Of a DNA stretch of 18,672 nucleotides, positions 1-18,672 are shown piece by piece. Below the pieces are notes generated by a model. It had not been told where the DNA came from and did not search any database. It saw only the letters and a program-made list of their open reading frames with translations. The DNA comes from Candidatus Hermodarchaeota archaeon (GTDB lineage: Archaea > Asgardarchaeota > Lokiarchaeia > Sigyniarchaeales > SOKP01). The stretch spans positions 1-18,672 of the forward strand of contig JBHLLO010000061.1 of the NCBI GenBank assembly GCA_048885535.1, written 5' to 3'. How positions within the stretch are numbered: position 1 is the first letter of the stretch; each line of letters starts with the position of its first letter. The position numbers were made by a program, and so were the translations under genes.

Positions 1-31
1 TGATCCCATAAGAAAAACCCATCCCACCCAT
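1..31 (-). CDS. 5' end of an unidentified gene running off the window (MGGMGFSYGI...)
   Basis: Minus-strand ATG at 31-29, open to the window edge, preceded by a strong archaeal SD AGGTGA (complement of tcacct, 37-42). Only 10 codons are visible. Confidence 0.55.
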   Translation of the reverse strand, partial: MGGMGFSYGI

Positions 32-313
32 TATTCTCACCTAAAATTGCTAAATCAATATAATCTTGAGGATCATTGGTTATACCATAATTGGCAATAT
101 AAATTCCAAATTTATTTTTTGGCATTATTAGAAGCGGTATTTTTTTTATATTACCTTAACTTATAATGAAAGGTTCATATAATAATAAAGTGGGCTAAAA
201 ATTTCTAACTTTCATCAGGAATAATTTATGATAATGTTCTCATTTCTTTCTACTTTTATGTCCAATAAGACACATAAGAAAGTTTTTAAGACCGTGGTAC
301 CAATATTGAATTT

Positions 314-1147
314 ATGAGGAATCATCTCTTAAAAAAATATGAGCTTACAATTTATTATATCCTAACATTTGTATTTATGGGTATTGGAGCTTTATTATCA
401 TTCATATTCAAAATCGAAATCTTTAGTATAACAAACCTAGATGTTATTGCTCTGATCTTGTGGGTAGTTATGGCCTTTAGTCCCACTTACTCTGCCATTC
501 TTCTTACAGGAATAAATAACGGTAAAAACGGGCTGAAAGAGCTATTATCTGGTTACTTCAAGTTTAGAGTATTATGGAAATGGTGGTTAGGTGCATTAGC
601 TCTTGTACTTGTGCCATTTTTGACATGTTTCGTTATCGCATTAGTTACTGGAGGATACACACTTCCTGTGGAGTTTACAATCCCACTTTTACTTGTTAAT
701 ATAGTTTATACCTTCTTTTCAGGACCTATCGCGGAAGAAGCTGGTTGGAGAGGCTTTGCACTCCCTCGAATGCTTAAGAAACAAAGTGCTACCACTGCTA
801 CACTCTTGCAAGGGGTGATTTGGATTTTTTGGCATGTACCTCTAATCATTGTTCCTGATTCCTCTCAGTCAACCTTATTTTGGCCAGTTTATGCTATTTT
901 AATATTATTAATTAATATTATTTTAAACTGGTTATATATAAACTCAGAAGGTAGCTTAGCAATTACAATCCTAGCTCACTTTTCTTTCAATTTTAGTAGC
1001 GTACTCATAATTGGTTTGCTTTCATTGGTTCCATATATGATCTTTAGTATTGTAGGTTCTATTCTCGGAGTGCTCTATCTCTTGCTTATTTACATCTTTT
1101 TTAGTTCGAAGACGTACAAACCTCGTTCTAAACAAAATAGAGAATAA
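314..1147 (+). CDS. CPBP/Abi (CAAX protease type II) family intramembrane glutamic endopeptidase
   Basis: Multiple TM segments; motifs EEAGWRGF (EExxxR), FWH and the later H in ILAHFSFN. Confidence 0.9.
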   Translation: MRNHLLKKYELTIYYILTFVFMGIGALLSFIFKIEIFSITNLDVIALILWVVMAFSPTYSAILLTGINNGKNGLKELLSGYFKFRVLWKWWLGALALVLVPFLTCFVIALVTGGYTLPVEFTIPLLLVNIVYTFFSGPIAEEAGWRGFALPRMLKKQSATTATLLQGVIWIFWHVPLIIVPDSSQSTLFWPVYAILILLINIILNWLYINSEGSLAITILAHFSFNFSSVLIIGLLSLVPYMIFSIVGSILGVLYLLLIYIFFSSKTYKPRSKQNRE

Positions 1148-1348
1148 TCTAAATATTTTTTTCTTTTTGATTTTAAACATTTTTTTGATATTTATTTGCC
1201 TCATATTCCCAAAATTCTTTTTTGATTTCTTTAAACTCTTCTATCTTCCTAATTCGGTTATATAATGATAAAAATGGTAATATTAGCGGGATCATTGCCT
1301 AAATTAAATTTTCTTAGAAAATTTAAATTATAAAATTTTTAATTAATT

Positions 1349-1855
1349 ATGGACGGAAATATAGAATTAACATTAGAAGAATTACTAGAATTGATGAGAT
1401 ATTCTTTTCTCAGGTTGGATGGTGCGTGGTTCATGGCATCAGCAGAAAAACTTGGTTTGACGACTGCGACAGAATTAGATGTAAAAGCATGGGAGATGTT
1501 TTCTGAGAGGTTGGGGAAAAAAATCGCTTCGATGACAAGTTTGGAAGGTGATATCTCTCAAAATTTACCAAAATTACTGAAAATCCATCACACACTTATG
1601 AATATGAATTCAGAAATAGAAGTTATTAATGAGAACAAAGTTATTCACAGAGTTTTAGATTGTGAAGTTTGGAAAATGGTTCAGAAAGTTTGGGATCAAG
1701 ATGAGATTCCTTGTCATAAGGTTACATTAGCAAGTATTAGGGGTTTGCTTAAAGGGGCTTTTCCAGAAAGTGATTTTATTTTAAAACATAAGAAGAAAAT
1801 CCCTTTGGGAGATCCTTACTGCGAAATTGAAATTTCTCCTAAGGATTCAGAATAA
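1349..1855 (+). CDS. DUF6125-like protein (V4R/ATC-hydrolase-like small-ligand-binding fold)
   Basis: N-terminal LDGAWF...ELDVKAW pattern; Cys at DCEVW and IPCH; C-terminal GDPYCEIEI typical of V4R-like folds. Confidence 0.6.
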   Translation: MDGNIELTLEELLELMRYSFLRLDGAWFMASAEKLGLTTATELDVKAWEMFSERLGKKIASMTSLEGDISQNLPKLLKIHHTLMNMNSEIEVINENKVIHRVLDCEVWKMVQKVWDQDEIPCHKVTLASIRGLLKGAFPESDFILKHKKKIPLGDPYCEIEISPKDSE

Positions 1856-1858
1856 ATT

Positions 1859-2890
1859 TCAAGGATTAATTATTTCTTCAACAGAACAGTCTTTGTAAAT
1901 TTCTTTCGCTAAATTCTTTAATCCTATTAAACCAACAGGTTCCTCTATAAGTCTGTTAGACTCCCAAACTTTTAAGTCTTTGAATTCCTTTTTTATTTCT
2001 ATCAAATATTTATTCTGAATAGAGGATATCTGACCACAAAAATTACATTTTTTAGCATGTTTTTTAGGAATTAACATATTTATATGTATAGCGTCAAGTT
2101 GAATATATTTTTTAGTCATATCTCGTGCTCTTTTTATTTCTTCGAAACTGGGCTTTTCAGCAATAGATACTAATCTTAGAGAACCAACATTATGAATTAG
2201 TTCACTTATTCTTTCTCCACGTCTTTCAAGCTCAACAACCATGTTAAAGATTTCCTTTCCTAGTTCTCTCCTCTTTTCATAGCTTCCATCATCAAAAGGC
2301 TTAATTATCTGTCTAAACATTTTAGATAAATTTTTTATTGCTCCTCTGATTGAATTATAGAAATTTAAAGAGTATTTTAAAACAACTTTGACTTGGTCCT
2401 CAGGAATTTCAAAAAGAGCCACCATGTTTCCTGTAGGAGGAAAATCGGCTACAATAATATCAAATTGAATGTCCTGAGTATTTATATCTTCAGCATCTAA
2501 TAACTTTTGAAAAAACATTGCGTTTTTTAAAGCTAATGGAATTGAATCTGCCGTAAAAGTAGTATTAATAAATTTTTCAATTTGTGGTAAATTTCCGATA
2601 ATAGGCATTTGCTTTGTAAGAGTTTTCATCTTTTCTACTAAATCTTTTGTATATTCTTCAGCATATGAGTCAGGATCTGGTTCAATTGCCCATAAATTAG
2701 CCAATATTGGTGTTATCTCACTATTTATGGTAGTACCAAAAATATCAGACAGATTATGTGCTATATCAAATGAAATTAATAAAATTCTTTTATCTGGAAG
2801 TAATTCTGAAAGTTTAACTGCTGTTGCTGCACTAATTGAGCTTTTACCAACTCCGCCTTTGCCTCCAAGCACAATAATCTTTTCAATCAT
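1859..2890 (-). CDS. ArsA/Get3(TRC40) family ATPase, single domain, divergent
   Basis: Deviant Walker A GGKGGVGKS; switch I DIAHNLSD (canonical DPAHSLSD); switch II DFPPTG (canonical DTAPTG); C-terminal CNFC and EPVGL motifs. Confidence 0.88.
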   Translation of the reverse strand: MIEKIIVLGGKGGVGKSSISAATAVKLSELLPDKRILLISFDIAHNLSDIFGTTINSEITPILANLWAIEPDPDSYAEEYTKDLVEKMKTLTKQMPIIGNLPQIEKFINTTFTADSIPLALKNAMFFQKLLDAEDINTQDIQFDIIVADFPPTGNMVALFEIPEDQVKVVLKYSLNFYNSIRGAIKNLSKMFRQIIKPFDDGSYEKRRELGKEIFNMVVELERRGERISELIHNVGSLRLVSIAEKPSFEEIKRARDMTKKYIQLDAIHINMLIPKKHAKKCNFCGQISSIQNKYLIEIKKEFKDLKVWESNRLIEEPVGLIGLKNLAKEIYKDCSVEEIINP

Positions 2891-3321
2891 TATTATAATA
2901 TAGCATTTATTATAGCCCCTAAAATGACTAAGGGAACCGATTATTATAATTTTAAATAGTTGTTAGAATTTGAATTCTTACATATTACTACATTATTTAA
3001 AGGAATTAACTATCTTTTGGAAAAAAAATAATTTTACCATTAAATGCAGGATTCTCATTTTTACCATCCTTTTCAAAATAGAAATAAAAACGACCAATTG
3101 AAGTATTCAACCTGAATTTAATCCTTTTTTTATTTATATTCGAAAATCTTTTCAATAAGATATTATTCCAATAAACACTCATTAATATTGCTTAAAACAA
3201 TTGATTAAAAAATAGACATCTTATGAAGATGTTATAACTCTATCAAACAGTACTGATTTCCATCTATATTCAGCAAAAAATAAATGGAAAGAATCATTCA
3301 ATTAATATAATCATTTATTTA

Positions 3322-3339
3322 TTAATGAGTCCTCATTAA
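3322..3339. promoter_or_regulatory. Perfect palindrome TTAATGAG-tc-CTCATTAA, candidate operator between the divergent ArsA/Get3 and dnaG genes
   Basis: 8-bp arms at 3322-3329 and 3332-3339 with a 2-nt spacer, about 100 bp upstream of dnaG. Confidence 0.4.
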
Positions 3340-3438
3340 AAATCAAAAAAGTAAAACTAAATTAAAAATCATAAATTCAAATTATATTATTTGAAATTGT
3401 TAAAGATCATAAATAATATTTAATAATAAAATACGGAA

Positions 3439-4660
3439 GTGATCAAGATTACCAATAATCAAGTAGATTTTACAACAAAATATATTATTGAAGCTAAATT
3501 TGAAATTAAGGGAGTGGTTGAAAAGAGCGATATAGTCGGCGCCATATTTGGTCAAAGATAATAAAGTAAGCCAGTTCGGCTCAATCGGCTAAACAGAGGG
3601 TCTCCTTTTAGATCTTGATTTAAGAGATCTTCAAAAATCAGGACGAATCGGAAGAATCGAAGTAGAAAACGAATCTAAGGAAGGACTTTCTATAGGTATT
3701 ATTAAAATTCCATCTTCTTTAACTAGGAAGGAGACTGCTTTATTGGCGGCGACTGTTGAGACGGTCACTCGTGTAGGTCCATGTGAAGCACATATTAAAT
3801 TAATTGAAATTAGAGATGTAAGAGAGACTAAGCGTAAAAAAATAATAGAACGGGCAGCAGAATTACTAAAAGAATGGGATCAAAAATCGCTTGAGCCTAG
3901 TGAAATTGAAGAAAAAATTGACATGGACATCAAACTCGGTGAAATAATAAAATGGGGTCCTGAGAAATTGCCTGCAGGACCAGAAGTTGAAAGTAACGAT
4001 GAATTAATCATTGTAGAGGGCCGTGCAGATGTCCTAAATTTATTAAGAATAGATATTAAAAACTGTATTGCTGTTCAAGGAACACATATCCCTAAATCAG
4101 TGGTAGATCTAGCAAAAAGAAAAAAAGTCGTTACAGTCTTCTCTGATGGAGATCGTGGTGGTGAACTCATAATAAAAGAATTAATGCAGTTGGTAAAAAT
4201 TGATTTTATTGCACGAGCACCTGAGGGTTATGAAGTTGAGGAATTAACAAGAAAACAACTTATAAAGTCTCTTCAAAATAAAAAACCAACAACAGAACCA
4301 TTAGAAACGTTAAAAGTCTCTCCTGTTAAAGAAAAAAAACCTACAGAAACAACAATTAGCAAGCTACTTAAAAAGCTTAAAGTTAAAAACCAAAACTTAA
4401 TAACTGATGCATTGAATACAATTCCTTCGGGTTACAGTATAGGATTTAATAACAAACTTGAAAAATTATTCGAACTCCCTGTAGGGGCGCTATTTGAGGA
4501 GATTATTAAATACAATAAAACTGAATTTTTACTTATTGATGGTATCTTAACTAAACGTCTACTTTCTGAAGCTTTAAAAATGAAAATAAAATTCATTGCT
4601 TGTAAAAATAAAGAGGAAGAATTAAATATTCCAGAGCACGTAGCTATTTATTATTTTTAA
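3439..4660 (+). CDS. dnaG: Archaeal DnaG (TOPRIM, exosome-associated primase-like protein); split gene join(3439..3555,3593..4660), about 394 aa
   Basis: Exon 1 reads (M)IKITNNQVDFTTKYIIEAKFEIKGVVEKSDIVGAIFGQ. Exon 2 reads TEGLLLDLDLRDLQKSGRIGRIEVE...IPSSLTRKETALLAATVETVTRVGPC, in frame with the 3743..4660 ORF (TOPRIM motifs VEGRADV and DGDRGG). The supplied ORF is only the C-terminal part. Confidence 0.93.
3556..3592 (+). other. Putative 37-nt bulge-helix-bulge-type mRNA intron in dnaG
   Basis: The insertion contains TAA TAA in the exon 1 frame and is not a multiple of 3. Central helix GGUC(3550-3553)/GGCU(3587-3590), bulges AAA(3554-3556) and AAA(3591-3593), inner helix GAU/AUC. Cutting after the second bulge nucleotide on each strand gives CAA|ACA (Q|T). 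Confidence 0.75.
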
Positions 4661-4684
4661 GAGTATCATATTTCAATTCTTTTT

Positions 4685-5107
4685 TTAAAATGTTTCTTGA
4701 CATTCAACATGTATAGGGATACCGTTTATCAGAGGATCTGAAACTACGCAATATTGTTTGAATTTTTTTTTACACATCTCAACTTTTTCTTTTGAAGATA
4801 TGTCTTCTAACATATATAAAAGTCTAATATCAACTTTTACCAATCTCAATCTCAAAGTTGGGCTTTTATGGGTTATTTTTCCATCTACAATTATTTCTAA
4901 ATTTTTGATTCTTATACCATTTTTATTTAAACAAAACATAAAACTACTTCCCAAACACCCTCCGATGCCAATTAAAAGATACTCGACTGGACTTGGTCCT
5001 AAATTTGTACCATGAAACGATCTAGGCTCATCTAGATCAAGGTTTTCGAAATTTCTTGCAGCTGCTTTAAAATGAAGATTTTCTATATGGTTTAGTTTTA
5101 CTTGCAT
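4685..5107 (-). CDS. OsmC/YhfA family protein
   Basis: DEP..HG.NLGPSPVEYLL.GIGGC and a second Cys in QYCVVS. Confidence 0.9.
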   Translation of the reverse strand: MQVKLNHIENLHFKAAARNFENLDLDEPRSFHGTNLGPSPVEYLLIGIGGCLGSSFMFCLNKNGIRIKNLEIIVDGKITHKSPTLRLRLVKVDIRLLYMLEDISSKEKVEMCKKKFKQYCVVSDPLINGIPIHVECQETF

Positions 5108-5151
5108 AATTATGCAAAAGAGTTAAGAAAATTAAATTTTTTAGGAATTTA

Positions 5152-5403
5152 TTAACCTATTCCTAATGCATCATTAACAAGTGTAAAAATCAGTTGAATT
5201 ACCCATGAAAGCGCTCCTAAAATCACTAATCCTATAATACATACCTTAAATACAAGAAGGTAATCTTTTCTTCCAGGTTTATTTGCTACTTTTAAAACTC
5301 TTTTAGCATTTCGAAAAAAGATTCCAAATCTTTCATATAAACTTGGTTTTTTCTTTTTATCGAATTTATCGTATTTATCATATTTTGGGTATTGCTTAGA
5401 CAC
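5152..5403 (-). CDS. secE: Protein translocase SecE/Sec61 gamma subunit
   Basis: RVLKVANKPGRKDYL..FKV...GL.ILG motif with a single C-terminal TM helix; lies directly after ftsY; GTG start. Confidence 0.92.
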   Translation of the reverse strand: MSKQYPKYDKYDKFDKKKKPSLYERFGIFFRNAKRVLKVANKPGRKDYLLVFKVCIIGLVILGALSWVIQLIFTLVNDALGIG

Positions 5404-5455
5404 AATTAAATTAAAACTGAATATTTAAAAAAGTTAACTAATAATGAGAAAGTTC

Positions 5456-6361
5456 TTACTTTTCGTTAATATCAAGTATTTTTGAGATAAAGAAATCTTT
5501 CTCAAAAGGTTTTAAGTCATCATAACTTTGTCCTGTTCCCACAAAAATTATTGGTTTCTTAGTTTCGAAAGATATAGATAAAGCTGCACCTCCTTTTGCG
5601 TCTGCATCTAGTTTAGTCAATATATTGGCATCTATTCCAACCTTATTTTTAAATTCCTTGGCTTGAATGAGGGCATCATTTCCAGCAAGACTATCTCCAA
5701 CAAAAACGATCAAGTCTGGTTGGGCAACTCTGACGATCTTTTGCATCTCTGTCATTAAATTCTTATTACTAACTTGTCTTCCAGCAGTATCTATTAAAAC
5801 TACATTAATTCCCTTTGCTGTAGCATGTTGGATTGCATCATATGCAACACTAGCAGGATCAGATTTGTATTCGTGTTTAATCACTCTAATTCCAACTTTA
5901 TTCATATGATATGTTAATTGTTCTATAGCAGCTGCTCGAAAAGTATCTGCCGCTGCTGCTACAGAAGATAAGTTATTCTTTTTTAAGTAGTATGCTAATT
6001 TCGCTATCGTGGTTGTTTTTCCAGTTCCGTTTACCCCAAGAAAAACTATTACATATGGTTTATTCTTTTCTTTTTTTATTTCAATATCAACTAAAAGATT
6101 AATCTCTTGATCGGGAGTCAATACTTCTATAATTACATTTTTCAGCACTTCAAATAGATATTTCTTTTTTGACGAAAATCTCCCAATTTGCTCTCCTTTC
6201 AATGAATTCTTAATTTTTTGACATAATTCGTTAGCAGTTTCAGCTGCTACATCGTTACTTATTAGGAGTAAGTTTAACTCATTTAAAGTATTCTCAATTT
6301 TTTCTTCAGATAAGGATTTCTTTATAAAACTAGAAAATGTATTTTTTAATTGTTCAAACAT
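5456..6361 (-). CDS. ftsY: Signal recognition particle receptor FtsY (NG domain only)
   Basis: GVNGTGKTTT, DTFRAAA, DTAGR, TKLDADAKGG and GTGQ motifs. Start moved to ATG 6361 (MFEQLK) because the GTG at 6373 lies inside an AGGTGA SD. Confidence 0.96.
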   Translation of the reverse strand: MFEQLKNTFSSFIKKSLSEEKIENTLNELNLLLISNDVAAETANELCQKIKNSLKGEQIGRFSSKKKYLFEVLKNVIIEVLTPDQEINLLVDIEIKKEKNKPYVIVFLGVNGTGKTTTIAKLAYYLKKNNLSSVAAAADTFRAAAIEQLTYHMNKVGIRVIKHEYKSDPASVAYDAIQHATAKGINVVLIDTAGRQVSNKNLMTEMQKIVRVAQPDLIVFVGDSLAGNDALIQAKEFKNKVGIDANILTKLDADAKGGAALSISFETKKPIIFVGTGQSYDDLKPFEKDFFISKILDINEK

Positions 6362-6412
6362 CAGTATATTCACCTATTACAAAGCATTAAATGGGCTCAT
6401 TAATGCAGACCT

Positions 6413-6835
6413 TTATCCTCTACGCCCTGAATAACTCTCTTGAATTGATTGACTCATTCCTTGAATCGCAAAATCTAGCTTTTGGATTCTCTCTGATAGA
6501 GACTTTAATTGTTCATTATGTTGTTCAATTAATTTTTCAGTAAATACAATAGAATCACTGATATCTTTTTCTATTACACTATCATTTCCAATAAATAAGA
6601 GAGTCCTATGGGTGTCTTGGATTGTAGCTTTTATTCCAACTAAACCTCCTATTGGAATAATGATTTCATCGTCTTTTTTGACACCATCTTTTATATTCTG
6701 AAGCGTATTTTTAGTATTTAATAAGTTTCCAAGAGATGCATTAATAATTTCTAACTGACCTTGAAACATATCACGTTGTTCTTTAATTATTCTAAACTGA
6801 TATAATTGGTTTTCAATATCTTTAGTATTTTCCAT
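6413..6835 (-). CDS. pfdA: Prefoldin alpha subunit
   Basis: Coiled coils flanking IIIPIGG...LFIGNDSVIEK beta-hairpins; conserved position between LX and ftsY. Confidence 0.88.
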   Translation of the reverse strand: MENTKDIENQLYQFRIIKEQRDMFQGQLEIINASLGNLLNTKNTLQNIKDGVKKDDEIIIPIGGLVGIKATIQDTHRTLLFIGNDSVIEKDISDSIVFTEKLIEQHNEQLKSLSERIQKLDFAIQGMSQSIQESYSGRRG

Positions 6836-6864
6836 TTTTTATAAACCATCAAAATTAAAGTAAA

Positions 6865-7092
6865 TTATTGAGATAATTCACGAATAAGGTAATCTTGTGC
6901 TTCTTCTGGGGTTATTACTTTAATCTCTTTTACTTTTATTTGTCTTCTAAGAATCCCTATTGAGGTTATTTGACTTAGAGCTTTTTCTAAAGCATCCTCT
7001 TCTTTTAATGCACGAACCTCTTTTCGAAATAGATATTTCTTATGATATTTATAATAAGTGCCGATAATTCGATAAATTTTAATCTCTGACAT
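6865..7092 (-). CDS. rpl18a: 50S ribosomal protein eL20 (L18Ae/LX)
   Basis: KIYRIIG...FRKEVRALKEEDALEK...RRQIKVKEI signature; synteny. Confidence 0.9.
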   Translation of the reverse strand: MSEIKIYRIIGTYYKYHKKYLFRKEVRALKEEDALEKALSQITSIGILRRQIKVKEIKVITPEEAQDYLIRELSQ

Positions 7093-7282
7093 GAAATATC
7101 AAATCCCTTATACTAACGAGATTAAAGTAGAAAATTATTCTAAAAATATTAAATTTTTGCTTTTCATTTATTTAAGGATTTTAGAATTTTAACTAATTAA
7201 AAAAACCTTTCAATTGGCACCTTAAAAATCGTATCTTTTAAGACGTGAAAGATTTTTAATTGCTAAAAGATATTCTATTTCC

Positions 7283-7963
7283 CTAAAGGCCTAAAATGTC
7301 TGTCATACGCATCATTTCAGGTCCTGTGCAAGCAAAACCAAAAATACCATTAAAATCATTGATTGTAGCACCTGATGATAGATAGGGAATACCTCTATTA
7401 ACCGTTGACACATCAACTTCATCAACCTTTAATATTGATGAGATTTGCTCTATTTCATTATCATTAGTTAAAGGATGTACAACGCAACCATTATTATTTA
7501 CCAATCCAATTGATCCAGGTAGATAATTGTCTGCAAACTCAAAAACCTCACATTCTACATTTAAAGTATTCTCAATTTCTGGTTTAACATCCTTTAATAA
7601 GGAACTTATAATAGCTCCTTTGTCATTACATAAAATTAAATTCCCAAAAGCGTTATCTATCGATTTAATAATTCCTATTTGGTAATCATCTTTAATACTT
7701 TTAGCACATTTGGTTAAATTATCAAGCTCGTCGTCTCTTACTATATGTGGTACAATTATCCCATATCTATTACTAGCAAGGTAAACTCCTAAAAGGGTAG
7801 AATTGTTAATTGAAACTGGGAAAAATGGCTCTTTAAACGTTGATTTTATTTTTTTAACTGCAAATTTTAATAATGTGGAGGGATAAAGTCCAAATATGTT
7901 ATTTACAGTAAGATAAACTCCAACAGAGTTTTTTCCAAATAGTTGATACTTGAGAATTGACAT
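7283..7963 (-). CDS. eif6: Translation initiation factor 6 (aIF6)
   Basis: AFGNLILCNDKGAI, NNNGCVVHP, STVNRGIPY and TGPEM repeats typical of IF6. Confidence 0.95.
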   Translation of the reverse strand: MSILKYQLFGKNSVGVYLTVNNIFGLYPSTLLKFAVKKIKSTFKEPFFPVSINNSTLLGVYLASNRYGIIVPHIVRDDELDNLTKCAKSIKDDYQIGIIKSIDNAFGNLILCNDKGAIISSLLKDVKPEIENTLNVECEVFEFADNYLPGSIGLVNNNGCVVHPLTNDNEIEQISSILKVDEVDVSTVNRGIPYLSSGATINDFNGIFGFACTGPEMMRMTDILGL

Positions 7964-8100
7964 TTATAAGAAAAAAATAAAATACTGTTTGGTAAAAGAA
8001 AGTTTCAAACCATAAATATTTTTTTATAGAATTTATCGACTTCCCTATAGTTCTAGAAAAATATAATGAGAATTGTTTATAAATAATAACATCGCAATAA

Positions 8101-10353
8101 TTGATTATGATTAATTGGATAATTGCAGTTTTTTATTTTCTTGATATTTATGGGATTTTATCTTTAGAACAAATAGTAGCAATTAACTTACCTCTCATAT
8201 TGATTTGCCGAGGATTGTACATCGCTGTATATATTATTAATTATTCTAAAAACTTTAACAAGGAGCTTTCAGAAAGAGAAAAATTATTTACAAACAAAGA
8301 GATATTATACTTCAGTTTAAAGCAAGGGCTTATTGTTATGTTTGGCATGATATTTTTACCAATAACTATCTTTATATCTTTCTATTCGCTAATGATGACC
8401 GGAAACTATATTAAACAAGTTGGAGTTAGGAAAAGTATAAAAATTTTAAAGGTTATTGGAACTTTAATTAGTATAATAGCACCAATTGGGGGTATAGCTT
8501 GGTATACTTTCGGAAATCCAGATTATTATGCTTTAGCAGCATTAGGATTGAGTGTGTTGATTTACTTCTATTATGGCATAAGAATCTCATCTCTCTCACT
8601 ATCGGCATTAATAGATAAGTACAAAAAGAGAAAAATTGAAAAAATTCCAAGAATCATAACTTTTTTTGTTATGATTTCTCTGATGATCTTTCCTCTAACT
8701 ATTATTATCGGCACCGCTGTTTATAAACCCGAAATTAAGCAAACATATATGGTTCCTATGAGAGATGGCGTTCGTTTAGCTACAGATGTTTATTACGCTC
8801 CAGGATCATTTGGAACGTCAAGACCAGTGATCTTAATAAGGACTCCATATGGCAAGTCAGGTTGGGCAGATGATTTGTATCTTCCCTTTTACTTACTCCA
8901 AGATTATCATGTAGTTATACAAGATCTTAGAGGCACTCATGGTTCTGAAGGAGGAGATAAATCATTGCTTTTCATAGAATCTTATCATGATGGTGTTGAT
9001 ACAATAAATTGGATACGTGATCAACCTTGGTGTAATGGAAAGATAGCTAGTGCGGGAGTTTCTGCTCTTTGCATAAATCAATACTTTTACGCTGGAATGA
9101 ATCCAGAAGGTTTATTGGCCCAGCAACTATGGTTTGGAACCCCTGAGTTGTATGACCATGCTATCTATCAAGGATCATACCATAAATCATCAGTTGAAAC
9201 ATGGATTAAAAGTACTTCCCCTAATAATTGGCAATACCAACTAGATACAATTTTTAAGTACATACCAAAAAATGAAATAATGTATAATTCGACTTCTTTA
9301 TCAATTCAAATTGGGCCTCGTTATTCAAATATCTCAGTTTATGGAATTCATGTCGGAGGGTGGTATGATCATTTTCTTCAAGGAACTTTAGATGGATACG
9401 TTGGTTATGATGATCATGGAAAAATAAGAGCTCAAGGACATCAAAAACTAATTATGGGACCATGGACTCATGGCTCTATTTATGGAGGAAAACAAGGAGA
9501 GTTAACATACCCTAAGAATTCAAATGGCTTTGATTTAATTTTTAATTGGGAACAAGAAGTTTTTGATGAGGCGCTTTTAGGTATTCCAGCAAACTGGGAT
9601 GATGCTAGAGTCGCTTATTATTTGATGGGCCCTGTTACAGAGGGCTCTAATAAATGGAATTATTGGAGGTATGCGTATGATTGGCCTTTAGATCATGTTG
9701 ATGATCAATGGTTTTTCAGTGCTGATGGAGGGCTTAGCAATATATCTGCAGGTACAACCAATTATAACTTCTCTTATTTATTTGATCCTAGAAATCCTGT
9801 TCCAAACCTTGGCGGACAGAATCAACCCTTTGATTTAGCAGGTCCTATGGATCAAACTTCAGTTGAGACAAGAGAAGATGTGTTGATATTTCAAACACCA
9901 ATATTGACTGAACCTATTGAGGTAGTGGGAAGGATATGGGGGCATTTATTTGTTGCATCAAATTGCACAGATACAGATTTTACGATAAAAATAACAGATG
10001 TGTATCCTGATGGGCGGTCAATGTTAGTAACTGATGGATCTTTAACAGTTAGGAGTCGATATAATTATACAACCGATGTTTTTATGTCAGGTAATCAATT
10101 AGATGTCTATGAATTATGGGTTGATTGTTGGTCAACAGCATATTATTTTGCACCGGGACATAGAATACGCGTTGCAATCTCAAGCTCAAATTATCCACGA
10201 TTTGACATAAATCCGAATACCGGAACACCTTTAGCTTATAATTATTTAAATTATAACATTGCAAATAATACTTTACTTGTAGGACCTATGTATAATTCAA
10301 GCATTATTCTGCCAAGATTGGTTAATATGAGTGATACTCATACTATTTATTAA
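8101..10353 (+). CDS. CocE/NonD family hydrolase (peptidase S15-like) fused to an N-terminal multi-TM domain
   Basis: MRDGVRLATDVY, RTPYG, QDLRGTHGSEG, QPWCNGKI, GVSAL nucleophile elbow, GGWYD, GPWTH and GHRIRVAISSSNYPRF. The first ~205 aa are hydrophobic helices. The start may be ATG 8107. Confidence 0.92.
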   Translation: MIMINWIIAVFYFLDIYGILSLEQIVAINLPLILICRGLYIAVYIINYSKNFNKELSEREKLFTNKEILYFSLKQGLIVMFGMIFLPITIFISFYSLMMTGNYIKQVGVRKSIKILKVIGTLISIIAPIGGIAWYTFGNPDYYALAALGLSVLIYFYYGIRISSLSLSALIDKYKKRKIEKIPRIITFFVMISLMIFPLTIIIGTAVYKPEIKQTYMVPMRDGVRLATDVYYAPGSFGTSRPVILIRTPYGKSGWADDLYLPFYLLQDYHVVIQDLRGTHGSEGGDKSLLFIESYHDGVDTINWIRDQPWCNGKIASAGVSALCINQYFYAGMNPEGLLAQQLWFGTPELYDHAIYQGSYHKSSVETWIKSTSPNNWQYQLDTIFKYIPKNEIMYNSTSLSIQIGPRYSNISVYGIHVGGWYDHFLQGTLDGYVGYDDHGKIRAQGHQKLIMGPWTHGSIYGGKQGELTYPKNSNGFDLIFNWEQEVFDEALLGIPANWDDARVAYYLMGPVTEGSNKWNYWRYAYDWPLDHVDDQWFFSADGGLSNISAGTTNYNFSYLFDPRNPVPNLGGQNQPFDLAGPMDQTSVETREDVLIFQTPILTEPIEVVGRIWGHLFVASNCTDTDFTIKITDVYPDGRSMLVTDGSLTVRSRYNYTTDVFMSGNQLDVYELWVDCWSTAYYFAPGHRIRVAISSSNYPRFDINPNTGTPLAYNYLNYNIANNTLLVGPMYNSSIILPRLVNMSDTHTIY

Positions 10354-10367
10354 TTTTTTTTTAATTT

Positions 10368-11162
10368 TTATTTGATTTTAGCTAATATTCCTTTCGATTT
10401 TAACAAATTAAAATACTTTTTTACATGTTTATTTCGATTCTTTTCACTTAAACCATTTATGTACTCACTACTAATCCTATAATCGGCGTATCGACCCTCA
10501 GGGGGTTCTTCTAAATAAAGCTTCGGGCTCCGCTTTAGTCCAAATATTAACATAACAAATAAAAAAATTACTGAAAAAAGATACCAACCATCTAAATTTA
10601 AATTCTGAAAAAAAATACAGATTTGAAAAAAACAGATTAGTATTATTGTAATAATAACAGCAACATAACCTATTTTGCATATTAATGTTTTTCGATATCT
10701 AACATCCCAATATCGACCATGATAACCATCTGAGGTACTTCGAAATAAATTAATATAAAGGGCAAATCGTTCTTTTTTCCAGGGAATTTTTCCCCACATT
10801 ATTCCATCTCCCGATGAAATCGAATCAAAAGTAAAGTGCCCTATATAAATACCTATAACAGGAACTAGGAAATATTCAATATATAAATTAAAAATAATAC
10901 TGAATCCTAAGGCGATAATCAAAGGAGTGTAACTTAAGGGCCAGTGAGTCCAATAATGAAAATGATGTTGATATCCTGTACTAGAATTTTTTGCTTTTCG
11001 GTTTTTAATAATCCAATATAATGTATCAAAATCAGGAAATATTCCGAAAAAAATTATTAAAAGCGTGAGGAGCGAGGGTAAGATAAAAATTTTTTTCCAT
11101 ATCACAAAAACTAAGTAATAGACTAAAAATGAGTAGGCGCCATGTTGTTCAGGTCTAGACAT
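10368..11162 (-). CDS. Membrane-bound metal-dependent hydrolase (YdjM-like)
   Basis: N-terminal His, FPDFD, HH...THW and GHFTFD motifs with TM helices. Confidence 0.7.
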   Translation of the reverse strand: MSRPEQHGAYSFLVYYLVFVIWKKIFILPSLLTLLIIFFGIFPDFDTLYWIIKNRKAKNSSTGYQHHFHYWTHWPLSYTPLIIALGFSIIFNLYIEYFLVPVIGIYIGHFTFDSISSGDGIMWGKIPWKKERFALYINLFRSTSDGYHGRYWDVRYRKTLICKIGYVAVIITIILICFFQICIFFQNLNLDGWYLFSVIFLFVMLIFGLKRSPKLYLEEPPEGRYADYRISSEYINGLSEKNRNKHVKKYFNLLKSKGILAKIK

Positions 11163-11228
11163 TTTACTAATCCAGTTTTTAGTTAAAAAAAATCAGAAAA
11201 GCAAGGTTCATTTAAAACTAAGTAACTT

Positions 11229-11684
11229 TTAATTGCTTAAATAAACTACTACCAAGCCGTCAATATTTTTAGTAGCTCGAACCTTTATTTTTCTCGGAGG
11301 ATTTTGAATTCCACGTTTCCATATGAATTCGTTCACTTCCTGAGAGATGACTAAAGATTCTGGTTTAAAATGTCGTTTCATAAATTCTCTAAGAAATCGC
11401 ACACTTTTTTTAGCCCATTTAGTACGTGGACCTCTTCTAGCTTTTGCTAAAGGAACTATGTATATTCTTTCATCGATGATTTCCTCTTTTGGGGCTTCCT
11501 CTTCAACTTCTTCAATTTCTTCTATCGCTTCTTCAAAAACTTCCCCAACTTCCTCTTCCTCAGTAATATCATCTAAACTAAATTCTTCAATTTCTTCAAT
11601 TTCTTCTGGTTCCTCAGGTAATTCTTCAGTTAATTCCTCTTCCAATTCGTCTAGACTTACTTCCTTACTTTTTTTTTTTCCCAT
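11229..11684 (-). CDS. rpl31e: 50S ribosomal protein eL31 with a long acidic N-terminal extension
   Basis: ERIYIVPL...KWAKKSVRFLREF.KRH...VNEFIWKRGIQNPPRKIKV core; about 60 Glu-rich residues precede it. Confidence 0.96.
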   Translation of the reverse strand: MGKKKSKEVSLDELEEELTEELPEEPEEIEEIEEFSLDDITEEEEVGEVFEEAIEEIEEVEEEAPKEEIIDERIYIVPLAKARRGPRTKWAKKSVRFLREFMKRHFKPESLVISQEVNEFIWKRGIQNPPRKIKVRATKNIDGLVVVYLSN

Positions 11685-11709
11685 ATAAAACCATCCTTTT
11701 TAATTTAGT

Positions 11710-11871
11710 TTAATCCCGCTTTAAACGAGTATTCCTCCACTCTCTTCTGGAGTAGGGACTTGTTCTTACACGCCCTTTTGTTCTTCTTATTATCCAATTA
11801 GGGACAGATTTCGTTTGTTTAGAATTTTTAGCTCTTCTTAATTTTGAAGGTAAATCCTTATTTCTCGCCAT
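11710..11871 (-). CDS. rpl39e: 50S ribosomal protein eL39 (missing from the ORF track)
   Basis: Manual translation MARNKDLPSKLRRAKNSKQTKSVPNWIIRRTKGRVRTSPYSRREWRNTRLKRD* (53 aa); canonical position between PDCD5 and rpl31e. Confidence 0.95.
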   Translation of the reverse strand: MARNKDLPSKLRRAKNSKQTKSVPNWIIRRTKGRVRTSPYSRREWRNTRLKRD

Positions 11872-11888
11872 ATTAATCAACTATATAC

Positions 11889-12230
11889 TTATTTCTTAAT
11901 TTTAAATTCTTTTTTGTTTTCCATTGAGGAAAGTTGTTCTAATAATTTTTTAAATGCTTTATCTGGTAAAGGGATTGATCCTTTTAATCTTCCTGCTTGA
12001 AATAATTGAATTAATTGTAATTCTATCTGTTCAGCATATTGAGGTTTTATCATTCTAATATTTTCTAATCTCTGCCTTCCCTCTGGGCTTAAAATCAACC
12101 TCATGATTTGATATTTTTTGGTTTCATACTCTCTTTGTTGCTGTTCTGCTAATTGTTTTTGAATTGCTTGCTGTTGTAACTCTTCCAATTTCTTTTTTCT
12201 GATATTTCTTAATTGCTCTTCGTCACTCAA
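11889..12230 (-). CDS. PDCD5/TFAR19-like DNA-binding protein
   Basis: LRNIRKKKLEELQQ...LILSPEGRQRLENIRMIKP..AEQIELQLIQL..AGRL; synteny after rps19e; TTG start. Confidence 0.93.
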   Translation of the reverse strand: MSDEEQLRNIRKKKLEELQQQAIQKQLAEQQQREYETKKYQIMRLILSPEGRQRLENIRMIKPQYAEQIELQLIQLFQAGRLKGSIPLPDKAFKKLLEQLSSMENKKEFKIKK

Positions 12231-12272
12231 AATTGATCCCCAAAGAAAAATTAATTAGAATATTAATTATTC

Positions 12273-12695
12273 CTATTGTTTTCTCAACAAATTATGTGCT
12301 ATTCTTTCTAAAAGACTGATTCCTTCAGGTGATACTATTCTTCCAGTCCTTTCTTCTTTTAATATTAAATTTGCATTTTCTAATTGTTGAAGTGCAACCC
12401 TAATAATTTTACCACTTCCTCTTTTACTATGATGCAATCCTTTGCCTTTTCGACTTCTCCCTCCATAGTGTTTTCTAAGCTTATTTACCCCAATAGGTCC
12501 AAATTTTCTTATTTTTCGCAACAATGAAGCACATCGCATGTACCAAAAATTTTCTGAATCTACAGGGGCTACTTCTTTAAAGAATGCTGTTTTCCAAAAT
12601 TGACTTCCTTCTGGAGGTTTAATCTCAGGGTATTCCTTTAATTTTTCTGCGATTGACTTGATAAGTTTTGCTGGTTCAACGATATATATAGACAT
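12273..12695 (-). CDS. rps19e: 30S ribosomal protein eS19
   Basis: WYMRCASLLRKI...PIGVNKLRKHYGG...GSGKIIRVALQQLE...GR.VSPEG.SLL. Confidence 0.97.
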   Translation of the reverse strand: MSIYIVEPAKLIKSIAEKLKEYPEIKPPEGSQFWKTAFFKEVAPVDSENFWYMRCASLLRKIRKFGPIGVNKLRKHYGGRSRKGKGLHHSKRGSGKIIRVALQQLENANLILKEERTGRIVSPEGISLLERIAHNLLRKQ

Positions 12696-12772
12696 GCTAA
12701 TCTTTAATTAAATCTTTCTTTAATATTATTTATTAGATGTAAAAAGTTTAAATAAATTAAAAATTTTTTGGA

Positions 12773-13084
12773 TTGCCGATGGATTATCGAGAAGTATTTA
12801 AAAAGGTATTATTATCAAGAGCTCATTGTAATTTAGGAAAAGATGGAATTACTGCTGAATTCATTGCTTATGTAGTAAAATTATTGAAAAAATATAAAAT
12901 TATAAAAATTAAAGCGTTAAAGTCCATCGCAATGAAGTCTGATATTGATAGTTTAGCAAGTGACATCTCAAAATTAACAAATTCTTATATCTTGGATATC
13001 CGAGGCAAACAGATTATATTATCCAAATATCCAATTAGTAGAAAAGAGTTGAAGCGTTCAAGTAAAAATTTATATAATGCCTAG
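12773..13084 (+). CDS. YhbY/CRM-domain RNA-binding protein
   Basis: LGKDGIT.EFI......LKKYKIIKIK.LKS and DIRGKQIIL signatures. The start is more likely ATG 12779. Confidence 0.8.
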   Translation: MPMDYREVFKKVLLSRAHCNLGKDGITAEFIAYVVKLLKKYKIIKIKALKSIAMKSDIDSLASDISKLTNSYILDIRGKQIILSKYPISRKELKRSSKNLYNA

Positions 13085-13409
13085 TAAAAGATTTAATTCA
13101 GGAATTGTGAAACAAGTGGCAAAAGTAAGAATGAATTACTTACTTACAAAAGCTCATGAGATATTTCCATATAATCGAAATTTAGCAAACAGATACGTTT
13201 ATTTAGCAAGGAGATATTCTCAGAGGGCAAAAATAAAAATCCCAAATGACTGGAAAAGAAGAATATGCAATAAGTGTAAAAGATTTCTTTATCCCGGACT
13301 AAATTGTCGAATAAGATTGCATTCTCTGAAAAAAGCAACCCATATCTCAATGACATGCTTTGATTGTAATAAAACAACACGTTATTATATTAAAACAAAA
13401 AACATTTAA
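13077..13409 (+). CDS. rnp4: Ribonuclease P protein component 4 (Rpp21)
   Basis: LANRYVYLARR, KRRICNKC...PG.NCRIR and TCFDC...RY zinc ribbon. Confidence 0.94.
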   Translation: MPSKRFNSGIVKQVAKVRMNYLLTKAHEIFPYNRNLANRYVYLARRYSQRAKIKIPNDWKRRICNKCKRFLYPGLNCRIRLHSLKKATHISMTCFDCNKTTRYYIKTKNI

Positions 13410-13460
13410 TTGGGAGCTATAAATTTCTTTTAAAAAATTATATAGAATCATATTAGTATT

Positions 13461-14135
13461 ATGGTATTAAATTTATTTTTAGTAGATTGTGGATTAGAAC
13501 TTATTCCTAAAGAAATTAGAGATCATCCTTCTGTAAAAAAAAATATTAAAAGTAAGAATTATTCCTCCCAAGTTCTAGATAATTCATTACACCACTCTGC
13601 CATGGTTAAATTAAATAATTTCGGAAAGAGAGGTCGTCCAGATATTCTTCATAATTGCCTTCTTAATGCACTTGGATCTCCATTAAACAAAAACAATCTA
13701 TTAAAAATTTACTTTCATACAATCAATAATCGATTTTTTGAATTAAATCCTGAGATAAGGATATCACGTAATTATAATAGATTTAAAGGTCTAATTGCCA
13801 AGTTATTAATAGATGGGAGCATACAATTTGAGGATAATTTTCTAATTAAAGAAATTGAAACAGAACTAGGAGATATGATAAATTCAATTAAAAATAGAGA
13901 GATTTTTTTGTTCTCAAGCAAAGGTATTCTAATCCAGCGCCACTTAGATTTATTCCATAGAAATTTATCGAAGAACTACATTGCAGTAATAGGAGGTTTC
14001 CAAAAAGGTACTTTTTCAAAAGAAATCTTAGAATTAAGTAATAATCTAATCTCAATTTCCCAATATGCATTAGATGCTTGGATTGTTGTAAATAAAGTTA
14101 TTAGTTTTTATGAAATTATTAATAATATAAAATGA
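13461..14135 (+). CDS. nep1: Nep1/Emg1 SPOUT rRNA pseudouridine methyltransferase
   Basis: LDNSLHHSAM, KRGRPDILH..LLNALGSPLNK, RNYNRFKGL and IGGFQKG motifs. Confidence 0.95.
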   Translation: MVLNLFLVDCGLELIPKEIRDHPSVKKNIKSKNYSSQVLDNSLHHSAMVKLNNFGKRGRPDILHNCLLNALGSPLNKNNLLKIYFHTINNRFFELNPEIRISRNYNRFKGLIAKLLIDGSIQFEDNFLIKEIETELGDMINSIKNREIFLFSSKGILIQRHLDLFHRNLSKNYIAVIGGFQKGTFSKEILELSNNLISISQYALDAWIVVNKVISFYEIINNIK

Positions 14136-14201
14136 AGTTCAAGAAAGCAGTAAAGTTATAAGAAATGTTATCTTTTTTATCATGCTATTTATAATACCAA
14201 C

Positions 14202-14301
14202 GCGTCGTTGGTCTAGATCCGCATAGAATACTTAACGGAGGAAAATGGTAGGATCTCGGCCTTCCAAGCCGGTGACCCGGGTTCAATCCCCGGACGACGC
14301 A
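14202..14301 (+). tRNA. tRNA-Gly(TCC), intron-containing; join(14202..14216,14246..14301), 71 nt, CCA not encoded
   Basis: Acceptor GCGUCGU/ACGACGC with discriminator A; anticodon arm UCGGC-CUUCCAA-GCCGG; T arm CCGGG-UUCAAUC-CCCGG; D stem GUCU/GGAU with loop AGUGGUA after splicing. Confidence 0.96.
14217..14245 (+). other. 29-nt tRNA intron at non-canonical position 15/16 (D-loop)
   Basis: Inner helix UCCG(14218-14221)/CGGA(14236-14239), bulge AGA(14215-14217), imperfect central helix GUCU/GGAA and bulge AAU(14244-14246). Removal gives a canonical 7-nt D-loop. Confidence 0.85.
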
Positions 14302-14306
14302 TTTTT
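14302..14306 (+). terminator. Oligo-T tract immediately after the tRNA, candidate archaeal terminator
   Basis: TTTTT directly 3' of the discriminator base. Confidence 0.4.
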
Positions 14307-14471
14307 AGCATCATGATAAAAAATATAAATCGCAAGATAGTTATATTCATCGTGAGACGATGATATAACATAAAAGAAGTAAAAAGTATATATTATGCTG
14401 ATGTCATGCTAGTCTCATTAATTTTGCGTGAAATCAAGTTTTCACGATGAATTTAAAAAGATTGATGAAAA

Positions 14472-15209
14472 TCATTCAAATTTCCTAGTATACTCCTTTA
14501 GATTATCAGGAGGCCATGCTTTTGAGGTACTGCCAATTCGAGTGAAGCGATGATCACACCCTGAAGCACCATTCGCGATAGTTTTAGTACGCGAGAATCC
14601 AAATCCCAGAATGTGTGCGTAAGCAAAATCAAGAAGGCAAGCAAAGGGCACATATCTCTCAGCTCCTAATTTCTTGTAAGCCTTAAGAATTCCGCATTCA
14701 GAAACATTCAACCCAAAATCAAATTCTTCATTAGTGCCATCCACAAATTGCATAACCCAATCATCAGGATATTTCCTTTTCTGTGAAATCTCACAATGTC
14801 TCTTTAGAGGTTTAATATAAGCATCACTAAAGATGATATCTAAAAGATTTCCTCCACTCTTTTCTACTCTTTCCATTTCTTTTTTTGTTTCTATCTCTTT
14901 ATACGTATTACTAAACTCACCAATTTCTCGATAAGTGTATCCTTCCTTTTCAAGGATGCGAAACATTGCCAATAAAGAAACTTTATTTGTAAGAGTTGAA
15001 ATGAATGGATTCTTACTTCCTCCGATATCAGTCATTTTGGTAAGAATATCTTCATACTCCTTCCTCATTTGATTCATCAAAGCTTCAGATTTGGATTCAA
15101 TGAATCTCTCTGCTAAAATATCTTTAGCAATTTTTAAAGATAATTCAAATTGTTTCATTAACCTTGGTTTATTCTTAATATAATAATCTTTACCATTTCC
15201 AGTTGGCAT
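14472..15209 (-). CDS. L-2-amino-thiazoline-4-carboxylic acid hydrolase-like family protein
   Basis: FDFGLNVSECGI.K.Y..LGAE....FAC.LDF......GFGFSRTKTIANGASGCDHRF, the three-Cys signature of this family. Confidence 0.85.
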   Translation of the reverse strand: MPTGNGKDYYIKNKPRLMKQFELSLKIAKDILAERFIESKSEALMNQMRKEYEDILTKMTDIGGSKNPFISTLTNKVSLLAMFRILEKEGYTYREIGEFSNTYKEIETKKEMERVEKSGGNLLDIIFSDAYIKPLKRHCEISQKRKYPDDWVMQFVDGTNEEFDFGLNVSECGILKAYKKLGAERYVPFACLLDFAYAHILGFGFSRTKTIANGASGCDHRFTRIGSTSKAWPPDNLKEYTRKFE

Positions 15210-15414
15210 TATATGATAAGTTAAATTTAGAAAATCTAATTATTGGATTAATTGAAAACCAAGAAAAGGTAATTATTAAATTTAATTCTATTTCATAATT
15301 TCTCTTAAATTAAATCTTATGACGATGATTTCACGAAAGATTCTTCTTACATATCGTTGGATAATTAATTTTCTCTTATTTTCGAATTCTATTCAAATTG
15401 TATAAATGTTCGGT

Positions 15415-17331
15415 TTAAGGATTAAAAATCTCGGTTACAATAACCCCAAGAGAAGGAGGATTGTTCAATTCTAACACTTCACCAGTTTTAACTGCCCTAT
15501 TCAAAAACTTCCAAATTTCCGCATTATCCTTAATAGCTTTTGAGAAAAGATTTAACTTCTTTAAGCCAGGGTAGGATTGCCCTTTTATTACATAACATAT
15601 TAGAAATGATTCAATCGGGTTGATTAGGATTAAATTTTCACCAATTTTAATACGATCAATTGATTCGGAAAAAATTTCGGAGCTAAATGTGTTAAATGCT
15701 GACATGAATGAGCTAAAAAGCCAATGAAAATCCCAATCTTCTCTAAATGAATGATTAAAGTATGATATTCCAGCTTTACTCATTATTAAAAGTACAATAG
15801 GCTCTTCATCTCTTAATTCAGGTGGTTCTATAATTCCATTATGAATCATTCTGTTCATCTGTTCATTTAAACTCGCTAATTTCATTCGATCACTTATAGA
15901 GGAGTTTGACTCTTTAATTGCTTCCCATTTATTCATTTGCTTGAGTAATTCATCATGTTCTGTTGAAATCTTAATTGCAAGACGATTTAGTTTATATCTA
16001 TCAGCTATATGCTGTGCTTCAGTCAAAAATTTCCGAGCTTTATTCAACTCAAGGGTTACTAGTGCTAATCTAGCTTGTAATATATAAACTTCAGCTAATA
16101 ACGGGAAAGAATGGTTTTTTTCGGCAATGTCGCGTAATTTAGTAATATAAAGTTCAAGTTCGTCAATTATTTCAAGATCACCAGTACTTTGTAACTCAAT
16201 CAAAAGCAAATCGCATAAATTTAAAAGTGCAATTAATGTGATTTCATAGTCAATAACTTCTCCCTCGACTACTTTTTTCAACATTTCCTCAGCTTTTCCT
16301 CGATGAAGAGACCGTGTGCTAGTTTTTAAGAATACTGCTGTATCAACAAAATAAACCAAACTACTTAATTTCGAACGATTTTGAATTTCTTCCAATTGAT
16401 TAAGATATTTTTGTGCCAAATCAAGTTTCCCCTCATCCAAAGCTAAATGAAATAGGCAATCAATAGCAGTTACTCCAGATATTCCTAATTCCCTAAAAAT
16501 CTTTACGCTTTCTTCTAAAGTCTCTTGAGCAAGGTCGAATCGTCCTTGTTTACGGTATAAATCTCCAAGATTATTAAGAGATTGAGCAATTCCAAATTTA
16601 TAATCAATTTCTTTTGCGATTGCAAGGGATTTATCATAATGCTCAATAGCACTTTCCACTTCACCTCTAAAAGCAAAAATTAGACCAAAATTGATATAAC
16701 AATTAAGAACCTGTGATTTATAATCGATCTCTTTAGCATAGATTAGACATTGGTTTAGATATTGTAATGATTTCTCAAACTCACCCATATAATAATATAC
16801 ATTTTTCAATACGTCGAGTGACTCAACTAAACCTAACTTAAGATTAAGTTCTTTGTTTAAATTTAGAGATTGCTCAGCAAAATCGAGAGCCTTATCAAAT
16901 TCTCTCATCATAAAAAAAATTTTTGCTCGAAGACATGAAATCTCAGCCTCTCTTTTGATGTACTCTTTCGAAGACATTATCTGAAGATGTTTAAGAATTT
17001 TTTCACTTTGTAAAAGTAATGTGAGAGCTTCTTCAAACTTGTAAACCGAAAGATAAACCGTCGATTTTACTATGTATACATCAACTAATTGAAGGGAATC
17101 ACTTTGTCCCTGACTTGCATGATAAGCTTTATCAGCGTAATCTGATAGTTTTTCTTTATCTTTCAATTTGTCAGATAATAGACCCATAAGAATATAATAA
17201 GATATTCGTTCATAATGGGATATATCTTTCCTCTCCCCAAAGCCTTTTAAAACTTGAGAAGCTTCTTCAAATTTCCCATTTTCAATGAATTCCTTTGCAT
17301 TAACCAATTCCTCTGGTTCTAATTCAGACAT
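15415..17331 (-). CDS. Tetratricopeptide-repeat protein with a C-terminal longin-like domain
   Basis: TPR units such as INFGLIFAFRGEVESAIEHYDKSLAI and LNNLGDLYRKQGRFDLAQETLEESVKI. The last ~130 aa (PIVLLIMSKAGISYFNHSF...LFSSFMSAFNTFSSEIF...IDRIKIGE) follow a longin-like beta-beta-alpha-beta-beta-beta-alpha pattern. Confidence 0.8.
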   Translation of the reverse strand: MSELEPEELVNAKEFIENGKFEEASQVLKGFGERKDISHYERISYYILMGLLSDKLKDKEKLSDYADKAYHASQGQSDSLQLVDVYIVKSTVYLSVYKFEEALTLLLQSEKILKHLQIMSSKEYIKREAEISCLRAKIFFMMREFDKALDFAEQSLNLNKELNLKLGLVESLDVLKNVYYYMGEFEKSLQYLNQCLIYAKEIDYKSQVLNCYINFGLIFAFRGEVESAIEHYDKSLAIAKEIDYKFGIAQSLNNLGDLYRKQGRFDLAQETLEESVKIFRELGISGVTAIDCLFHLALDEGKLDLAQKYLNQLEEIQNRSKLSSLVYFVDTAVFLKTSTRSLHRGKAEEMLKKVVEGEVIDYEITLIALLNLCDLLLIELQSTGDLEIIDELELYITKLRDIAEKNHSFPLLAEVYILQARLALVTLELNKARKFLTEAQHIADRYKLNRLAIKISTEHDELLKQMNKWEAIKESNSSISDRMKLASLNEQMNRMIHNGIIEPPELRDEEPIVLLIMSKAGISYFNHSFREDWDFHWLFSSFMSAFNTFSSEIFSESIDRIKIGENLILINPIESFLICYVIKGQSYPGLKKLNLFSKAIKDNAEIWKFLNRAVKTGEVLELNNPPSLGVIVTEIFNP

Positions 17332-17601
17332 ATTTAAATAGTAATTGGAAATTGGGTTTTATACTATGATAAAATTTCTAGTAATATAATTATATCGATT
17401 CATTGATTTGAAAGTATGCATCCATTAAAACATAGATATCTGGTTAAGGGTGATAATCTTTAACCTAAAATATAATATCACTCCTTTCTTCTTATTTATC
17501 ACAAAATTTATTAAATTTATTTTGATTTTTTAATAATTTCCCTTACTTTATTATAGGAAATAAAGCAAAAAGTTATATTTACAAAGTTGTATGCATAATC
17601 T

Positions 17602-17681
17602 GAAAAAGCGCCCTTAAGAATATTTTTTTCCATTTCCATATTTTAATCACTTCCTTAATAATATTTGGAGGGCGTTTTTTC
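17602..17681 (+). repeat. Imperfect long inverted repeat / RNA hairpin upstream of the radical SAM gene
   Basis: GAAAAAGCGCCCTT(17602-17615) pairs with GAGGGCGTTTTTTC(17668-17681) using two G-U pairs, extended by AATATT/AATATT. Confidence 0.6.
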
Positions 17682-17761
17682 CTTAATTCTTAACTAATAT
17701 TGAACAACAATCTTAAATTTTTTTGTTTATTATTCAGCATTATTAAAATCTATTCAATGTA

Positions 17762-18672
17762 ATGACTGAGAAATTCAAAATTATTTATAAGGAATTTAAA
17801 TCTGCTTTAAATAAATTAAAATATCCAGATTCATGGTTTTGGGCACGATATACAATTAATCCTTATTCTGGATGTGCTCATAGATGTATTTATTGTGACG
17901 CGAGAAGTCAAAGATATTATTTAGAGCAAGATTTCGAAAATGAAATAATTGTTAAAATCGACTTAAATAAAAAACTAGAAAGCAGAATAAAAAGAGCTCG
18001 TAATCTGCTTGTTGATGTAATTGGACCTGGAGGTGTATGTGATGCATATCAACCAGCTGAAAAAGAGGTTCAAAACACTAGAAAAATTCTAAAAGTATTA
18101 GCAAAATATAAATTCCCTGTAAATATTGCGACAAAATCACGCCTAATAACGAGAGATATCGATATTTTAAAGCAGATCGCTCAGGATACCTGGTGTACAA
18201 TTGGATTTTCAATTACTACAACAAATGAAGAATTAGCAAAATTCTTAGAACCATATTCTTCTAGCCCTTATGAACGTTTTAAAGCAATTCACGATATCAA
18301 ACAAATGGCTCCTGGAATACAAATCGGGACTTACTTTATTCCTATTATTCCTTATTTAGAAGATGATGATACTAATTTAGAGGATGTTATAAAACAATCC
18401 AAAAAAGCAGGTGCTGAATTCCTCTTGTTCTCTCCAGGATTAACACTAAGAGACGCTCAAGCGCAATTTTTCATCAATAAATTAAAAAATAGTAAATACA
18501 GTGGTGCTGTAAAACCTATATTAGAGCTATATAAGGGAAAAATGCATCCTCCTATAGATTATGTTCGAAAATGTCATCAAAAACTATATAAATTATGTCA
18601 AGATTATGGATTAGCTATCCGGGTTAATCGTTGGATTCCTAATGATTACAGAAAATGGAATTATAAAATCTC
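17762..18672 (+). CDS. Radical SAM protein, SplB/Rv2578c-like family (3' partial; missing from the ORF track)
   Basis: Manual translation MTEKFKIIYKEFKSALNKLKYPDSWFWARYTINPYSGCAHRCIYCDARS...DAYQPAE...IATKSRLITRDIDIL; CxxxCxxC motif; runs to the window end. Confidence 0.9.
   Translation, partial: MTEKFKIIYKEFKSALNKLKYPDSWFWARYTINPYSGCAHRCIYCDARSQRYYLEQDFENEIIVKIDLNKKLESRIKRARNLLVDVIGPGGVCDAYQPAEKEVQNTRKILKVLAKYKFPVNIATKSRLITRDIDILKQIAQDTWCTIGFSITTTNEELAKFLEPYSSSPYERFKAIHDIKQMAPGIQIGTYFIPIIPYLEDDDTNLEDVIKQSKKAGAEFLLFSPGLTLRDAQAQFFINKLKNSKYSGAVKPILELYKGKMHPPIDYVRKCHQKLYKLCQDYGLAIRVNRWIPNDYRKWNYKI

What the first reader, a model, noticed from the sequence alone, without database searches (positions are those of the whole stretch)
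3541..3601. Candidate BHB-spliced mRNA intron interrupting the conserved GAIFGQ|TEGL motif of dnaG
Seen: the DnaG N-terminus (3439-3555) and the remainder (3593-4660) are in different frames, separated by 37 nt (AGATAATAAAGTAAGCCAGTTCGGCTCAATCGGCTAA) containing TAA TAA. Both halves are otherwise intact. Seen: the junctions can pair as a 4-bp central helix GGUC(3550-3553)/GGCU(3587-3590) (G-U, G-C, U-G, C-G), each strand followed by a 3-nt AAA bulge, with an inner helix GAU(3557-3559)/AUC(3584-3586). The outer exon-exon helix is weak (UUU/AGA with C3594 unpaired, then GCC/GGU), so this is a relaxed BHB/BHL. Established: the archaeal splicing endonuclease EndA cuts after the second nucleotide of each bulge and RtcB ligates; applied here this gives exactly ...GGU CAA|ACA GAG... 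(GQ|TE). Archaeal mRNA introns of this type are rare, the classic example being crenarchaeal cbf5. Inference: this is a spliced protein-coding gene in a probable Asgard archaeon, which standard annotation would call truncated or a pseudogene. It could mark a wider set of overlooked micro-introns.
Basis: partly seen in the sequence, partly recalled or inferred. Interest (0 to 1): 0.95.

Follow-up and report, generated by a model that had tools for sequence, protein, structure and literature searches.

The report
Spliced micro-intron in archaeal dnaG
A 37-base insert that breaks the dnaG gene of this Asgard (Loki-type) archaeon has the shape of an intron removed by the cell's tRNA-splicing enzymes, a kind of intron very rarely seen in archaeal protein genes, and related genomes support that reading.

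Summary
dnaG is split at GAIFGQ|TEGL by 37 nt (3556-3592) that carry stop codons, and the junctions can form the described bulge-helix-bulge (BHB).

The single sequence proves little. Its minimum-energy fold lacks the BHB (z -0.86), and BHB-like pairings at ORF junctions are common in this genome.

The evidence is comparative:
- An insert of 29-43 nt sits at exactly this site in 53 dnaG loci, while other close relatives are precisely intact.
- The 4-bp central helix pairs in all 46 distinct sequences. The third base of the Gly codon covaries with the intron (CG 28, AU 7, UG 6, GC 3, GU 2).
- Only the canonical cut, after bulge nucleotide 2, restores FGQTEGL in 53 of 53.
- Both exons are under purifying selection.
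- The genome has two EndA paralogues (crenarchaeal alpha-beta type) and RtcB.

A scan of the genome found a second such intron (30 nt) in a deoA-like phosphorylase gene. It shows the same kind of covariation in 34 loci. Relatives also carry BHB inserts at two other dnaG sites.

No RNA data could be obtained, so splicing itself is inferred. I found no report of this in print. Verdict: new members of the known cbf5-type class, first in Asgard archaea, and of high interest.

The parts
3439..3555 (+). dnaG exon 1: 39 codons, GTG start to CAA (Gln), ending ...GAIFGQ
   Evidence: Conserved in relatives with pN 0.133 against pS 0.689 (mean of 1326 pairs). No stop in 52 of 52 loci.
3547..3549 (+). 5' strand of the weak outer (exon-exon) helix h: the Phe codon UUU, pairing with GAG 3596-3598
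   Evidence: helix columns 7-12/65-70 paired in 89.5% of cells. The pairs are largely forced by the Phe/Glu codons and are offset by 2 nt from bulge 2, so this is a relaxed motif.
3550..3553 (+). Central helix H, 5' strand (GGUC: Gly codon plus the first base of the Gln codon)
   Evidence: Pairs with 3587-3590. 4 of 4 pairs in 53 of 53 loci. 100% of cells paired in 46 distinct sequences.
3554..3556 (+). Bulge 1 (AAA). Predicted 5' cut between 3555 and 3556.
   Evidence: Register test.
3556..3592 (+). 37-nt intron with a stop codon in the exon-1 frame at its second codon
   Evidence: Homologous inserts of 29-43 nt in 53 loci, lengths mod 3 = 1 (31), 2 (18), 0 (4). All 53 meet a stop if read through.
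3557..3559 (+). Inner helix h', 5' strand (GAU), pairing with AUC 3584-3586
   Evidence: 93.5% of cells paired. One pair changes on both sides (UA to CG) in one sequence.
3569..3581 (+). Small hairpin inside the intron (AGCC / loop of 5 / GGCU)
   Evidence: present in the MFE and in the BHB-constrained fold. Equivalent hairpins in relatives.
3584..3586 (+). Inner helix h', 3' strand (AUC)
3587..3590 (+). Central helix H', 3' strand (GGCU), inside the intron
   Evidence: Its second base covaries with the third base of the Gly codon.
3591..3593 (+). Bulge 2 (AAA). Predicted 3' cut between 3592 and 3593.
   Evidence: Register test.
3593..4660 (+). dnaG exon 2: 355 codons plus stop, TEGLLLDLDLR..., Toprim domain
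   Evidence: Exons 1 and 2 together give 394 codons, the commonest length of intact relatives (394 aa). The first possible start codon in this frame is TTG at 3743.

Best explanation
The 37 nt at 3556-3592 are a bulge-helix-bulge (BHB) intron in the dnaG pre-mRNA.

Proposed mechanism:
1. The last bases of exon 1 (GGUC) pair with the last bases of the intron before its final AA (GGCU). This forms the 4-bp central helix.
2. The helix is flanked on opposite strands by two 3-nt AAA bulges. The intron body closes the motif with a short helix (GAU/AUC) and a hairpin.
3. The outer exon-exon helix is weak and offset, so this is the relaxed HBh' form.
4. The splicing endonuclease, here two EndA paralogues of the crenarchaeal alpha-beta type, cuts after the second nucleotide of each bulge.
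5. RtcB joins the exons, giving CAA|ACA and a 394-codon DnaG with an intact GAIFGQTEGL motif.
6. Unspliced mRNA would yield only a 40-residue peptide.

Shown here: the anatomy, conservation of the site, covariation, the cut register, selection on both exons, and presence of the enzymes.

Inferred: that cleavage and ligation occur in the cell, that the two EndA proteins form a heterotetramer, and any regulatory role.
For: Same-site inserts. Inserts occur in 53 dnaG loci: 52 in the window's family, including the window itself, and 1 in a second family of the order. 25 sequence-checked relatives of the same family are precisely intact.

Central helix. It is 4 of 4 paired in 53 of 53 loci. On 46 distinct sequences it is 100% paired. 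Pair 15-57 reads CG 28, AU 7, UG 6, GC 3, GU 2 with none unpaired. The whole structure is 93.6% paired, against 30-58% when the partner is slid by 1-3 columns. 0 of 500 shuffles reach the covariation score.

Cut register. The canonical cut restores FGQTEGL in 53 of 53. Shifts of -1, -2 and +1 restore it in 52, 51 and 43.

No simple frameshift. Insert lengths fall in all three classes mod 3, and all 53 meet a stop if unspliced.

Selection. Exon 1 has mean pN 0.133 against pS 0.689. Neither exon has a stop in 52 of 52 loci.

Copy number. There is a single dnaG in the genome.

Enzymes. There are two EndA-family genes, each with both Pfam domains. One is closest to crenarchaeal EndA chains and keeps Tyr/His/Lys in the alignment. 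The other is diverged. RtcB is present. Published work states that Asgard archaea have (alpha-beta)2 EndA with the L1 loop, and that only (alpha-beta)2 and epsilon2 enzymes cut relaxed motifs (PMC5829648, passages read).

Independent second case. A 30-nt insert splits a deoA-like gene at DKHS-T|GG. It has same-site inserts in 34 loci, all with 4 of 4 central pairs, C-G to U-A covariation, and hairpins full of compensatory changes. The canonical register is the only one that also works for dnaG.

Further BHB inserts in dnaG of relatives. There are 4 loci at a site 18 nt upstream, 1 locus at IVE|KPD, and 3 loci of another class at GQ|LE.
Against: There is no RNA evidence: no RNA run was listed, so no reads were laid.

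Thermodynamics does not favour the motif. The MFE of the window sequence lacks it. The BHB is part of the MFE in only 5 of 53 loci, and the median cost of imposing the central helix is 2.9 kcal/mol.

The outer helix is weak, is offset by two nt and is confounded by codon constraints. In sequences with UUU, the AAA of bulge 2 could instead pair with it.

Some relatives have imperfect helices. The inner helix h' is poor in one genus. The central helix H is 3 of 4 in L038, L141 and L142.

Related sequences are not independent, so shuffle statistics overstate significance.

The rule that EndA cuts after the second bulge nucleotide, and the chain identities of the PDB hits, are recalled knowledge and not outputs of a call.
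Confidence: 0.85

Rival explanations
1. Translational recoding: the ribosome bypasses (hops over) the insert, as at phage T4 gene 60, or shifts frame, so no RNA splicing is needed.
For: A stop codon follows the exon-1 end within one to three codons and a hairpin lies in the gap. These features superficially recall the T4 gene 60 gap (recalled).
Against: There are no matching take-off and landing codons. The codon before the gap is CAA/CAG, while the triplet before the resume codon is TAA, TAT, TAG or TTA. In deoA the junction lies inside a codon. Gap lengths vary from 29 to 43 nt in all three frames, so no single frameshift works. The covariation links exon bases with the 3' end of the insert in exactly the BHB geometry, which bypass does not predict.
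Confidence: 0.04
2. The insert is never removed. dnaG is a split or N-terminally truncated gene: a 40-residue peptide plus a shorter DnaG from an internal start. The insert would be a tolerated mini-insertion.
For: This is how public annotation reads such genes (305-351 aa 'DNA primase DnaG'). A TTG exists at 3743.
Against: Exon 2 has no start codon at its 5' end. The first is 50 codons in, past the conserved TEGLL...GRIGR block. Exon 1 is under purifying selection in intron-bearing lineages, so it is still translated as part of something useful. The break falls inside a motif that is contiguous in all intact relatives. An unremoved insertion would not need its 3' end to covary with the Gly codon.
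Confidence: 0.06
3. Pseudogene: dnaG has been inactivated by an insertion and is decaying.
For: There is an in-frame stop and a frame change in the raw sequence.
Against: It is the only dnaG in a 91.6%-complete genome. There are no further stops or frameshifts in 52 of 52 loci, and pN is far below pS in both exons. The same interruption is kept across at least eight genera.
Confidence: 0.03
4. Assembly or sequencing artefact.
For: The genome is a draft of 112 contigs.
Against: Homologous inserts occur at the same site in 52 other, independently assembled genomes, with sequence divergence and compensatory changes.
Confidence: 0.01

Closest known systems
cbf5 pre-mRNA intron of Crenarchaeota (Watanabe 2002; Yokobori 2009, PMC2738675, passages read)
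   Same: A short BHB-type intron inside a protein-coding frame, often in the relaxed motif form. It occurs in lineages with a hetero-oligomeric EndA, shows a patchy presence/absence pattern read as gain and loss, and must be removed for a functional protein.
   Different: The host genes are different (dnaG and a deoA-like gene). cbf5 of this genome is uninterrupted (one 341-aa frame). The phylum is different (Asgard). There are several insertion sites within one gene, and there are signs of recent transfer together with flanking exon sequence. Splicing of cbf5 was shown experimentally; here it was not.
BHB intron in the 5' UTR of HVO_1309 mRNA, Haloferax volcanii (PMC7714728, passages read)
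   Same: An mRNA substrate of the tRNA splicing endonuclease outside tRNA and rRNA.
   Different: It lies in the untranslated leader, not in the reading frame. The organism has a homodimeric-type EndA (recalled). It was verified in vivo and in vitro.
Non-canonical tRNA introns of TACK and Asgard archaea (PMC5829648; bioRxiv 10.64898/2026.10.13.758758, abstract start and one passage seen)
   Same: The same motif grammar (hBHBh', HBh'), the same size range and the same enzymes. ARAGORN calls an intron in 23 of 34 tRNA genes of this genome.
   Different: The host is an mRNA, so the exon side of the helices is built from codons. The preprint has no occurrence of 'mRNA', 'dnaG' or 'primase'.
HAC1/XBP1 unconventional mRNA splicing in eukaryotes (recalled; RtcB role mentioned in reference lists and abstracts seen)
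   Same: Spliceosome-independent removal of a short mRNA intron by an endonuclease plus an RtcB-type ligase, changing the reading frame.
   Different: The endonuclease is Ire1 acting on paired stem-loops, not EndA on a BHB, and the splicing is stress-regulated. No relation of descent is claimed.

Membership tests
Archaeal BHB (EndA/RtcB-spliced) intron | Two 3-nt bulges on opposite strands separated by a 4-bp helix at the exon-intron borders | tested here: met
   Window: GGUC/GGCU with AAA bulges. 53 of 53 loci have 4 of 4 pairs with 3-nt bulges.
Archaeal BHB (EndA/RtcB-spliced) intron | Flanking helices h (outer) and h' (inner) | tested here: inconclusive
   h' is present (93.5% of cells paired). 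h is weak, offset by 2 nt and codon-constrained. This fits the relaxed HBh' form described in PMC5829648.
Archaeal BHB (EndA/RtcB-spliced) intron | Helices supported by compensatory change | tested here: met
   One central pair shows five pair types and no unpaired case in 46 sequences. 0 of 500 shuffles reach the score, and slid controls give 30-58% paired. deoA shows the same.
Archaeal BHB (EndA/RtcB-spliced) intron | Cuts at the canonical bulge positions give a functional product | tested here: met
   53 of 53 dnaG loci and 34 of 34 deoA loci restore the conserved motif. No other single register does so for both genes.
Archaeal BHB (EndA/RtcB-spliced) intron | Genome encodes splicing endonuclease and RtcB ligase | tested here: met
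Archaeal BHB (EndA/RtcB-spliced) intron | Excision and exon ligation observed in RNA | not testable with these tools
   No RNA run was listed, and read laying was not usable.
(alpha-beta)2 heterotetrameric EndA with broad specificity | Two separate paralogous subunits, one catalytic and one structural | tested here: met
   There are two genes of 200 and 205 aa, each with PF02778 and PF01974. The first aligns over 179 residues to a crenarchaeal EndA chain with Y/H/K kept. The second is diverged and has no His at that place. Assembly into a tetramer was not tested.
Translational bypass (T4 gene 60 type) | Matching take-off and landing codons flanking the gap | tested here: not met
   CAA/CAG before the gap against TAA/TAT/TAG/TTA before the resume codon. 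The deoA junction is inside a codon.
Self-splicing group I / group II introns or any Rfam family | Match to a curated RNA family; size of hundreds of nt | tested here: not met
   No Rfam match at E up to 1 in 3300-3800, and none at gathering score in the whole window. The insert is 37 nt.

The most novel reading that the evidence does not exclude
BHB micro-introns form a small, mobile population in protein-coding genes of Asgard archaea. They have entered dnaG at three or more sites and a deoA-like gene. They are gained and lost repeatedly, and they move between lineages together with a few dozen bases of flanking exon by recombination.

Hints:
- At least 14 state changes are needed on the DnaG tree, and the four site-2 introns sit in four separate clades.
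- A site-2 intron is 28 of 30 identical between two genera whose genes are 494 of 694 identical.
- That intron's carrier is 663 of 694 identical to an intronless sister over the rest of the gene, but only 80 of 97 and 85 of 94 next to the intron.

If true, the closest prokaryotic relatives of eukaryotes already splice introns out of mRNAs with the tRNA machinery and tolerate intron turnover in essential genes.
Probability: 0.4. Interest if true: 0.92.

Novelty: new member of a known kind. Interest (0 to 1): 0.8.

Why it matters
In the passages I read (PMC7714728), BHB introns in archaeal mRNAs amount to cbf5 of Crenarchaeota plus one 5'-UTR case in Haloferax.

This work adds two more host genes, several sites, and dozens of natural variants that act as a ready-made mutational series. 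They lie in Asgard archaea, the lineage closest to eukaryotes.

Consequences:
- Annotation pipelines currently report these essential genes as truncated. Gene calls and completeness estimates for such genomes are therefore slightly wrong.
- More split genes may be hidden in these genomes.
- The finding offers a testable system for how an EndA with relaxed specificity chooses mRNA substrates.
- It raises the question of how splicing coexists with coupled transcription-translation.
- It lets one ask how protein-gene introns are gained and lost in an archaeon.

Tried and rejected
Single-sequence folding gives no support for the BHB. I do not use it as evidence for.

RNA evidence: no RNA holder was listed for window 3300-4700.

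Intron as a repeat family: an nhmmer profile of the intron found only dnaG in the own genome (E 1.9e-8; the next hit was E 3.6). The intron is therefore not a multicopy element by sequence.

Genome-wide search for more mRNA introns: structure plus ORF logic alone is far too noisy, with 26,261 raw hits and 851 clusters whose pairing is stronger than dnaG's own.
- Narrow filters left 23 candidates and 119 candidates. By junction peptide and Pfam, only dnaG and the deoA-like gene were convincing.
- The rest I examined looked like neighbouring genes, for example thiolase/DUF35 and hydrogenase subunits.
- An actin-like hit on contig C58 is a false positive. Reading the printed bases by eye, its frame is open through the supposed intron from a TTG; this was not computed.

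deoA in genus g12: its shorter open frames (419-431 aa) are a shorter N-terminus, not another interruption.

Wider dnaG census:
- The phylum search lists only its best ~150 rows.
- Class-level searches cannot show N-terminal breaks where only part of the query matches.
- Four suspiciously short frames (L145-L148) and G162 proved intact.
- 'Not found' in those classes therefore means 'not found by a coarse screen'.

Lateral origin of the deoA intron in the window's genome:
- The last 30 nt of exon 1 look like intron-bearing alleles of another genus. I counted 2 differences against 7 by eye, including the Ser codon AGT against TCA.
- Over 91 nt the identities are equal (77 against 76).
- This is a weak hint only.

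Literature: searches found no paper on BHB introns in dnaG, in deoA or in Asgard protein genes.
Full report
WHAT IS IN THE WINDOW

A frame starts at GTG 3439 and reads VIKITNNQVDFTTKYIIEAKFEIKGVVEKSDIVGAIFGQ up to CAA 3553-3555, then meets AGA TAA. From ACA 3593 a different frame runs for 355 codons, TEGLLLDLDLRDLQKSGRIGRIEV... to the stop at 4658-4660, and carries Toprim domains. Between the two lie 37 nt.

The two pieces together make 394 codons. That is the commonest length of intact relatives in the protein search. The genome (3.09 Mb, 112 contigs, 91.6% complete) has no other dnaG.

The neighbours are ordinary archaeal housekeeping genes: ArsA/Get3-like ATPase, OsmC, FtsY, prefoldin, eIF6 and others. 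Sources name the relatives' proteins Promethearchaeota or Lokiarchaeota archaeon, so 'Asgard' is a fair label.

IS THE SINGLE SEQUENCE SIGNIFICANT? NO.

The minimum-energy fold of 3531-3612 does not contain the BHB and is no better than shuffles (z -0.86). The best fold that contains the central and inner helices is -8.8 against -10.5 kcal/mol. A crude scan for a 4-bp helix, 3-nt bulges and a 2-bp inner helix at ORF junctions gave 26,261 raw hits in this genome. The case therefore rests on comparison with relatives.

COMPARATIVE EVIDENCE AT THE SAME SITE

Searching relatives with exon 2 showed two classes of open frame: about 352-377 aa, and 392 aa or more. I read the DNA of 90 loci.

- 53 loci carry an insert of 29-43 nt exactly between the Gln codon and the Thr codon. 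52 are in the window's family, counting the window, across eight genera. One is in another family of the order.
- 25 loci of the same family and 7 of two other families are precisely intact at this site.
- The remaining family members with a full-length match have frames of 392 aa or more, like the intact ones. I did not read their DNA.

In all 53 loci the four bases before the last two exon bases pair with the four bases before the last two intron bases. The third base of the Gly codon is free to vary, and the intron follows it: GGUC/GGCU, GGCC/GGCU, GGGC/GCCU, GGGC/GUCU, GGAC/GUCU, GGAC/GUUU, GGAC/GUUC.

On an alignment of 46 distinct sequences, the count of structure pairs gave the following:
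- The central helix is 100% paired.
- One central pair reads CG 28, AU 7, UG 6, GC 3, GU 2, with none unpaired.
- The inner helix is 93.5% paired and the outer helix 89.5%.
- The whole structure is 93.6% paired, against 30-58% when the 3' partners are slid by 1-3 columns.
- 0 of 500 shuffles reach the covariation score.

These sequences are related, so the shuffles overstate. The slid controls and the number of pair types do not depend on that.

CUT REGISTER

If both cuts fall after the second bulge nucleotide, the product reads FGQTEGL in 53 of 53 loci. Shifting both cuts by -1, -2 or +1 gives it in 52, 51 and 43. The insert lengths are 1, 2 or 0 mod 3 in 31, 18 and 4 loci. Every locus meets a stop if read through. 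No single frameshift could rescue them.

NOT A PSEUDOGENE

Over 52 intron-bearing loci (one of the 53 lacked enough upstream DNA), the 32 codons before the insert have mean pN 0.133 and pS 0.689 (1326 pairs). Neither these codons nor the first 200 codons of exon 2 hold a stop.

THE ENZYMES

- The genome has two EndA-family genes of 200 and 205 aa, each with the N-terminal and catalytic Pfam domains.
- The first aligns over 179 residues with a crenarchaeal EndA chain and keeps the Tyr, His and Lys of the active site in that alignment. That these PDB entries are heterotetramers is recalled.
- The second is more diverged and has no His at that place.
- RtcB is present once.
- Kaneta et al. (PMC5829648; passages) state that Asgard archaea have the (alpha-beta)2 type with the L1 loop. 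They also state that only (alpha-beta)2 and epsilon2 enzymes cut the relaxed HBh', hBH and BHL forms.
- Here the 5' site is canonical (H, 3-nt bulge, h'). The 3' site has a weak, 2-nt-offset outer helix. That makes it an HBh' form.

A SECOND INTRON IN THE SAME GENOME

My scans were noisy, but one hit stood out. On contig C28 (minus strand; L093), a 180-codon ORF with the Glycos_trans_3N domain ends ...DVYDKHS. It is followed 30 nt later by a 336-codon frame, GGVPGNKVSL..., that matches Glycos_transf_3 from profile position 11 and PYNP_C. Removing 30 nt at the canonical positions gives DKHS-T-GGVPGNK, with the junction inside the Thr codon.

- 33 relatives in nine genera have an insert of 29-31 nt at the same place. 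In the window's own genus only this genome has it.
- All 34 loci have 4 of 4 central pairs.
- The third base of the His codon covaries with the last helix base of the intron (C with G, U with A).
- The intron body is a hairpin of up to 9 bp with many compensatory changes.
- Shifts 0 and +1 restore KHSTGGVP in 34 of 34; shift -1 does so in 2 of 34.
- Shift 0 is therefore the only register that works for both genes.

OTHER SITES IN dnaG

- Four relatives (three genera) lack the site-1 insert but have about 30 nt 18 nt upstream, inside EKSDI|VGA. Three pass a strict BHB scan that also requires the restored peptide. The fourth has a 4 of 4 central helix with a one-base offset in h', read by eye.
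- One genome of another order has a 37-nt insert at IVE|KPD with a perfect motif.
- Three genomes of another class have 31-34 nt at the site-1 position, giving GQ-L-EGL, with a U-A against C-G change in the helix.
- A coarse screen of two further classes and five checks by sequence found none.

GAIN, LOSS AND POSSIBLE MOBILITY (INFERENCE)

On a FastTree of 86 exon-2 proteins, the three states need at least 14 changes. The four site-2 introns sit in four separate clades. Intact genes are under-sampled in that tree.

One site-2 carrier (L038) is 663 of 694 identical to an intronless sister (L007) over most of the gene, but only 80 of 97 and 85 of 94 identical next to the intron. Its intron is 28 of 30 identical to that of a genus whose gene is 494 of 694 identical. 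That pattern looks like acquisition of the intron together with flanking exon sequence by recombination. It is a lead, not a result.

RIVALS

- Bypass or frameshift fails on the absence of matching codons, the mid-codon junction in deoA, and the variable lengths.
- A truly split or truncated DnaG fails on three points: there is no start codon at exon 2, exon 1 is under selection, and the covariation would be unexplained.
- A pseudogene and an assembly artefact fail.
- No Rfam family matches.

COMPARISON WITH WHAT IS KNOWN

The closest known case is the cbf5 pre-mRNA intron of Crenarchaeota. It shares the relaxed motif, the hetero-oligomeric EndA, and gain and loss (PMC2738675, passages). Schwarz et al. 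wrote in 2020 that cbf5 was the only such case besides their 5'-UTR intron in Haloferax (PMC7714728, passages). cbf5 of this genome is uninterrupted.

A 2026 preprint describes heavily interrupted Asgard tRNA genes but has no occurrence of mRNA, dnaG or primase. ARAGORN calls introns in 23 of 34 tRNA genes here. Six literature searches found nothing on BHB introns in Asgard protein genes. Supplements were closed and subscription journals are mostly absent from the library.

VERDICT

The one missing piece is RNA-level proof.

These are new members of a known kind: EndA/RtcB-spliced mRNA introns. They occur in new host genes and in a new, evolutionarily important phylum, with unusually rich natural variation. 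Interest 0.8.

Noticed in passing
Own genome, contig C28 minus strand; locus L093:1210-1239 (about G000:C28:21548-21577): A second BHB-type intron of 30 nt splits a deoA-like (AMP/thymidine phosphorylase family) gene at DKHS-T|GGVPGNK. Same-site inserts occur in 33 relatives with covariation. Within the window's own genus only this genome has it.
   Followed up: yes
Relatives: L038, L039, L044, L059 (site 2); L144 (site 3); L141-L143 (another class): dnaG of relatives carries BHB-like inserts at two other places in the first 40 codons, and at the same place in a distant class. The 5' end of dnaG therefore looks like a hot spot.
   Followed up: partly
L038 against L007 and L044: Mosaic pattern around a site-2 intron. 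The carrier is 95.5% identical to an intronless sister over 694 nt but 82-90% identical next to the intron. The intron is 28 of 30 identical to one in another genus. This suggests transfer with flanking exon sequence.
   Followed up: partly
Own genome, contig C28 minus strand, reverse-complement coordinates about 13,660-13,800: An MvhD-like frame (...GADGV / ...EGECDYETGN...NVKYTQEVL) appears interrupted by an in-frame stop. It could be a selenocysteine codon rather than an intron. The codon itself was not read.
   Followed up: no
Own genome, all contigs: ARAGORN finds 34 tRNA genes and calls an intron in 23 of them, several at odd positions. This is in line with the heavily interrupted Asgard tRNA genes described in a 2026 preprint.
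   Followed up: no
Genome G022: C91:4436-5491 and C40:2655-3710: There are two dnaG copies in one assembly, one with the site-1 intron and one with a 413-aa open frame. Contamination of this assembly is given as 6%, so this may be two strains rather than paralogues.
   Followed up: no
window 10368-11162 (-): A 264-residue ORF has no Pfam family at E up to 1e-4.
   Followed up: no
Site-1 introns of all 53 loci: A stop codon in the exon-1 frame lies at about the first to third codon of the listed introns (AGA TAA, AGG TAA, AGA TGA, TGA ...; listing, read by eye and not counted). Whether this early stop matters, for example by keeping ribosomes off the motif, is unknown.
   Followed up: no
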